This document shows positions 1-64,000 of a DNA stretch of 64,000 nucleotides, one piece after another. The notes under the pieces are model-generated. The model was given only the letters and a program-made list of their open reading frames with translations, ran no database searches and was not told where the DNA came from. The stretch covers positions 127,386-191,385 of the forward strand of contig CAWFGT010000011.1 of NCBI GenBank assembly GCA_963815415.1, in the 5' to 3' direction. The translations under genes and the position numbers were made by a program. Position 1 is the stretch's first letter. Each line of letters opens with the position of its first letter. This stretch comes from an uncultured Actinomycetota bacterium (lineage in GTDB: Bacteria > Actinomycetota > Actinomycetes > Actinomycetales > Micrococcaceae).

Positions 1-1665
1 CACGTTGCCGTGTTGCTGGTACGCCACTCCCCCGCTCCGGTCCGGCAAAAACCAGTACTTGTTCGGTTCCCACAAGGCCATCCAGGACAGTGAGTCCCCA
101 CCTTGACGGATAAGGCCGCGCGCAACCTCCCGGTCCCCCGCACCGGTGCCCGTGCCGGGTGCCCGGCGCAACAGCGCGAGCCAGACGGCCGCGAGGCAGA
201 CAATCCAGAAGATGATTCCGGAGGCCCCGAACAGGAACGCCTCGACGGCGCTGCGGCCCACAAAGACGCGGTCAAAATTGCCGGGGATCGGCAACGGAAG
301 GTACTGGCGCGCGAGTTCCGCGGCCAGGCCGAGAAGCCCGCCGTCGCGCTCCATCCCGTCGGACGCGAGCCACGCCGCACTGTAGCTGCAGGCCAGCACC
401 AGCCAGGTTCCGCCGACTGCCAGGCCGAGGCTGCGCCGGGACCCCGGCTCCGTCTCGACGCGGAACTGCCGCCGGTTGGCCCATAGCAGCCCCGAGAGCA
501 GCAGCGGGACGGCCAGGAGCGGAAGGATGTGGACAATGCCGGATCCTAGCACGGCGCCCGCATGCCGTCCCGGTGCGTGCGGGATGGAGGCAATCAAGAA
601 AAGGTACACGGCAGCCAGGCCCGCCACCGCGAGCTGGACGGCCACGGCGATCCTCAGTGCCAGCCGGCGGCCCTTGCGCAGGCCGTCGGCACAGATCAGC
701 AGGAGGATCACAGGCACGACGGCCAGGACGATGCCCAGCGGGCCGGCGAATCCGGCGCGCCCGGCCGCCAGACAGCCGACGTCGACGATTCCGCCGCAGT
801 TGGCCTGCAGCTGAGCCAGGGTGGGCACGGGGTTCAGCACAATGTCCCGCAGCATGGCGAGCGGGCCCGTCGGGCTGCGGACCGTGGCCGTGACGAGGGG
901 CCCGACGGCGAAGATCGCCACCGTCAGCGCCAGGAGGTTCCGCGCCTCGCTTCCGGTGGAGCGGTGCCGGTGCAGCCCGCTTTGGTCGCTCTGGATCCAC
1001 CAGCCTGCCGCCAGCCCGACGAGCGCGCCCGCCAGCCCAACGACCGTCTCGGGGTGCCCGGAATAGAGCACCAGCAACAGCGCCCCGGACACAACAGCGA
1101 TCCGCAGCCGGCGTTGCCAGAGCGCCGGCAGCAGGCCGCTGGCCGCCAGCACCACGGCGAGGACCGCGGCATAGGGGCCGATCAGCCGTGCGTCCACCAT
1201 CCGGCCGAGCCAGATGTCGCCGGCGAAGCGGAAGAGCTGGGTGACCAGCAGGAAGACCGTGACGGCGGCGAACTGGCCGGCGAAGAAGAACACGGCCGTG
1301 CGCAGGGTGCCAAGGTAGCGTTCGGCGAGGCCGAGCAACAACAGGATCATCAGGGACGCCGCGACGTAGGCGAGCAGGTTGGTCGCAAAAAAGAGCGACC
1401 CGAACATGGACCACCAGTGCCCTGCCTGCAGGCCGGGGGCGCTGACGGACGCGAAGCCCAGCAGTGAGGCGGGCGGCCCGGCAAGGAAGCTGCCGGTCAC
1501 GGCACCCGCTGCGAGAAACACGCCCAGGACGGCGAGCGTGAACGGTATCGCGCGGAAGTGCGCCAGCGTGCGGCGGACACCCGCACGGAACAGCGACGGA
1601 TCACCGTTGCCCGCGGCCGGGGCCGCGGCTGAACGGGAATCCGATGTGCCGCTGCCGTGGTTCAT
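1..1665 (-). CDS. Polytopic membrane protein with C-terminal DUF2156 / MprF-C (aminoacyl-lipid synthase-like) domain; 3' end lies outside the window
   Basis: Absent from the ORF track because it has no in-window stop. The reverse frame from ATG 1665..1663 stays open to position 1 (555 codons). It starts MNHGSGTSDSRSAAAPAAGNGDPSLFRAGVRRTLAHFRAIPFTLAVLGVFLAAG, followed by many hydrophobic helices. The last codons read RQGGDSLSWMALWEPNKYWFLPDRSGGVAYQQHGNV, typical of the start of a DUF2156 / lysyl-PG synthase C domain. The ATG overlaps the esterase stop as ATGA. Confidence 0.6.
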   Translation of the reverse strand, partial: MNHGSGTSDSRSAAAPAAGNGDPSLFRAGVRRTLAHFRAIPFTLAVLGVFLAAGAVTGSFLAGPPASLLGFASVSAPGLQAGHWWSMFGSLFFATNLLAYVAASLMILLLLGLAERYLGTLRTAVFFFAGQFAAVTVFLLVTQLFRFAGDIWLGRMVDARLIGPYAAVLAVVLAASGLLPALWQRRLRIAVVSGALLLVLYSGHPETVVGLAGALVGLAAGWWIQSDQSGLHRHRSTGSEARNLLALTVAIFAVGPLVTATVRSPTGPLAMLRDIVLNPVPTLAQLQANCGGIVDVGCLAAGRAGFAGPLGIVLAVVPVILLLICADGLRKGRRLALRIAVAVQLAVAGLAAVYLFLIASIPHAPGRHAGAVLGSGIVHILPLLAVPLLLSGLLWANRRQFRVETEPGSRRSLGLAVGGTWLVLACSYSAAWLASDGMERDGGLLGLAAELARQYLPLPIPGNFDRVFVGRSAVEAFLFGASGIIFWIVCLAAVWLALLRRAPGTGTGAGDREVARGLIRQGGDSLSWMALWEPNKYWFLPDRSGGVAYQQHGNV

Positions 1666-3089
1666 TTGCTCTCCCGGCCCGTGATCTGCCAGCGGGGAGC
1701 GAGGAATTCCAAGGCCTCGGGCAGCCCGGCGGAAGCCGTCTGCCAGGAGTGCCCGGTGTTGGCGATGACGCTCGTCTTCACGGTGAACCCGGCGGCGGAA
1801 GCGGCGTCGGCGAGCGTGCGCATGTTGTCCTGGAACTCCTGGTCCCGTTCACCGGCAGCGAAGTAGCCGGCATGGCCCTCGTAGCGGTTCCGCTGCATGA
1901 GCCACAGCGGGGTTTGCCGGTTGAAGGCCGCAGTGTCGCCTCCGTAGGCGGCCTGGACCGTCTTGTCGCGTTCCTTGGCCAGCGCCGGTTCCTTCTCGCT
2001 GGCGATCGCCACCACGTCGCTGTAGACATCCGGGTGGCGTGTGACCATCTGGACCGCGCAGGTGGCGCCGAAGGAGAAGCCGCCGGCCGCCCATACCCGG
2101 GGATCGGGATCGACGTCGAGCGTGGCTTTGATCCACGCCGGCACATCGACGGACAGGAAGGTGTCCGCCTGTGCGATGTCGCTGTCCAGGCACAGCGTGT
2201 TCGCGGACGGCGTGCCGTTCGGATCGACCACCACAGTCACGGGCGCGATGCCGTTGTGCCCTGCCGCGAAGCGGTCCAGCCGGGCCCGGAGCGCCCCGCC
2301 GACGAGCCAGTCCGAAGGACTGCCGGGCTGCCCGGCGAAGAGCACGAGGACGGGGAGTTCCGGCCGCGGCGAGCCCTGGTAGGCGGGCGGGAGGTAGACG
2401 TAGGCGTCCCGGCTTTTAAAGCCCGATACCGTGCCGGGGATCGCAGCCGTCCGCAGGGCACCGGCCGGCAGTCCGTCCGGAGGAACCCACTGGGAAAGTC
2501 CGACGGCGGGCGCCGTCCCGCGGGCGAGCCCGGGTTCCAGGGGCGGGATGCGGGCCAGGGCCGTTCCGGTGAGGTCGCTCACGGTCTGGTTCAGTCCGAA
2601 GTAGAGATTGATCTGGGCCTGGGAAAGCATCAGTGCACCCAGCAGGGCCGCCGTCGCCGCTGCCGTGCCGCGCCAGGCCGAAGCAGTGCTTCGGCGGGGG
2701 GCCGGCGGCGCGGTGGAGGATCGTCGGGAACGGGACCAGAGGCCCGTGAGCCGGAGCAGCCACAGCAGCAACGCCGCCACGGCGGGGAGCGCCCAGGCGA
2801 GGACTTCCTGCGGCAGTTCGCCGGGGAAGACAGACCACGCGTAGATGAGCAGCCAGTGAATGCCGGCAACGAGGGCGACGGCGAGGACGGCCAGCGCTGC
2901 GAGCAGCACGGCAGAGACGGCGGGGCGGCGGCGGCGGACGACGCTCCACGTGAGGTATCCGAGCCCGGCTGCACCGGCGGCCCAGGCGAACCACATCACT
3001 GGTCCGTCAACGAGCCTGATGTCTTGAATGGAATCCAAGGTCACTAGCGCCAGGTGCCGACCCCGACGACCGGTCCTGCTTCCAGCCAC
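1662..3089 (-). CDS. Membrane-anchored alpha/beta-hydrolase (putative esterase family, PF00756-like)
   Basis: 475-aa ORF with N-terminal TM helices (WFAWAAGAAGLGYLTW, LLAALAVLAVALVAGIHWLLIY), then an esterase core with the GxSxG elbow GGFSFGATCAV and HPDVY. The true start may be GTG at 3044 (TAGTG overlap with the DUF2550 stop) rather than 3089. Confidence 0.75.
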   Translation of the reverse strand: MAGSRTGRRGRHLALVTLDSIQDIRLVDGPVMWFAWAAGAAGLGYLTWSVVRRRRPAVSAVLLAALAVLAVALVAGIHWLLIYAWSVFPGELPQEVLAWALPAVAALLLWLLRLTGLWSRSRRSSTAPPAPRRSTASAWRGTAAATAALLGALMLSQAQINLYFGLNQTVSDLTGTALARIPPLEPGLARGTAPAVGLSQWVPPDGLPAGALRTAAIPGTVSGFKSRDAYVYLPPAYQGSPRPELPVLVLFAGQPGSPSDWLVGGALRARLDRFAAGHNGIAPVTVVVDPNGTPSANTLCLDSDIAQADTFLSVDVPAWIKATLDVDPDPRVWAAGGFSFGATCAVQMVTRHPDVYSDVVAIASEKEPALAKERDKTVQAAYGGDTAAFNRQTPLWLMQRNRYEGHAGYFAAGERDQEFQDNMRTLADAASAAGFTVKTSVIANTGHSWQTASAGLPEALEFLAPRWQITGRESK

Positions 3090-3475
3090 GAGGACAGGCC
3101 GGTGTAGGCGTCGAATCGCATGGCCAGCCGGAAATCCTCGCCCTCGTAACGGAGTTCAACGATCACAGCCTCGGGCTGGACCTTGACGAGTTCGGCCTCG
3201 GTGGGCTCGCGCCGGCCGAGCAGCTCAAGGGAGCTCCGCCGGAAGGTGTGTTTGGGGCGGACACTGAGCGAGATCAGCCGGAACCACTCGAGGTCATTGT
3301 CCTGATAACGACAAACCCCCATCTGCCAGCGGTTTCCCGCAGTGCAGATGGAGGCGTCCACGGTGCCGAGGGCACGCCGCAAGGTAAGGCGGCGCACCCC
3401 CGAAAGGCACAGTGCTAAGACCAGCAGCCCGAAAAGGGCGGCCAGAATGATGAACGGCAAACCAGGATCGTTCAC
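3044..3475 (-). CDS. DUF2550 membrane protein (conserved downstream of atpC in actinobacteria; Rv1312-like)
   Basis: C-terminal part of track ORF 3044..3802. It has one TM helix (PFIILAALFGLLVLALCL), then RWQMGVCRYQDNDLEWFRLISLSVRPK...FDAYTGLSSWLEAGP, matching the DUF2550 pattern. The start is assigned to GTG 3475 (or TTG 3478), just after the atpC stop at 3486. The upstream part of the track ORF overlaps atpC and is rejected. Confidence 0.75.
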   Translation of the reverse strand: MNDPGLPFIILAALFGLLVLALCLSGVRRLTLRRALGTVDASICTAGNRWQMGVCRYQDNDLEWFRLISLSVRPKHTFRRSSLELLGRREPTEAELVKVQPEAVIVELRYEGEDFRLAMRFDAYTGLSSWLEAGPVVGVGTWR

Positions 3476-3485
3476 CAAGGTAGTG

Positions 3486-3770
3486 CTAGCGGATCCCAGC
3501 AGTAGCTGCGTCACCCAGTTGGGCGTTGTCAGCAACAATGACCACCCGGTTGTTGTCGACGGAGAAGAATCCTCCGTCAACAGCCACGGCAATGCGGTCA
3601 CCGGAGACCGGCTCAATCGCCAGTTCACCTTCGGCCATAATCGCCAGCAGGGGCGAGTGGCCGGGCAGGATTCCGATTTCACCATCGCTGGTGCGGGCCT
3701 TGACCATCTTGGCCGCTCCGGACCACACGAAGCGGTCCGCTGCGACAATCTCAACCTCAAGCTCAGCCAT
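3486..3770 (-). CDS. atpC: F1 ATP synthase subunit epsilon (short, 94 aa)
   Basis: MAELEVEIVAADRFVWSGAAKMVKARTSDGEIGILPGHSPLLAIM... is the epsilon beta-sandwich domain. The ATG at 3770 lies 1 nt after the atpD stop. The longer track ORF (to 4031) overlaps atpD in another frame. Confidence 0.9.
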   Translation of the reverse strand: MAELEVEIVAADRFVWSGAAKMVKARTSDGEIGILPGHSPLLAIMAEGELAIEPVSGDRIAVAVDGGFFSVDNNRVVIVADNAQLGDAATAGIR

Positions 3771-3771
3771 A

Positions 3772-5259
<1,488 letters not shown>

Positions 5260-5306
5260 TTAAGTTTATCTTTGGTGCAGGTACAGCTGGGACCGATTCG
5301 AGCAGG

Positions 5307-6200
5307 CTAGGACGCGTTCAACGCGTCGGCACCGGCAACGATTTCGGAAAGCTCCTGCGTAATTTCAGCCTGGCGGGCAGTGTTGCGCAGACGCGTGTAC
5401 TTCTTGATGAGGTCCGTGGCGTTGTCGCCGGCAGACTTCATGGCCCGCTGGCGGGCAGCGAGCTCGGAAGCTGCAGCCTGCAACATGGCGGCGAAGATAC
5501 GTGATTCGATGTAACGCGGCAGCAGAGCATCGAGAACCTGCTCCGTTTCCGGCTCGAATTCGTAGAGCGGCAGGAGATCCGATTCGGATGCTGCAACCTC
5601 TTCGACGACCTCCAGCGGAAGCAGGCGGATGACCGTCGGCTCCTGCGTCACCATGGACTTGAAGCGGGTGTACACGACATGGATCTCGTCGACGCCGCCC
5701 TCTTCGTAGGCTGTTGCGAAGTCGGCCAGCAGTGCAGAGCTGACTTCCTGCGCGGTCGCAAACTCCGGCGCATCCGTGTTGCCGGTCCATACCCGCCCGT
5801 AAGGACGGTTCCGGAAGTCGAAGTACGCCTGCGCCTTGCGGCCCATCAGGAACGTCTTGACTTCCTTGCCTTCCTCGTGGAGCAGCTCAGCAAGGCCTTC
5901 GGCCTGCTTGAGCACACTCGCCGAGTACGAACCTGCAAGGCCACGGTCGGAGGTGATGACCAAGACGGCGGCCCGGCGGATCTGCTCCGGCTCGGTAACC
6001 AGCGGGTGGTCGATTTCGCTCTGGCTTGCAACAGCAGAAACGGCACGCGTGATCGCGTTTGCGTAAGGCAGTGAAGCTGCTACGCGTGCTCGGGCCTTGC
6101 CGATGCGCGAGGTAGCGATCAGTTCCATCGCCTTGAAGATCTTGCGCATCGACGTCGTCGAGCTGATCTTCTGGCGGTAGACCCGGATCTGGGCTCCCAT
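5307..6200 (-). CDS. atpG: F1 ATP synthase subunit gamma
   Basis: 297 aa. N-terminal [29 protein letters not shown] and C-terminal [16 protein letters not shown] are typical gamma coiled-coil ends. AAAGGA Shine-Dalgarno (SD) upstream. Confidence 0.95.
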
Positions 6201-6276
6201 ACTTATCCTTTCCTAAGATCCCGATGGCCGGGACTGCCGGGACCCTGGCGGGTCCCGGCAGTCCCTGCCGGCGGAA

Positions 6277-7914
6277 CTAGCGCTTCTGCTTGACGATTTT
6301 TTCCTGGTCGACCTGAGCCTCGTCGATGGGGGCGTGCTCCTCGTGCCCCGCACCTACCAGGTAGCTGTCGCCCTCGCCGAAGAAGCCCTTCTTGAAGTCC
6401 ACAATCGCGGTCTTCAGTGCTTCTGCGGTGTCATCGCTCATCACGTTGGTCTGTGCCAGCGTGGTCAGGATGGAGGACTTGTGCTTGAGGTGCTCCAGGA
6501 ACTCGGTCTCGAAGCGGTTGATGTCCTCAACCGGAACGTCGTCGAGGTGGCCGTTGGTGCCGGCCCAGATGGACACAACCTGGTCCTCGACCGGGAACGG
6601 CGAGTACTGGCCCTGCTTGAGCAGTTCCATCAGGCGTGCGCCGCGGGTGAGCTGCTGACGCGAAGCCGCGTCGAGGTCCGACGCGAACATCGCGAATGCC
6701 TGCATGTCGCGGTACTGGGCCAGTTCCAGCTTCAACGTACCGGAGACCTTCTTCATGGACTTGACCTGTGCGGCGCCACCAACGCGGGAGACGGACACAC
6801 CCACGTCCACGGCGGGACGCTGGTTGGCGTTGAAGAGGTCCGACTGCAGGAAGATCTGGCCATCGGTAATGGAGATCACGTTGGTCGGGATGTAGGCGGA
6901 AACGTCGTTTGCCTTGGTCTCGATGAGCGGCAGGCCGGTCATCGAACCTGCACCGAGCTCGTCGGAGAGCTTGGCACAACGCTCCAGCAGACGGGAGTGC
7001 AAGTAGAAGACGTCGCCCGGGTAGGCTTCGCGTCCCGGCGGGCGGCGGAGCAGCAGCGATACTGCACGGTAGGCCTCAGCCTGCTTCGAGAGGTCATCAA
7101 AGACGATGAGGACGTGCTTGCCGCCGTACATCCAGTGCTGGCCGATGGCCGAACCGGCGTACGGTGCCAGGTACTTGAACCCTGCGGGGTCGGACGCCGG
7201 CGAAGCCACGATGGTCGTGTACTCCAGCGCGCCGTTGTCCTCGAGGGTCTGGCGGACTGCAGCGATCGTGGACGCCTTCTGGCCGATGGCCACGTAGATG
7301 CAGCGCACCTGCTTGGTGGTGTCCCCGGAAGCCCAGTTGGCCTTCTGGTTGATGATCGTGTCAATCGCGATTGCCGACTTGCCCGTCTGGCGGTCACCGA
7401 TGATCAGCTGGCGCTGGCCGCGGCCGATCGGGATCATGGCGTCGATAGCCTTCAGACCGGTCTGCATCGGTTCGTGGACCGACTTGCGCTGGGTCACGCC
7501 GGGCGCCTGAAGTTCCAGGGCACGGGTGGCCTCGGCCTTGATCTCGCCGAGGTCATCGATGGGCTGGCCCAGCGGGTCAACAACGCGGCCGAGGAAGGCA
7601 TCGCCGACCGGCACGGACAGAACCTGCCCGGTGCGGTGGACTTCCTGGCCTTCTTCGATGCCCGTGAAGTCACCGAGGATGATGACACCGATCTCGCGGA
7701 CGTCAAGGTTCTGGGCCAGGCCCAGCGTGCCGTCTTCGAAGCGAAGCAGCTCGTTCGCCATGACCGAGGGAAGGCCCTCAACACGGGCGATGCCGTCACC
7801 TGCGGTCGTTACACGGCCAACCTCTACGCGCTCCGCGTTTCCGGGTTCGTAGGACGCCGCGAACTCGTTCAACGCAATACGGACGTCGTCGGCGTTGATG
7901 GTCAATTCGGCCAT
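6277..7914 (-). CDS. atpA: F1 ATP synthase subunit alpha (with C-terminal extension)
   Basis: Walker A GDRQTGKS, full alpha homology. ATG 7914 ([10 protein letters not shown]) is preceded by a GGAGAG SD. The track start at 7947 is probably too far upstream. Confidence 0.97.
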
Positions 7915-8000
7915 CTGCAGTCCCTGCTCTCCTGTTTTCGTGATCATCGTTGCTCACGATGACCGGGGTTTCGTTTCGTTAAGTTGTGCCTGTCCGGCAG

Positions 8001-8824
8001 TTATGCAAGCTGACGCTGGAGCTGCCCCAGGCGGGAGATGACGGAAGCGTCTACCACTTCGTCACCGACCTGGATGCGGATGCCACCGATCAGAGACGGG
8101 TCGACGCTCATGTTGATCTTGAGCTCGCGCCCGTACAGGGCGTTCAGCCCTGCCTGCAGACGGCTGGTCTGCTCCGATGTCAGCGGACGGGTGACGCTGA
8201 CCGTTGCAATCCAGCGCTGCTGGCGCTTGGCTGCAAGCTCTGCGAAACGACGGACCAGCCGGGTGACCTTGAGACCGCGCGGCTGCGAAACAGCCTGTCC
8301 AATGAGGACTTTCGCTTCGGCGCTGGCTCCGGGTACGAGCTTTTCAGCGAGGGCAATCTTGGCAGCCGGGCTCGCCTGCGGCTCGGACAGAGCACGCTGG
8401 ACGTCGTGGCTGGACTCCACGGTCTGGTTGAAGGAGAACAGATCGTTCTCCAGCGCTTCCAGTCCGCTGAGGCCGGTAGCTGCGACGGCCGACTTGTTCT
8501 CGGCAACGGCAATTACCACCGAAGCGGCAAGAGTCTCGAGTGCATCGCCGATATCCCGGGCCGATGCCCAGCGTGAGCTGGCCAATCCGCTCGTGATTTC
8601 CACAGCGTCAGCGGAGACTTTTCCGCCGATAAGCTGCTTGACCAGCGCTGACTTTTCGTCACCGTTGCGGGACGGGTCAGTCAGGGCCCGGCGCAAGCCG
8701 GCCGAGCTGTCCACCGTGCCCAGGATTCCGAAGAGTTCCTTAGCCAACTGCAGCGATGCGGTAGGAAGCTTGGCTTCCAGCGCCGCCAGCGCCGCGGTCA
8801 GCGATTCGCTCGATACACCTGCCA

Positions 8825-8825
<1 letters not shown>
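8001..8825 (-). CDS. atpH: ATP synthase subunit delta (long actinobacterial form, 274 aa)
   Basis: Position between atpF and atpA. OSCP/delta-like C-terminal part (RFAELAAKRQQRWIATVSVTRPLTSEQTSRLQAGLNALYGRELKINMSVDPSLIGGIRIQVGDEVVD). TAATG overlap with atpF. Confidence 0.9.
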
Positions 8826-9376
<551 letters not shown>

Positions 9377-9430
9377 TCACCCGTCCTTATCTACTCGGTT
9401 CTGGATGTTCGCTTGGTTCTAAAGCTCAGA

Positions 9431-9634
9431 CTAGAGAACGAAAGCGAAGACCAGGCCGAGGATGGCGAGGGCTTCAGTCAGCGCGAGGCCGAGGAAGGCG
9501 ATCGGCTGCAGCACGCGCTGCGCTTCCGGCTGACGTGCCACACCGTTGATGTAAGCGGCGAACACGAGACCAACACCGATACCACCGCCGATTGCGGACA
9601 GACCGTAACCTACGAGGTTGAGATTGCCTTGCAT
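9431..9634 (-). CDS. atpE: F0 ATP synthase subunit c
   Basis: 67-aa hairpin [67 protein letters not shown], with the GxGxGxG motif and an ion-binding Glu in helix 2. AAAGGA SD. The track ORF start at 9745 is spurious. Confidence 0.93.
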
Positions 9635-9713
9635 GTTTTTTCCTTTCAAGATGCCACCCGTGTGGCAGGTTGTTTGGGGTAGTTCATCCCCGTGAGGGGA
9701 AGTTTGTGGATGC

Positions 9714-10514
9714 CTAGTGGCTGTCCGCGTGCAGCGCGCCCTCAATGTAGATGGCAGTCAGCAGCGTGAAGACGTAGGCCTGGAGTGCCATGATCAGCGC
9801 CTCCAGCATGTACATCGCGATCGCACCGACCAGCACCAGCACGGAGGTGCCCTTGAGGAGGACGTTTTCCTGCATGATGAGGTACTCGATGCCGGAACCG
9901 GCGAGCATAACGATCAAGTGCCCTGCGAGCATGGTGGCGAACAGACGGAGGCTGTGCGTGACAGGCCGGACCAGGAAGTTCGAGATGATCTCGATCGGAA
10001 CAACGATCGGGAGGATGTAGAACGGAACTCCGGAGGGCACGGTGGCCAGCTTGAAGTATTTGATGCCGTTCTTCTTGATGCCGATGGCAATCCAGGTGAA
10101 GTAGACGATCCCTGCCAGCACATACGCGCCGCCCACGTGGGAGAAGCTCGGAAGCTGGATCAGCGGGATGGCGCCGTAGATGTTGTTCACCAGGATGAAG
10201 AAGAACAGGCTGAACAGCAGCGGGACATACTTCATGAAGTCTTTGCCGCCGATGATGTCCTTGGCAATGCTGTTCCGGACGAAGCCATAGGCCATTTCGC
10301 CTGCGAACTGCAGCTTGCCGGGAACGAGCTGGCGCTTACGCGCAGCCAGGATAAAGAATGTGGCGATAATAACGACCGAGAGGATCACCAGCAGCATCTG
10401 CTTGGAGAATCCTTCGGCCGCACCCCAGGGCAGAATAGCCGGCAGGTGCATTTCTTCGATTCCAGGAGGCGTGAAGGGTCCTGATTCTTGGGCCGGGAGC
10501 GCAAGCGCGATCAA
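9714..10514 (-). CDS. atpB: F0 ATP synthase subunit a
   Basis: 266 aa, polytopic, with the conserved Arg region ([14 protein letters not shown]). The start is TTG at 10514 and is uncertain by a few codons. Confidence 0.9.
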
Positions 10515-10605
10515 CGCGTTTCCTCTCTGCAGTGTCCATCATTGGGCGTTGGTCGGGCAGCGGCGACATTGCTGTCTGACACTCCCCGTGTGGAATTATT
10601 CGGCA

Positions 10606-10932
10606 TTACTGTTCCTCGTCCTCGGACGGGCCACGTGCAGAGTTATCCCCGCCCCGCGCTATTGCCGAGGTGAGGCCGTGCATATGAGAAAGATAGAACC
10701 CCCCAGCAGCTCCAAGCAGAGCGCCTGCGAGCACAATCCAGCGGGTTCCCCACAGATTATCCAGACCCCACCCTATCAAACTCCAGACGACAATTCCGCC
10801 AATAATATAGCTGAAGACGGCGATCCCGGCGTTGTATCCGCCGTCGTTGCTGTCCTCGGATACACCGGGGGCGCCGGCCGTTGTTTTGGGGGTCTGGGCC
10901 TTCGCCGGGCGTCCTGTTTTGCGGCTACGCAT
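10606..10932 (-). CDS. AtpZ/AtpI-family small membrane protein
   Basis: Two TM helices (GIAVFSYIIGGIVVWSLIGWGLDNLWGT; WIVLAGALLGAAGGFYL) immediately upstream of atpB. ATG 10932 overlaps the preceding gene by 8 nt. The track start at 11022 is rejected. Confidence 0.6.
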   Translation of the reverse strand: MRSRKTGRPAKAQTPKTTAGAPGVSEDSNDGGYNAGIAVFSYIIGGIVVWSLIGWGLDNLWGTRWIVLAGALLGAAGGFYLSHMHGLTSAIARGGDNSARGPSEDEEQ

Positions 10933-11410
10933 GACCGCCGCCTTCCGGGCTGTGGGGGTCGTTGTAGATCTGCAGGCGGGCCTTGCTGAAACCGTAAATT
11001 TCGGCGGCTTGCCATGACACAACGGTCACGACGGCGCCGGCGACGAACCAGCGGGCATGCAGCCAGTCCGGAGCCCCAATGACAAGAAGGACGACGGCGA
11101 ACCCGACGACCTTGATGAAGTAGGTGGCGACGAAGACGCCGATCGCGCCGGAGGGATTATTGCGGCCGACGATGTGCCCGACTGCGAGGCTGATGGCGAA
11201 AAACACCATGACCAGGATTCCGCCCAGGACGGTCGACCAGAGGCCCGTTCCGCCGCTCAGAAGAAGGGCAGCCAGGCCGGTCAGCACCAGGGCGCCGCCG
11301 GAGATTGCCGCACTCAGGGCCAGCAACCGCAACCACAGTGACGCGGTGGGACCGGAAACACCAACGGGTCCGGTTCCGGACGCGGGTCCGGGCTCGGCGT
11401 TGGAGGTCAT
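10925..11410 (-). CDS. ATP synthase protein I-like membrane protein
   Basis: 161 aa with four predicted TM helices. It is the first gene of the atp cluster, as atpI is in other actinobacteria. No diagnostic motif beyond topology and position. Confidence 0.55.
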   Translation of the reverse strand: MTSNAEPGPASGTGPVGVSGPTASLWLRLLALSAAISGGALVLTGLAALLLSGGTGLWSTVLGGILVMVFFAISLAVGHIVGRNNPSGAIGVFVATYFIKVVGFAVVLLVIGAPDWLHARWFVAGAVVTVVSWQAAEIYGFSKARLQIYNDPHSPEGGGHA

Positions 11411-11537
11411 GAGATCCCAATCGTCGCGGGTGGGTGCTGGTCAACAAGGCGGGCTGAAGACCGCCCCTGAATTCTACAGCAGATAGAAACGATAGAGAAA
11501 AGCATGTCGGCCGGCCGGGCTACTCCGGGTTCCGGGC

Positions 11538-12662
11538 TCACTCCGCTATTCCGGCGGATTGCCGGGGCCTGCGCTGACGCAGGTACGGCCAGGCCGTGAT
11601 GATCGCCATCACAAGCGTTGCCGCAACATCGACGCTGAGGATCACCTGCCACGGGAAAATCGCGAAGGCCAGGCCGCCGAAGGCCAGGATGCAGGTCCAC
11701 AGGTACATCAGCACCACGGCGCCGCGGTGCGAATAGCCGATGTCCAGGAGTTTGTGGTGCAGGTGGCCCCGGTCAGCGGACCACGGCGACCGGCCACGCG
11801 CTGTCCGCCGGACCACGGACAGGCCGAGATCGAGCAACGGCAGGAAGAGCACCGCGAAGGGCAGCAGGATCGGGATGATCGTGGGGATACCGTTGGCCCG
11901 GTCGTAGAGGCCGGAGGTGATCTGGCCGGTGGAGACGACGGCGGCGGATGCCATCAGCAGGCCGATCAGCATGGCGCCGGAATCGCCCATGAAGATCTTG
12001 GAGGGGAACCAGTTGTGCGGCAGGAAGCCGACGCAGCTTCCTACCAGCACCGCCGTCAGGAGCGTGGCCAGATCGGAGAAGTCCGTCAGCGGGGCGTTGC
12101 GGTGCACCCAGTAGGCGGTGAGGAAGAACGCCACTCCCCCGATGATCGCGACTCCGGCTGCCAGCCCGTCCAGGCCGTCGATGAAGTTGAACGCATTCAT
12201 GGTGGTCACGATCAGGCCGGACGTCACGATGATCTGCACCATCTCCGACTCGAGCGGGATGGACTCGGGAATGAACGGAATAATAGTCATCCGCACGCCC
12301 CAGACGGCTACCACCACTGCTGCCGCGCTCTGGCCGATCAGTTTGACCCACCACCGCAGGTCGATCAGGTCATCGGCAATGCCGACCAGGACGATCACGC
12401 CCGCCCCGGCGAGGATTCCCCAGGGAGCATCGTTGTTGCGGAAAATGTCCTTCACGAAGAAGGAGTTGCTCGCTACGACCAGGGCCACCAGGACGCCGGA
12501 GAAGATGCCCAGGCCCCCGAGCCTGGACACCGGGGTGGAGTGCACGTCCCGGCTGCGGATCGGAGAGAACAGCCCCAGCCTGTTGCCGGCAAGCCGGGCG
12601 CCCCAGGTTGCCCCGTAGCTGACGATCGCCGCCGTCAGCATCATCAGCAGGTACATGATCAT
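11538..12662 (-). CDS. wecA: UDP-GlcNAc:undecaprenyl-phosphate GlcNAc-1-phosphate transferase (WecA/Rfe, MraY family)
   Basis: 374 aa, polytopic. Glycosyltransferase-4 motifs (IGIADDLIDL, NAFNFIDGLDGLA, MGDSGAM). Same position as rfe (Rv1302) next to the atp operon. Confidence 0.88.
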   Translation of the reverse strand: MIMYLLMMLTAAIVSYGATWGARLAGNRLGLFSPIRSRDVHSTPVSRLGGLGIFSGVLVALVVASNSFFVKDIFRNNDAPWGILAGAGVIVLVGIADDLIDLRWWVKLIGQSAAAVVVAVWGVRMTIIPFIPESIPLESEMVQIIVTSGLIVTTMNAFNFIDGLDGLAAGVAIIGGVAFFLTAYWVHRNAPLTDFSDLATLLTAVLVGSCVGFLPHNWFPSKIFMGDSGAMLIGLLMASAAVVSTGQITSGLYDRANGIPTIIPILLPFAVLFLPLLDLGLSVVRRTARGRSPWSADRGHLHHKLLDIGYSHRGAVVLMYLWTCILAFGGLAFAIFPWQVILSVDVAATLVMAIITAWPYLRQRRPRQSAGIAE

Positions 12663-12952
12663 CGGGAAACCACCGTCCCGGCGTCAGCGCAGGCAGCACC
12701 CCGCCGCACCGTCAGCCTGAAGGGGCGCGGCTGGTGCGTGTTTCGGGGTGATGAGAGGGGCCGTGGAACTGTCGTTCGGTAAATGAAACTTCTCCGTCGC
12801 CGTGCTCAGGGCAGGCAGTGCGTGGTGCCTGACAGGGCTGTATTACAGTGGACTCTAGTCAAGATACTAATGCCAACGGCCACCTGTCTTCGCGTCACAC
12901 GGCCCTTTGCCGGCGGGAAACGCACTACCGGCCGTGCTGAAAGGACCCCGCG

Positions 12953-13849
12953 ATGACCCTGCCGGTTGCAGTCGCTGCCGTGACGTTTGATCGTCCCCGG
13001 GAGCTGGCGGTCCTGCTGGACGCCATCAACAACCAGAGCGCAAAAGTCCGCTCCATCTGCCTCGTCGACAGCGGCACGGTGCCCGCCAAGGATGTCGCCG
13101 ACCGGCACGGGAACGTGGACTATGTCCGTTCCGAGGCGAACCTGGGCGGGGCGGGTGGTTTTTCCCTGGCGATCCTCAAGGCAGTGGCCAGCGGCGCGGA
13201 CTGGATCTGGATGATGGACGACGACGCCGAGCCGGCCGACCCGGACTGCCTCGCCACGCTGCTCCGTGAGGCTGAGGCCCGCGGCCTGGACGCCGTCGTT
13301 CCGTTGGTCGTGGCGCCCGGCCACCCGGACAGGCTGTCCTTCTTTTTCCGCCTCGACGGGAAAGTCACGCACGAACGGGCCGCACTGGAAAAGGTAGGGT
13401 TCCTGCCCGACGACGGGCACTTCTTCAACGGCGCGCTCATCCGCTCGGATGTGTTCTTCAAGGTCGGGCTTCCGGACATGCGGCTCTTCATCCGCGGCGA
13501 CGAAGTGGACTTCACCCTCAGGCTCCGGAAGGCCGGGATCCGCTTCGGGACCGTCACCACGGCTGCCATCACCCACCCGCACGCGTTCTCCGAGACCAAG
13601 CACGTCTTCGGAGCCCGGTGGCACGTGATCGTCCCCGACTCCGCCTTCAAGCGCTACTTCTACTACCGGAACCGCGGCTACATGATCCGCCGCCACTTCC
13701 GCGTCAAGTCCTTCGTGGCCGACGTCGGCGGGTACTTGGGGTACTTCCTGCGCCAGGGCGATTTCCGTGGCCTGGCCAACTGGTTCCAGGCCTTTTCCAC
13801 CGGTCTCCGGGGGAAGGGCTTCGGTCCGCTCAAGGACCAGAAGTTCTAG
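12953..13849 (+). CDS. GT2-family glycosyltransferase, GlfT1-like
   Basis: AAVTFDRPRELAVLLDAINNQ...NLGGAGGFSLAILKAVASGADWIWMMDDDAEP follows the pattern of mycobacterial galactofuranosyltransferase GlfT1 / GT2 enzymes. GAAAGGA SD. The antisense ORF 12806..13696 is rejected. Confidence 0.8.
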   Translation: MTLPVAVAAVTFDRPRELAVLLDAINNQSAKVRSICLVDSGTVPAKDVADRHGNVDYVRSEANLGGAGGFSLAILKAVASGADWIWMMDDDAEPADPDCLATLLREAEARGLDAVVPLVVAPGHPDRLSFFFRLDGKVTHERAALEKVGFLPDDGHFFNGALIRSDVFFKVGLPDMRLFIRGDEVDFTLRLRKAGIRFGTVTTAAITHPHAFSETKHVFGARWHVIVPDSAFKRYFYYRNRGYMIRRHFRVKSFVADVGGYLGYFLRQGDFRGLANWFQAFSTGLRGKGFGPLKDQKF

Positions 13850-13859
13850 CCGGCAGCAG

Positions 13860-14627
13860 CTAGCTGCGCCGGCGGAGGCGGCGGCGCAGCAGCAGTCCCA
13901 GCAGGACCCACGGCTCGCCGAAGACCCGGTATCCGACCCGTTGCGGATGCAGGATTAGCCGCCAGGCCCACTCCAGGCCCATCCGCCCGATCCACCGCGG
14001 CGCCAGTTTCTGGACGCCGGCGAGCTGTTCGATCGCACCGCCCACGGTACAATAGACGGCCGGCGGCAGCGTGGCGAGGCGGCGGAGCAGGACTTCTTCC
14101 TGCAGCGGCATGCCGAGACCCAGCAGCACGAGCTGCGGGCGCCGCGCTGCCAGCCAGTCTGCGGCCCGCTCCTCGACGTCGCTGTTCCAGCCCTCGCCGG
14201 GGAACCCGTCAACCTGGGCCCCGGGAACGATTTCCCTGAGCCGTGCGACGGCTCCGGCGTTGGCGGCGCCGCCCGCCCCGACCACTGCGATCCGCTCCAG
14301 TCCCCGCACCTGGGCGAGTGCCGGGATCCAGTCGGTCGAGCCCAGGCGGTAGTCCATGGCAGGGCCCCGGTCATCGCTCTTTCCGGACGTGCTGGCCCAG
14401 CACCACAGGACGGGTGCCCCGTCGATCAGGACCACGTCGCTTTGCTCGTAAAAGGACCGGAATTCCGGATCCGAGTGCAGGAGCGTGACGCTGTGGAGGT
14501 TGTGGCCCACCACTGTCCTGGTACCGCCCTCCGCGATGAAGCCGTTGAGGACCTCAGTCAGTTCGGGAACCGTCAGGGGCGTCGCTTCGACGTCGAGCAC
14601 GGGGACGAACTGGCGGGCCGGCATCAT
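13860..14627 (-). CDS. WecB/TagA/CpsF-family glycosyltransferase (GT26, ManNAc-transferase-like)
   Basis: 255 aa. VVGHNLHSVTLLHSDPEFRSFYEQSDVVLIDGAPV...GLGMPLQEE...LEWAWRL is typical TagA-family. ATGA overlap with the upstream gene. Confidence 0.85.
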   Translation of the reverse strand: MMPARQFVPVLDVEATPLTVPELTEVLNGFIAEGGTRTVVGHNLHSVTLLHSDPEFRSFYEQSDVVLIDGAPVLWCWASTSGKSDDRGPAMDYRLGSTDWIPALAQVRGLERIAVVGAGGAANAGAVARLREIVPGAQVDGFPGEGWNSDVEERAADWLAARRPQLVLLGLGMPLQEEVLLRRLATLPPAVYCTVGGAIEQLAGVQKLAPRWIGRMGLEWAWRLILHPQRVGYRVFGEPWVLLGLLLRRRLRRRS

Positions 14628-15370
14628 GGAGTGCCGGGGCCGGGCCGACCATCCGGGTCCGGATCGTCGGCCGCGGCCGGGGCGGGCTCTCCGGCCGGAG
14701 CCGCGGCGTTGCCGTCGACGTCCAGCAGGCCGGGCACCACCGAGCGCAGCTGCTCAAGGCTGAGTGCGCCCTGGCGGACAACACGCAGCGGCACGGCGGT
14801 GGCATCAACGATGGTGGAGGGCAGCGCGTCGGCTCCGTCGAGGGGCCGGTGTCCGCCTTCGAGGTAGACCTCAACCGATTCCGCCAGCTGCGCTTCGGCC
14901 TCGGCAGCGGTCTGCGCGGCTGGCTGGCCGGTGCGGTTGGCCGAGGAAACCGCCAGCGGCCCGGTGAGCGTCAGGAGGTCCTGCGCGACTTCGTCGGCGG
15001 GAATCCGCAGGGCGACAGTGCCTTTGGTCTCGCCAAGGTCCCAGTCCAGCGACGGCTGGCAGTGCAGGATGAGGGTAAGGCCGCCGGGCCAGAAAGCCTC
15101 GGCGAGCCGCCGGGCCTCGGCGGGGACCTCCGTGGCCAGGCCGTCGAGGGCGTTGAGCCGGGGAATCAGAACCGGCGGCGGCATCTTCCGCCCGCGGCCT
15201 TTGGCTGCCAGCAGCAAGGTCACGGCGAGGGGCGAAAAAGCGTCGGCCGCGATCCCGTACACGGTGTCCGTGGGCAGCACCACGCATTTGTTCTCGCGGA
15301 TGGCCCGCTGGGCATGTTCAAGTCCTGCGGCGCGCTGTTCGGCGTCCGAGCAATCGTAGCTAGTGGTCAC
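14624..15370 (-). CDS. L-threonylcarbamoyladenylate synthase (YrdC/Sua5 family) with Pro/Ala-rich C-terminal tail
   Basis: VVLPTDTVYGIAADAFSPLAV, GGLTLIL and SSANRTGQPAA motifs. Same position as Rv1301. Confidence 0.88.
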   Translation of the reverse strand: MTTSYDCSDAEQRAAGLEHAQRAIRENKCVVLPTDTVYGIAADAFSPLAVTLLLAAKGRGRKMPPPVLIPRLNALDGLATEVPAEARRLAEAFWPGGLTLILHCQPSLDWDLGETKGTVALRIPADEVAQDLLTLTGPLAVSSANRTGQPAAQTAAEAEAQLAESVEVYLEGGHRPLDGADALPSTIVDATAVPLRVVRQGALSLEQLRSVVPGLLDVDGNAAAPAGEPAPAAADDPDPDGRPGPGTP

Positions 15371-15385
15371 CGGACCATTCTTTCA

Positions 15386-16294
15386 TCAGTTCCCGGCCTG
15401 CTCCGACGCTGCCGACACACCGGCGCCTGACTGTGACGGCACGGCGAGCACCGCACTCGTCGCCCGGTCCTTGCCGTTGAGGTCCCGGTGCGTGGTGACG
15501 TCGGTCCAGATACCGGCGCGGTTCAGCATCGCCATGATCCAGCCGGCCTGCACCTCGGCGTGTTCCATCACGAAATAGCCGCCGGGGACCAGCAGCCGGG
15601 CGGCGGAGGAGGCGGCCGCCGTCGGGAGCTCCATTCCGTCTGCTCCCCCGCCGTACAGCGCCTCCGGCGGATCGTGCAACGCCACTTCGGGTTCGTTCGG
15701 GACGGCTTCGGCCGGAATATACGGCGGGTTGGAGACAACGACGTCGAAGCTGCCGTTATGTTCCGGGAGGGCGTCGCGAAGATCGCCGCGGACCAGGTGG
15801 ACGCCGAGCGGCAGCAGGTTCTTCGCCGCCCAGGCATGCGCGAATTCACTGAATTCGACGGCGTGGACCTCTGCTCCGGGCACCTCGTGCGCAATCGAGG
15901 CGGCGATCGCACCGGAGCCGGTGCCCAGATCCACCACCTTGGGATGCGTCATTCCCTGCAGCCGGTCGATCACCAGCTGCACCACGGACTCGGTTTCCGG
16001 GCGCGGGATGAAAACGCCGGGCCCCACCGCGAGTTCGAGGTACCGGAAATACGCGACGCCCGTGATGTGCTGCAGCGGGATCCGCTGCGCCCGTTCGGCA
16101 ACGAGTTCGGCATAGCCTTCCGGAGCGGGGGCATCGCCAAGCATGAGGGCGCGCAGGCGCCCGAGCCCGACGCCGAGGAGGTGGTCGGCCAGGAGCTCGG
16201 CGTCGACGCGGGGACTCGGCACTCCCGCGGCCGCCAGGAGCGCTGTCGCGTCCCGGACCGCCGCACCGAGTCCCGCAGCTGGCGCTGCCATCAT
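15386..16294 (-). CDS. prmC: Release-factor glutamine N5-methyltransferase
   Basis: VVDLGTGSGAIA SAM-binding motif and the NPPY catalytic motif (VVSNPPYIP). Downstream of prfA. Confidence 0.92.
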   Translation of the reverse strand: MMAAPAAGLGAAVRDATALLAAAGVPSPRVDAELLADHLLGVGLGRLRALMLGDAPAPEGYAELVAERAQRIPLQHITGVAYFRYLELAVGPGVFIPRPETESVVQLVIDRLQGMTHPKVVDLGTGSGAIAASIAHEVPGAEVHAVEFSEFAHAWAAKNLLPLGVHLVRGDLRDALPEHNGSFDVVVSNPPYIPAEAVPNEPEVALHDPPEALYGGGADGMELPTAAASSAARLLVPGGYFVMEHAEVQAGWIMAMLNRAGIWTDVTTHRDLNGKDRATSAVLAVPSQSGAGVSAASEQAGN

Positions 16295-16309
16295 GACATC
16301 CCGTCCGGG

Positions 16310-17383
16310 CTATTCGCCGATGGCGTCCAGGCGTGCCTGTTCGTCCATCTCGATGGCGGACTGGATGACCGGCTCGAGATCACCGTTCATGACCGCGTCC
16401 AGGTTGTACGCCTTGTAGCCGGTGCGGTGGTCCGCGATCCGGTTTTCCGGGTAGTTGTAGGTGCGGATGCGCTCCGAGCGGTCCATGGTGCGGATCTGCG
16501 ATTTGCGCTGGGCGGAGTTCTCGGCGTCGATCTGCTCCTGCTGGTGCGCCAGGATGCGGGCCCGGAGCACGCGCATGCCGGCTTCGCGGTTCTGCAGCTG
16601 AGACTTCTCGTTCTGCATGGCCACCACGATTCCGGTGGGCAGGTGGGTGATGCGCACGGCCGAGTCGGTCGTGTTGACGGACTGCCCGCCGGGTCCGGAG
16701 GACCGGTAGACGTCGATCTTCAGATCGTTCTGGTTGATTTCAAGCTCTTCCGGCTCGTCGACCTCGGGCAGCACGAGCACCCCGGCGGCCGAGGTGTGGA
16801 TGCGGCCCTGCGATTCGGTCACGGGCACGCGCTGCACCCGGTGCACGCCGCCTTCGAACTTCAGCCGGGCATAGACTCCCTCGGCCGGGTCATTGGAGCT
16901 GCCCTTAACGGCCATCTGGACGTCTTTGTAGCCGCCGAGGTCCGATTCGGTGGCGGAAATCAGTTCGGTCTTCCAGCCGCGGGATTCAGCGTACCGGCTG
17001 TACATCCGCAGCAGGTCCGCGGCGAACAGGGCTGCCTCGTCGCCGCCTTCGCCGCCCTTGACCTCGAGGATCACGTTGCGGGCGTCGTCCGGATCCCGCG
17101 GGATCAGCAGCCGGCGCAGTTTGGCCGCCGCCGTCTCCAGCGAAGCCTCCAGTTCGGGAACCTCGGCGGCGAACTCGGGGTCTTCGTCCGCCATCTCCTT
17201 GGCCGCTGCCAGGTCATCCTGGAGGGCGTGCCACTTGTGGTACGCCTCCACGATGCCGTTCAGCTGAGCCGACCGGCGTCCCAGTTTCCGGGCAAGCCGC
17301 TGGTCGGCGTAAACAGCGGGATCCCCAAGCTGGGCCTGGATGGCATTGTGCTCATCCAGCAGGCCCTGTACGGACTCAAACAT
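16310..17383 (-). CDS. prfA: Peptide chain release factor 1
   Basis: 357 aa. GGQ motif ([11 protein letters not shown]) and a PxT-type recognition region ([14 protein letters not shown]). Confidence 0.97.
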
Positions 17384-17442
17384 TTCAAACCTCTTTCGAC
17401 TTTTACAAGTCTAGTTACGGCGGCACGTTCGGTTAAACCAAC

Positions 17443-17561
17443 AACCGCTCGAAAAATTGGCGGCCTGGGAGTGGCTTCGGGCCTGCCGGAGCCGGGTGGC
17501 TGACGATCGCAGATCGTCAGCCACCCGGCGTAGGGGCGGGGCCGCCAATTTTCGAGCGGTT
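17443..17561. repeat. Nested inverted repeat: outer 22/23-nt arms enclosing a perfect 17-18 bp hairpin
   Basis: Outer arms are AACCGCTCGAAAAATTGGCGGCC (17443-17465) and GGCCGCCAATTTTCGAGCGGTT (17540-17561), complementary apart from one bulged A. Inner arms are CCGGGTGGCTGACGATC (17492-17508) and GATCGTCAGCCACCCGG (17512-17528) with a 3-nt loop. It lies in the rho-prfA spacer. Confidence 0.85.
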
Positions 17562-17569
17562 ACGCGACG

Positions 17570-19672
<2,103 letters not shown>

Positions 19673-19998
19673 GAAGGATCCTTCCCCCTCGACGGCGTCC
19701 AGACTGGGAGCTGGACGCGATGATTTGATCCGGGCTGCAGTTCAGATCTGCAGCCGCGCTTTTCAGTCCCGCCGGATGAATTTCGGCCAGCGGGACCGGA
19801 TATTGCTCCACCTTGCACGCTCCAAGTCGCGCGGAACGGTGGGCTGACATGTGAGGAGTGCAGAGCAACTCTGCAATGTCCTGTGTCAGACCGAAAGCAG
19901 GTGGCACCGGAAGATATTGCGCAGTGAAGACCAGACGCAGCGAAGACGATACTCGTCAGAAGATGAGAAAGGCGATACGGCCTACATCACGGTCTTAT

Positions 19999-20111
19999 AA
20001 ACAGTTGCGCTTATGAACAATGCCGCCTCGGAACACTGTCGTCTAAGAACAATGCCGTCTGCGAACAATGCCGTCAAAGGACAATTGCGAATGTGAACAG
20101 CTGCGCGCTTA
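19999..20111. repeat. Degenerate tandem repeat, about 7 x 16 nt, core GAACAATGCCG
   Basis: Units read on the plus strand: AAACAGTTGCGCTTAT / GAACAATGCCGCCTCG / GAACACTGTCGTCTAA / GAACAATGCCGTCTGC / GAACAATGCCGTCAAAG / GACAATTGCGAATGT / GAACAGCTGCGCGCTTA. The last unit overlaps the thrB stop codon. The region is visibly AT-richer than its surroundings. Confidence 0.8.
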
Positions 20112-21095
20112 CCGCCGGTGTACTTCCACTTTAGCACCTTCAATGTCTACGCCCAGTTTCATCACACGCCAGCCCACCTCGGGCGTGTTGTTCGCGGTGT
20201 GGGAGGCGATGAACGCGACCACGGCCTCGGCTTCCTGGTCTCCGTTGGCAAGGACCAGGACCGTCGGTCCCGCCCCGGAGACAACCGCAGCGTAGCCGCT
20301 CTGCCGCAGGGCGCGGATCAGGTCGGCGCTGGGCCGCATGGCCTGGGCGCGGTAGCTCTGGTGCAAATAGTCCAAGGTGCCGGGCAGCAGGAACGCCGGG
20401 TCCTGGGTCAGCGCATGGATCAGGAGCGCCGCGCGGCCGGAATTCATCGCGGCTGCGTGGTGGCCCACCGAGGCCGGGAGCAATGCGCGCGCGGCCTCGG
20501 TCGAAAGCTCGTAGTCGGGCACGGCGACAACCGGGATGACCGTCGGTGCGACGGTCGCACGGGTGCTGCTGTACTGGTCACTGTTCTGCCATGACAGCGC
20601 CAGTCCGCCGAAAATGGCGGGGGCGACGTTGTCCGGGTGGCCCTCCATTTCGCTCGTGAGCTGCAGGATCCAATCCTTGCCGCGACGTGCCGCCTCAGGG
20701 ACGAGGGCGTTGGCGGCGGTCACGGCAGCGACTACGGCCGACGCCGACGATCCGAGGCCGCGGCCGTGCGGGTTGACGTTGTCCGCCGTAATCCGCAATC
20801 CTTCGTGCCGGTAGCCCAGGCGGTGCAAGGCCTCCGTGATGGCTTTGGCCACCAGGTGTGTGGCGTCACGCGGCAGCGAATCCGCACCCTCACCGCTGAG
20901 GTCGAATTCCAGTTCTCCGCTGGCCAGGGTTTCCACGGTGAGGGTGTCGTGGAGCGACAGTGCCAGTCCCAGGCTGTCGTAGCCCGGTCCCAGGTTGGCG
21001 CTTGTGGCAGGGACGCGGACGGTGACCACCTGCGCGGCCGCGACCGCCGGGTTGACGGCAGCGGGCTCCGCAGGGACGGTAAGAGTGGTTTCCAA
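20109..21095 (-). CDS. thrB: Homoserine kinase
   Basis: GHMP-kinase motifs (VRVPATSANLGPGYDSLGLAL; GLGSSASAVVAAV). The start is assigned to TTG 21095, 2 nt after the thrC stop. The track ORF extension to 21530 overlaps thrC and reads as Arg/Gly-rich nonsense. Confidence 0.9.
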   Translation of the reverse strand: METTLTVPAEPAAVNPAVAAAQVVTVRVPATSANLGPGYDSLGLALSLHDTLTVETLASGELEFDLSGEGADSLPRDATHLVAKAITEALHRLGYRHEGLRITADNVNPHGRGLGSSASAVVAAVTAANALVPEAARRGKDWILQLTSEMEGHPDNVAPAIFGGLALSWQNSDQYSSTRATVAPTVIPVVAVPDYELSTEAARALLPASVGHHAAAMNSGRAALLIHALTQDPAFLLPGTLDYLHQSYRAQAMRPSADLIRALRQSGYAAVVSGAGPTVLVLANGDQEAEAVVAFIASHTANNTPEVGWRVMKLGVDIEGAKVEVHRR

Positions 21096-21097
21096 GG

Positions 21098-22204
21098 CTA
21101 TTTTTCTTCCAGTCCCAGTTCTGCGGCAACGGTGACGACGTCGTTGGAGACCTTGACCGGCTGCACGTCGCTGCCGTCTTCGGTCCGGAGGGCCCACTGC
21201 GGGTCTTTGAGGCCGTGGCCGGTTACGGTGATCACGATCGTCTTCCCGGCGGGCACCTCCCCCGCGGCGTGCTTCTTGATCAGGCCGGCGACGCCGGCGG
21301 CGGAGCCCGGCTCCACGAATACCCCTTCGCGGGCGGACAGCCAGCGGTGGGCGGCGAGGATTTCCTCGTCCGTGACTGCTTCGATCAGTCCGCCGGACTC
21401 GTCGCGGGCAGCAACAGCCGTGTCCCAGGAGGCGGGGTTGCCGATCCGGATGGCCGTGGCAATGGTGTCCGGTTCGGTGATGGGGTGACCGGCAACAAAC
21501 GGAGCCGCGCCGGCGGCCTGAAAGCCCCACATGACAGGCGTCTTGGTGGAGACTGCAGGCAGCGTGCCGGCCGTTGCGGAGGCATACGGCGCCGCGTACT
21601 CCTTATAGCCCTTCCAGTACGCGCTGATGTTGCCGGCGTTGCCGACCGGAAGCACATGGTAGTCGGGCGCGTCACCGAGGGAGTCGACGATCTCGAACGC
21701 ACCGGTTTTCTGGCCCTCGATCCGGGCGGGGTTGACGGAGTTGACCAGGAAGACCGGGTAGGACTCGCCAAGCTTGCGCGCGATGTCCAGGCAGTCGTCG
21801 AAGTTGCCGTCGACCTGCAGCAGCGTGGCCCCGTGGGCGATCGCCTGGGACAGCTTGCCCATGGAAATCTTTCCCTCGGGGACCAGCACGGCGCACTGCA
21901 GCCCGGCAGCGGTCGCGTAGGCCGCGGCCGAGGCGGAGGTGTTGCCGGTGGAAGCGCACACCACCGCCTTGGCGCCGGCGGCGACTGCGGCCGTCATGGC
22001 CATGGTCATTCCGCGGTCCTTGAAGGAACCGGTCGGGTTCATGCCTTCGACCTTGAGGTACACCGAGGAACCCGTCAGTTCGGACAACTTCTGCGCGTGG
22101 ACCAGCGGCGTGCCGCCCTCGCCGAGGGTGATGACCTTCGTGGCCTCGGTGACCGGCAGACGTTCAGCATATTCGCGGATGACTCCGCGCCATTGGTGAG
22201 CCAC
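21098..22204 (-). CDS. thrC: Threonine synthase
   Basis: 368 aa. PLP-lysine motif ([12 protein letters not shown]) and full-length homology. The GTG start abuts the hom stop. Confidence 0.95.
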
Positions 22205-23521
22205 TTAGACCCCTTCTACCCGCAGTACGGATGTGACGGAATTGACGACGTCCAGGCCCTTGACGGCCTCGACGGTTGCTGCGAGGGCAGCTTCGGTTGC
22301 GCGGTGCGTCACGATCCGCAGCTCCGCCGACTCCACGGAGGAGTCCTCGGAGCGGTGAATGGTCTGCCGCATGATCTCAATGGACACGCCGTGCTCCGCA
22401 AAGAGCTGCGCGATCCGGGCCAGGACGCCCGGCTGGTCAGCGACGTCGAGACCGATGTAGTAGCTCGTGACGGCGGCGTCGATGGGCAGCGCAGGGACGT
22501 TTCCGGTGCTGGTTTCCGTGCCGGCCGGGCCGCCCAGGACGATCCGGCGGGCGGCGGAGACGAGGTCGCCCAGGACGGCGGAGGCCGTCGGGGTCCCGCC
22601 GGCGCCCTGGCCGTAGAACATCAGCTCCCCGGCGTTCTCGGCTTCGACGAAGACGGCATTGAAGGCGCCGCGGACGGCGCCCAGCGGGTGGTCCCGCGGC
22701 AGCAGTGTCGGGTGGACCCGCACGGAGACGCCGGCGTTGCCCTGCTCATCGGTGAGTTTCTCGGCGATCGCGAGCAGCTTGATAACGAAGCCCGCGTCCT
22801 TCGCGGCCGCAATGTCGGCCGCGCTGACGGAACTGATGCCCTCGCAGTAGACGTCTTCCAGGGCGAACCGGGTGTGGAAAGAGAGGGCAGCAAGGATGGC
22901 GGCCTTCGACGCGGCGTCATGGCCTTCGACGTCGGCGGTGGGGTCGGCTTCCGCGTAGCCCAGGCGCTGTGCCTCGGCGAGTGCGTCGGCGAACTGCGCC
23001 CCGGTGGAGTCCATCTGGTCCAGGATGAAGTTCGTGGTGCCGTTGACGATCCCGAGCACGCGGGTGATCCGGTCACCGGAGAGGCTGTCCCGGATAGGCC
23101 GCAGGATGGGGATCGCTCCGGCCACGGCGGCCTCGTAGGAGAGCTGCACGCCGGCGCGGTCCGCTTCCTCGTGAAGGGTTGCGCCGTCCTGCGCCAGCAG
23201 CGCCTTATTACCGGTGACGACGCAGGCGCCGTTGCGCAGCGCGCTGAGGATGAGGCTGCGGGCAGGTTCGATCCCGCCCATGAGTTCCACGACGAGGTCG
23301 GCGTCCTTGACGAGGGAGTCGGCGTCGGTAGTGAAGAGTTCCTGCGGCAGTTCGACGTCGCGCTTCGCTTCGAGGTTCCGGACGGCGATACCGGTCAGTT
23401 CCAGGCGTGCCCCGGTGCGGGAAGCCAGCGCCTCGGCGTCCTCGAGGAGAATTCGTGCAACCTGGGCCCCGACGTTGCCACAGCCCAGCAGGGCTACTTT
23501 CAGGGTTCGCAATTCAGTCAT
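22205..23521 (-). CDS. hom: Homoserine dehydrogenase (with C-terminal ACT domain)
   Basis: 438 aa. N-terminal Rossmann motif VALLGCGNVGAQV and homoserine-DH catalytic region (GIVNGTTNFIL). ACT-like tail. Confidence 0.95.
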   Translation of the reverse strand: MTELRTLKVALLGCGNVGAQVARILLEDAEALASRTGARLELTGIAVRNLEAKRDVELPQELFTTDADSLVKDADLVVELMGGIEPARSLILSALRNGACVVTGNKALLAQDGATLHEEADRAGVQLSYEAAVAGAIPILRPIRDSLSGDRITRVLGIVNGTTNFILDQMDSTGAQFADALAEAQRLGYAEADPTADVEGHDAASKAAILAALSFHTRFALEDVYCEGISSVSAADIAAAKDAGFVIKLLAIAEKLTDEQGNAGVSVRVHPTLLPRDHPLGAVRGAFNAVFVEAENAGELMFYGQGAGGTPTASAVLGDLVSAARRIVLGGPAGTETSTGNVPALPIDAAVTSYYIGLDVADQPGVLARIAQLFAEHGVSIEIMRQTIHRSEDSSVESAELRIVTHRATEAALAATVEAVKGLDVVNSVTSVLRVEGV

Positions 23522-25027
23522 TCAGACTCCCATGTCGCGGTTGAGCAGATCTTCTTCGGTTTCCCCGCGGACAATGAGCCGGGCAGATCCGTCGCGCACA
23601 GCGACAACGCCCGGCCGGGCCAGATAGTTGTAGTTGCTAGACAGGGCCCAGCAGTAGGCGCCGGTCCCCGGTACAGCGAGCAGATCACCGGCTGCCACGT
23701 CCTCGGGCAGATATACATCTCTAACAACTATGTCGCCGCTCTCGCAATGTTTGCCCACCACGCGGGACAGTTGCGCCGCCGCGTCCGTGGTCCGCGATGC
23801 CAGAATCGCCGAATAATCCGCGTCGTACAGCACCGGACGGGCGTTGTCGCTCATGCCGCCGTCCACCGACACATACCGGCGGGGGTGCGTAACGTTCCCT
23901 CCCCCGGCAGGCCCTGCCGCTGCGGTTTCCGCGGTTCCTTCAGCGGGGGCGTCGACACGGACGGTCTTGAGTGTGCCGACTTCGTAGAGGGTGAAGGTGC
24001 TGCTGCCGACGATCGCACGGCCCGGTTCGATCGAGATCCGGGGCGCGTCAATGCCCAGTTCCGCACATTTGGAACGGACGACGGCGGCCATGGCCTGCGC
24101 GATCTCGGCCGCGGGGCGCGGGGTGTCCACCGGGGTGTAGGCGATGCCGTAACCGCCACCGAGGTCGAGTTCCGGCAGCACGATCGAGTACTTCTCCTGC
24201 ATGGCGGCCAGGAATTCGAGCAGCTTCACGGCGGCCAGGGCGAAGCCGTCGGGCTCGAAGATCTGGGAGCCGATGTGGCAGTGCAGCCCCAGCAGCTCGA
24301 TGCTGTCGTAGCCTGCGGCCGCAGCCACGGCTTCTTCCGCCGCGGACAGTCCGGCCCGGTCGGTGGAGTCTCCGGCCATGGACAGACCGAACTTCTGGTC
24401 CTCGTGCGCCGTGGCGATGAATTCGTGGGTGTGGGCGTGGACCCCGGGGGTGAGCCGGAGCATGACCTTGGCGGTGTCGCCGCGGTTGCCGGCGATCGCC
24501 GCGACGCGGTCCAGCTCGGCCAGGCTGTCCACCACGATCCTCCCCAGGCCCATGTCGAGGGCGCGGTGGATCTCGGCGTCGGACTTGTTGTTGCCGTGCA
24601 GCGCGACGTCGGCGCCCGGGATTCCGGCGCGGGCCGCGACGGCGAGTTCCCCGCCGGACGCGGTATCGAGCCGGAGCCCTTCTTCCTCGACCCACCGGAC
24701 GACGGACGTGCACAGGAACGATTTCCCGGCGTAGTAGACGTCCACGCCGCCGCAGATGTCCGCGAACGCGTCATTGAAGGCGTCGCTGAAGGCCCGGGCC
24801 CTGGCCCGGAAATCGGTCTCGCTCATGACGAACAGCGGGGTACCGAACTGGCGCTTGAGTTCGCTGACGGAAATCCCGTCGATGCTGAGCTCGCCGTCGT
24901 TGTTCCGCCCGACGCCGGCCGCCCACAGCGGTTCGTGGAGTTCATTGAGGTCGGCAGGAACCTGCAGCCACGACGGCGCCAGCGGGGAGGCCTCGGCGGG
25001 TGTGGTGTTCATGGAAGTCGCGTTCAT
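23522..25027 (-). CDS. lysA: Diaminopimelate decarboxylase
   Basis: 501 aa. Orn/DAP/Arg decarboxylase fold (YAGKSF, HCHIGSQ, GGGYGI, VSVDGGMSDN, CESGD). Confidence 0.95.
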   Translation of the reverse strand: MNATSMNTTPAEASPLAPSWLQVPADLNELHEPLWAAGVGRNNDGELSIDGISVSELKRQFGTPLFVMSETDFRARARAFSDAFNDAFADICGGVDVYYAGKSFLCTSVVRWVEEEGLRLDTASGGELAVAARAGIPGADVALHGNNKSDAEIHRALDMGLGRIVVDSLAELDRVAAIAGNRGDTAKVMLRLTPGVHAHTHEFIATAHEDQKFGLSMAGDSTDRAGLSAAEEAVAAAAGYDSIELLGLHCHIGSQIFEPDGFALAAVKLLEFLAAMQEKYSIVLPELDLGGGYGIAYTPVDTPRPAAEIAQAMAAVVRSKCAELGIDAPRISIEPGRAIVGSSTFTLYEVGTLKTVRVDAPAEGTAETAAAGPAGGGNVTHPRRYVSVDGGMSDNARPVLYDADYSAILASRTTDAAAQLSRVVGKHCESGDIVVRDVYLPEDVAAGDLLAVPGTGAYCWALSSNYNYLARPGVVAVRDGSARLIVRGETEEDLLNRDMGV

Positions 25028-25029
25028 GG

Positions 25030-26694
25030 TTACATCCGTTCCGGCGCCGAGACGCCCAGCAGTTCCAGTCCGTTGGCCAGCACCTGGCTGGTGGCGTCGT
25101 TGAGCCAGAGCCGGGTGCGGTTGAGGTCCGTGATGGCTTCCTCGCCCTGGGGCGCCACGCGGCAGGCATCGTACCAGCGGTGGTAGGCGCCGGCGATGAC
25201 TTCCAGGTGCCGGGCGACGCGGTGCGGCTCGCGCAGTTCCGCGGCTTTGGCCACGATCGAGGGGTAGCTGCCCAGGTAGGACAGGAGTTCGTTCTCCGTC
25301 GGGTGGTCCAGCAGTGCGGCCTCGAAGGCGTCCCTGCCGTCAACCCGGCGCTCCACCCCGGCCGCCACGGCGTTCCGGGCGGTGCCGCGGGAACGGGCGT
25401 GGGCGTACTGGACATAGAAGACCGGGTTCTCGTTGCTGTGCTTCTTGAGCAGCTCCGGATCCAGGGTCAGCGGTGAATCGGCCGGGAAACGGGCCAGCGA
25501 GTAGCGGACGGCGTCCTTGCCGAGCCAGGAGATGAGGTCCTTAAGCTCGATGATGTTGCCGGCACGTTTGGAGAGCTTGGCCCCGTTGACGGAGACAAGC
25601 TGGCCGATCAGGACCTCGATGTTGACCTCGGGGTCGTCACCGGCCGCGGCCGCGATCGCCTTGAGCCGGTGGATGTAGCCGTGGTGGTCGGCACCGAGAA
25701 GGTAGATCTTCTCCGTGTAGCCGCGGTCCTTCTTGGAGAGGTAGTAGGCGGCGTCGGCGGCGAAGTACGTGGGCTCGCCGTTGGCGCGGATCATCACCCG
25801 GTCCTTGTCATCGCCGAAGTCCGTGGTGCGCAGCCAGACCGCGCCGCCGTCGTCGTAGACATGTCCCTGCTCGCGGAGCCGCGCGACGGCGTCAGCAATC
25901 GCGCCGGCGTCGTGGAGTTCCTGTTCGGAGAAGTAGACGTCGAAGTCGACGCCGAACTCGCCCAGCGTCTGCTTGATGTCCTGCAGCTGCGCCTTGTAGG
26001 CCGCGCCGCGGATCACCGGGAGCGCCGCGACGTCGGTGAGTTCGCGGATGTCCGGGTGGCGGGTCAGGACCTCGTGGCCGAGGTCCGCAATGTATCCGCC
26101 GGGGTACCCGCCCTCAGGCATGTCCCTGCCGTGCATCCGGGCGAGGACGGACTGGGCGAAGACGTTCATCTGCGTTCCGGCGTCGTTGATGTAGTACTCG
26201 GCGGTGACGTCGGCCCCGGAGGCGCGCAGCACCCGCGCGATCGAGTCGCCCAGCGCCGCCCAGCGGGTGTGGCCGATGTGCAGCGGCCCGGTGGGGTTGG
26301 CCGAGACGAACTCCATGTTGACCACGCGTCCGGCGAGCGCCGAGTTGGTGCCGTAGGCCGGGCCCGCTTCGACGATGGCCCGTGCCAGGGCCCCCGCGGC
26401 AGCCGCGTCCACCGTGATGTTCAGGAATCCGGGTCCGGCGATGTCCACGGCGGAGACGCCATCGATGGTCTTCAGCCGGGCGCTGAGGACGGCGGCGAAT
26501 TCCCGCGGATTGATGCCCGCCGCCTTGGCCAGCTGCAGGGCGATGTTGGTGGCCCAGTCGCCGTGGTCCCTGTTCTTCGGACGTTCGACGCGCACCGCGT
26601 CGGGAATGTCGGTAGCCGACAGTGCGATGTCGCCGCCGGCGACGGCGTCTTTCAGGCAGGCGGATATGGCGAGGGAAAGTTCTTCTGGGGTCAC
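25030..26694 (-). CDS. argS: Arginine--tRNA ligase
   Basis: 554 aa. HIGH motif (PTGPLHIGHTRWAALGD) and class-I ArgRS architecture. GTG start. Confidence 0.97.
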   Translation of the reverse strand: MTPEELSLAISACLKDAVAGGDIALSATDIPDAVRVERPKNRDHGDWATNIALQLAKAAGINPREFAAVLSARLKTIDGVSAVDIAGPGFLNITVDAAAAGALARAIVEAGPAYGTNSALAGRVVNMEFVSANPTGPLHIGHTRWAALGDSIARVLRASGADVTAEYYINDAGTQMNVFAQSVLARMHGRDMPEGGYPGGYIADLGHEVLTRHPDIRELTDVAALPVIRGAAYKAQLQDIKQTLGEFGVDFDVYFSEQELHDAGAIADAVARLREQGHVYDDGGAVWLRTTDFGDDKDRVMIRANGEPTYFAADAAYYLSKKDRGYTEKIYLLGADHHGYIHRLKAIAAAAGDDPEVNIEVLIGQLVSVNGAKLSKRAGNIIELKDLISWLGKDAVRYSLARFPADSPLTLDPELLKKHSNENPVFYVQYAHARSRGTARNAVAAGVERRVDGRDAFEAALLDHPTENELLSYLGSYPSIVAKAAELREPHRVARHLEVIAGAYHRWYDACRVAPQGEEAITDLNRTRLWLNDATSQVLANGLELLGVSAPERM

Positions 26695-26852
26695 GGTTCT
26701 AGCCTACCGGTGGGCCGGAGTGTCGAAGAATCTGGCGTCCCGCCGGACGGGGTGAACCTATACGCTGAACTCGACGTTATAAGTGACATCACTGAAACAG
26801 CTGTCCCCGAGTACCCCGCCCGTCCGGTTGTCGCAACGAATCGAGTCACTAT

Positions 26853-27311
26853 ATGAATTCCGTATTCCGCAAAAGCATCCTCGCCGGCATCGCCGGCCTG
26901 TCCCTGGCCGGCACGGCCGCCGGATGCGCCCCGGCGCAGACCCCGGCCGCAGAGGCGGCCCCCTCCACCCCGGGGTCCGCAACCTCAGGCTCCGCCGCTG
27001 CCGGCGGAGCCTCCGCAGCCTATAAGGACGGGACCTATAGCGCCGACGGCAACTACGTATCGCCCAACGGCACGGAAACGGTGGGCGTCGAGCTGACCCT
27101 GGCCGACGGCGTGGTATCCGGCGTCCAGATCACGCCGCATCCGTCCAATCCCAATACCAAGAAGTTCCAGGGCGAGTTCGCCGGCGGGATCCAGGACCAG
27201 ATCGTGGGGAAGAAACTGGACGCGATCAGTGTCTCGAAGGTGGCCGGGTCCTCGCTGACCAGCGGCGGCTTCAACGAGGCCGTGGCCAAGATCAAAACCC
27301 AGGCATCGTAG
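26853..27311 (+). CDS. FMN-binding-domain lipoprotein (predicted ApbE flavinylation substrate)
   Basis: Signal peptide plus lipobox (SLAGTAAGC, Cys25), an Ala/Pro/Ser linker, then an FMN_bind-like domain. It ends in VSKVAGSSLTSGGF, a variant of the D-x-x-[ST]-G-A-[ST] flavinylation motif. Confidence 0.8.
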   Translation: MNSVFRKSILAGIAGLSLAGTAAGCAPAQTPAAEAAPSTPGSATSGSAAAGGASAAYKDGTYSADGNYVSPNGTETVGVELTLADGVVSGVQITPHPSNPNTKKFQGEFAGGIQDQIVGKKLDAISVSKVAGSSLTSGGFNEAVAKIKTQAS

Positions 27312-27346
27312 CCGGGCCGGACAGGCGGCGAAGCCAAGGAGAGGAC

Positions 27347-28219
27347 GTGCCGCATCCAGGCTGGACGTCATTCACGTTCGACGGAATCGGAACCGGCTGG
27401 GAAATCTCGACGCCGTCGGCGTTGTCCGCCGACGACCGCCGGCACCTGCTTGGCGTTGTGGCCGGCTACGACACCACCTGGTCCCGTTTCCGGACCGACT
27501 CGCTCGTGGCGGCGATCGCGCGCAGTCCGGGGCGTCGAGAATTTCCCGACGAGGCGGCCGAACTGGGCCGGCTGTACGCTGCGCTCTACCGCCTCACCGG
27601 CGGCGCCATGACGCCGCTGGTCGGCGGCAGCCTGGTGCAGCTCGGCTACGACGCGCAGTATTCCCTGCGGGCGGCCGGCCCGCCGCTGCCCGCGCCGCGG
27701 TGGGAGGACGTTCTGCACTGGCAGGGGTCCATGGTGACCACTGCGGCCCCTGTCACGATCGACGTCGGCGCCGCCGGCAAGGGGCAGCTGGCGGATCTGC
27801 TCTCAGCCGCGCTGGCGGCCCGCGGTCACGCCGGGCACTTCATCGACGCCAGCGGGGACCTGCTCAACGGCGGACCGGCCCCCGTGACGGTGGCGCTGGA
27901 GCACCCTTCGGACCCCGGCCAGGCCATCGGCACCGTGGTGCTGGGTCCGGGTGCCCTGTGCGCCTCGGCCGTCAACCGGCGGGTCTGGGACCGGGATCTC
28001 CACCATGTCCTTGACGGCACCACGGGCGTACCCGTCCGGGGCGTCGTTGCCAGCTGGGCGATGGCCGGAACGGCCATGGCCGCCGACGCGCTCGCGACCG
28101 CGCTCTTTTTCGTCGAGGGGGCACGACTGCAGCGCGAGTTCGATTTCGCCTGGCTCACCGTGTATTCGGACGGGCATGCGGAATTTTCCGCCGACTTCGA
28201 GGGGACACTTTTCTCATGA
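27347..28219 (+). CDS. apbE: FAD:protein FMN transferase (ApbE family), no recognisable signal peptide
   Basis: 290 aa. ApbE signatures (FDGIGTGWEI at the N-terminus, DVGAAGKGQLAD, VLDGTTGVP). GTG start with an AAGGAGAGGA SD. The ORF cannot extend upstream, so there is no room for a signal peptide. Confidence 0.88.
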   Translation: MPHPGWTSFTFDGIGTGWEISTPSALSADDRRHLLGVVAGYDTTWSRFRTDSLVAAIARSPGRREFPDEAAELGRLYAALYRLTGGAMTPLVGGSLVQLGYDAQYSLRAAGPPLPAPRWEDVLHWQGSMVTTAAPVTIDVGAAGKGQLADLLSAALAARGHAGHFIDASGDLLNGGPAPVTVALEHPSDPGQAIGTVVLGPGALCASAVNRRVWDRDLHHVLDGTTGVPVRGVVASWAMAGTAMAADALATALFFVEGARLQREFDFAWLTVYSDGHAEFSADFEGTLFS

Positions 28220-29796
28220 CACTGCATCCAGCGGCTCCGGTAGCCGCCCGGCTGGATACGGCCCTGGGCCGGTTCACCATGTACCGGCTGGTTCTTCTGG
28301 TCCTCGCGGTCCTTGCCGTCTACAGCCTGCTGCTCGACGTTCTCGGCTGGCTGACGTTCGGGGTGCCGGAGCTGCTTGCCCATCTGGTCCTCTGTCTTGG
28401 CCTGACCTACGCCTCCAACCGCGTGCTGGCTGCGGTCTTCCACGTCCGTCCGCACGCGGAATCCTCGCTCATCACGGGCCTGCTGCTGTATTTCCTCTTC
28501 TGGCCCACGCAGCTCACCGACGGTGTGCAGCTGCCGGACCTCGCCGGTGTGGCCCTGGCGTGCGTACTGGCGTCGGCTTCGAAGTATGCCCTGGCCTGGC
28601 GCGGCCGGCACATTTTCAACCCTGCCGCCGCCGGCGCGTTCCTGGCCGGCCTGACCGGCCTGAACATCGCCACCTGGTGGGCTGCGACGCCCGCCATGCT
28701 GTGGCTCGTCGTGCCGGGGGTGCTCCTGGTCCTCTACCGGGTCCGGAAACTGCAGATGGCCGCGGTATTCACGGTCCTCGCCGTCGGCATTGTGACATTC
28801 GAACTGCTCCGCGCGGGCCTGGATACCGGTTCGGCCCTGTGGCAGGCGATCGCGCAACGTCCCGTCCTGTTCTTCGTCGGCTTTATGCTCACCGAGCCGC
28901 TCACGCTGCCGCCGCGTCGCTGGCAGCAGCTGCTGCTCGCCGGCGTCGTCGGGCTGCTGTTCGCGGTGCCGTTCAATCTCGGATTCGCGGCGAACTCCCC
29001 CGAGCTGGCGCTGCTGGTCGGGAACCTGCTCGCATTCGCTGCGGGTCAGCGCCGCGGGATCCGGCTCCGCTTTGAGGGCTCCCGCCCGCTGACGCCAACG
29101 ACGACGGAGTTCCGGTTCCGACCGGAGCACCCCTTGCGGTATGCGGCCGGGCAGTACCTGGAACTCCACCTCCCGCCCGCCAGGGCCGATGGAACCAGGG
29201 CCGACGGAGCGGGAGCCGACGGAGCGGGGGCCGACCGAAAGGGGCCGCGGCGAGTCTTCAGCCTGACAAGTGCGCCAGGGTCTCCCGGGCTGGCGATCGG
29301 CGTGGGCACCGCCGAACCGGTGTCGGCCGCAAAACGGACCCTGCTGGCCCTCGAACCCGGAGACGAGGTGACCGGCACCGCGGTGGGCGGCGACTTTGTC
29401 CTGCCCCGGGACCCCGGGGTACCGGTGCTGCTGATTGCCGCCGGCATCGGCATCACGCCTTACCTCGCCCAGCTGGGCGCCGGCGCCGCCCGGGACCGTG
29501 ACGTTGTCCTGCTGTACCTGGTCCGGAACGCCGCCGAGCTTGCTTACGCCGACGAACTCGAACGCTCCGGAGCCCGCGTCATCGTCCGGCTCGCCGACGG
29601 ATCCACCCCGCCCGGCTTCGCACAGGATGCCGGGCAGGCGCGGCTGGACGGGGCGCGGCTCCGCGAGCTTGTCCCGGATATTGCCATGCGGCAGGTATTC
29701 GTCTCCGGGTCCCCGGCGAGTGTGCGTTCCCTGCGGACGGCAGCCCGGGACGCGGGCGCCCGCCGGGTTCATGTGGACTCGTTCGCGGGCTACTGA
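28216..29796 (+). CDS. Fusion protein: RnfD/NqrB-like polytopic membrane domain + FNR-type FAD/NAD(P)H oxidoreductase domain
   Basis: The N-terminal ~290 aa are multi-TM with HIFNPAAAG and FFVGFMLTEPLT (the FM-x-T-D/E-P-x-T motif of the NqrB/RnfD family). The C-terminal ~230 aa carry RVFSLTS (an RxYS-type FAD site), LLIAAGIGITP (NAD(P)H GxGxxP) and FVSGSP. ATGA overlap with apbE. Confidence 0.7.
   Translation: MTLHPAAPVAARLDTALGRFTMYRLVLLVLAVLAVYSLLLDVLGWLTFGVPELLAHLVLCLGLTYASNRVLAAVFHVRPHAESSLITGLLLYFLFWPTQLTDGVQLPDLAGVALACVLASASKYALAWRGRHIFNPAAAGAFLAGLTGLNIATWWAATPAMLWLVVPGVLLVLYRVRKLQMAAVFTVLAVGIVTFELLRAGLDTGSALWQAIAQRPVLFFVGFMLTEPLTLPPRRWQQLLLAGVVGLLFAVPFNLGFAANSPELALLVGNLLAFAAGQRRGIRLRFEGSRPLTPTTTEFRFRPEHPLRYAAGQYLELHLPPARADGTRADGAGADGAGADRKGPRRVFSLTSAPGSPGLAIGVGTAEPVSAAKRTLLALEPGDEVTGTAVGGDFVLPRDPGVPVLLIAAGIGITPYLAQLGAGAARDRDVVLLYLVRNAAELAYADELERSGARVIVRLADGSTPPGFAQDAGQARLDGARLRELVPDIAMRQVFVSGSPASVRSLRTAARDAGARRVHVDSFAGY
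29182..29241 (+). repeat. In-frame 15-nt tandem repeat (4 units) inside the reductase domain
   Basis: AGGGCCGATGGAACC / AGGGCCGACGGAGCG / GGAGCCGACGGAGCG / GGGGCCGACCGAAAG encodes RADGT-RADGA-GADGA-GADRK, between the first FAD-domain strands and the RVFSLTS motif. Confidence 0.85.
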
Positions 29797-29894
29797 GCGG
29801 TTCTCAGCGACACTCCGCGCGTCGATTTTCCTTTGTGGGCCTCATTCCTGCTAAGCTCTAGGACGTCCCGCCGGTAACGGCAGGATCCCTGATT

Positions 29895-29967
29895 GCCCTC
29901 GTAGCTCAGGGGATAGAGCGTCTGCCTCCGGAGCAGAAGGTCGTTGGTTCGATTCCAATCGAGGGCA
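29895..29967 (+). tRNA. tRNA-Arg (anticodon CCG)
   Basis: Hand-folded cloverleaf: acceptor GCCCTCG/CGAGGGC, D arm GCTC-AGGGGATA-GAGC, anticodon stem TCTGC/GCAGA with loop CTCCGGA, variable loop AGGTC, T arm GTTGG-TTCGATT-CCAAT. 73 nt; CCA is not encoded. Confidence 0.95.
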
Positions 29968-29977
29968 CAGCAGCGAG

Positions 29978-30011
29978 AACCCGCCGTTTCACTGGAAACG
30001 GCGGGTTTTTG
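29978..30011 (+). terminator. Intrinsic terminator after tRNA-Arg
   Basis: AACCCGCCGTTTC-ACTG-GAAACGGCGGGTT followed by a TTTTT tract. Confidence 0.8.
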
Positions 30012-30129
30012 CATTCCCGCCTCCTGTGACCCGGCCGGAACTTCACCTTGAGGTAGCCGCCTGCGGCCGATTGTCGGCGCCTGCCCGTAGGCTGTTCGCA
30101 TCGTCAGCGGAAGCACAAAGGGGTCTCGC

Positions 30130-31182
30130 ATGTTTTGTTCCATCATCCCGCCGTACCTGCTGCGCCGCGTGGCGTCGCTGCACGAACCCCGGCTCTCCGA
30201 GGCTGCCGCGGCGGCGCGGAAAGCCTTGCGGCAGGCCCCCGGCTTCCAGGCGACCCGTGAGCAGTTGGCTCCCGGCTCTCCCCCGGCTCCCCCGGGCCTG
30301 CGCGGAGAAAAGCCCGGCCCGCCGGAGCGGACCATCTATGACGCCGCGTCCACCGAGGAGCTCCCGGGCACCGTGGTCCGCAAGGAAGGTTCGCCGCCGA
30401 CCGGCGACCCTGCTGCGGACGAAGCCTACGAGGGACTGGGGCACACCCACCGGCTGTACACGGACGCCTTCGGCCGCGACTCCATCGACGGCCGCGGCCT
30501 GCCGCTCAACGCCACCGTGCACTACGGCGAGCGCTACGACAACGCGTTCTGGGACGGCCGGCAGATGGTCTTCGGCGACGGAGACGGCCAGATCTTTGAC
30601 CGCTTCACGAAGTCCCTGAGCGTGATCGGCCACGAACTCGCCCACGGGGTCACGCAGTACTCGACCGGACTGGTCTACCGGTACCAGGCCGGCGCCCTGA
30701 ACGAATCCGTGTCCGATGTCTTCGGGGCCCTCGTCGAGCAATACGCAAAACAGCAGTCCACCGCCGAGGCGAGCTGGCTGATCGGAGAAGGCCTTTTCAC
30801 GGACGAGGTCCAGGGTTCGGCCCTGCGGTCCATGAAGGCACCGGGTACGGCCTATGACGACGACATCCTCGGCAAGGACCCGCAACCGGACTCCATGGAC
30901 TCCTACATCCGGACCAGCGCGGACAACGGCGGGGTGCACCTGAACTCCGGCATTCCCAACCGGGCCTTCTGCCTCGTCGCGACGGCGCTGGGCGGAAATG
31001 CGTGGGAGACGCCCGCGCAGATCTGGTACGAGACCCTGACCGGAGGATCCCTTGCGCCCAAGGCGACTTTCCGGACGTTCGCCCGGGCCACGGCCGGCAC
31101 CGCGAGGGAACGCTTCGGGGCGGATTCGAAAGAGCATGACGCCGTGCGGTCCGCGTGGGAAACTGTGAAGGTAAGGCTCTAA
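30130..31182 (+). CDS. M4-family (thermolysin-like) metallopeptidase, protealysin-like, no signal peptide
   Basis: 350 aa. HELAHGV zinc motif plus the downstream GALNESVSDVFG (third zinc ligand Glu). The N-terminal FCSIIPPYLL is typical of the short propeptide of protealysin-like proteases. Confidence 0.88.
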   Translation: MFCSIIPPYLLRRVASLHEPRLSEAAAAARKALRQAPGFQATREQLAPGSPPAPPGLRGEKPGPPERTIYDAASTEELPGTVVRKEGSPPTGDPAADEAYEGLGHTHRLYTDAFGRDSIDGRGLPLNATVHYGERYDNAFWDGRQMVFGDGDGQIFDRFTKSLSVIGHELAHGVTQYSTGLVYRYQAGALNESVSDVFGALVEQYAKQQSTAEASWLIGEGLFTDEVQGSALRSMKAPGTAYDDDILGKDPQPDSMDSYIRTSADNGGVHLNSGIPNRAFCLVATALGGNAWETPAQIWYETLTGGSLAPKATFRTFARATAGTARERFGADSKEHDAVRSAWETVKVRL

Positions 31183-31239
31183 TCCGTCCCACGGACCGCG
31201 GTCTGGTGAAGACCGCAGTCCCGAAACGATCGCAGTCCC

Positions 31240-31572
31240 ATGAATCTACTGCCCAACGAAGGTCACAGTCTGCTGAAAATCACCGTGGAACGCAGCGGAG
31301 GCTTTGCCGGCATCAAACGGATCTGGACCGCCGAAGCGGCGACTCCGGACGAAGTGGAGCGCTGGCAGCCGGTCGTCGAGGCGTGCCCGTGGGAGTCCCT
31401 CCCGGCGCGGGGCCAGCGTAACGGCGGCCAGCCGGACCGGTTCATCTACAGTATCCGCGCCGGGCAGCACCGGGCGACGGTGCCGGAGCAGGCCCTGACC
31501 GGTCCGTGGCGGACCCTTGTGGATCTGGCCAAGGAAGCCGCGAAATCACCCCGGCCGCCGGACGGCCGCTAG
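31240..31572 (+). CDS. Emfourin-like protein (candidate proteinaceous inhibitor of the adjacent M4 protease)
   Basis: 110 aa. Sits immediately downstream of the M4 gene, as in protealysin/emfourin bicistrons, and contains the ERSGGFAGI motif recalled for this family. No clear SD, so the start is uncertain. Confidence 0.55.
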   Translation: MNLLPNEGHSLLKITVERSGGFAGIKRIWTAEAATPDEVERWQPVVEACPWESLPARGQRNGGQPDRFIYSIRAGQHRATVPEQALTGPWRTLVDLAKEAAKSPRPPDGR

Positions 31573-32540
31573 ACGGCAGCCAGGTGTCCCCGGAAAGTCC
31601 GCCGGTAGCCCTGCGGACTGGTATCGAGCGCCTTGGTGAAGTGGTGCCGCAGCAGCACCGAGTGGCCGAACCCCGCTTCCCGCGCCACCTCATCGATGCT
31701 GAAATCCGTGGTCTCCAGCAGTTCCTGCGCCCGCAGCACCCGCTGGGCGTTGAGCCAGGCCGCCGGCGTCGCGCCGGTCTCGGCACGGAACCGGCGGGCA
31801 AAGGTACGCGGGGACATGTGCACCCGGGCCGCCAGTTCGCTGACGGAATGTTCCTCCTGCAGGTGCCGGACCATCCACTCCAGCAGCCGCTCCATCGGTT
31901 CGGATCCGCAGGCCGGGATCGGCCGGTCGATGTACTGGGCCTGGCCGCCGTCGCGGTGCGGCGGAACCACCATGTCCCGGGCGATCCCGGCAGCCACCCT
32001 GGCCCCGAACTCGACCCGGATCAGGTGCAGGCAGGCATCAACGCCCGCGGCCGTTCCGGCGCTCGTGATCACCCGGCCGTCCTGGACGTAAAGCACGTTC
32101 TCGTCCACCAGCGCCTCCGGATACTGGGCGGCCAGCAGGCCGGAGAAGTGCCAGTGTGTGGTGCAGCGGCGGCCGTCGAGCAGCCCGGCCCGGGCCAGCG
32201 CGAAGGCCCCCGAGCAGATCGACATCACCCAGGCACCGCGCCGGTGGGCTGCCCGCAGGGCATCCAGCACCGCGTCGGGGATGTCCTGGCCGTCGTCGTC
32301 GCCGAACGGGGCCATGATGACAAGGTCGGCGTCGGCCGTGGCTTCCAGTCCCCGGTCCACCAGGAGAGACACACCGCCCTTGAGCGGAACGTTCCCGGGG
32401 ACTGCCGTGCACACACGGAAATCGAAGCGCGGAAGTCCGGGTTCCCGGACGGAACGGTCGATGCCGAAAACCTCTGCGGCAACACCGAATTCGAAGGCCG
32501 CAAGGGGCGGCAACACGATGACGGCTACGGACTTGATCAT
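31569..32540 (-). CDS. GlxA-family transcriptional regulator (DJ-1/PfpI domain + AraC HTH)
   Basis: 323 aa. DJ-1-like N-terminal domain with the nucleophile-elbow Cys (SICSGAFALA). C-terminal AraC-type HTH (SVSELAARVHMSPRTFARRF...GFGHSVLLRHHF). Its stop overlaps the emfourin-like gene stop in the palindrome CTAG. Confidence 0.9.
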   Translation of the reverse strand: MIKSVAVIVLPPLAAFEFGVAAEVFGIDRSVREPGLPRFDFRVCTAVPGNVPLKGGVSLLVDRGLEATADADLVIMAPFGDDDGQDIPDAVLDALRAAHRRGAWVMSICSGAFALARAGLLDGRRCTTHWHFSGLLAAQYPEALVDENVLYVQDGRVITSAGTAAGVDACLHLIRVEFGARVAAGIARDMVVPPHRDGGQAQYIDRPIPACGSEPMERLLEWMVRHLQEEHSVSELAARVHMSPRTFARRFRAETGATPAAWLNAQRVLRAQELLETTDFSIDEVAREAGFGHSVLLRHHFTKALDTSPQGYRRTFRGHLAAV

Positions 32541-32621
32541 GCCTTAATTGTGGCAGAAAATAGTCGCAATTGGTCATTACTGCCACTTCTTTCGTCGTCG
32601 CGGACGGCGAACCATGGAGGT

Positions 32622-32789
32622 ATGGAACTCCTCGGAATAGCCGTCTTTATCCTCATCATCAGCGCCCTCTCCGCGACCGTCGCCGCCGTTCGCAGCGACG
32701 GACTCGGCCACACTCCGGCAGTCCGCTCCGACGAAGACTGGACTGCGCTGGAGCTGCCCAGCATCAGCTACCTGCGCCGCTTCCTCTGA
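32622..32789 (+). CDS. Hypothetical 55-aa single-TM protein
   Basis: MELLGIAVFILIISALSATVAAVRSDGLGHTPAVRSDEDWTALELPSISYLRRFL. It is the only plausible coding stretch between glxA and hrpA. The GGAGG is only 1 nt from the ATG (poor spacing), so confidence is low. Confidence 0.3.
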   Translation: MELLGIAVFILIISALSATVAAVRSDGLGHTPAVRSDEDWTALELPSISYLRRFL

Positions 32790-32910
32790 ACCGCCGCCGG
32801 CACGCCGTGCCTCACCCGACCCGCACCTGACATCCGCACGCTGGACATCGCCTGCTGCCGGGCGCCCCGGGGCCACCCGGGGCGACTTCCCCAGTAGACT
32901 ATGTCCAGCC

Positions 32911-35900
32911 ATGACCTTTCATATTTCCTACCCCGCCGAGCTGCCGGTCTCCGAGCGCCGCGAAGATCTGATGGCAGCCATCGCGGCCAATCAGGTGACC
33001 ATCATCGCCGGCGAGACCGGCTCCGGAAAGACCACCCAGATTCCCAAGATGTGCCTTGAGCTGGGACTGGGCGAGGGCGGCCTGATCGGCCACACCCAGC
33101 CCCGCCGGCTGGCGGCGCGGACGGTCGCCGAGCGCATCGCGGAGGAGCTCGGTGTGGAGATCGGCCAGGAGGTCGGTTTCCAGGTCCGCTTCACCGGCGA
33201 GGTCAGCCGCTCCACGAAGGTCAAGCTCATGACCGACGGCATCCTGCTGGCGGAAATCCAGCGCGACAAGCTGCTGCGCAAGTACAACGCCATCATCATT
33301 GACGAGGCCCATGAGCGCAGCCTCAACATCGACTTCATCCTCGGCTACCTCAAGCGCATCCTGCCGCAGCGCCCGGACCTGAAGATCATCATCACCTCCG
33401 CCACCATCGATCCGCAGCGCTTCGCGAAGCACTTCGGAACCGAGGACGAGCCCTCGCCCATCATCGAGGTTTCCGGCCGCACCTATCCGGTCGAGATCCG
33501 TTACCGCCCGCTGTCCCAGCCGGCCGGCGGCGCAGCCGGCGACGATGCCGTCGCAGCCTCCGACGACGAGCTCGAGGAGGACCGGGACCCGCTCGACGCC
33601 GTCTGCGACGCCGTCGACGAACTCGCACAGGAAGCCCCCGGGGACATCCTCATCTTCTTCTCCGGCGAGCGCGAGATCCGCGACGCGGCCGAGGCCATCA
33701 ACGCACGGATCCAGTCCAACCGGCGGCTCGCCGGCACCGAAGTTCTGCCGCTCTTCGCCCGGCTCAGCCTGCAGGAGCAGCACAAGGTCTTCCACCCCGG
33801 CAGCAAACGCCGGATCGTCCTGGCCACCAACGTCGCGGAGACCTCCCTGACGGTACCGGGCATCAAGTACGTCATCGACACCGGCACGGCCCGCATCTCC
33901 CGCTACTCGCACCGCACCAAGGTCCAGCGCCTGCCGATCGAGCGGGTCTCCCAGGCCTCCGCCAACCAGCGCTCCGGCCGCTGCGGCCGCGTCTCCGACG
34001 GCATCGCGATCCGGCTCTACTCCGAAGAGGACTTCGAGTCCCGCCCGCTCTTCACCGACCCGGAAATCCTGCGCACCAACCTCGCCGCCGTCATCCTGCA
34101 GATGACCGCCATGGGCGTGGCCCGCGGGCCGAAGGACGTGGAAGACTTCCCGTTCGTCGAGCCGCCGGATTCCCGCGCCATCAACGACGGCGTCAGCCTC
34201 CTGCGCGAGCTCGGCGCGCTCCGTCCGCCGGCCTCCGGCGGCCTGACCGCCGTCGGGCAGCAGCTCGCGCAGTTGCCTGTTGACCCGAGGCTGGGCCGGA
34301 TGATCGTCGAGGCCGGCCGGCGCGGCTGCGTCCGTGAGGTCATGATCCTGGCGGCCGCGCTGACGATCCAGGACCCGCGCGAGCGCCCGACCGACAAGCA
34401 GCAGCTCGCCGCCGAGAAACACGCCCGCTTCCGGGATGAGAACTCGGACTTCACCGGCTTTTTGAACCTGTGGAACTATCTGCAGGAGAAGCAGCAGGAA
34501 CTCTCCTCCACCGGCTTCCGCCGGCTGTGCCGGGCCGAATTCATCAACTACCTGCGTGTCCGCGAATGGCAGGATCTCTTCGCCCAGCTGCGCCAGCTGG
34601 CCCGGCCCTTGGGCATCAGCCTGGACAACAAGCGGCTCGCGGACCCGGTGGGCCTCCACGACGGCATCCATATCAGCCTGCTTTCCGGGCTGCTGAGCCA
34701 TGTCGGCATCCTCGACGAGCGCAAGCGCGAGTACGCCGGCGCCCGCGGCAGCCGGTTCGCGATCTTCCCCGGCTCGGCCCTGTTCAAGAAGTCCCACACC
34801 TTCGTGATGGCGGCCGAGCTGGTCGAGACCAGCCGGCTGTGGGCCCGGGTCGCTGCAAAGTTCGATCCGCTCTGGGCCGAGCAGGTGGCGCCGGACCTGG
34901 TCAAGCGCAGCTACAGCGAGCCGCACTGGTCCAAGAAGATGGGCTCGGTGATGGCCCATGAAAAGGTCACGCTCTACGGGGTACCCATCATCCCGAGCCG
35001 CCGCATCAACTACGGCAAGGTCGAACCGGAGCTGTGCCGGGAGCTCTTCATCCGCCATGCCCTCGTGGAGGGCGACTGGCAGACGCACCACAAGTTCTTC
35101 CACCGCAACCGCGCCCTGCTCCACGAGGTCGAGGAGCTGGAGGCGCGGATGCGCCGCCGGGACATCCTGGTCGATGACGAGACGCTGTTCGAGTTCTACG
35201 ACGCACGCGTGGGCAAGGACGTGGTCTCCGAACGGCACTTCGACAAGTGGTGGAAGGAGGCCCGGCAGCAGGACCCTGCCCTGCTGGACTTCGACCAGTC
35301 CCTGCTGATCAGCGAGGACGCCGACGGGCTCGACGACGCAGCCTACCCCAAGACCCTGCTGCACAAAGGCTTCGAACTCCCGCTGAGCTACGAGTTCCAT
35401 CCGGTCGCGCCCGGATCCCCGCCCAATCCCTCCGACGGCGTCACCGCCGAGGTCCCCGTGCTGTTCCTGAACCAGCTCGACGACGCCGCGTTCCGGTGGC
35501 TGATCCCGGGACAGCGCGTCGAACTCGTCACGGCGCTGATCAAGTCGCTGCCGAAGCAGGTGCGCAAGAACTTCGTGCCCGCCCCGGACGTGGCACGCCA
35601 GGCCGTGGCGGCCCTCGAGGCGGACTTCGATCCCGCTGCCGATGAGCTTGAGCCCTCCCTGGAGCTGGTGCTGCGCCGGATCCGCGGCCAGGTCATTCCC
35701 CCGGGGCTCTGGAACTGGGACGCGGTGCCGGCCCACCTGCGGGTCAGCTTCCGGGTCGTGGATTCCCGTGGCAAAATCCTGGACGAGGGCAAGGACCTCG
35801 CGGCCCTGCAGGAGAGGCTGGCCCCGGCCACCCGGCGGGCCATCGCGGAGTCGCTGGGCGCCACCCCGTCGACGACGGCGCCGAAGGCCGCCGGGAAGAC

Positions 35901-36852
35901 GTCCGGTAAGGGCCCTGCCGGCGCCGCCGGCCGGGGCGCCACCGCCATTCAGCCGGCCCGGGCCGCGGGAACCGGCGGGTTTGCCGAGCAGTCAGGGCTT
36001 ACGGACTGGACCTTCGGGACCGTCCAGCGCCAGGTGCAGGGCATCGTGGCGGGTCATACGGTCACCGGTTATCCGGCCCTCGTGGATGAGGGCGCTTCCG
36101 TGGCCCTGCGCTTGTTCCAGACAAGTTCCGAGCAGGAACAGGCCATGCGCGGCGGCGTCATCCGCCTCCTTGCCCTGAAGGTTCCGCCACCGGACCGCTA
36201 CGTCCTGGAGCACCTGAACAATACGGAGAAGCTGACCTTCAGCCAGAATCCGCACGGCTCCGTGTCGGCACTGATCGCCGATTGTTCCCTCGCCGCCATC
36301 GACAAGCTCACGCCGGCCTCCCTCCCCTGGGATGAGGCTTCGTTCCGTGCGCTGTACGAGAACGTCCGGGCCGAGCTGATCGACACCGTGTTTACGGTGA
36401 CCGCCGTCGTCGAACGCATTCTGGCAAGCACACGGCGGATTGAAAAGCAGCTGAAGGGAACCACGAGCCTGGCGCTGATCAGCGCCCTGAACGACGTCAA
36501 GAGCCAACTGGAGCAACTGGTCTTCCCGGGGTTCGTGGCACGCACGGGTTATGCGCAGCTGAGCCAGCTGCCGCGCTACCTCGCCGCCATCGAAAAACGG
36601 CTCGAGAAACTGCCGGGCAACGTCCAGCGCGACGCCCAGCACATGGCCGCGGTCCAGGCCATCGAGGACGATTACGACGACGCGGTGTCGGCGCTGCTGC
36701 CCGGGCGCCGTGCCGGGGCTGAACTGACCCATGTCCGCTGGATGATCGAGGAACTGCGCGTCAGCCTGTTCGCCGTCGAGCTCGGGACCGCCTATTCCGT
36801 CTCGGAAAAGCGGATCCGCGCCGCCCTTAACAAGGTGCTGGCGCCGGCCTGA
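32911..36852 (+). CDS. hrpA: ATP-dependent RNA helicase HrpA (DEAH box)
   Basis: 1313 aa. GETGSGKTTQ Walker A, IIIDEAHERS DEAH box, HA2/OB and HrpA C-terminal region. The antisense 945-aa ORF is rejected. Confidence 0.97.
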   Translation: MTFHISYPAELPVSERREDLMAAIAANQVTIIAGETGSGKTTQIPKMCLELGLGEGGLIGHTQPRRLAARTVAERIAEELGVEIGQEVGFQVRFTGEVSRSTKVKLMTDGILLAEIQRDKLLRKYNAIIIDEAHERSLNIDFILGYLKRILPQRPDLKIIITSATIDPQRFAKHFGTEDEPSPIIEVSGRTYPVEIRYRPLSQPAGGAAGDDAVAASDDELEEDRDPLDAVCDAVDELAQEAPGDILIFFSGEREIRDAAEAINARIQSNRRLAGTEVLPLFARLSLQEQHKVFHPGSKRRIVLATNVAETSLTVPGIKYVIDTGTARISRYSHRTKVQRLPIERVSQASANQRSGRCGRVSDGIAIRLYSEEDFESRPLFTDPEILRTNLAAVILQMTAMGVARGPKDVEDFPFVEPPDSRAINDGVSLLRELGALRPPASGGLTAVGQQLAQLPVDPRLGRMIVEAGRRGCVREVMILAAALTIQDPRERPTDKQQLAAEKHARFRDENSDFTGFLNLWNYLQEKQQELSSTGFRRLCRAEFINYLRVREWQDLFAQLRQLARPLGISLDNKRLADPVGLHDGIHISLLSGLLSHVGILDERKREYAGARGSRFAIFPGSALFKKSHTFVMAAELVETSRLWARVAAKFDPLWAEQVAPDLVKRSYSEPHWSKKMGSVMAHEKVTLYGVPIIPSRRINYGKVEPELCRELFIRHALVEGDWQTHHKFFHRNRALLHEVEELEARMRRRDILVDDETLFEFYDARVGKDVVSERHFDKWWKEARQQDPALLDFDQSLLISEDADGLDDAAYPKTLLHKGFELPLSYEFHPVAPGSPPNPSDGVTAEVPVLFLNQLDDAAFRWLIPGQRVELVTALIKSLPKQVRKNFVPAPDVARQAVAALEADFDPAADELEPSLELVLRRIRGQVIPPGLWNWDAVPAHLRVSFRVVDSRGKILDEGKDLAALQERLAPATRRAIAESLGATPSTTAPKAAGKTSGKGPAGAAGRGATAIQPARAAGTGGFAEQSGLTDWTFGTVQRQVQGIVAGHTVTGYPALVDEGASVALRLFQTSSEQEQAMRGGVIRLLALKVPPPDRYVLEHLNNTEKLTFSQNPHGSVSALIADCSLAAIDKLTPASLPWDEASFRALYENVRAELIDTVFTVTAVVERILASTRRIEKQLKGTTSLALISALNDVKSQLEQLVFPGFVARTGYAQLSQLPRYLAAIEKRLEKLPGNVQRDAQHMAAVQAIEDDYDDAVSALLPGRRAGAELTHVRWMIEELRVSLFAVELGTAYSVSEKRIRAALNKVLAPA

Positions 36853-36913
36853 CGCCCGGATGGGCAACAGGTCGGCGCCAGCGCTGTGTCGCTTCTTGCG
36901 GGTCAGGTGCCGG

Positions 36914-37342
36914 TCAGGCCTGCGGGACCTGCCCGGTGTAACCAGCCGCCCGAAGCCCTTCGCGGAGCTTGTCCGCGTTGGCGTCGAGCCGGGCCGGATC
37001 GGGGTTCTGGTCCGCCGAGCCGAAGTCGTAGTCGGCCATCGAGTTCGAAGGCCAGACGTGGACGTGCAGGTGGTTGATCTCGTAGCCGGCGATGATCAGT
37101 CCGGCCCGGGCCGCGCCGAAGACGTCGACCTGGACGGCGCCGATCTTCCGGGCCACTTCCATGACCCGGGCCAGGAGCTCGGGCGAAGCGTCCGTCCAGC
37201 GGTCGATTTCCTCGGTGGGCACCACCAGGGTGTGGCCGTCGGCGAGGGGGCCCGTCGTCAGGAAGGCGGCGACGTCATCCTCGCGCCAGACAAACCGGCC
37301 GGGAATCTCACCGTTGATGATCCGGGTGAAGAGCGTGCTCAT
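36914..37342 (-). CDS. HIT-family (histidine triad) protein
   Basis: 142 aa. IINGEIPGRFVW and the histidine triad INHLHVHVWP. Confidence 0.92.
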   Translation of the reverse strand: MSTLFTRIINGEIPGRFVWREDDVAAFLTTGPLADGHTLVVPTEEIDRWTDASPELLARVMEVARKIGAVQVDVFGAARAGLIIAGYEINHLHVHVWPSNSMADYDFGSADQNPDPARLDANADKLREGLRAAGYTGQVPQA

Positions 37343-38508
37343 GCGTCGGCGCTCCCCGCAGGTGCCGGCAGGGTGCTGGCATCGAGTACGAACCGGTATT
37401 TCACGTCGCCGGCCACCATCCGGTCGTACGCCTCGTTGAGCTGATCGGCGGTCACCATTTCGATGTCGGAGACCACGCCGTGCTCGGCGCAGAAGTCCAG
37501 CATTTCCTGGGTCTCGGCGATGCCGCCGATCAGCGAACCGGCGTAAGCGATCCGGCGGCTGATCAGGGCACCGGGGTTGACCGGCGGCATGGCTTCGGAG
37601 GGCAGTCCCAGCTGGAACAGCGCGCCGTCCTGGCGGAGCGTGCGGAAGTACGGGTTGAGGTCGTGCGGTGCGGCAACGGTGTCGATGATGACGTCGATGC
37701 TGCGGTCCGCGGCGGCCATCGCTGCGGTGTCCTTGGAGAGGATGACGTCGTCGGCGCCGAGTTCACGGGCGGCGGCGAACTTCTTCTCCGATGTGGTGAA
37801 GACCTTCACCTCGGCCCCCATGGCCTTGGCGATCTTGACGGCCATGTGGCCCAGTCCGCCGAGTCCGACGACGCCGACCACGTCGCCTTCTTCGACCTCG
37901 AAGTGGTTCAGCGGCGAGTACGTGGTCACACCGGCGCACAGCAGGGGTGCTGCGGCGGCCGGGTCCAGGCTCTCCGGAACGCGCAGTACATAGTTCCGGT
38001 CCACAACGATGGATGTGGAGTAGCCGCCCTGGGTGACAGTGTTCCCGTTGCGGGCGTCGTCTCCGCCGTAGGTGCCGACCATGCCCTTTTCGCAGTACTG
38101 CTCAAGTCCGTCGAGGCAGGCCTCGCATTCGCGGCAGGAATCGACCATGCAGCCGACACCGACGCGCTCGCCGACCGCGAAGTCGTCGACGTCGGAGCCG
38201 ACGCGGCTGACACGGCCGACGATTTCGTGGCCGGGGACGAGCGGGTACTTGTCGCCGCCCCATTCGCCGCGGGTGGCGTGGACGTCGGAGTGGCAGAGGC
38301 CCACGAAGTCGATGGAAATCTCGATGTCGTCGGCCTTGGGGGCGCGGCGTGCGACGGTCAGCGGGACAAGGCCGCTGTCGGCGGAAGTGGAGCCGTAGGC
38401 TGCAACGAGGGTGGTGCCGTCAGCCTGGACGTTATCGTTCAGCCGGGCATCGTTGATGTCGGGCAGGGGCGTGGCAAGGGGCGGGGGTACGGGGCGTCCG
38501 GGAGTCAT
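37339..38508 (-). CDS. Zinc-dependent NAD(P) alcohol dehydrogenase (cinnamyl-alcohol-DH-like)
   Basis: GLCHSDVH catalytic-zinc motif, CxxCxxC structural-zinc motif (CRECEACLDGLEQYC) and a GLGGLGH Rossmann motif. ATGA overlap with the HIT gene. The ~30-aa N-terminal extension is uncertain. Confidence 0.9.
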   Translation of the reverse strand: MTPGRPVPPPLATPLPDINDARLNDNVQADGTTLVAAYGSTSADSGLVPLTVARRAPKADDIEISIDFVGLCHSDVHATRGEWGGDKYPLVPGHEIVGRVSRVGSDVDDFAVGERVGVGCMVDSCRECEACLDGLEQYCEKGMVGTYGGDDARNGNTVTQGGYSTSIVVDRNYVLRVPESLDPAAAAPLLCAGVTTYSPLNHFEVEEGDVVGVVGLGGLGHMAVKIAKAMGAEVKVFTTSEKKFAAARELGADDVILSKDTAAMAAADRSIDVIIDTVAAPHDLNPYFRTLRQDGALFQLGLPSEAMPPVNPGALISRRIAYAGSLIGGIAETQEMLDFCAEHGVVSDIEMVTADQLNEAYDRMVAGDVKYRFVLDASTLPAPAGSADA

Positions 38509-38642
38509 ACCCCTGACGCTACGCCCGTTGCCGTATTGTTATCCAATTCGTCCGCTCACAGCGATACCGGTCAGTAGCATTCTCCGGCTTGGCCTGCGCA
38601 ATGCCGCGCATAAATGTCAGAGGCTCCTGAGAGACTCAAGAT

Positions 38643-39944
38643 ATGGACGGCAGAGGCGTTCCTCCGGAGATAGTTCGAACAGGTTGGGCGGTCACTGAGG
38701 TGACGCGCTTTCTCGGTACTGTCCGGCCTGCGGGGGACGGGGCCGGGCTGATCAGCCAGCTCAGGGACCTGGAGGACCTGAAGTCCGCCGCGGCCGCGCT
38801 GCAGGCCCGGATCACCGTCGTCTTCGATGCACTGGCCCGCTGCGAACAAACCGCGGCCGGGATCCCCGCCGACCGGATCGGGCAAGGCATCAGCGCCCAG
38901 ATCGCCCTTGCCCGGCGGGAATCCCCGCACCGCGGCGGACACCTCCTGGGCCTGGCCAAAGCCCTCACCAGCGAAATGCCGCACACCCTCACTGCGCTCG
39001 AAACCGGCCAGCTCAGCGAATGGCGGGCCACCCTGCTCGTGAAGGAAACCGCCTGCCTCACCTCCGCCGACCGGATCGCGGTCGATGAAGAACTCGCAGC
39101 CGACACCGGCACCTTCGAAGGCGCCGGGACCCGGAGCATCACGGCCACGGCCCGTGCCGCCGCCTACCGCACCGACCCCCGCACTATCACCCGGCGCGCG
39201 GCCCGCGCCGCGGCCGACCGGCTCGTGAGCCTCCGCCCGGCTCCGGACACGATGACGTACCTGACCGCACTGCTGCCCGTCTCCCAGGGCGTCGCCGCCT
39301 ATACGGCCCTGACCCGGGCCGCCGACACCCTCCGCGCCACAGGCGACCCCCGGTCCCGAGGCCAAGCCATGGCCGATACCCTTCTCGAACGCCTCACCGG
39401 AACCCCGGCCGGAATCACCGGTATCGATCTCCAGCTCATCATGACTGACCGCACCCTCCTCCAGGCCGACTCCGAACCCGCCCGGATCCCCGGCTACGGC
39501 ATTATCCCCGCCGAACAGGCCCGCGAACTCCTCACCACGGGCACCGCCGGGACCGGAGGCGCCGGCGGCTCCGCGTTCCGCACCTGGCTCCGGCGCGTCT
39601 ACACCGCCCCCGCCACCGGAGACCTGCTCGCCATGGACTCCCGCGCCCGGTTCTTCCCGCCCCGGCTCCGCCGCTTACTCCACACCCGGGACGACACCTG
39701 CCGCACCCCCTATTGCGACGCCCCTATCCGCCATCTGGACCACATCATCCCCTGGCACCACGGGGGCGAGACCACCGCCGGCAACGGCGCCGGACTCTGC
39801 GAAGCCTGTAACCACACCAAAGAAGTCCCCGGCTGGCAATCCCAGCCCGTTCCCGGCCCCCGACACACCGTCGAAATCACCACCCCCACCGGCCACACCT
39901 ACCAATCCACTGCCCCGCCGCTCCCCGGCCGGGCCGCAGCCTGA
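38643..39944 (+). CDS. DUF222 + HNH endonuclease domain protein (13E12-repeat family)
   Basis: 433 aa. DUF222-like N-terminal region ([23 protein letters not shown]). C-terminal HNH signature [48 protein letters not shown]. Confidence 0.88.
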
Positions 39945-39951
39945 ATTCGGT

Positions 39952-40788
39952 CTACTGCTCTGGTCCCGTCGCGACCGGATTCGCCGGGTTGTTGGACCAT
40001 TCGGAAAACGAACCCGGATACAGCGCCGCCGGGAAACCTGCTATCTCCAGGGCTGCGATTTCGTGGGCCGCCGTCACGCCGGAGCCGCAGTAGACGGCGG
40101 TCGGCACGTCCGGCCGCAACCCCAGCGCACGGAAGCGCTCCTTTAGTTCCACCGGACGCAGGAACCGCCCGTCGGGTGCGAGGTTGGCACCAGTGGGTGC
40201 ACTGACTGCCCCGGGAATGTGGCCGGCCCGGGGATCAACGGGTTCGAACTCGCCGCGGTAGCGCTCCCCCGCCCGGGCGTCGAGCAGGAAGCCGCCGCGC
40301 GCCCAGGCACCGGCCTGTTCGGCGTCGATGACCGGCATCCCGCCGTCGGACAGTGTGATGTCGCCAGGGGCCGGTACTACCGGGCCTGCAGTGAGTTCGT
40401 AACCGGCTGCGCGCCAGGCGGCGAGGCCGCCGTCGAGCAGGTACACGGTCTGCACGCCGGCATGCCGCAGCATCCACCACAGCCGAGCGGCGGCCATGTT
40501 GCCGCTGTCGTCATAGGCGACCACCACGTCGCCGTCGTTGACGCCCCAACGGCGGACCGAAGCCTGGAAATCGGCAGGCGTTGGCAGCGGGTGCCGGCCG
40601 CGACGGGGATCAGGAGGGCCGGCGAGTTCGGCGCCAAGATCCACGAAGACGGCCCCGGGGAGGTGTTCCTCAAGGTAGTGTTCCCGGCCATGCGGGTCAC
40701 CCAGCGCCCAGCGAACGTCCAACAGGACAGTGCGGTGTCCGGAGAGCATGCGTTCGTTGAGTTCGGCCACATCCATCAGGGTCTTCAT
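39952..40788 (-). CDS. Tandem-rhodanese sulfurtransferase (thiosulfate / 3-mercaptopyruvate type)
   Basis: 278 aa with two rhodanese domains. Active-site loop VYCGSGVTAAHE. Confidence 0.9.
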   Translation of the reverse strand: MKTLMDVAELNERMLSGHRTVLLDVRWALGDPHGREHYLEEHLPGAVFVDLGAELAGPPDPRRGRHPLPTPADFQASVRRWGVNDGDVVVAYDDSGNMAAARLWWMLRHAGVQTVYLLDGGLAAWRAAGYELTAGPVVPAPGDITLSDGGMPVIDAEQAGAWARGGFLLDARAGERYRGEFEPVDPRAGHIPGAVSAPTGANLAPDGRFLRPVELKERFRALGLRPDVPTAVYCGSGVTAAHEIAALEIAGFPAALYPGSFSEWSNNPANPVATGPEQ

Positions 40789-40836
40789 CTGCCCACTCTA
40801 ACCATGCGGATCGGCTGCCGCAGGTAGTCTGGTGCG

Positions 40837-41937
40837 GTGATCAGTGAGCGTACCCAGGACCGAGCATGGGCCGACGAGGCCATCCGCAGAATCAATGCCG
40901 AGAACAACCGGTCTGCCGATACCCACCTGTATTCGGTTCCGCTTCCGGAGCACTGGGGCGTCCAGCTGTATCTCAAGGACGAATCAACCCACCGCACCGG
41001 CAGCCTGAAACACCGGCTGGCCCGCTCCCTCTTCCTCTTCGGCCTGGTCAACGGCTGGATCAGGCAGGGCACCACCATCGTGGAAGCCTCCAGCGGGAGC
41101 ACCGCCGTCTCGGAAGCCTATTTCGCCCAGATGCTGGGCCTGCCGTTCATCGCGGTGATGGCCCGGACCACCAGCCGCGAGAAGATCTCCCTGATCGAAC
41201 AGTTCGGCGGATCCTGCCTGCTGGTGGATCACGCCTCGGAAGTCTACGACGTCGCCGCCGAGCTGGCCCGCAGCACCAACGGGCACTACATGGACCAATT
41301 TACGTACGCCGAGCGCGCCACCGATTGGCGGGGCAACAACAACATCGCCGAGTCGATCTTCGGCCAGCTGGCGCTGGAGGCCCATCCCGTTCCGGACTGG
41401 ATCGTGGTCGGCGCGGGAACCGGAGGAACCTCCGCCACCATTGGCCGGTACCTCCGCTATCAAAGCCATGACACCCGGCTGTGCGTTGTGGATCCGGAAA
41501 ACTCCGCGTTCCACCCCGGCTGGCAGGCGGCCCGCGACGGCGGCACGGACGCGGGCACTGCGGGCACCGCCCTGCCCTCCCGGATCGAGGGGATCGGCCG
41601 GCCCCGGCTGGAACCGAGCTTCGTCCCGTCCGTGATCGATCACATGATCGAGGTCCCGGACGCTGCCTCGGTGGCCGCCATGCGGCACCTGAACGAGCAC
41701 GCCGGCCTGCACGCCGGACCGTCCACCGGCACCAACCTGTGGGGCGTCTGGCAGCTTGTCGCCGGCATGATCGCCGACGGCCGCCACGGCAGCATCGTCT
41801 CTCTAATGTGCGACGGCGGGGAACGGTACGCCGGGAACTACTACAGCCCGGACTGGCTGCGCGGCCAGGACCTGGATCCGGCACCGCACGAGGCCGTCAT
41901 CGCCGAATTCTTCGCCACCGGGGTATGGCCGGCCTAG
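40837..41937 (+). CDS. PLP-dependent cysteine synthase-family (CysK/CBS-fold) enzyme
   Basis: 366 aa. PLP-lysine region [17 protein letters not shown] and a glycine loop ([12 protein letters not shown]). Exact reaction not assignable. GTG start. Confidence 0.85.
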
Positions 41938-41993
41938 GAAACCGGCAGGTTCCCGCCAGCGAGGGCCTACTCGCCGTCGCCCATCCGTTTCCC

Positions 41994-42650
41994 CTACACC
42001 TCCACCGACTCGCCGCTGTCCAGGTGCCGGTAGTCGGTCCCGTACTTCGCGCCGATCCGCGTCACGTGTCCCTCGACGAGTCCCAGCCCGGCCCCGTTGA
42101 GCAGGGCGTCGTGGATCTGGAAGGCCCGCGGCGCGCGGACTCCGATCACGAAGTCCACCACTTCGCCGACTTTGTTCCACGGCGCGTGGATCGGCACCAG
42201 GAGCGTCCGGACGTCCACGCCGTCGGGAATGACGAAGGAATCCCCTGGGTGGTACACATTGGAATCCACGAGGTATCCGATGTTCGCCACCACGGGAATC
42301 TGCGGGTGGATGAGGGCGTGCTGCCCGCCGAAGGTCCGGACCGCAAACCCGGCCGCGTCGAAGTCTTTCCCCGGAGCCACGGCGTGGATCCGGTCCGCGG
42401 CACCGTCCGCCTTTTCCCGCAGCTGGGCCGCAACCCCCTCCGGGGCAAAGAGCTCAAAGGTACCGCTGCCCAGCAGGGCCGCCACGACGGCGTCGACGTC
42501 CACATGGTCCGGGTGCTCGTGGGTGATCAGGACCGCGTCGGCCCCGGCAAGGGCCTGGTCCGTCTCAGAGAAAGTCCCCGGGTCCAGCACCAGGACCCGG
42601 CCGTCTTTTTCGAGGCGGACGCAGGCATGGGTGAATTTCGTGAGCTTCAT
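41994..42650 (-). CDS. MBL-fold metallo-hydrolase
   Basis: 218 aa. HxHxDH motif (ITHEHPDHVD). Confidence 0.85.
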   Translation of the reverse strand: MKLTKFTHACVRLEKDGRVLVLDPGTFSETDQALAGADAVLITHEHPDHVDVDAVVAALLGSGTFELFAPEGVAAQLREKADGAADRIHAVAPGKDFDAAGFAVRTFGGQHALIHPQIPVVANIGYLVDSNVYHPGDSFVIPDGVDVRTLLVPIHAPWNKVGEVVDFVIGVRAPRAFQIHDALLNGAGLGLVEGHVTRIGAKYGTDYRHLDSGESVEV

Positions 42651-42754
42651 CGGGCCAGCCTAGGCATCCGGCGTCCCGGTGTCCACGAAGCCGGCTGGTA
42701 ATCTTGAACCTTGCCACCACCTGCACCGACACCGTCACCGAAGCGAGTCCCATC

Positions 42755-43213
42755 ATGACCCAGGGCGCCACCACCGGCACCGGCCGGACCCCCGAGGCGC
42801 CGCCCGCCGCCGGCAAGGAACAGCGCGTAACGAAGCAGCGCCTGGCCGTCAGCGCCGCGCTGGATGATCTGGCGGACTTCGTCAGCACGCAGGAGCTCCA
42901 CCGCCTCCTGCAGGATGGCGACACCGCGGTGTCCCTGGCCACGACCTACAGGATCCTGCAGTCCCTCGCCGACGAAGGGCTTGTGGACGTGCTCCGCAAT
43001 GCCGAAGGGGAAGCTGTCTACCGGCGCTGCGCCGTGACCGGCCATCACCACCATCTCCTGTGCCGCAGCTGCGGCAAGGCCGTCGAGGTGGAAGCACCCG
43101 CCGTCGAGGCCTGGACCGCGCGGATCGCCCAGGAGCACGGCTTCACCCAGGTGGAGCACACGGTGGAAATCTTCGGTCTGTGCCCGTCCTGCACGGCCTC
43201 CGCCGGCACGTAG
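42755..43213 (+). CDS. zur: Fur-family repressor, probably zinc uptake regulator Zur
   Basis: Winged-helix region (LATTYRILQSLADEGLV), His cluster HHHH and two CxxC pairs (CRSCG, CPSC). Next to a znuACB-type transporter. ATG 42755 is preferred over the track start at 42704. Confidence 0.85.
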   Translation: MTQGATTGTGRTPEAPPAAGKEQRVTKQRLAVSAALDDLADFVSTQELHRLLQDGDTAVSLATTYRILQSLADEGLVDVLRNAEGEAVYRRCAVTGHHHHLLCRSCGKAVEVEAPAVEAWTARIAQEHGFTQVEHTVEIFGLCPSCTASAGT

Positions 43214-43345
43214 CGTCCGCGCGGCGCTGAATTTCCCCACCTTTGGCTCCGAGGTCCCTGTTGGCACCGGCGATTCGGCCGGACACGCCGCGGGCGGCGG
43301 CCAAACCTGGGGAATCCCAGCGGCCTCAGGCAGGAGCGGGAGTCC

Positions 43346-44236
43346 TCAGGCGGCCGGAACCGGGGAGCTCCGCAGCACCCGCCCGTTGGCGCCCCGCTTC
43401 ATCCGGTAGGTCCCGATGACGCGGCACACCACGTAGATCAGGAACGACAGCGTGGTCACGTAGGGGCTGATCGGAAGCCGCCCGCCGAGCGCCAGCATGA
43501 TGCCGCCGACAGTCGCCGTCAGGGCAAACACCACGCTCAGGGTCACCACCAGCCGTGGCGACGAGGTCACCCGCAGCGCGGCCGCCGCCGGCGTGATCAG
43601 CAGCGCCAGGACCAGCAGCGCGCCCACGATTTGAATGGACAGCGCCACGCTGACGCCCAGCAGCACCATAAAGCCGATGCCGAGGGCGCGGACCGGCACG
43701 CCGCGGGCGGTGGCGACGTCCGGGTCCACACTGGCAAAAGTGAGCGGCCGCCAGATGGCGAGGAGCACCAGCATGACGACGACGGCGGCGCCCGCCAGCA
43801 CCTGCAGCTGGACGGTTCCGACGGATACGATCTGCCCCGTGAGCAGGCCGAACTTGTTCGCGGCCCGGCCCTCGTAGAGGGACAGGAAGAGGATTCCCAG
43901 GCCGAGGCCGAACGGCATGATGACGCCGATGATCGAGTTCTTGTCGCGTGCCCGGACGCCCATCAGCCCGAGCACAAGCGCCGCGGTCACCGAGCCGGCG
44001 AGCGAGCCCAGGATGACGTCCGCCCCGATCAGCAGCGCAAAGGCGGCTCCCGCGAAGGACAGTTCGGAGATGCCGTGGACGGCGAATGCGAGGTCCCGCT
44101 TCATCACGAAGGTGCCCATGAGCCCGCCGAGGAGCCCGAGGACTGCCCCGGCCCAGATGGAGTTCTGGACCAGAACCAGCAGTTCGCCGTAGTTCTCGAA
44201 GTTGAAGATGGAGTTCAGCAGGGCGTCAAAATCCAC
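43346..44236 (-). CDS. znuB: Metal (Zn/Mn) ABC transporter permease
   Basis: 296 aa, polytopic, ABC-3 family pattern. The GTG start abuts the ATPase stop. Confidence 0.88.
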   Translation of the reverse strand: MDFDALLNSIFNFENYGELLVLVQNSIWAGAVLGLLGGLMGTFVMKRDLAFAVHGISELSFAGAAFALLIGADVILGSLAGSVTAALVLGLMGVRARDKNSIIGVIMPFGLGLGILFLSLYEGRAANKFGLLTGQIVSVGTVQLQVLAGAAVVVMLVLLAIWRPLTFASVDPDVATARGVPVRALGIGFMVLLGVSVALSIQIVGALLVLALLITPAAAALRVTSSPRLVVTLSVVFALTATVGGIMLALGGRLPISPYVTTLSFLIYVVCRVIGTYRMKRGANGRVLRSSPVPAA

Positions 44237-45052
44237 TCAGCCCACTTCCTCTGCTACTGCGTGGGAATCTTCATGGTGGTGCGTGGCGGCCTCCGGCAGG
44301 CCCACAACAATCAGCCGTCCGTTGGCTTGGATGACCTCCACGTGGCTGCAGTACAGCTCGGAGAGTACTTCGGTGGTCATGACCTCGGCGGGCGTGCCCA
44401 CACGGAACCGGCCGCCGGCCAGGTACAGGACGCGGTCCACGTAGTCCATGATCGGGTTGATCTCATGGGTCACGAACACGACGGCGCTGTCCCTCTCGTG
44501 GCACTGCTCGTTGATGAGGGCGCTGACCGCCTGCTGGTGCTGGAGGTCCAGGGACAGCAGGGGCTCGTCACAGAGGAGCACCGCCGGGTCCGTCGCCAGG
44601 GCCTGAGCCACGCGCAGCCGCTGCTGCTCGCCGCCGGAAAGCTGGCCGACCGGAACGTTGGCGTAGTCGGAGGCGCCGACGAGCCCGAGGAGCTCATCGA
44701 TCCGTCGGTTGGTTTTGGCGACGCCGGTCCGGAGGCCCCAGCGGTGGCCGTCGACGCCGAGACCGACAAGGTCCCGGGCGCGCAGCGGGGTGTCCGGATC
44801 GAACGATTTCTGCTGGGGGACGTAGCCGATGCGCCGGCTGCCGCGTTCCACGGGCCGGCCGCCAAGCACCGCCGTTCCGGAGCTCAGTTCCTGCAGCCCG
44901 AGCAGGACCTTCAGGAAGGTGGTTTTTCCGCTGCCGTTGGGGCCCAGCACGGCGAAAAATTCGCCGGCGTGGATGTCGAGATCCAGGCCTTCCCACAGGG
45001 TCCGCCGGCCAAACGCGAGAGAGGCGCCGCGGAGGCTCACTACCGGTGTCAA
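44237..45052 (-). CDS. znuC: Metal ABC transporter ATP-binding protein
   Basis: Walker A GPNGSGKTT, signature LSGGEQQR, Walker B LLLCDEP. The start is assigned to TTG 45052 (GAGGAA SD 7 nt upstream). The track extension to 45196 overlaps znuA. Confidence 0.88.
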   Translation of the reverse strand: MTPVVSLRGASLAFGRRTLWEGLDLDIHAGEFFAVLGPNGSGKTTFLKVLLGLQELSSGTAVLGGRPVERGSRRIGYVPQQKSFDPDTPLRARDLVGLGVDGHRWGLRTGVAKTNRRIDELLGLVGASDYANVPVGQLSGGEQQRLRVAQALATDPAVLLCDEPLLSLDLQHQQAVSALINEQCHERDSAVVFVTHEINPIMDYVDRVLYLAGGRFRVGTPAEVMTTEVLSELYCSHVEVIQANGRLIVVGLPEAATHHHEDSHAVAEEVG

Positions 45053-45150
45053 CTGAAGTTCCTCGATTTCCTGCGGAGCCGGATGCGCCCGCTGTTCCGA
45101 CCATCTTAGGCCGCGTCGCCGGCCGTCAGGGTGGTCCTGCCGTCCGCCGG

Positions 45151-46149
45151 TCAGCCCAGGGCGGCGGTGAGGCCGTCGACGTTGGCGGTCATCCACTCGA
45201 CGTAGGTCTGTCCGTCCGGCAGGGTCTCGCTGAAGTCCAGCACCGGAATTCCCGCGTCTTCGGCCGCTTTTTTCACGGCCAGGGTCTGCGGCCCTTCGGT
45301 CTGCGTGTTGTAGGCCAGCAGCCGGACAGCACCGGATCCTACGAGGTCAACCGTTTCCTTCAGGACCGCCGGCGGTACGTCGGCGTCATCCTCGATGGCG
45401 GACAGGTACTCGGCGGGGGTCTCGTTTTCCAGCCCTGCAGCCTCAAGCAGATACATTGGGACCGGCTCGGTCATGGCGACCGGAACGTGCGCGCCGGCCG
45501 GCCGGAGCCCCGCCAGCCGCTCTTCCAGCGGTCCCAGCGCGTCCTTGAAGGCCTCCGCGTTGGCCAGGAACGTTGGTGCCGCGGCAGGTTCAAGCTCTCC
45601 GAGTTTGGCCGCTATGGCGTCGGCGAGCCGGGACATGGCGGGCAGGCTGTACCAGACGTGTTCGTTGAACGAGCCTTCTCCGTGGCCGTGGCCTGCCTCG
45701 TCGGTGGCGGCCGGCGTTTGTGCGTCCATCGATTCCAGTCCGGATATTTCGACGGCGTTCAGAATTCTGCCATCGTCCATTCCGGTATCGTCCGCTAGCT
45801 TGCGGAGGAAGTTGTCATAGCCGCCGCCGTTCTCCACGACCACTTCCGCTTTGGAAACCGCCAGTTTGTCCTGCGTGGTGGCCTCGTAGGAGTGGGGGTC
45901 CTGGCTGATACGGGAGATGATCGAGGTGACCCGGACTTTGTCCCCTCCGATGGTAGTGACAATGTCCCCGTAGACGCTGGTGGACGCCACCACGTCCACG
46001 ACGCCGTCCCCGGCGCCGTCGCGGTTTCCATCTGCGGGGGTTCCGCAGGCGGTAAGCAGGAGCGTGATGCCGGCGACGGCGGAGACCATGGCGCGGGCAG
46101 CATGACGGCGCAAGGGAACCTCGGATCTGTTATTGAGAATCAGGAGCAA
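45151..46149 (-). CDS. znuA: Metal ABC transporter substrate-binding lipoprotein (ZnuA-like)
   Basis: Lipobox LLLTACG, cluster-9 SBP fold and an acidic/His-rich loop DEAGHGHGEGSFNEH typical of zinc-specific ZnuA. The start codon (TTG 46149) is uncertain. Confidence 0.85.
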   Translation of the reverse strand: MLLILNNRSEVPLRRHAARAMVSAVAGITLLLTACGTPADGNRDGAGDGVVDVVASTSVYGDIVTTIGGDKVRVTSIISRISQDPHSYEATTQDKLAVSKAEVVVENGGGYDNFLRKLADDTGMDDGRILNAVEISGLESMDAQTPAATDEAGHGHGEGSFNEHVWYSLPAMSRLADAIAAKLGELEPAAAPTFLANAEAFKDALGPLEERLAGLRPAGAHVPVAMTEPVPMYLLEAAGLENETPAEYLSAIEDDADVPPAVLKETVDLVGSGAVRLLAYNTQTEGPQTLAVKKAAEDAGIPVLDFSETLPDGQTYVEWMTANVDGLTAALG

Positions 46150-46159
46150 TAGCTCGAGT

Positions 46160-46196
46160 GTAGCCCTAAATAGGAATCATTCCTATTTAGGGCTAC
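46160..46196. promoter_or_regulatory. Perfect 18-1-18 palindrome; candidate Zur operator upstream of znuA
   Basis: GTAGCCCTAAATAGGAAT-C-ATTCCTATTTAGGGCTAC, 11 nt upstream of the znuA start and 11 nt downstream of the preceding gene's stop. AT-rich core TAGGAATCATTCCTA. Confidence 0.65.
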
Positions 46197-46207
46197 GCGG
46201 CCGTAAC

Positions 46208-47272
46208 CTAATGGTCCTGGCCAAGCCTCCGGTAGCCGGTGGCCTGGGTAGCATCCCTGATTTCGCCGACGAGTTCCTCAATGACGTCCTCCAGGAACAG
46301 CACACCCTGCGTCTTGCCGTCCACGCCGATCACGCGGGCCAGATGCGAGCCGGTGCGCTGCATCACGGACATTGCCTTCTCGATTTCGTCGTTCATGGCA
46401 AGGTTCGCGAGCGAGCGGATCCGGCTGTCCGCGACCGGTTGGTGGTAGGCGGATTCCGGGATGGAGAGCACATCCTTGATGTGGAGGTACCCGTAGAGCA
46501 TTCCGTCCTCGTCCAGCATCGGGAAACGCGAAAAGCCGGTTCGGCTCACGGCCTTCTCGAATTCGGCGGGGGTGGTGGTGCCCTTGAGCATGACCAGTTT
46601 CTCCAGCGGGACCATGACGCGGGCCGCCGTGTGCTCGGAGAATTCCAGCGCTCCGGTGATCAGCCCTGCGTCGTCGTCCACCAGCCCGTGGCGGGTGGAT
46701 TCCTGGACGATCGAGTGGACCTCCTCGAGGGTGAACGAGGAGTTGACTTCGTCCTTCGGTTCGATCCGCATCAGCTTGAGGATGTGGTTCGCGGACCAGT
46801 TCAGCACCGAAATGACCGGGTTGACCATCCGGGCGATGAACATCAGCGGCGGTGCCAGCAGCAGGGCTGCCTTGTCCGCGACGGAGACCGAAATGTTCTT
46901 GGGAACCATCTCGCCGAACGTGACGTGAAGGAAGGTCACCACCAGCAGTGCCAGGGCGAACGCCACGATGTCCGCGATCTCTATCGGGATGCCGACCGCG
47001 TGGAGCGGTACCGCCAGCAGGTGATGGATCGCCGGCTCGGCGACCTGCAGGATCAGCAGGGAGCATACGGTGATGCCCAGCTGCGCGCAGGCGAGCATCA
47101 GTGAGACGTTTTCCATCGCGCGCAGGGTGGTCTGCGCCCGCTTCGACCCGGCCTCGGCCAGCGGTTCGATCTGGCTGCGGCGGGCCGACATGACCGCGAA
47201 CTCGGCGGCGACGAAAAACGCGTTGCCGATCAGCAGGACGACGAGCCAGACAATTCCTGCCCAGTCACTCAT
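46208..47272 (-). CDS. CNNM/CorC-family (DUF21 + CBS pair) membrane protein, short form
   Basis: 354 aa. DUF21 N-terminus (LLIGNAFFVAAEFAVMSARRSQIE) and tandem CBS domains; no C-terminal CorC_HlyC domain. ATGA overlap with the upstream paralog. Confidence 0.85.
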   Translation of the reverse strand: MSDWAGIVWLVVLLIGNAFFVAAEFAVMSARRSQIEPLAEAGSKRAQTTLRAMENVSLMLACAQLGITVCSLLILQVAEPAIHHLLAVPLHAVGIPIEIADIVAFALALLVVTFLHVTFGEMVPKNISVSVADKAALLLAPPLMFIARMVNPVISVLNWSANHILKLMRIEPKDEVNSSFTLEEVHSIVQESTRHGLVDDDAGLITGALEFSEHTAARVMVPLEKLVMLKGTTTPAEFEKAVSRTGFSRFPMLDEDGMLYGYLHIKDVLSIPESAYHQPVADSRIRSLANLAMNDEIEKAMSVMQRTGSHLARVIGVDGKTQGVLFLEDVIEELVGEIRDATQATGYRRLGQDH

Positions 47273-48615
47273 GCGGCACCTGCCTGGCTGTCGGACTTTT
47301 CCCCGCTTGGATGCCGCCGTGCAGGGCGGAAGCAGATCCGGTCGATCCGCCGGCCGTCCATGCGGGTCACGCTCAGGGTGCCGCCGCCGACGTCGACGGT
47401 GTCACCTTCTGCCGCGATCCTGCCCAGCTTGCTCATGACGTAGCCTCCCACGGTTTCATAGCTGGCCTCGTCCGGCACGGTCAGGCCGGGGACTTGTTCG
47501 GAGAGCTCATCGGGACGCAGCAGCCCGGGGAAGTACCAGTCCCCCGCGGCGCTCTGCAGCAGACCGGGCCGGACCCTGTCGTGCTCATCGGCTACTTCAC
47601 CGACGATTTCCTCAACCAGGTCTTCCAGGGTGGCGATGCCGGCCGTGCCGCCGTATTCGTCCAGGACCACGGCGAGCTGGAGGTTGCCGCTGCCCTCGCG
47701 GAGCTCGGCGAGCAGCGCATCGAGGTGGATGGTTTCCGGCACGCGGAGCACCTCCGTCATGATGGCGCCTGCTTCCAGGTTCGCCCTCCGGTCGGCGGGC
47801 ACGGCAATGGCTTTCTTGATGTGGACCACACCGCGGATATCATCCGAGGATTCGCCGATGATAGGGAAACGGGAGTAGCCGGTGCGCTTGGCTGCCTCCA
47901 CAATGTCCGCCACCGACTGGTCGGCGTCGATCGTTTCGACCCTGATCCGGGGCGTCATGACGTCCGCGGCGGTCCGGCCCGAGAAGTTCAGCGTCCGGGC
48001 GATGAAGTTCGCCGTGCCGGCGTCGAGGGTACCCATGGCGGCGGAGCGGCGCACGAGGGAGGCCAGTTCGGCCGGGGTGCGTGCTCCGGAGATCTCTTCC
48101 TTGGCCTCCAGCCCGAAAACGTTCAGGACCTTGTTGGAGAAGCCGTTCAGGACCACGATTGCGGGTTTGAAGACGGCGGTGAAGACCAGTTGCGGGCGGG
48201 CGACGGCCTTGCCGATCGGGAACGACAATGCAATGGCCATGTTTTTCGGGACCAGCTCGCCGATCAGCATGGAGAGCAGCGTCGCGAGCGTCATGGCCAG
48301 GATCAGGGACACGGAGCCGGTCATCGCGGACGGGACCCCGACGGCGGCCAGCGGCCCTTCGAGCAGCTTGCCGACGGAGGGCTCCATCACGTAGCCGGTC
48401 AGCAGGGTGGTCATGGTGATGCCGAGCTGGCAGCTGGACAGCTGGGTGGACAGGGATTTGAGGCACTTCAGCAGCGGCTCGGCGGCCGTGTCTCCGTTGT
48501 CCACGGCGCGCTGCACCGTGGCCTGGTCCAGGGCTACGAGGGAGAACTCGACAGCCACAAAGAAGCCGGTGCCGAGGATCAGCAACAGGCCCGTTGCAAG
48601 GAGGATCCATTCCAT
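47269..48615 (-). CDS. CNNM/CorC-family (DUF21 + CBS pair + CorC_HlyC) membrane protein
   Basis: 448 aa. DUF21 (ILGTGFFVAVEFSLVALDQATV), CBS pair and a CorC_HlyC-like C-terminus (GDTVDVGGGTLSVTRMDGRRIDRI). Confidence 0.88.
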   Translation of the reverse strand: MEWILLATGLLLILGTGFFVAVEFSLVALDQATVQRAVDNGDTAAEPLLKCLKSLSTQLSSCQLGITMTTLLTGYVMEPSVGKLLEGPLAAVGVPSAMTGSVSLILAMTLATLLSMLIGELVPKNMAIALSFPIGKAVARPQLVFTAVFKPAIVVLNGFSNKVLNVFGLEAKEEISGARTPAELASLVRRSAAMGTLDAGTANFIARTLNFSGRTAADVMTPRIRVETIDADQSVADIVEAAKRTGYSRFPIIGESSDDIRGVVHIKKAIAVPADRRANLEAGAIMTEVLRVPETIHLDALLAELREGSGNLQLAVVLDEYGGTAGIATLEDLVEEIVGEVADEHDRVRPGLLQSAAGDWYFPGLLRPDELSEQVPGLTVPDEASYETVGGYVMSKLGRIAAEGDTVDVGGGTLSVTRMDGRRIDRICFRPARRHPSGEKSDSQAGAA

Positions 48616-48857
48616 TTAACGGCCTGCTTCCGGCGTGCCGGCTGACAGCAGGAGCCGCCGTGGTGCCGGCCTGAGTCCATGCCGGGGGAAACTGCCCGGC
48701 GGAGGATGGTCGGCGGAGACCGACGCTGTTTCCTGGAAGGCTCCGGGCTGGCGTGCCGCCGGAGCATGATGGGCGCGTGAACGGGGTTTGCCGGCTCTGC
48801 GGGTGGACTGCGCGGGAACGGATTCCGTTCCTCGCTGACAGCCCCCAGGCCGGCACC
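48616..48857 (-). promoter_or_regulatory. Structured 5' leader of the CNNM operon (candidate cis-regulatory RNA, class unknown)
   Basis: Non-coding; only an Arg-rich nonsense ORF is present. A 12-bp long-range helix, GGUGCCGGCCUG (48857-48846) with CAGGCCGGCACC (48673-48662), encloses ~170 nt containing several local hairpins. A final hairpin, CCUGCU...GCCGGAAGCAGG, covers the purine-rich stretch 10-18 nt before the ATG. Confidence 0.4.
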
Positions 48858-48915
48858 TAGATTTACTGTCCATAAGAGTTTCAGTCTACAGGGAGCGGAT
48901 CACCTGTCCCGGCGG

Positions 48916-50376
<1,461 letters not shown>

Positions 50377-50682
50377 TTATATAGGGCAGGCAGGGAGGTA
50401 TGCCCGTTCGTGACACGCATTCCCGGCGCCACGGGTGGCTCCCCTGCGATTCTAGGCGAGGTTTACTCCCTCCGCGGCGACGGAGCAGCGCCCGGTCCGG
50501 ACCCCGCCGTGAGGGCGTTTTCGGCCACATCATGATTTGAGTCACGCTTATTGGTGGTTTGGCGAGAATCGTCATTAGACTGGCATGGGTCTGGGTTCAC
50601 TGGACGTAAAAATGGTTCGTCCGTCGTGCCGACGCACCGTGGAATCAGCGGGAATCAAACTCATGGAAGAGGCGTATTTCAA

Positions 50683-53600
50683 GTGCCAGAGCAGCCAAGC
50701 CACCGTCTACCCGAGGAATTTGGCGGAAACGAGTGGCTCGTTGACGAACTGTACGAGCGTTACCAGCAGGATAAGAACACGGTCGACGCCAAGTGGTGGC
50801 CCCTGTTCGAGTCCTACGACGCCGGCGATGATTCATCAACCAACGGAACGTCAGGCGCGGCAACGAAAGCCCCGCAACCCGCAACCCGCGAACTTCCCGT
50901 AGTAGCCCCCGCTGCAGCGGCTCCGGCAGCGCCGCCGGCTCCTGCAGCGCCGGCTCCGGCTCCCGCCCCGGCCGCTGCGGCAAAGACGCCGCCCCAGGCC
51001 GCTGCTCCCGCCGCCGCGGCGCCTAAGGCGCCCGCGACGATCGCCCGCGACGGTTCCAGGAACGTCGAAACCGGACTCGGCACGCAGCCGATCCCCGCCC
51101 AGCTGCCCAAGAACGTCAAGGCCCCCACCGCCCCGGAAGAGGACGTCGTCTCGGTCCTGCGCGGCCCGGCCAAGGCCATCGCCACGAACATGGTGACCAG
51201 CCTCGAGGTCCCGACGGCCACCAGCGTCCGCGCGATCCCGGCCAAGCTGTTGATCGATAACCGCGTGGTCATCAACTCCAACCTGGCCCGCGCCCGCGGC
51301 GGCAAGGTCTCCTTCACGCACCTGATCGGCTACGCCGTCATCCGTGCCCTCTCCCAGTTCCCGTCGATGAACGTCTACTACGACGAGATCGACGGCAAGC
51401 CCAGCGCTGTCCAGCCGGCACACGTGAATTTCGGCATCGCCATCGACATGCCGAAGCCGGACGGCACCCGCCTGCTGATGGTGCCGAACATCAAGAAGGC
51501 GGAGACCCTCAACTTCTCCGAGTTCTGGCACACCTACGAGGACCTGATCAAACGCGCACGCAGCGGCAAGCTGACTGCGGACGACCACTCGGGCACCACG
51601 GTTTCGCTGACCAACCCGGGCGGCATCGGCACCGTGCACTCGGTCCCCCGCCTGTCCAAGGGCCAGGCCGCCATCATCGGCGTCGGCGCACTCGACTACC
51701 CCGCCGAATTCCAGGGTGCCAGCGAGAAGATCCTCGCGCAGAACGCCGTCAGCAAGGTCCTCACCCTCACCTCGACCTACGACCACCGCGTCATCCAGGG
51801 CGCCGGCAGCGGCGAGTTCCTGAAACTGGTCCACCAGCTCCTGCTCGGCGGCCAGGACTTCTACGACGAGATCTTCGAGTCCCTGCGCATCCCGTACGAG
51901 CCCGTGCGCTGGAGCCCGGACCTGCAGGTGGACCCGGCCGACCAGATCAACAAGGTTGCCCGGATCCAGCAGCTCATCCACTCCTACCGCGTCCGCGGCC
52001 ACCTCATGGCGGACACCGATCCGCTCGAGTACGTCCAGCGCAAGCACCCGGACCTCGACGTCCTGACCTACGGCCTGACCCTGTGGGACCTGGACCGCGA
52101 ATGGCCCACAGGCGGCTTCGGCGGCAAGCCGATGCTGAAGTTCCGCAGCATCCTCGGCGTCCTCCGCGACGCCTACTGCCGGACCACGGGCATCGAGTAC
52201 ATGCACATCCAGGATCCGGCAGAACGCAAGTGGTTCCAGGATCAGCTGGAGCACCCGTACTCCAAGCCGAGCCGTGAAGAGCAGCTGCGGATCGTTTCCA
52301 AGCTCAATTCCGCCGAGGCGTTTGAGACCTTCCTGCAGACCAAGTTCGTGGGCCAGAAGCGGTTCTCCCTTGAGGGCGGCGAGTCGCTGATCCCGCTGCT
52401 GGATGCCATCATTTCCGACGCCGCCGACGACGGACTCGACGAGGTGGCCATCGGCATGGCCCACCGCGGCCGTCTCAACGTGCTCACCAACATCGCCGGC
52501 AAGACCTACGCCCAGGTGTTCCGCGAATTCGAAGGCACCCAGGACCCGCGCTCCGTGCAGGGCTCCGGCGATGTGAAGTACCACCTCGGCACCGAGGGCA
52601 CCTTCACCTCGGACAACGGCAAGGAGACCAAGGTCTACCTGGCCGCCAACCCGTCCCACCTTGAGGCCGTTGACTCCGTCCTGGAAGGCATTGTCCGCGC
52701 CAAGCAGGACCGCCTCGACCAGGGCGAAAGCTTCCCTGTGCTGCCGATCATGGTCCACGGCGATGCCGCTTTCGCCGGCCAGGGCGTCGTCGCGGAGACC
52801 CTCAACCTGTCCCAGCTGCGCGGTTACCGCACCGGCGGCACCATCCACATCGTGGTCAACAACCAGGTCGGCTTCACCACCGCCCCGTCGTCGTCGCGTT
52901 CATCCACCTACTCCACGGACGTCGCCAAGATGATCCAGGCGCCGGTGTTCCATGTCAACGGCGATGACCCGGAGGCAGTGGTCCGCATCGGCCAGCTCGC
53001 CTACGAGTTCCGCCAGAGGTTCCACAAGGACGTTGTCATCGACATGGTCTGCTACCGCCGCCGCGGACACAACGAGGGCGATGATCCCTCGATGACGCAG
53101 CCGCTGATGTACAACCTCATCGAGGCCAAGCGCTCGGTCCGCAAGCTGTACACCGAGTCCCTGATCGGCCGCGGTGACATCACCGAGGAAGAAGCCGAGC
53201 AGCTCCTGCGCGACTACCAGGAGCGCCTGGAACGCGTCTTCGCGGAGACCCATGCGGCCCAGACCTCCCCGATCCCGATTGTGACGGCCGATTCCGCCGC
53301 GGTGTCCGACATTGAACGGCCCATCGCCCAGCAGTCCGATTTCGGCGTCAACGCGCCGGCCACAACGGCGATTTCCGCCGAAACGCTCGCCCGCATCGGC
53401 AAGGCCCACCTTGAGGTACCGGAAGGCTTTACCGTCCACGCCAAGCTCAAGCAGCTGCTGGAGAAGCGCGAAACGATGTCCCGTGAAGGCGGCATCGACT
53501 GGGGCTTCGGCGAACTCGCCGCCTTCGGCTCGCTGATCATGGAAGGCGTGCCGGTCCGGCTGGCCGGCCAGGACTCCCGCCGCGGCACGTTCGTGCAGCG

Positions 53601-54516
53601 TCACGCGGTCTTCCACGACCGTGCCAACGGCGACGAGTGGCTGCCGCTGGCCAACCTCTCCGAGGACCAGGCCAAGCTGTGGATCTACGACTCCTTGCTC
53701 TCGGAATACGCCGCGATGGGCTTCGAATACGGCTACTCGGTGGAGCGCCCGGACGCCCTCGTCCTGTGGGAGGCGCAGTTCGGTGACTTCGTCAACGGCG
53801 CGCAGACCATTATCGATGAGTTCATCTCCTCCGCCGAGCAGAAGTGGGGCCAGCGGTCCTCGCTGGTGCTGATGCTGCCGCACGGCTACGAGGGACAGGG
53901 ACCGGACCACTCGTCCGCCCGGATCGAGCGTTTCCTTCAGATGTGCGCGGAAGACAACATGGTGGTCGCCAACCCGACGACGGCCGCGTCGCACTTCCAC
54001 CTGCTGCGCCGCCAGGCGTACAGCCGGCCGCGCAAGCCGCTGATCATCTTCACCCCGAAGCAGCTGTTGCGCCTCAAAGCCGCCGCATCCTCCGTCGAGG
54101 ACTTCACCACCGGCGCCTTCCGTCCGGTCATCCCGGAGCATGAGCGGCTGCAGGCTGACGCCGTCGAGCGCGTGCTGCTGGTTTCCGGCCGGCTGTACTA
54201 CGATCTGCTGTCCACCCGGCAGAAGACAGATGACAAGACGACGGCGATCGTGCGGGTCGAGCAGCTCTACCCGCTGCCGGCGGACGAGATCGCTGCCGAG
54301 CTGGCCAAGTACCCGAACGCTGAAGTCGTCTGGGTCCAGGACGAGCCCGCGAACCAGGGTCCGTGGCCGTTTATCGGCCTGAACCTGCCGGAAGCGCTTG
54401 ACCGGTCGGTACGGCGCATCTCGCGCCCCGCCTCCGCGTCCACCGCGGCAGGTTCCATGAAGCGCCACGCGGCAGAGCAGGACGCCCTGCTGAAGCAGGC
54501 CTTCGCGCGGAAGTAG
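50683..54516 (+). CDS. kgd: Multifunctional 2-oxoglutarate dehydrogenase E1 / decarboxylase (Kgd/OdhA type, with N-terminal succinyltransferase-like domain)
   Basis: [14 protein letters not shown]-terminus, Ala/Pro linker, E2-like acyltransferase segment (DHRVIQGA) and E1o ThDP region. GTG 50683 (GGAAGAGG SD) is preferred over the track start at 50551. Confidence 0.95.
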
Positions 54517-54525
54517 CGTCAAGAT

Positions 54526-54572
54526 GCCCGGCCGGAGACTCAACGTGCGACTCCGGCCGGGCAGCTTTGTTT
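54526..54572 (+). terminator. Intrinsic terminator after kgd
   Basis: GCCCGGCCGGAG-(13 nt loop)-CTCCGGCCGGGC, followed by AGCTTTGTTT. Confidence 0.8.
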
Positions 54573-54576
54573 AATG

Positions 54577-54650
54577 GAAGTACGCGATGAATGAACTGTG
54601 CTTAATGAACAGTGCCGAGTGAACAGCGTTTGATGAAAAGCGTTTATGAT
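54577..54650. repeat. Degenerate tandem repeat, about 5 x 14 nt, core GAAC(A/T)GTGC
   Basis: GGAAGTACGCGAT / (GAAT)GAACTGTGCTTAAT / GAACAGTGCCGAGT / GAACAGCGTTTGAT / GAAAAGCGTTTATGAT. An AT-richer spacer between the kgd terminator and the next gene. The core resembles the 19999-20111 repeat. Confidence 0.6.
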
Positions 54651-54697
54651 CCGATCAGGTGACAGGGTCACGGGCAACGTGAAGTGAAGAGGTAGTT

Positions 54698-55297
54698 GTG
54701 GAAGATCGGAAGCTGCGGATCGCGGCCGTTGGGGACGAGCTGTTGGCCGGGCTTGGTGATCCCCGCGCGCTGGGCTGGCTGGGCCGGGTGCTGGCCCGCA
54801 CCCCGCTGGACGGGACGGTACTGGAAAGCTACTCCCTGCCGTGCCCCGAGGAGGGCACCGAAGGGCTGGCGGCCCGCTGGCTCGAGGAGGCAGGGCGCCG
54901 CTTCGGCGACCACCACGAGAACCGCCTGGTGATCGGCCTGTCCGGACGTGACATCGCCTTCGGCCTTTCCACCGCCCGCAGCCGGCTCAATCTGGCCAAC
55001 ATCCTGGACACCGCCTCGCAGAACAAGATCGAGGTCTTCGTCGTCGGCCCGCCGCCGACGCTGGATCCGGCGCAGAACCGCCGCCTCGGCGAGCTCAACA
55101 CTGCATTCGCCGACGTGACCACGCGCCGGAAACACCTCTACGTGGACACGTTTTCCCCGCTCCTGAATCACGAACAGTGGCGCCAGGATCTCGCGGCGAA
55201 CGGCGGAACACCGGGCCAGGCCGGCTACGGCCTGATGGCGTGGCTGGTGTTGCACCGCGGCTGGTTCCAGTGGCTCAAGATGGACGCTCCGGAGTAG
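54698..55297 (+). CDS. SGNH/GDSL-fold protein lacking the catalytic triad (probable pseudo-enzyme)
   Basis: 199 aa. Block I reads AAVGDELLAGLGDP (GDS -> GDE). Block V reads NGGTPGQAGYG where active members have DG-x-HP-x-x-x-GY. GTG start. Confidence 0.65.
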   Translation: MEDRKLRIAAVGDELLAGLGDPRALGWLGRVLARTPLDGTVLESYSLPCPEEGTEGLAARWLEEAGRRFGDHHENRLVIGLSGRDIAFGLSTARSRLNLANILDTASQNKIEVFVVGPPPTLDPAQNRRLGELNTAFADVTTRRKHLYVDTFSPLLNHEQWRQDLAANGGTPGQAGYGLMAWLVLHRGWFQWLKMDAPE

Positions 55298-55374
55298 CCC
55301 CCGGGCTCCACCCGTGCGGGCGCGTTCGCGATATAGCTTGACCGGGGGCCTGGCTCCGACTAGCGTCAGGGAGA

Positions 55375-55390
55375 TCGCGATATATCGCGA
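55375..55390. promoter_or_regulatory. 16-bp perfect palindrome TCGCGATATATCGCGA; candidate PadR operator / promoter element
   Basis: Located 34 nt upstream of the DUF4097-padR operon start. A partial copy, TCGCGATATA, lies at 55326-55335. Confidence 0.45.
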
Positions 55391-55423
55391 CCTCCGCATC
55401 CGCGCGGAACCCCGGAAGGAACT

Positions 55424-56251
55424 ATGGCAGAGACCACCTGGACCATCACCGGTCCCGAGACCATCGACGTCGAAGGCGTCCGCTCGCTCCGGCTCGGCAT
55501 TGTCCGCGGCCGGTTCGACATCGTCTCAAGCGATGATGAACGCACCCGGATCGAGGTTTCCACGATCGACGGCGATCCCCTCGCCATCTCCCAGGTCGAC
55601 GGCCGGCTGGAAATCCGCCATCAGCTGCACGGCCCGCAGGGCTGGTTTAAAACCCTGATGGGTACCGTCAGCGCCGGCAGCAGAAACTCAGTCGTGGTCA
55701 ACATCACCCTTCCGGCCGGCGTCGACGTTGAAGCCGGGACCGTCAGCGGCAGCGGCATGGTGTCCGGAACCGGCGGCCACACCAGGCTGAACACCGTTTC
55801 CGGGTCTGTCCTGGCCGACGGCACCTCGGGCGAACTTTCGGTCAACACCGTCAGCGGAGACGTGATCGCCCGTAACCACCGTGGTGTGCTGTCCGCCAGG
55901 AGCGTCTCGGGTGAAGTCACGGCTTCCGGCGAGTTCAGCAGTGTCCGGGCCAACACCGTCAGCGGCGACCTGAGCTTCGATCTGCACGGCTTCACCCGCG
56001 ATTTCGGCGCGAATTCAGTCTCCGGCGACGTCACCATCCGCGTCCCGCATGACGTCGGGGTGGATATCATCGCCAAATCCGGCAGCGGCGCCGTTGTCAT
56101 CGACGAGCACAAATACAGCCACCCCGGAGGCACCGTGGAGACGATCGCCGGCCCGGACGCCCAGCTGATGCTGCTGCGCACCAACTCCGTCTCAGGCACA
56201 ACGTCGATCATCCACTCCAGGCCCGCCCCGGACACCGAACCGGGACGCTGA
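55424..56251 (+). CDS. DUF4097-family beta-strand-repeat protein
   Basis: 275 aa. Repeated NTVSGD/SVSGE units (LNTVSGSVLA, VNTVSGDVIA, SVSGEVTA, NTVSGDLSF, NSVSGDVTI, NSVSGTTSI). GGAAGGA SD. Confidence 0.85.
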   Translation: MAETTWTITGPETIDVEGVRSLRLGIVRGRFDIVSSDDERTRIEVSTIDGDPLAISQVDGRLEIRHQLHGPQGWFKTLMGTVSAGSRNSVVVNITLPAGVDVEAGTVSGSGMVSGTGGHTRLNTVSGSVLADGTSGELSVNTVSGDVIARNHRGVLSARSVSGEVTASGEFSSVRANTVSGDLSFDLHGFTRDFGANSVSGDVTIRVPHDVGVDIIAKSGSGAVVIDEHKYSHPGGTVETIAGPDAQLMLLRTNSVSGTTSIIHSRPAPDTEPGR

Positions 56252-56874
56252 TGGCTCCCGTCTTCGCCCACGGCGCCCTGCGCCTGTACCTGCTGGCACT
56301 GCTGGAATCCGGCCCCAAACACGGCTACGAACTCATCCGGGCCCTCAACGAGCGCTTCGGCGGGACCTACTCCCCCAGCGCGGGAACCATCTACCCGCGC
56401 CTGGGCAAGCTGCAGAATGAAGGGCTGGTGGCTACCGAGGCGGAGGGCCGCCGGACAAACTACAGCATCACCGAGGCAGGCCTCGTGGAACTCGACAAGC
56501 GCCGGGATGAACTCGCCGGCGTGGAAAACGAGATCTCCACCTCCGTGCGCCGGCTCGCCGACAAGTTGCGCGAGGACCTGCGCGGTAACATGCGCGGGCT
56601 CCGGGCGGACCTCGCCGCGACCGCCGAGGCCGCACGCACGGCGGCCCGGACGGTGCCGGCAGCCGGCCCGCAGACGCTAACCCCGCACTACTCCCGGGAG
56701 GGCGAGCTGCGCCTGCAGGAAGCCGAAATGCTGGTTCAGGCCTTCCGGGACGACATGCGGGTGGAGCTGCGGCGCCACGCCGGACGCCGCACGGTCACCC
56801 CGATGACGCTGGAAACAGTCAGGACGGTGTTGGACCAGGCCCGGATTTCCATCCGCAATTCGCTGCAGGCCTGA
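56251..56874 (+). CDS. PadR-family transcriptional regulator with long C-terminal helical extension
   Basis: Winged HTH LLALLESGPKHGYELIRAL...SPSAGTIYPRLGKLQNEGLV. TGATG overlap with the DUF4097 gene. Confidence 0.9.
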   Translation: MAPVFAHGALRLYLLALLESGPKHGYELIRALNERFGGTYSPSAGTIYPRLGKLQNEGLVATEAEGRRTNYSITEAGLVELDKRRDELAGVENEISTSVRRLADKLREDLRGNMRGLRADLAATAEAARTAARTVPAAGPQTLTPHYSREGELRLQEAEMLVQAFRDDMRVELRRHAGRRTVTPMTLETVRTVLDQARISIRNSLQA

Positions 56875-56959
56875 CCGCCCGGCCGGTTCGCGGCGGGTGC
56901 CGTGATGTGGGAGACTTGAGGGCAGCTCTTTTGAGTACCAACATTTAAGGAGGCCAGCT

Positions 56960-57034
56960 ATGAGCAAGCGTGCACGTAAACGTCGTGACCGTAAGCGTGG
57001 CGGCGCGAACCACGGCAAGCGCCCCAACGCCTAA
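56960..57034 (+). CDS. Ribosomal protein bL37-like 24-aa peptide
   Basis: Below the ORF-track length cutoff. ATG preceded by an AAGGAGG SD at 6-nt spacing. Encodes MSKRARKRRDRKRGGANHGKRPNA and is followed by a hairpin terminator. It matches the size and basic ...ANHGKRPNA pattern of actinobacterial bL37. Confidence 0.8.
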   Translation: MSKRARKRRDRKRGGANHGKRPNA

Positions 57035-57064
57035 GCTAAGGCTTGGATTGTCAGCATTAAACAC

Positions 57065-57101
57065 ATAACCCCGGACACCTCACGGTGTACGGGGTTATTT
57101 G
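57065..57101. terminator. Hairpin terminator between the convergent bL37 and rshA genes
   Basis: ATAACCCCGGACACC-TCAC-GGTGTACGGGGTTAT (one mismatch), followed by TTGC. It could act in both directions. Confidence 0.7.
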
Positions 57102-57126
57102 CTGTGTACCTGGCCTGCGGAACCGC

Positions 57127-57387
57127 TTAGGCCTCGACGGTCCGCATCGAGTGGATCTTGTCCAGGATGTTGTTCTTGAGGTTTTCGGGCGCAGCCTCGA
57201 TGCAGGAGCGCTTCACGATGGTGCGGATGACGCATTCGAGATCGTACTGCTCGAAGCACTCCGGACAGGTGTCCAGGTGGCCCTTGATCTCGGCGATGTC
57301 GTTATGGGTCAGCGCCCCGTCCAGGTACTCGTAGATACGTTGCATCCGGGTATCGTCGCAGTCGCCCAAACCCTGGCAGTCGCTCAT
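57127..57387 (-). CDS. rshA: Zinc-binding anti-sigma factor (ZAS family; RsrA/RshA type)
   Basis: 86 aa. H-x3-C-x2-C motif HLDTCPEC plus upstream Cys residues. ATGA overlap with the sigma factor gene. Confidence 0.9.
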
Positions 57388-58151
57388 TTCGTGTTCTCCT
57401 CTGTGGTGCTTCCCGCCGCTGCGGTTGAACCCGCGGCCTTGAATCCACGCTCGGCGGCGTAGTCGGCCAGCATGTCCCGGAGCATCCGCCGGCCGCGGTG
57501 CAGGCGGGACATCACTGTGCCGATGGGGGTATTCATGATTTCTGAAATTTCTTTGTAGGCGAAGCCCTCGACGTCGGCGAAGTAAACCGCCAGCCGGAAC
57601 TCCTCCGGGATTGCCTGCAGCGCCCGCTTCACGTCCGAATCCGGCAAGTGATCGAGCGCTTCGGCTTCGGCGGACCGAAGGCCCGACGACGTGTGCGACT
57701 CCGCCCGCGCCAGCTGCCAGTCCTCGATCGTGTCCGAGTTCGACTGCAGCGGCTCGCGCTGGCGCTTGCGGTACAGGTTGATGTACGTGTTCGTCAGGAT
57801 CCGGTACAACCAGGCTTTCAGGTTGGTTCCCGGTTTGTACTGATGGAAGGCCGAGAAGGCCTTCGTGTACGCCTCCTGGACGAGGTCCTCCGCGTCGGAG
57901 GGGTTCCGCGCCATCCGCATGGCCGCGGAGTAGAGCTGGTCAACATACTGCATGGCGTCGCGTTCAAAGCGCAGCCTGCGCTGCTCGACGGTTTCAGAGG
58001 CCACGTCCAGCGGCTTACCGTCCACCGTGGTTTCCTGGGCGACCGCCGCCTGAAGCGCGTCAGCCGCGTCTGCGTCCGGAGTTGTGGCGGGCTGGGCGTC
58101 GTTGCCGGTGGCCTCGTGTGTGGCCGTTCCGGCCGGTTCCATGGTACTCAT
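57384..58151 (-). CDS. sigH: ECF sigma factor SigH/SigR type
   Basis: Sigma-70 region 2 ([14 protein letters not shown]...WLYRILTN) and region 4 ([27 protein letters not shown]). The start is set at ATG 58151 (58142 also possible). An in-frame TTG at 58310 would add 53 aa. Confidence 0.88.
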
Positions 58152-58422
58152 TGCCTTCAAGTCTACTGTCACCACCCGCCGGCCCGCCCGTGCCGCGGCC
58201 CGCGCTTCCAGGGTCCCGGCATTCCTGCCCCAGGGGTCTGCGGGCACAGTGGCCGGCGCCGCGACCGCCAACGGACCGCTCCGCCCCGCCGCTTCCTTCA
58301 CAAGTGTCAACCTCTGCCTCCTTTATTGCCGGCAACCGGCAAAAACTGCCCGCAGGCCCGCGAAGGCGGGCCCGAGCGACTCAAAACCACGCAGGATGAA
58401 ACCGTGGGAACCTGTAGTGCAC

Positions 58423-58448
58423 AACCACGTGTGACGGGCAAATATTCC
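58423..58448 (-). promoter_or_regulatory. SigH/SigR-type promoter GGAAT-N18-GTT(G)
   Basis: The minus strand reads GGAATATTTGCCCGTCACACGTGGTTG, an exact match to the GGAAT-N18-GTT consensus, upstream of sigH. Confidence 0.6.
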
Positions 58449-58517
58449 GCAAAAGTGCGAGACTGGAACCGGTTCTCCCGCGAAGTGTCCGCGGCTCATC
58501 CATCCAGGAGGAAATTC

Positions 58518-59066
58518 ATGTCCTTTGTCCGTTTTCTCGCCCGTCCCATGCTCGCGTCCAGCTTTGTCCTTGCCGGCATGGATAAGTTGAAGAACGCGGA
58601 CGACACTGCGGAGCAACTCTCGCCCCTGTTGCGCCGCGCAGCCGAGTCGCTGCCCTTCCAGACCGATGAGAAAGTTCTGGCCCGCGTGATCGGCGGCGCC
58701 CAGGTCGGCGCCGGGGTGTTTTTCGCCCTCGGTAAATCGGCCCGTCTGGCTGCCACCATCCTGGCTGTCGTCTCGGCATTGAACAGCTTCGTGGAGTGGC
58801 GCAGCGCGGACATTTCCTCCAAGGAGGGCCGCGACGCCCGCCGCAAGCAACTGCTGAAGAACGTTTCGCTCACCGGCGGTGTGCTGCTGGCCTCCGTGGA
58901 CACGGCCGGACGCCCCAGCCTGGCATGGCGGGCCGAGCACTTCGCCGCCGATGCTAAGAAGAGCGCGGGGCACCTGGCCTCCGACGCCAAGAAGACCACC
59001 GCCAAGCGGTTGTCCAAGGCCGACAAGGCTGTCCGCAAGGCCGTCGACCACGCGACCGGAGCCTAA
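58518..59066 (+). CDS. DoxX-family membrane protein
   Basis: The C-terminal 182 aa of track ORF 57648..59066. ATG with an AGGAGG SD at 7 nt. [19 protein letters not shown] plus further TM helices and a Lys/Ala-rich tail. The upstream part of that ORF is antisense to sigH and is rejected. Confidence 0.85.
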
Positions 59067-59073
59067 ACCAGAC

Positions 59074-60462
59074 ATGACCGGTTCCACCTCGACCGCAGCG
59101 ACCGCATCCGGCCCCTCGAATCCTTCCCGGTCCGGGGGCAGCCCGCACTGGCGGGCCCCGTATGCGGAGCATCCCGTCGATGCCACCGTCACCGTGCCGG
59201 GATCCAAGTCGCTGACTAACCGGTACCTCGTGCTGGCGGCCCTCGCCGACGGCCCGTCCCGGCTGCGTGCTCCGTTGCACTCCCGCGACTCTGCGCTCAT
59301 GATCGAGGCACTGCGCCTGCTCGGTGCCACCATCACGGAGGTCCCGGGCGACGGAGCCTTCGGGCCCGATCTGGAAATCAGCCCGATCAGCCTGGCCGCC
59401 CCGGCTGCGGACACCGAGATCGACTGCGGTCTGGCCGGAACCGTGATGCGGTTCGTTCCCCCGGTGGCAGCTTTGCGTCAGGGAACCACCCTGTTCGATG
59501 GCGATCCCCACGCCCGGAAGCGGCCGATGGGCACCATCATCGAGGCCCTCACCGGCCTGGGAGTCGGAGTCGGAACTGCCGACGGCGCGCCGGCGACGTC
59601 GCTGCCGTTCACGGTGCAGGGAACGGGCGAGGTGCGGGGCGGACACCTCGTCATTGACGCCAGTGCGTCCTCACAGTTCGTCTCCGCGCTGCTCCTCGCG
59701 GGCGCCCGGTTCACGGAGGGACTGCACCTGGAGCATGCCGGCCCCCCGGTCCCCAGCCTCGACCACATCAACATGACGGTCGCCGTCCTGCGCGGCGCGG
59801 GCGTCTCCGTGGATGACTCGCGCCCGGACCACTGGATCGTCGCACCCGGCAGCATCCGGGCGTTCGACCACCGGATCGAGCAGGATCTCTCCAACGCCGG
59901 CCCGTTCCTGGCCGCCGCACTGGCCACCCGCGGCACCGTCCGCATCCCGGACTGGCCGGCCGGGACCACCCAGGTGGGCGACCTATGGCGCAGCATCCTG
60001 GCCACCATGGGAGCCACCGTGACCCTGGCAGACGGGACGCTGACGGTGACCGGCGGCGCCGAGATCAAGGGCGCGGACTTCGATGAAACCAGCGAGCTGG
60101 CCCCGACCGTTGCGGCGCTGTGCGCCCTGGCTTCCGGACCATCACGGCTGAGCGGTATTGCGCACCTCCGGGGCCACGAAACGGACCGGCTCGCGGCCCT
60201 CGTGGCCGAAATCAACCGGCTCGGCGGCGACGCCGAGGAAACGCCGGACGGCCTCGTTATCCGCCCCGCCCCCCTCCACGGCGGCGTCGTGCACAGCTAC
60301 GCAGACCACCGCATGGCAACCGCCGGGGCCATCCTCGGCCTCGCGGTGCCCGGCATCGAGGTCGAGGACATCGCGACCACGGCCAAGACCATGCCGGACT
60401 TCCCCCGGCTGTGGACCGCGATGCTGGCAGACAAGGACACCACCGGTGGCACGCAGCACTGA
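59074..60462 (+). CDS. aroA: 3-phosphoshikimate 1-carboxyvinyltransferase (EPSP synthase)
   Basis: [12 protein letters not shown] motif and full-length EPSPS homology (462 aa from ATG 59074). Confidence 0.95.
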
Positions 60463-61561
60463 TTCCTGGGACGAGTCCGACGTCCGCATCCGGCCCAACA
60501 AGAAGGGCACGCGCCCGCGCACCAAGGACCGGCCCAGCTACGACGACGCCCAGACCGGGCGCATCATCACCGTGGACCGGGGCCGGTATACCGCCGTCGT
60601 AGGCGAAGGAACCGCCGACGAACGCAAGGTCATCGCCGCCCGGGCCCGGGAGCTGCGCCGCAATCCGGTTGTCGCCGGCGATTTCGTCTCGCTGGTCGGG
60701 GATGTGAGCGGCGAACCGGACACCCTCGCCCGGCTCGTGAAAATCCAGGACCGCAAGACGCTCCTGCGGCGCAGCGCGGACGACACCGACCCGATCGAAC
60801 GGGCCGTGGTCGCCAACGCGGACACCCTCGTGATCGTGGTGGCAGCGGCCAATCCGGAGCCGCGCACCGGGTTCATCGACCGCGCCCTCGTGGCCGCCTA
60901 CGACGCCGGCATCTCGCCGCTGCTGCTGGTCACCAAGGCCGATGTCAAGGATCCCGCGGAGCTGCTCTCCAACTACCAGCACCTCGATTTTCCGGTGATC
61001 ATCAGCCGGACCGCGGATTCGGCCGCGTCGGGGATCGACGCCCGCTCCGATGACGGGCTCTCCGCCCGGCTCGACCGGGACGCCGTCTCCCAGCTGCGCG
61101 ACTACCTCGACGGCAAGGTGACCGTGATGATCGGCCATTCCGGCGTCGGGAAATCCACCATGGTGAACGCCCTGACCGGTGCCGAACGTGCCACCGGCGG
61201 CGTCAACGCCGTCACCGGACGCGGCCGCCACACCTCGTCCTCGGCCCTGGCCCTCAAGGTCAACGACGCTCCGGCCGGCAGTTGGATCATCGACACCCCC
61301 GGTATCCGTTCCTTCGGCCTGGCCCACGTGGACCCGGACCGGATCCTGCGCTCCTTCCCGGACCTCGAGCCGGGGACGGACGACTGCGAACGCGGCTGCA
61401 AACACAACACGGAAGCCGTCAACTGCGGCGTGGACGCCTGGGTGGCCGCCGGCCACGCGGGCCCCTCCGGACCGGCCCGGCTCGCCTCGCTGCGGCGCCT
61501 GCTCGGCACCGACCCGCGGATGGAAGCGCAGGACGCCAAGGAACTGGGCATCGTTTCCTAA
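60446..61561 (+). CDS. rsgA: Ribosome small-subunit-dependent GTPase A
   Basis: N-terminal basic/OB region ([20 protein letters not shown]), circularly permuted GTPase (TKADV ... GHSGVGKST) and a C-terminal zinc knuckle ([11 protein letters not shown]). GTG 60446 gives a 17-nt overlap with aroA. Confidence 0.9.
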
Positions 61562-61654
61562 ACGCCGCCGCACGGCATCCGCTCAATCCCGCCATTCCCC
61601 GCCACTGAGCCCGGCCTGCCGCCCGGAAAGCGGCTTTGACGGTAGTTTGGAACC

Positions 61655-62476
61655 ATGAGTCAAACCGCTTCGAGCTACAACGACGACCTGCGACTTGCCC
61701 ATGTACTGGCGGACTCCGTCGATGCCCAGACGATGAGCCGCTTCAAGGCGCTCGACCTGCGGATCGAAACGAAGCCCGACCTCACGCCGGTCACTGACGC
61801 AGACAAGTCCGCGGAAGAAGCCATCCGCGGCCAGCTGTCCCGGTCGCGGCCCCGGGACGCCGTCCTCGGCGAGGAGTTCGGCAGTTCCGGCCACGGTTCC
61901 CGCCGCTGGATCATCGACCCGATCGACGGCACCAAGAACTTCGTCCGGGGCGTCCCCGTCTGGGCCACGCTAATCGCCCTCGTGGATGAAGGCGAACCCG
62001 TCCTCGGCGTCGTCAGCGCACCCGCGCTGGGGAAGCGCTGGTGGGCTGCCAAGGGGTCCGGCGCCTACACGGGCCGTTCGCTGGCCGCCGCCACCCGGCT
62101 CAAAGTGTCCAACATTTCCGAGCTTTCCGACGCGTCGCTGTCATATTCGAGCCTGACGGGCTGGAAGCAGCGCGGCAACCTGGATGAGTTCATCGGACTC
62201 ACCGAGGAGGTCTGGCGGACCCGCGCCTATGGCGACTTCTGGTCCTACTGCCTCGTGGCGGAGGGCGCCGTGGACATTGCCTGCGAGCCCGAGCTGAACC
62301 TCTACGACATGGCAGCCCTGGTGCCGATCGTGACCGAGGCCGGCGGCCGGTTCACGTCCCTGGAAGGCGAAGACGGCCCCTTCGGCGGCAACGCCCTCGC
62401 CACCAACTCCATCCTCCACTCGGAAGTCCTCAAACGCCTCAATCCGGGACTGGACGACCTCGAGGACCTGCTCTAA
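61655..62476 (+). CDS. hisN: Histidinol-phosphatase, inositol-monophosphatase family (HisN type)
   Basis: 273 aa. IMPase motifs ([30 protein letters not shown]-like YDMAAL) and an N-terminus typical of actinobacterial HisN. Confidence 0.85.
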
Positions 62477-62554
62477 CCACGCGCCGCGTAACAAACAGCT
62501 TCACATTAAGGGCCGCCTTTTCCTCCGCCGCCGGGATGTCCTACGCTCGAAACA

Positions 62555-62669
62555 GGTCACGAGTGCCAGCGCTAAACCCCGGTTTGCTGGCCGGCAACCC
62601 TCCATTCGCGGTGGGGTGCCCCGGGTGACGACCTGGCCGGTCCGGAGTGGATGCAGGCAAGCGCGGATC
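62555..62669 (+). promoter_or_regulatory. SAM-IV riboswitch aptamer
   Basis: GGUCACGAGUGCCAGCGCUAAACCCCGGUUUGCUGGCCGGCAACCCUCCAUUCGCGGUGGGGUGCCCCGGGUGACGACC...GCAAGCGCGGAUC. This is nearly position-for-position the conserved SAM-IV core as I recall it from actinobacterial examples (GCCGGCAACCCUCC / GGUGGGGUGCCCCGGGUGA). Confidence 0.85.
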
Positions 62670-62691
62670 CCCGGTGCGAGGGGTCCTTTTT
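62665..62691 (+). terminator. Riboswitch expression-platform terminator
   Basis: GGAUCCCC-GGUGCGA-GGGGUCC followed by UUUUU. It overlaps the 3' end of the aptamer and lies 13 nt before the ATG at 62704. Confidence 0.65.
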
Positions 62692-62703
62692 GAGCGAGGT
62701 CCC

Positions 62704-64000
62704 ATGACAACTGCCACTTTTCCCGTCACCTTTCCCGGTCTTTCCGACGCCCGCTTCGCGGCAGGACGCCAGCCGCTGGCCGCGGTCACAGGTGCCGAGA
62801 TCCTCACCCCGCTGATCCGCGGCGGCCACACCCGGTACGCCAACCTGGACTACGGCGCTTCCGCGCCGGCACTGTCCGTAGTCTCGGCCTACCTGAACGA
62901 GATCCTGCCCTACTACGCCAGCGTCCACCGCGGCGCCGGGTACGCCTCCCAGATCAGCACCTCGGTCTACGAGAACGCGCGCAGCATTGTCCGTGACTTC
63001 GTCGGCGGCCGCCCCGACGACTCCGTGATCTTCACCCGCAACACCACGGATTCCCTGAACCTGCTGGCAGGCTGCCTGCCGCTGAGCGACGGCCGGCACA
63101 CCGGAGAAGTGCTCTACCTCGACATCGAGCACCACGCCAACCTGCTGCCGTGGCAGAACGTTCCGCACCGCAGCGTCGTCGCGGCGCCCACCCTTGCTGC
63201 AACGGTGGACCGGCTGCGGCAGGAACTTGCCGCCGGCAACGTCAGCCTCCTGGCCGTGACCGGAGCGTCCAACGTCACCGGGGAAATCCTGCCGATCGGC
63301 ACCCTGGCCGCGCTGGCCCATGAACACGGCGCCCGGATCGTCGTAGACGCGGCGCAGCTCGCCCCGCACCGGCGGATCAATATCAGCGCGGACGACGTCG
63401 ATTACGTCGCCTTTTCCGGCCACAAGCTGTACGCACCGTTCGGAGCCGGTGTCCTCGTGGGGCGGACTGACTGGCTCGACGCCGGGACACCGCACCTTGC
63501 CGGCGGCGGCGCCGTGCGCGACGCGCGGCTGGATTCCGTCAGCTGGACCACCGGCCCCGCCCGGCACGAAGGCGGGTCCCCCAACGTCCTCGGCGCAGCG
63601 ACGCTGGCCCGGGCCACCCAGGTCATCGCGGCCCTGGACGAGAAGGAATGGCAGGCGCACGAAGACGCCATCCGGTCCTTCCTCATCGAAGGACTCGAGC
63701 GGATCGACGGCGTCACCGTCCACCGGATTTTCGCCGACACTCCGGCGGCCGGGCACGACGGCGGGCCCGGCAGCATCGGCGTCGTCAATTTCTCCCTCGC
63801 CGGTTTCGACGCGGGCCTGGTCGCCGCCTACCTCGCCGCCGAGCACGGCATCGGCCTGCGCGACGGACGCTTCTGCGCCCACCCGCTGCTGAAACGTCTG
63901 GGGCTGCCCGGCGGTTCGCTGCGCGCCAGCTTCGGCCTCGGCTCACGGCTTGAGGATGCACAGCGGCTGCTCACCGGCATCGAACAACTCCTGCGGACCG
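62704..64000 (+). CDS. Class-V aminotransferase / cysteine-desulfurase-like PLP enzyme; 3' end outside the window
   Basis: Absent from the ORF track (no in-window stop). ATG 62704 with a GAGG SD. The translation contains RNTTDSLNLL and FSGHKLYAPFGAGVL (PLP-lysine HK), then ...HEGGSPNVLG. The antisense 436-aa ORF is rejected. Confidence 0.85.
   Translation, partial: MTTATFPVTFPGLSDARFAAGRQPLAAVTGAEILTPLIRGGHTRYANLDYGASAPALSVVSAYLNEILPYYASVHRGAGYASQISTSVYENARSIVRDFVGGRPDDSVIFTRNTTDSLNLLAGCLPLSDGRHTGEVLYLDIEHHANLLPWQNVPHRSVVAAPTLAATVDRLRQELAAGNVSLLAVTGASNVTGEILPIGTLAALAHEHGARIVVDAAQLAPHRRINISADDVDYVAFSGHKLYAPFGAGVLVGRTDWLDAGTPHLAGGGAVRDARLDSVSWTTGPARHEGGSPNVLGAATLARATQVIAALDEKEWQAHEDAIRSFLIEGLERIDGVTVHRIFADTPAAGHDGGPGSIGVVNFSLAGFDAGLVAAYLAAEHGIGLRDGRFCAHPLLKRLGLPGGSLRASFGLGSRLEDAQRLLTGIEQLLRT

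Follow-up and report, generated by a model that had tools for sequence, protein, structure and literature searches.

The closest described relatives of the genes analysed here are the NQR/RNF-like systems, for which a path from NAD(P)H to an extracytosolic FMN was put forward by Méheust et al. (2021, eLife; PMC8238504) and Huang et al. (2024, mSystems; PMC11334425, also PMC10979944). As defined by Méheust et al. in 2021, these systems carry an NqrB/RnfD-like domain and a C-terminal cytosolic NAD-binding domain (PF00175) on the same protein, with ApbE and/or FMN_bind encoded within five genes and at least one of them bearing a signal peptide or lipidation site, and Huang et al. in 2024 described the lack of a conserved flavinylation threonine in the NqrB-like subunit. 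An AlphaFold-multimer model for Ktedonobacter places the FMN site of the NqrC-like subunit adjacent to the flavin pocket of the NqrB-like one (PMC11334425). We found no experimental work on any member of this class in the literature.

Within a stretch of 64,000 nucleotides ("the window"), we analysed an Arthrobacter trio of genes that all run in the same direction and whose open reading frames were checked in the sequence, with the following features:

26752..26778, plus strand: conserved upstream block GTGAACC-N-TACGCTGA-N5-ACGTT (GAAC-N17-CGTT), from the alignment of loci
26853..27311, plus strand: gene 1, FMN_bind lipoprotein of 152 aa, NqrC/RnfG-like extracytoplasmic subunit (ORF, Pfam, synteny)
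26853..26927, plus strand: lipoprotein signal peptide of gene 1, residues 1-25, with the lipobox AAGC at its end (sequence)
27021..27308, plus strand: FMN_bind domain of gene 1, residues 57-152 (family alignment, PDB profile match, Pfam census)
27252..27254, plus strand: codon of Ser134, where FMN attachment is predicted, within S-K-V-A-G-S-S(134)-L-T-S (alignment to 8P2A)
27336..27344, plus strand: ribosome-binding site AAGGAGAGG of gene 2, 4-11 nt ahead of its GTG start (read from the sequence)
27347..28219, plus strand: gene 2, ApbE-family FAD:protein FMN transferase of 290 aa with a GTG start (PF02424, alignment)
28216..29796, plus strand: gene 3, 526 aa
28216..29055, plus strand: NqrB/RnfD-like polytopic membrane domain of gene 3, residues 1-280 (PDB profile, AlphaFold2, Foldseek, PF03116)
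29056..29796, plus strand: cytoplasmic FNR-type FAD/NAD(P)H domain of gene 3, residues 281-526 and the stop codon (NCBIfam, PDB, Foldseek, PF00175)
29180..29239, plus strand: 15-nt tandem repeat in 4 copies, encoding an (A/T)-x-A-D-G low-complexity loop (TRF)

A preliminary description of this DNA had reported three co-directional, tightly linked genes with an ATGA overlap between genes 2 and 3 and without a terminal acceptor nearby, and all of this was borne out: the overlap was read directly at 28216-28219, and the neighbours of the trio are lysA and argS (opposite strand), a tRNA-Arg gene, an M4 peptidase with emfourin, an AraC/DJ-1 regulator, and HrpA, with no terminal acceptor, quinone-linked component, or iron transporter among these flanking genes. 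The upstream block sits around 75 nt ahead of the gene 1 ATG, it is conserved at 80-99% identity per column in 77 Micrococcaceae loci and the window, and its GAAC-N17-CGTT pattern occurs twice in the window compared to 0.21 occurrences expected by chance. Neither a sigma-70-type promoter nor an Rfam match was found in this region. We note the block as a possible ECF-sigma-type promoter or operator, which could alternatively belong to the divergent argS.

The same description had called gene 1 an exported lipoprotein (lipobox Cys25) with an FMN_bind domain and VAGSSLTS as variant flavinylation motif, gene 2 an ApbE without signal peptide whose start cannot be extended upstream, and gene 3 a fusion of an NqrB/RnfD-like and an FNR-type domain, and it had made co-conservation of the three genes in relatives a test of its reading. 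Each of these calls holds on the evidence given below, but for the HMM-based domain calls the curated Pfam cut-offs lend their backing to ApbE alone (PF02424; 102 bits, cut-off 25.6). The other three of the four Pfam matches of the window proteins fall under their cut-offs, i.e., FMN_bind (PF04205; 21 bits at full length, 22.4 bits for the domain alone, cut-off 22), NAD_binding_1 (PF00175; 21.2 bits, cut-off 22), and NQR2_RnfD_RnfE (PF03116; 17 bits, E = 0.004, cut-off 27.7). These calls were settled by family profiles together with two high-confidence AlphaFold2 models. PF04205 is matched by 11 of 12 gene 1 family members (best 9e-6), and among 74 diverse gene 3 family members 38 match PF03116 (best 1.2e-9) and 64 match PF00175. 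Most close homologues of the window proteins have no precomputed Pfam domain, and the family of the membrane domain falls into about 1,090 clusters when grouped at 50% identity. Because the Micrococcaceae clade lies under the very Pfam thresholds that define it, the NQR/RNF-like class has been under-counted. The trio was found with overlapping or closely abutting genes in 78 of 80 Micrococcaceae loci and also in loci of Lysinibacter and Candidatus Saccharimonadales that are merely 31-46% identical and likewise hold the trio alone.

The gene 1 product consists of a signal peptide with the lipobox A-A-G-C (Cys25 codon at 26925-26927), an Ala/Pro/Ser-rich linker, and the FMN_bind domain ending in SKVAGSSLTS. 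A lipobox is present in 117 of 120 homologue clusters, 106 of which have the cysteine at position 25, and wherever the N-terminus of gene 1 is readable in Micrococcaceae (76 loci), the lipoprotein signal motif is kept. The twin-arginine motif as a mark of Tat export was not encountered in gene 1, as the n-region has R-K, not R-R, in the window and R-R appears in a single one of the 120 clusters. The best PDB profile match of the family is 8P2A, an FMN-binding domain whose SGAT aligns with AGSS of gene 1, and SKVAGSSLTS recurs in 115 of 120 homologue clusters. The consensus for flavinylation is D-x-x-[S/T]-G-A-[S/T], with Ser accepted as attachment residue and only a minor effect of exchanging D for A (PMC12052999). 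By this measure the Gly and the final hydroxyl residue are retained in S-K-V-A-G-S-S, while Asp1, position 4, and Ala6 are not matched, and we counted this deviation at three of seven positions against the proposal made below. We predict that gene 1 is an FMN_bind-type ApbE substrate with covalent FMN on Ser134, 18 residues before its C-terminus.

The membrane domain of gene 3 belongs to the NqrB/RnfD fold by several lines of evidence. The family profile matches Azotobacter RnfD (8AHX_D) at E = 8.9e-6, and the AlphaFold2 model of the domain (pLDDT 92.6) retrieves only RnfD or NqrB chains among its top 15 Foldseek matches in the PDB (probability 1.00, TMq 0.54-0.65), followed by urea transporters at a non-significant E > 1. 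Its motifs HIFNPAAAG and FMLTEPLT, like RVFSLTS and AAGIGITP of the reductase part, fall on invariant or near-invariant columns of the family (N135, P136, E227, P228, R346, G410, G412, T414, and P415). In the profile alignment, residues 130-221 of RnfD have no counterpart in gene 3, and we take this stretch to contain the FMN-bearing threonine (Thr187 in Vibrio cholerae RnfD). No [S/T]-G-A-[S/T] motif was found in the membrane domain. Gene 3 as a whole likewise offered neither an [S/T]-G-[A/S]-[S/T] motif nor a Ser/Thr candidate conserved specifically in the family; its invariant Ser/Thr residues fall in motifs common to RnfD. Judging from this alignment, the domain has lost the covalent-FMN loop of NqrB/RnfD, in agreement with the report by Huang et al. 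that the flavinylation threonine is not conserved in the class (PMC11334425).

The C-terminal part of gene 3 matches FNR-family models of NCBIfam and ends in a C-terminal Tyr. As a single sequence it finds Fpr (3FPK) in the PDB at E = 3.4e-10, while the family profile reaches matches as strong as 3e-22, NqrF among them, and Foldseek gives FNR-family matches at 1e-14. The positive-inside pattern of the AlphaFold2 helices suggests that the N-terminus of gene 3 and its FNR domain are cytoplasmic. The (A/T)-x-A-D-G loop encoded by the tandem repeat covers residues ~322-342 inside the FAD-binding subdomain and differs in length among homologues, which are 490 to 546 aa long in total; the model is of low confidence at residues 327-342 and nowhere else.

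Aligned to TM1553 and the Vibrio ApbE, gene 2 retains the core motifs HH[IV]LD (as LHHVLD), DALATA (as ADALATA), GAAGKG, and ASGD, though its subfamily has LC[AG]SAxNRRxW where canonical ApbE has TSGxYER. Its product shows no signal peptide, lipobox, or transmembrane segment. No start codon lies between the preceding in-frame stop and position 27347, anything longer would run into gene 1 in a different frame, and the start position is identical in 78 of 78 loci. Likewise, all 120 cluster representatives of the subfamily are 279-310 aa long and have their core IGT motif within residues 5-23; a hydrophobic N-terminus is absent in 120 of 120. The missing export signal is thus a family-wide trait and not peculiar to the window locus. 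That this ApbE has no export signal though its presumed substrate is exported was also counted against the proposal made below.

Building on what was observed directly (the structure of the genes, the identities of their domains and folds, an NqrB-type FMN loop that has been lost, conserved motifs, synteny, and targeting signals that are present in gene 1 and absent from ApbE), we propose an NQR/RNF-like module for flavin-based transmembrane electron transfer with its own dedicated ApbE, and we consider this proposal, flavinylation of gene 1 included, to be probably correct. The cytoplasmic FNR-type domain of gene 3 would oxidize NAD(P)H on a non-covalent FAD, and electrons would cross the membrane via the NqrB/RnfD-fold domain, probably through a non-covalently held flavin. 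They would then reach the covalent FMN on Ser134 of gene 1, docked on the outer face as the NqrC/RnfG equivalent, and leave it for an acceptor encoded outside the cluster. We infer which cofactors are bound, which way electrons flow, where and when flavinylation occurs, and that genes 1 and 3 are in contact, as in the published model from a different species. The FMN of gene 1 would be installed from FAD by gene 2, most economically from the cytoplasmic side, with export still to come or under way, and on a short linear motif near the C-terminus. A linear motif of 7 residues is all that ApbE requires, and the enzyme performs best when this lies close to a terminus (PMC12052999).

Generalized to the class in Actinobacteria and Saccharimonadia, this would mean that a dedicated cytoplasmic ApbE flavinylates the C-terminal motif of its NqrC-like partner prior to Sec-type export as a lipoprotein or signal-anchored protein, a scenario that we put forward tentatively and that may well turn out wrong. 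If true, an already flavinylated protein would be exported and no supply of FAD outside the cell would be needed in these monoderm bacteria, contrary to the present understanding, by which ApbE substrates that are exported receive their flavin after export. Where characterized ApbEs act on exported substrates, the enzymes are exported too, and we know of no precedent for Sec export of a protein that already bears FMN.

An alternative that leaves the module functional is that the signal-less ApbE has a cytoplasmic task of its own, while gene 1 is flavinylated outside by a second ApbE, one that is exported and encoded elsewhere, or holds its FMN non-covalently. This ApbE might load or process flavin for the membrane domain of gene 3 (e.g., as an Ftp-type FAD pyrophosphatase) or flavinylate an unrecognized cytoplasmic site. 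The lack of targeting signals throughout the 120 clusters would fit such a role, as would the divergent active-site stretch of the subfamily, the cytosolic ApbEs that Klebsiella has for cytosolic substrates, the FAD pyrophosphatase activity of some ApbE/Ftp proteins, and the fact that many genomes encode several ApbEs. Yet gene 3 offers no flavinylation-type motif or Ser/Thr candidate, that of gene 1 is nearly invariant, ApbE always lies directly 3' of gene 1 and often overlaps it, and the retention of the trio in small-genome Saccharimonadia would make reliance on a second ApbE less likely, so that we regard this alternative as unlikely. Still less probable, in our view, is flavinylation of gene 1 after its export, in the classical manner, by an ApbE that has come to the outer face of the membrane unconventionally, be it by Tat hitch-hiking alongside gene 1, by a fusion to gene 1 through stop-codon read-through or frameshift, or by other non-classical secretion. 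The Micrococcaceae n-region S-x-R-K-S-V-F is loosely Tat-like and the h-region of gene 1 only weakly hydrophobic (Kyte-Doolittle 1.57), but the near-absence of R-R from gene 1 clusters means that Tat does not account for the signal-less ApbE, and partners of the Saccharimonadia type are anchored by strongly hydrophobic Sec/SRP-type segments without R-R. Similarly, the gene 1 stop codon is in frame and one codon ahead of the ApbE start in 17 loci, but the two genes are in different frames or overlapping in the window and most other loci, so read-through is not general. We found no natural ApbE fusions, as apparent ones were frameshift artefacts, and this also counts against such a route.

A different kind of objection concerns gene 3, which might not be a simple outward conduit but an ion-translocating or reversible redox device like NQR and RNF, or a transporter with a regulatory FNR domain. 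NQR and RNF do link redox chemistry to ion translocation, and NqrB/RnfD share a urea/ammonium-transporter-like fold, echoed by the urea transporters next in the Foldseek ranking. However, those matches are not significant, the cluster lacks NqrD/E and RnfA/E subunits, published accounts describe a one-way pathway (PMC8238504), and throughout the family gene 3 is obligately paired with ApbE and an FMN_bind partner, which speaks for flavin electron transfer; we therefore give this objection hardly any credence.

Compared to Na+-NQR and RNF, the trio shares the NqrB/RnfD membrane fold, an FNR-type domain akin to the FAD/NADH domain of NqrF, an FMN_bind subunit equivalent to NqrC/RnfG, and presumably ApbE-dependent maturation. 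It differs in having two redox polypeptides, with NqrA/D/E, RnfA/B/C/E, and Fe-S subunits absent, the covalent-FMN loop deleted, and no quinone or ferredoxin module. A full NqrA-F or RnfABCDEG set was not encountered at the locus, with the flanking genes listed above, or at the distant loci, which carry just the trio. Electron flow is presumed to be one-way instead of semicircular, and ion pumping is not indicated. The Listeria type of flavin-based extracellular electron transfer (Ndh2, EetA/B, DmkA, PplA, and FmnB, with FmnA/RibU supplying flavin) likewise operates in a monoderm host and uses an ApbE-flavinylated FMN_bind lipoprotein as extracytoplasmic carrier that is ultimately fed by NAD(P)H, as predicted here. 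Its membrane step takes Ndh2, quinone, and EetA/B instead of a direct NqrB-like/FNR fusion, and its FmnB works outside the cell and depends on exported flavin (PMC9973259), whereas the ApbE of the trio bears no export signal. The cytosolic ApbE of Klebsiella pneumoniae, which serves a soluble fumarate reductase, also has no signal peptide, but its substrate is cytoplasmic, whereas the sole protein with a flavinylation-type motif here is exported or membrane-anchored.

By its sequences, the trio is a divergent member of the published NQR/RNF-like class. As in that class, an NqrB/RnfD-like domain (found via the family profile, Foldseek, and PF03116 census, with the window protein itself under the cut-off) is fused to a cytosolic NAD-binding domain carried by most family members, and ApbE and an NqrC/RnfG-like FMN_bind protein are encoded alongside, here as an adjacent ApbE and an adjacent lipoprotein with lipobox Cys25. 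The NqrB-type flavinylation threonine is not conserved (PMC11334425), the lineages are Actinobacteria and the candidate phyla radiation, and the proposed path runs one-way from NAD(P)H to extracytosolic FMN (PMC8238504). The function advanced in the preliminary description, a minimal NQR/RNF analogue with just this path, is therefore sound and bioinformatically supported, yet a rediscovery. Differences lie in the window proteins falling under the cut-offs of the defining models PF03116, PF00175, and (at full length) PF04205, in the number of 127 published gene clusters versus about 1,090 clusters of the membrane domain alone, in a lipoprotein as partner instead of a TM-anchored subunit, and in the signal-less ApbE of the class, on which the main texts of both papers are silent (PMC8238504, PMC11334425). 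What our analysis adds to the published work is the under-detection of the Micrococcaceae clade and an ApbE that is signal-less across the whole family.

The operon of this window, predicted to serve flavin electron transfer, is real and well conserved, but it is no new kind of system. Reading of the ORFs placed all three genes exactly where the preliminary description had put them.

Features of the flavin operon and its surroundings
26752-26778, forward strand: block of ~30 nt, GTGAACC-N-TACGCTGA-N5-ACGTTGT (GAAC-N17-CGTT), in the argS/gene 1 intergenic region
26853-27311, forward strand: gene 1 (152 aa), N-terminus MNSVFRKSILAGIAGLSLAGTAAGC, lipobox Cys at position 25
27347-28219, forward strand: gene 2 (290 aa), GTG start with AAGGAGAGG upstream
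28216-29796, forward strand: gene 3 (526 aa), ATGA overlap with gene 2
29180-29239, forward strand: 15-nt tandem repeat in four copies inside gene 3, encoding an Ala/Asp/Gly-rich loop (residues ~322-342)
29895-29968, forward strand: tRNA-Arg(CCG), beginning 99 nt past the end of gene 3
29978-30010, after tRNA-Arg(CCG): GC-rich perfect hairpin and five-T run, AACCCGCCGTTTC-ACTG-GAAACGGCGGGTT, visible by eye
30130-31182, forward strand: M4 metallopeptidase of the thermolysin family, protealysin-like, apparently without signal peptide
31240-31572, forward strand: small emfourin-family protein (PF20242), next after the M4 gene
54619-54644, forward strand: second and only other match to GTGAAC-N16-18-CGTT in the window

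The top homologues come from Arthrobacter and Pseudarthrobacter at 96% identity, and the window is therefore Micrococcaceae DNA; its G+C content is ~66-71%. Several very long ORFs, among them 21215-25186 (forward strand), 27826-29772 and 32899-35736 (both reverse strand), overlap real genes on the opposite strand or in another frame, and we rejected these Arg/Gly-rich ORFs as the usual artefact at ~68% G+C. The trio is flanked in the window by lysA and argS on the opposite strand, the tRNA-Arg gene, the M4 peptidase with its emfourin inhibitor (a protease-inhibitor gene pair), an AraC/DJ-1 regulator and HrpA. These neighbours include no acceptor, as originally noted, and no consistently linked fourth gene was found around the trio in the compared loci; the trio is a self-contained module.

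Three of the four Pfam calls were below threshold for the window proteins, so each domain was tested at the level of its family. Against FMN_bind (cut-off 22), full-length gene 1 scores 21 bits and the isolated domain 22.4 bits, and the model is matched by 11 of 12 family members. While phmmer of gene 1 against the PDB returned nothing meaningful, the best PDB match of the family profile is 8P2A, an FMN-binding domain, and together these results uphold the assignment of gene 1 as an FMN_bind domain. In this alignment, A-G-S-S of gene 1 falls on the S-G-A-T flavinylation motif of 8P2A, which makes Ser134, 18 residues before the C-terminus, the predicted attachment residue. The lipobox of gene 1 is followed by an Ala/Pro/Ser-rich linker and a ~95-residue domain that ends in SKVAGSSLTSGGFNEAVAKIKTQAS. 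Across 120 gene 1 clusters the motif SKVAGSSLTS is nearly invariant and a lipobox is present in 117, and Saccharimonadia-type members carry a strongly hydrophobic N-terminal anchor and then a Ser/Thr/Asn-rich linker. Judged by its sequence, this partner is clearly predicted to be targeted to the outside.

For gene 3 of the window, Pfam gave 21.2 bits for NAD_binding_1 (cut-off 22) and 17 bits for NQR2_RnfD_RnfE (cut-off 27.7). Residues 1-290 used as a query recovered ~1,090 clusters (50% identity), the majority ~500 aa long and therefore fused like gene 3. PF03116 is matched by 38 of 74 diverse full-length family members (best 1.2e-9) and PF00175 by 64 of the 74. A phmmer search of gene 3 against the PDB retrieved FNR domains only and no match to the membrane domain, but the membrane-domain profile matches Azotobacter vinelandii RnfD (8AHX chain D) with E = 8.9e-6, in an alignment of two blocks from which RnfD residues 130-221 are missing. 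AlphaFold2 modelled the whole protein with a pLDDT of 92.4 and a pTM of 0.90. FNR matches dominate the whole-protein Foldseek list, and the membrane domain was therefore modelled separately (pLDDT 92.6, pTM 0.89). Its best 15 PDB matches are all RnfD/NqrB chains (probability 1.00, TMq 0.54-0.65), followed by urea transporters with non-significant E-values. The profile and fold matches bear out the proposed NqrB/RnfD-like N-terminal domain, and the C-terminal half is indeed of the FNR-type FAD/NAD(P)H kind, akin to Fpr, flavohaemoglobin reductase and NqrF. From the positive-inside charges of loops between predicted helices, we infer that the N-terminus and the FNR domain would be cytoplasmic. 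The sole low-confidence part of the model is the loop encoded by the tandem repeat; homologue lengths range from 490 to 546 aa, a variation that is probably located at this loop and suggests slippage-driven change at the repeat.

Gene 2 is an ApbE, with a strong Pfam match (102 bits), alignability with TM1553 and the ApbE proteins of Vibrio and E. coli, and retention of the catalytic-His motif LHHVLD as well as ADALATA and GAAGKG. Among ApbEs in general, the residue equivalent to Tyr60 tells the FAD-binding type from the pyrophosphatase type. Its GTG is the earliest start codon past the preceding in-frame stop, and the absence of a signal peptide holds for the window and for the whole class. 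In 78 of 78 Micrococcaceae loci, the protein starts with (V/M)-P-H-P-G-W-x-x-F-x-F-x-G-I-G right after the gene 1 stop. All 120 representatives of the ApbE subfamily clusters, from Saccharimonadia and Actinobacteria, are 279-310 aa long, have the core IGT motif at a distance of 5-23 residues from the start, and lack both a hydrophobic N-terminus and a true lipobox. In the subfamily alignment (A4), the canonical TSGxYER is replaced by LC[AG]SAxNRRxW with an invariant Cys (gene 2 residues ~201-210). The partner's SKVAGSS likewise departs from DxxSGAT, and the two non-canonical stretches together suggest a co-adapted enzyme-substrate pair. A signal-less ApbE beside an exported protein as its sole plausible substrate is inconsistent with how extracytosolic flavinylation is currently modelled, and the conflict is concrete enough to be tested. 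The main texts of PMC8238504 and Huang et al. 2024 contain no remark on it, and a 2025 ApbE review mentions cytosolic ApbEs solely for cytosolic substrates.

The trio proved to be co-conserved, in a check that the preliminary description had proposed. With each species represented by a single genome, 80 loci were compared, every one from Micrococcaceae; 78 keep the order 1-2-3, and the remaining two end at contig edges. Distant members were reached via representative clusters and contig look-ups, and the same trio, with overlapping or abutting genes, surrounds relatives of 31-46% identity in Lysinibacter cavernae, Candidatus Saccharimonadales and metagenome contigs. Set against the loci of Micrococcaceae, the distant loci L086 (Candidatus Saccharimonadales), L082 and L085 show the class to be shared by Actinobacteria and Saccharimonadia, the latter being epibionts that live on Actinobacteria. 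In a small genome, the trio sits amid the housekeeping genes yebC, ruvCAB and recA. This distribution would fit gene transfer between host and epibiont as well as a core function, and retention in very small genomes suggests a core rather than an accessory redox role.

How an ApbE without signal peptide could serve an exported partner admits several answers. The Tat route permits export of a folded, flavinylated protein, and gene 1 has seemingly Tat-like hints in its R-K-S-V-F n-region and weakly hydrophobic h-region. As a general explanation, however, we rejected Tat export, given that the conserved pair is R-K, with RR in 1 of 120 clusters, and that the Saccharimonadia partners have classical hydrophobic, Sec-like anchors. 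Stop-codon read-through could join gene 1 to ApbE in 17 loci, where the two reading frames agree; in the window and most other loci they do not, and we rejected this explanation too. Natural ApbE-NqrB-like fusions could have fixed the membrane side of ApbE, but the three candidate proteins (P0218, P0206 and P0253) carry Arg-rich out-of-frame stretches and are artefacts of frameshifted gene calls. Export of ApbE by some unconventional route is one reading that is left, with Tat unsupported, the read-through and frameshift fusions not general and the natural fusions artefactual. A second gives the clustered ApbE a cytoplasmic task, in which case gene 1 would owe its FMN to some other enzyme or bind it non-covalently; yet gene 3 offers no candidate site of its own, and flavinylation within it is not supported given that it has no motif and its invariant Ser/Thr residues sit in motifs shared with RnfD. 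For ApbE, a seven-residue linear motif suffices, works best near a terminus and may use Ser (PMC12052999), and with Ser134 near the C-terminus cytoplasmic flavinylation of gene 1 is thus feasible in principle. We infer rather than demonstrate, and weakly favor over the other readings, that gene 1 would be flavinylated by ApbE at the cytoplasmic side, prior to or during export.

Upstream of gene 1, the GAAC-N17-CGTT block is 80-99% conserved across 77 Micrococcaceae loci and resembles, in sequence, ECF-sigma promoters of the SigH/SigE/SigW type, though it may also be an operator because its spacer too is conserved; it could belong to gene 1 or to argS. The two matches to GTGAAC-N16-18-CGTT in the window compare with 0.21 expected by chance. 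A consensus scan of 26600-30200 found no sigma-70 promoter or intrinsic terminator, and Rfam gave nothing credible upstream of gene 1, including no FMN riboswitch. The hairpin and T-run at 29978-30010 look like an intrinsic terminator, though unreported by that scan, and transcripts of the flavin operon may extend into the tRNA-Arg(CCG) gene.

The proposed interpretation of the trio as a putative transmembrane electron-transfer module is correct but not new. In the definition of Méheust et al. 2021 (PMC8238504), "NQR/RNF-like systems" are those flavinylation-associated gene clusters in which one protein joins an NqrB/RnfD-like membrane domain at its N-terminus to an NqrF-like NAD-binding domain at its C-terminus; most came from Actinobacteria and the candidate phyla radiation. 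The Ktedonobacter complex as modelled by Huang et al. 2024 (PMC10979944, PMC11334425) has the FMN site of the NqrC-like subunit adjoining the flavin pocket of the NqrB-like one, and according to these authors the class does not conserve the NqrB-type flavinylation site. The published count seems to understate the class considerably: proteins from Micrococcaceae do not reach the Pfam cut-offs by which the class is defined, and the close homologues of genes 1 and 3 mostly lack a precomputed Pfam domain, so that this large clade is probably under-represented among the 127 reported clusters. The literature search turned up no experimental work on the class, and Arthrobacter, Pseudarthrobacter and Paenarthrobacter, which are abundant in soil, culturable and genetically tractable, could host its first experimental test. 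The module itself is a published prediction, to which this locus adds a member and not a concept: the trio is of the same class as the NQR/RNF-like systems, but a divergent member of it.

Follow-up and report, generated by a model that had tools for sequence, protein, structure and literature searches.

A candidate translated leader with a conserved stop/start junction upstream of CNNM/CorC-type transporter genes in Micrococcaceae

Genomic context of the CNNM leader

On the minus strand of the window, the whole 64,000-nucleotide stretch of DNA analyzed here, a guaB1-like open reading frame (ORF; 48916-50367) lies upstream of two CNNM-type genes. The first of these (47269-48615) encodes a CNNM/CorC-type protein of 448 aa with CNNM, CBS, and CorC_HlyC domains, and the second (46208-47272), which encodes 354 aa, overlaps it by 4 nt. 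The initial annotation described the interval between guaB1 and the first CNNM gene as a 300-nt non-coding and highly structured leader without a credible ORF, and proposed it as a candidate riboswitch. The interval is indeed 300 nt long, but it is not non-coding, as it is filled by an 85-codon ATG ORF on the minus strand (uORF; 48616..48873) that is open in every relative examined. Its overall folding is also less distinctive than was claimed, with a z-score of -2.42 for the leader strand versus -2.46 for the opposite strand, which is neither strong nor strand-specific; the leader does hold genuine RNA structure, as described below.

In relatives, the leader accompanies the CNNM gene and not guaB1, and it is kept at loci that have no guaB1 within 3 kb upstream. 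This distribution agrees with the earlier proposal of a cis-acting element linked to CNNM, and sequence conservation supports a cis-acting leader paired with the CNNM gene. Dozens of soil Micrococcaceae carry the leader, and look-alikes occur in Streptomyces, Nocardiaceae, and Tsukamurella. To our knowledge, the regulation of bacterial CNNM/CorC-type Mg2+ exporters is largely unknown, and our literature searches found no description of a CNNM leader like this one, which adjoins the exporter start codon and thus provides a concrete candidate cis-element for exporter regulation. High Mg2+ induces corC and mgpA of Salmonella, and the study describing this induction offers no mechanism for it (PMC12421838). 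A metagenome pattern scan for the leader was rejected, as about two thirds of its matches were chance occurrences with no CNNM gene downstream.

A conserved reading frame ends at the CNNM start codon

The uORF begins with the ATG at 48873 and ends with the TAA at 48618-48616, directly against the CNNM ATG at 48615, thus forming a UAA/AUG stop/start junction (48613..48618, minus strand). Found both in the ORF list and as the open frame of relatives, it consists of 85 codons plus TAA, and its predicted product is MDSKSRCRPGGCQRGTESVPAQSTRRAGKPRSRAHHAPAARQPGAFQETASVSADHPPPGSFPRHGLRPAPRRLLLSAGTPEAGR. None of the 74 distinct leaders from the Arthrobacter group has an in-frame stop in the uORF frame, whereas their other two frames contain on average 0.72 and 2.36 stops. 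The open frame is kept through 35 different leader lengths (measured as ATG-to-CNNM distances); the uORF ranges from 61 to 114 codons, and every uORF starts with the invariant ATGGACAG. The start codon is in frame with the stop in every representative, through all insertions and deletions. When the window leader was shuffled, an ORF of at least 85 codons ending at the junction arose in 1.9% of cases.

The junction takes several forms in relatives, including TAAATG, TGAATG, TAGATG, TAAGTG, TGATG, TAATG, TGAnATG, and TAGnnGTG. Within the Arthrobacter family, the uORF stop lies at positions -6 to +1 of the CNNM start, in all three relative phases. The distance from the uORF ATG to CNNM modulo 3 is 0 in 51 leaders, 2 in 21, and 1 in 2, and in each of these phase classes the stop, following the uORF frame, is at or overlaps the CNNM start. 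The junction also survives in three natural deletion variants (L010, L012, and L013), which have lost the hairpin P1 or the AHH or PPP block described below and retain a 14- or 43-codon uORF ending in CCATGATGG. A stop codon near or overlapping the downstream start is the arrangement expected of translational coupling. The purine run GGAAGCAGG (48623..48631, minus strand), located within the last uORF codons, is a Shine-Dalgarno (SD)-like element for CNNM, and relatives carry GGCGGGA or GGAGGGA at this position. Because CNNM has an SD-like element of its own, its coupling to the uORF may not be obligatory.

By composition and homology, the uORF does not resemble an ordinary protein-coding gene. 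Its GC content by codon position is 0.72/0.71/0.63 versus ~0.67/0.46/0.86 in the flanking genes, and its third-position GC of 0.63-0.67 is unlike that of normal genes. Among 5.8 billion proteins, a profile search found a single match to the uORF peptide, and the product matches no Pfam or NCBIfam family. The pN/pS ratio of the whole uORF is 0.75 versus 0.98 and 1.16 in the shifted frames, a value only mildly under neutral and obtained from a protein-guided alignment that flatters frame 0. The tail of the uORF is near-neutral (pN/pS ~0.9) and varies in length from 0 to ~45 codons. The N-terminus, MDSxSRxR, is conserved with synonymous variation, and codons 3, 5, and 6 show synonymous changes only.

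These observations bear on the possibility that the uORF encodes a genuine small protein, basic and disordered, with a function of its own, such as that of a CNNM partner, and serving as the first cistron of the operon. The conserved ORF and N-terminus, some degree of purifying selection, and coupling to the next gene in the manner of ordinary operon genes would all be consistent with such a protein. We nevertheless consider it improbable, given the missing coding-type GC3 signal, the near-neutral and dispensable tail, the natural 14-codon versions, and the near absence of relatives among known proteins. Moreover, P1 formation constrains several conserved stretches of the uORF at every codon position. 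Since their composition is atypical, conserved "intergenic" reading frames of this kind can be missed by gene finders, which calls for caution in riboswitch hunting in high-GC genomes, where a structured and conserved leader can be a reading frame.

Start region of the uORF

Sequence conservation of the leader starts at TAGACT (48883..48888, minus strand), which resembles a -10 element (TANNNT) and lies 9 nt from the uORF ATG. Its variants in relatives include TAAACT, TAGAAT, TAGGCT, TATGCT, TAGTCT, and TACGCT, the spacing being constant. In the initial annotation, TAGACT and the downstream TAAATC were read as the -35 and -10 elements of a promoter. The comparison argues for another assignment: in relatives, a TANNNT form is preserved at TAGACT but not at TAAATC, and TAGACT behaves like a -10 box immediately ahead of the uORF start and not like a -35 element. 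No SD-like sequence is present between this box and the uORF ATG in the window sequence, and an AU-rich island is local to the uORF start. The combination of a TANNNT box 9 nt upstream and no SD suggests that the uORF is leaderless or near-leaderless; the -10 box of leaderless genes is ~6-7 nt upstream, so that 9 nt is long for a strictly leaderless start. A promoter-like sequence on the plus strand, CTGACA-17-TAGATT (48835-48863), was rejected because its -10 element is not kept as TANNNT in relatives.

A covarying hairpin within the reading frame

The one conserved covarying RNA element of the leader is the hairpin P1 (48789..48855, minus strand), which lies inside the uORF. Its base, UGCCGGC (48855-48849), pairs with GCCGGCA (48795-48789), and this helix is extended by CUG/CAG, GGG/CCC, CUG/CAG, and GCG/CGC pairings, while the apical GGAACGG-AAU-CCGUUCC is lineage-specific. 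P1 folds in 43 of 43 leaders, with energies from -25 to -58 kcal/mol, and its interior alone has a mean z-score of -2.1 (87 unique sequences). On the model-guided alignment, 76.7% of cells are paired versus 30-42% in slid controls; both sides have changed in 18 of the 27 pairs, the base pair switches from C:G to U:A, and the covariation score was reached by none of 500 shuffles. The hairpin begins exactly 18 nt past the uORF AUG, a spacing that is fixed, and its length varies only by multiples of 3, with an apical part of 5 to ~95 nt among relatives.

The remaining structures drawn in the initial annotation fared differently. All of its local hairpins are present in the window sequence, and the 12-bp helix between GGTGCCGGCCTG (48857-48846) and its perfect complement CAGGCCGGCACC (48662..48673, minus strand) exists and closes the minimum-free-energy fold of the window leader. 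This helix is not conserved, however: its 3' arm already reads CCCGCCCGCACG in the closest relative (L001) and is absent or unpaired in most others; 25-32 of 43 sequences lack it, and pairing is limited to 46% of cells. With no compensatory changes in the 43 leaders, the multi-helix junction supposed to be closed by this helix is a lineage-specific feature. In the same 43 leaders, the proposed GGGG/CCCC extension is not conserved, and the GCGAGG/CCUCCGC helix is either not conserved or invariant-only. The hairpin thought to bury the CNNM SD is 55% paired versus 34-47% in slid controls, which is near background. The 12-bp inverted repeat was also considered as the boundary of a MITE or other repeat, an idea that was rejected, as no other exact copy occurs in the 64-kb window and the 3' arm is absent in relatives.

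The leader has no match to an Rfam family, in line with its original label as unclassified. A cmscan of 47000-50500 at E<=10 gave only a 15.5-bit chance match in the leader, the gathering-threshold run over the window reported a SAM-IV riboswitch and a tRNA but nothing in the leader, and 12 other CNNM leaders gave no matches. By this measure, the leader does not belong to the M-box, ydaO, cobalamin, NiCo, yybP-ykoY, or other Rfam cis-regulatory families.

A ligand-binding riboswitch that senses a metal or nucleotide and hides the CNNM SD in its expression platform could draw on the conserved and covarying P1, on the invariant nucleotides on either side of it, and on the association with a cation-transporter operon; as no Rfam family matches, a class not yet described would be conceivable. 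We regard this interpretation as very improbable. The closing helix, junction, and SD hairpin are unconserved, so that the leader does not present a conserved covarying multi-helix aptamer; in the RNAalifold consensus, nothing survives but the P1 base and two tiny invariant helices; and the P1 apex is free to vary in length, unlike a ligand pocket. The entire element is an open frame with indels by multiples of 3, and natural deletion variants that retain only the uORF junction persist. Nothing in the leader points to a ligand-binding aptamer. As read from conservation, the region is most likely a translated leader and not a riboswitch.

Conserved peptide blocks and local hairpins

Downstream of the P1 base, the C-rich block AAACCCCGUUCACGCGCCCAUCA (48767..48789, minus strand) encodes KPRSRAHH and is nearly invariant in alignments A1 and A3, with an Arg codon that varies synonymously (CGT/CGA/CGC). 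The RAG..AHH block has a pN/pS of 0.66 versus 1.2 and 1.15 in the shifted frames. The preceding RAG is encoded by the P1 3' arm, and the residues that follow it vary between K, N, and R, and then between P, T, and A. Membership in the SecM-like RAGP or RAPP group of arrest peptides was therefore rejected, as the RAGKP, RAGNT, or RAGNA sequence lies ~55 codons from the end and is not conserved.

The poly-proline block GAC CAU CCU CCG CCG GGC (48694..48711, minus strand) encodes D55-H-P-P-P-G60. It appears as [AP]D[HQ]PPP[GDEAV] in most leaders, with variation at wobble positions only, and the pN/pS of DHPPPG is 0.47 versus 2.0 and 1.4 in the shifted frames. Purifying selection thus acts on individual motifs, and D[HQ]PPP[GDE] is conserved at the codon and peptide level, as in leader peptides. 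The PPP block is absent from the A. agilis group, the natural deletion variants, and several other families, and thus cannot be a universal sensor.

Two further local hairpins lie in this part of the uORF. The hairpin GCUCCGG...CCGGAGC (48740..48765, minus strand) is paired in 65% of cells, with six of its seven pairs changed on both sides, and its conservation is moderately supported. The hairpin GUCGG-UCUCCG-CCGAC (48709..48724, minus strand) is paired in 72-84% of cells and takes another register in the Paenarthrobacter group.

A model of translation-coupled CNNM synthesis

Because the stop codon of the conserved uORF touches the CNNM start codon, the uORF most likely controls the transporter via translation and not via ligand binding. 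We think it probable that CNNM synthesis is tied to ribosomes completing a translated leader. According to this model, transcription would start just downstream of the -10 box, and ribosomes would start at the AU-rich, SD-less AUG (48873), located at the 5' end of the transcript or very close to it. They would read through the 85-codon ORF, spanning the whole leader, and terminate at the UAA directly against the CNNM AUG, which would bind CNNM synthesis to uORF completion. The coupling could proceed by reinitiation at the junction, by melting of the GC-rich tail that holds the CNNM SD and start codon, or by protection of the C-rich leader RNA against premature termination of the Rho type. P1, the PR[ST]RAHH block, and the poly-proline stall motif D[HQ]PPP[GDE] would serve as checkpoints along the leader. 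The output of a cation exporter would thus be gated by translational performance, which may depend on Mg2+, EF-P or Pro-tRNA, and possibly polycations; the gate would be open with efficient leader translation and shut when ribosomes stall or fail to start.

Regarding termination, no intrinsic terminator was found on the minus strand. The enrichment of C over G is modest (87th percentile), and a Rho rut site proposed from this skew was set aside as a weak idea.

The reverse logic, with slow translation turning CNNM on, is conceivable but doubtful. In such a stall-activated attenuator, of the kind known from ermC, mgtL, or the mycobacterial Cys ribulon, a ribosome paused at PPP or P1 would cover an anti-SD segment and thereby unmask the CNNM ribosome-binding site (RBS). 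A mycobacterial precedent exists (10.1101/834739), the PPP codons CCUCCGCC resemble an anti-SD sequence, and by complementarity to the RBS they rank within the top ~8% of leader windows. The PPP block as an anti-SD was rejected, however, as partition-function folding gave only 0.8 expected base pairs between it and the RBS, and the block is rarely the preferred partner. No RBS pairing partner is conserved between subgroups, and the attenuator would leave unexplained the rule, kept in every lineage and frame, that the stop touches the start. Induction of an exporter when Mg2+-dependent translation falters would also be physiologically odd. Among other long-range pairings, that of the P1 5' arm with CAGGC of the SD region is missing in the Paenarthrobacter subgroup; that between block a (CCGUUCAC) and the CNNM start, present in several minimum-free-energy folds, is uncompensated at UU -> AA/AC/UA; and the RNAalifold pair CCA..UCCG/AUGGAAUGG is invariant on both sides and hence uninformative.

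At the other extreme, the uORF could be a passive translated spacer that senses no signal: a 5' AUG would be translated anyway, and an open frame would avoid polarity. The junction is indeed retained more robustly than any other feature, also in the deletion variants, and in Gordonia, which has no leader, guaB1 fills the same upstream role, its stop lying 4-7 nt before the CNNM start. This explanation seems unlikely, as it would not account for the conservation of P1, with its fixed 18-nt spacing, and of the AHH and PPP blocks, across species with CNNM proteins 71-92% identical to that of the window. A spacer would also be expected to shrink, yet shrinkage was found in only three genomes.

Comparison with known regulatory ORFs

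By analogy with the model of a translated leader, the closest counterparts would be mgtL, mgtP, corL, and the leaderless sensory ORFs of mycobacteria. Among these, mgtL is the Salmonella mgtA leader ORF with proline codons, and corL is the leader ORF of corA. Proline codons are also found in mgtP, the leader ORF of the mgtCBR Mg2+ transporter genes of Salmonella (PMC3641672). The window uORF resembles mgtL and mgtP in being a predicted translated 5'-leader ORF at a Mg2+-transport locus, with consecutive conserved proline codons and hairpins overlapping the ORF. In contrast to mgtL and mgtP, which have 17-18 codons and an SD and end well ahead of the main gene, the uORFs of this family have 61-114 codons and no SD, occupy the whole leader, and end at the main start codon. 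Furthermore, mgtL and mgtP work by alternative stem-loops and transcription attenuation, and stalled translation turns importers on, whereas the window uORF precedes a putative exporter and has no sequence homology to them.

The mycobacterial polycysteine leaderless short ORFs of the "Cys ribulon" (10.1101/834739) are likewise actinobacterial and unannotated. They form the first cistron of a polycistronic transcript and act as leaderless sensory ORFs, the downstream gene being controlled through ribosome pausing, as may be the case for the window uORF. Their sensor is a Cys tract, and the stalled ribosome blocks an RBS-hiding duplex, whereas the window leader has a Pro-rich tract, no RBS-hiding duplex found to be conserved, and a conserved stop/start abutment.

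Small ORFs just before a Mg2+ transporter gene are also known from mgtQ, a translation-aborting ORF between mgtC and mgtB (PMC8092293), and from the corA leader elements (PMC11552253); their translation remodels the structure around the downstream RBS or affects Rho termination. These ORFs are enterobacterial, short, and SD-dependent, follow another sequence logic (acidic residues in mgtQ), and lack a frame-neutral conserved hairpin like P1.

A precedent for an actinobacterial "ncRNA motif" being a uORF is the Corynebacterium ilvB-II motif, a conserved intergenic structured-RNA candidate that proved to be a uORF-based attenuator (PMC10272879); it is an attenuator for branched-chain amino acids, whose short leader peptide is rich in those being sensed, and not a leader of transporter genes. 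Finally, RAPP/RAGP-type arrest peptides, such as SecM, ApdA, ApdP, and Streptomyces examples (PMC12992588), include regulatory upstream ORFs of Actinomycetota with Arg, Ala, Gly, and Pro. RAGKP occurs in the peptide of the window, but the defining R-A/G-P-P near the C-terminus is absent.

Similar arrangements in other lineages

Junction-ending uORFs precede CNNM operons outside the Arthrobacter family as well. At three Streptomyces loci, a uORF starting with MG[ED]PPS... overlaps the CNNM start as A/GTGA, and five Nocardiaceae loci share an EGS..EPG[DE].PG motif in a frame that stops between -9 and +1; two Tsukamurella loci also have such uORFs. Because junction-ending ORFs of at least 20 codons arise in 3-75% of shuffles outside the Arthrobacter family, these loci count only through conservation within each family. 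The P1 covariance model gave no matches in plasmid paralogues and Mycobacteriales, and the leaders of other families are therefore either analogous or diverged beyond detection. In Mycobacterium, the orthologous genes are probably Rv1843c-Rv1842c-Rv1841c.

Tentatively, these cases might represent an undescribed, Actinobacteria-wide class of translated leaders, in which synthesis of a CNNM/CorC exporter would depend on finishing a Pro/Arg/Ser-rich junction-ending ORF. As part of this speculative extension, the ribosome would be the sensor of Mg2+ or polycation status, in a mirror image of mgtL, and the Arthrobacter version would in addition use leaderless initiation of the 70S type and position a frame-neutral hairpin at the mRNA entry channel. 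A similar leader arrangement is also found on Micrococcaceae plasmids.

An upstream open reading frame in the CNNM leader

Here we report that the 300-nt leader separating a guaB1-like IMPDH-family ORF (48916-50367, minus strand) from the first of two CNNM/CorC-type genes (47269-48615 and 46208-47272, minus strand) is a conserved cis-element. It is not the riboswitch proposed in the initial annotation: the closing helix drawn there is not conserved, and the leader is an open reading frame. On sequence comparison, we conclude that it is a new family of predicted translated leader, consisting of an upstream ORF (uORF) and a hairpin, coupled to the CNNM genes. For comparison we drew on Arthrobacter, Pseudarthrobacter, and Paenarthrobacter genomes (80 orthologous loci) and on metagenomes, where a pattern scan yielded approximately 40 true instances; plasmid paralogues and orthologues from Mycobacteriales completed the set. 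Nucleotide identity of the leader among relatives is 67-93%, with conservation beginning abruptly at CCTGTAGACT and highest across the first ~160 nt. The leader accompanies the CNNM gene, including at loci without guaB1 within 3 kb upstream.

The statement that no credible ORF lies in this gap proved wrong, since an 85-codon ATG-initiated uORF occupies 48873-48616 (minus strand), its TAA directly preceding the CNNM ATG. In every leader the uORF is opened by the invariant ATGGACAG and spans 61-114 codons. Its frame has no internal stop in any of 74 distinct leaders, whereas of the other two frames one is free of stops in 33 leaders and the other in a single leader, with on average 0.72 and 2.36 stops. 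The ATG-to-CNNM distance takes 35 different values in all three phases (51, 21, and 2 leaders), and in each of the 74 leaders the uORF-frame stop adjoins or overlaps the CNNM start, as TAAATG, TGAATG, TAGATG, TAAGTG, TGATG, TAATG, TGAnATG, or TAGnnGTG. For the window leader, an ORF of this length ending at the junction arose in only 1.9% of dinucleotide shuffles. Three A. globiformis-like genomes carry natural leader deletions and have 22 nt around the uORF start duplicated in tandem, reading ATGGACAGTGAATATAGGTGCC then ATGGACGGTAGATCCAGGTGCC (L010 and L012, both 2916-3003; L013, 2829-3003). Their first uORF has 10 codons and the second 14 (L010, L012) or 43 (L013); the second lacks the 3' arm of the hairpin and/or the downstream blocks and still ends in CCATGATGG over the CNNM start. 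Because every leader, in all phases and even in these deletion variants, keeps a stop at the CNNM start, the stop/start junction is, by this comparison, the most stubbornly conserved leader feature. The two CNNM genes themselves overlap by 4 nt (47269-47272), so that such junctions link the whole uORF-CNNM1-CNNM2 string.

Upstream of the three deletion variants the DNA is AT-richer and appears inserted. Two metagenomic relatives with CNNM proteins 71-74% identical (L097, 4646-4834; L154, 988-1176; both minus strand) have a shorter leader, in which a 63-codon uORF lacking the D[HQ]PPP[GDE] (PPP) block does not end at the CNNM start but continues for 36 nt inside the CNNM coding region.

Promoter and uORF start

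TAGACT (48888-48883) stays TANNNT in all subgroups, with a constant spacing of 9 nt to the uORF ATG, above the usual 6-7 nt, while TAAATC, initially taken as the -10 element, becomes TTCCTC, CCTTCT, and the like in relatives. The uORF start sits in a local AU-rich island, and no Shine-Dalgarno (SD) sequence precedes it in the window; we infer that the uORF is probably leaderless or near-leaderless. A promoter-like CTGACA-17-TAGATT (48835-48863, plus strand) lies antisense to the uORF start, and its -10 is not retained as TANNNT in relatives.

RNA structure of the leader

In a cmscan search against Rfam 15 at E<=10 the leader gave no meaningful match. At gathering thresholds the whole window matched a SAM-IV riboswitch (62555-62669, plus strand; 108 bits, far over the gathering score) and a tRNA gene (RF00005; 29895-29967, plus strand; 68.8 bits), both outside the leader; these matches, with SAM-IV as positive control, indicate that the method works on this DNA. 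The fold z-score of the leader (-2.42) is similar to that of the opposite strand (-2.46), thus thermodynamics alone tells little.

One hairpin, P1 (48855-48789, minus strand), has at its base a helix of UGCCGGC (48855-48849) with GCCGGCA (48795-48789), and further pairs extend it inward. All 43 leaders examined form it (-25 to -58 kcal/mol) despite differing apical sequence and length, and without its anchor arms the interior keeps a mean z of -2.1 (87 unique sequences). In an alignment of 74 leaders that was model-guided and hence biased towards the model structure, 76.7% of cells are paired versus 30-42% with slid partners, and both partners have changed in 18 of 27 pairs. The covariation score is 0.137 versus 0.031-0.075 in slid controls and was reached by no shuffle; an alignment built from sequence alone gives a weaker signal. 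P1 is reduced to GCCGGC-UCGAC-GCCGGC in the A. agilis group. It always starts 18 nt past the uORF AUG and changes length in multiples of 3 only. On this comparative evidence, P1 is one real RNA element, located inside the reading frame.

The previously drawn helices fared unevenly against a slid background of 34-47% paired cells. The 12-nt GGTGCCGGCCTG (48857-48846) is indeed perfectly complemented at 48673-48662, and this closing helix is in the minimum-free-energy fold; however, only 46% of its cells are paired, its 3' arm is missing in 25-32 of 43 sequences, it shows no compensatory change, and it is broken already in the closest relative. The hairpin thought to bury the SD (55%) is likewise not upheld. 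The GCUCCGG (65%) and GUCGG (72-84%) hairpins are moderately supported.

Nature of the uORF product

Neither Pfam nor NCBIfam has a family for the 85-aa product, a profile built from 19 diverse versions of it matched a single protein among 5.8 billion, and the uORF is essentially never annotated. It is probably not a protein gene in the usual sense, because GC by codon position is atypical (0.72/0.71/0.63 in the window, family mean 0.68/0.71/0.67, versus ~0.67/0.46/0.86 in flanking genes), the product is enriched in Ala, Pro, Arg, Ser, and Gly, and its C-terminal part is free to differ in length as well as in sequence. In an alignment guided by protein translation, which favours frame 0, pN/pS is 0.75 for the whole uORF (shifted frames 0.98, 1.16), 0.47 for the PPP block (2.0, 1.4), 0.66 for the RAG..AHH block (1.2, 1.15), 0.89 for the tail (0.96, 1.06), and 0.88 for the P1 interior (0.83, 1.16). 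Codons 3, 5, and 6 show synonymous variation only (AGT/AGC, TCT/TCC, AGG/AGA). Peptide-level selection is nonetheless visible at particular motifs, and the pN/pS and synonymous patterns suit a folded protein less well than a regulatory leader peptide.

Possible mechanism of coupling

What would matter for CNNM expression is that ribosomes reach the uORF end, as suggested by a stop that abuts the CNNM start whatever the lineage or phase. This arrangement points to a putative positive coupling by reinitiation, melting of the ribosome-binding site (RBS) region, or polarity protection. It argues against a switch in which a stalled ribosome would unmask the RBS; a conserved RBS partner was looked for across the leaders and not found, and folding predicts just 0.8 base pairs between the RBS and the anti-SD-like PPP block. 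P1, the PR[ST]RAHH block, and the poly-proline motif may serve as checkpoints setting the number of ribosomes that pass. Translation of poly-proline requires EF-P. In the Salmonella mgtP leader ORF, proline codons mediate the response to proline limitation (PMC3641672). A gate opening when translation runs well would be physiologically sensible, since CorC-type proteins are presumed exporters of excess Mg2+ and, in Salmonella, high Mg2+ induces them (PMC12421838); the signal that such a gate would sense is conjectural. In broad terms the leader is of one kind with mgtL, mgtP, corL, mgtQ, and the leaderless sensory ORFs of mycobacteria (10.1101/834739). The reasoning parallels that for Corynebacterium ilvB-II, where a supposed RNA motif was eventually recognised as a uORF (PMC10272879).

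Leaders of other actinobacterial CNNM operons

Other actinobacterial tandem CNNM operons likewise have ORFs ending at the CNNM start. Such ORFs of at least 20 codons arise by chance in 3-75% of shuffles, so only within-family frame conservation carries weight and the generalisation is provisional. Three Streptomyces loci (L202, ~1066-1146; L206, ~670-746; L208, ~660-746) have conserved uORFs of 24-27 codons beginning MG[ED]PPS, with an A/GTGA stop-start overlap, their own AAGGAG SD, and synonymous differences between loci. The guaB1-CNNM leaders of five Nocardiaceae or Skermania loci (L212, ~930-975; L213, ~925-970; L215 and L217, ~620-665; L218, ~590-635) have in common a ~40-nt element, GGAGGGCUCCUCUANCGAGCCGGGUGACAAACCCGGCG, without an Rfam match; it includes a GCCGGG-loop-CCCGGC hairpin and is embedded in a frame-conserved uORF that encodes [SQ]EGS..EPG[DE].PG and stops at -9 to +1. 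Junction-ending ORFs are also found at two Tsukamurella loci (poly-Arg), on Micrococcaceae plasmids, and on one Rhodococcus plasmid. A leader is missing from a Gordonia plasmid and chromosome (L203, 1130-1138; L216, 696-701); there guaB1 ends 4-7 nt ahead of the CNNM start and so stands in for the uORF. Micrococcaceae plasmid CNNM pairs downstream of a TerC-family gene (L205, L207, L209; ~650-760) carry a different conserved uORF of 32-33 codons, MSTPGDSPGHSPCP..., whose TAG begins 7 nt past the first base of the CNNM start codon.
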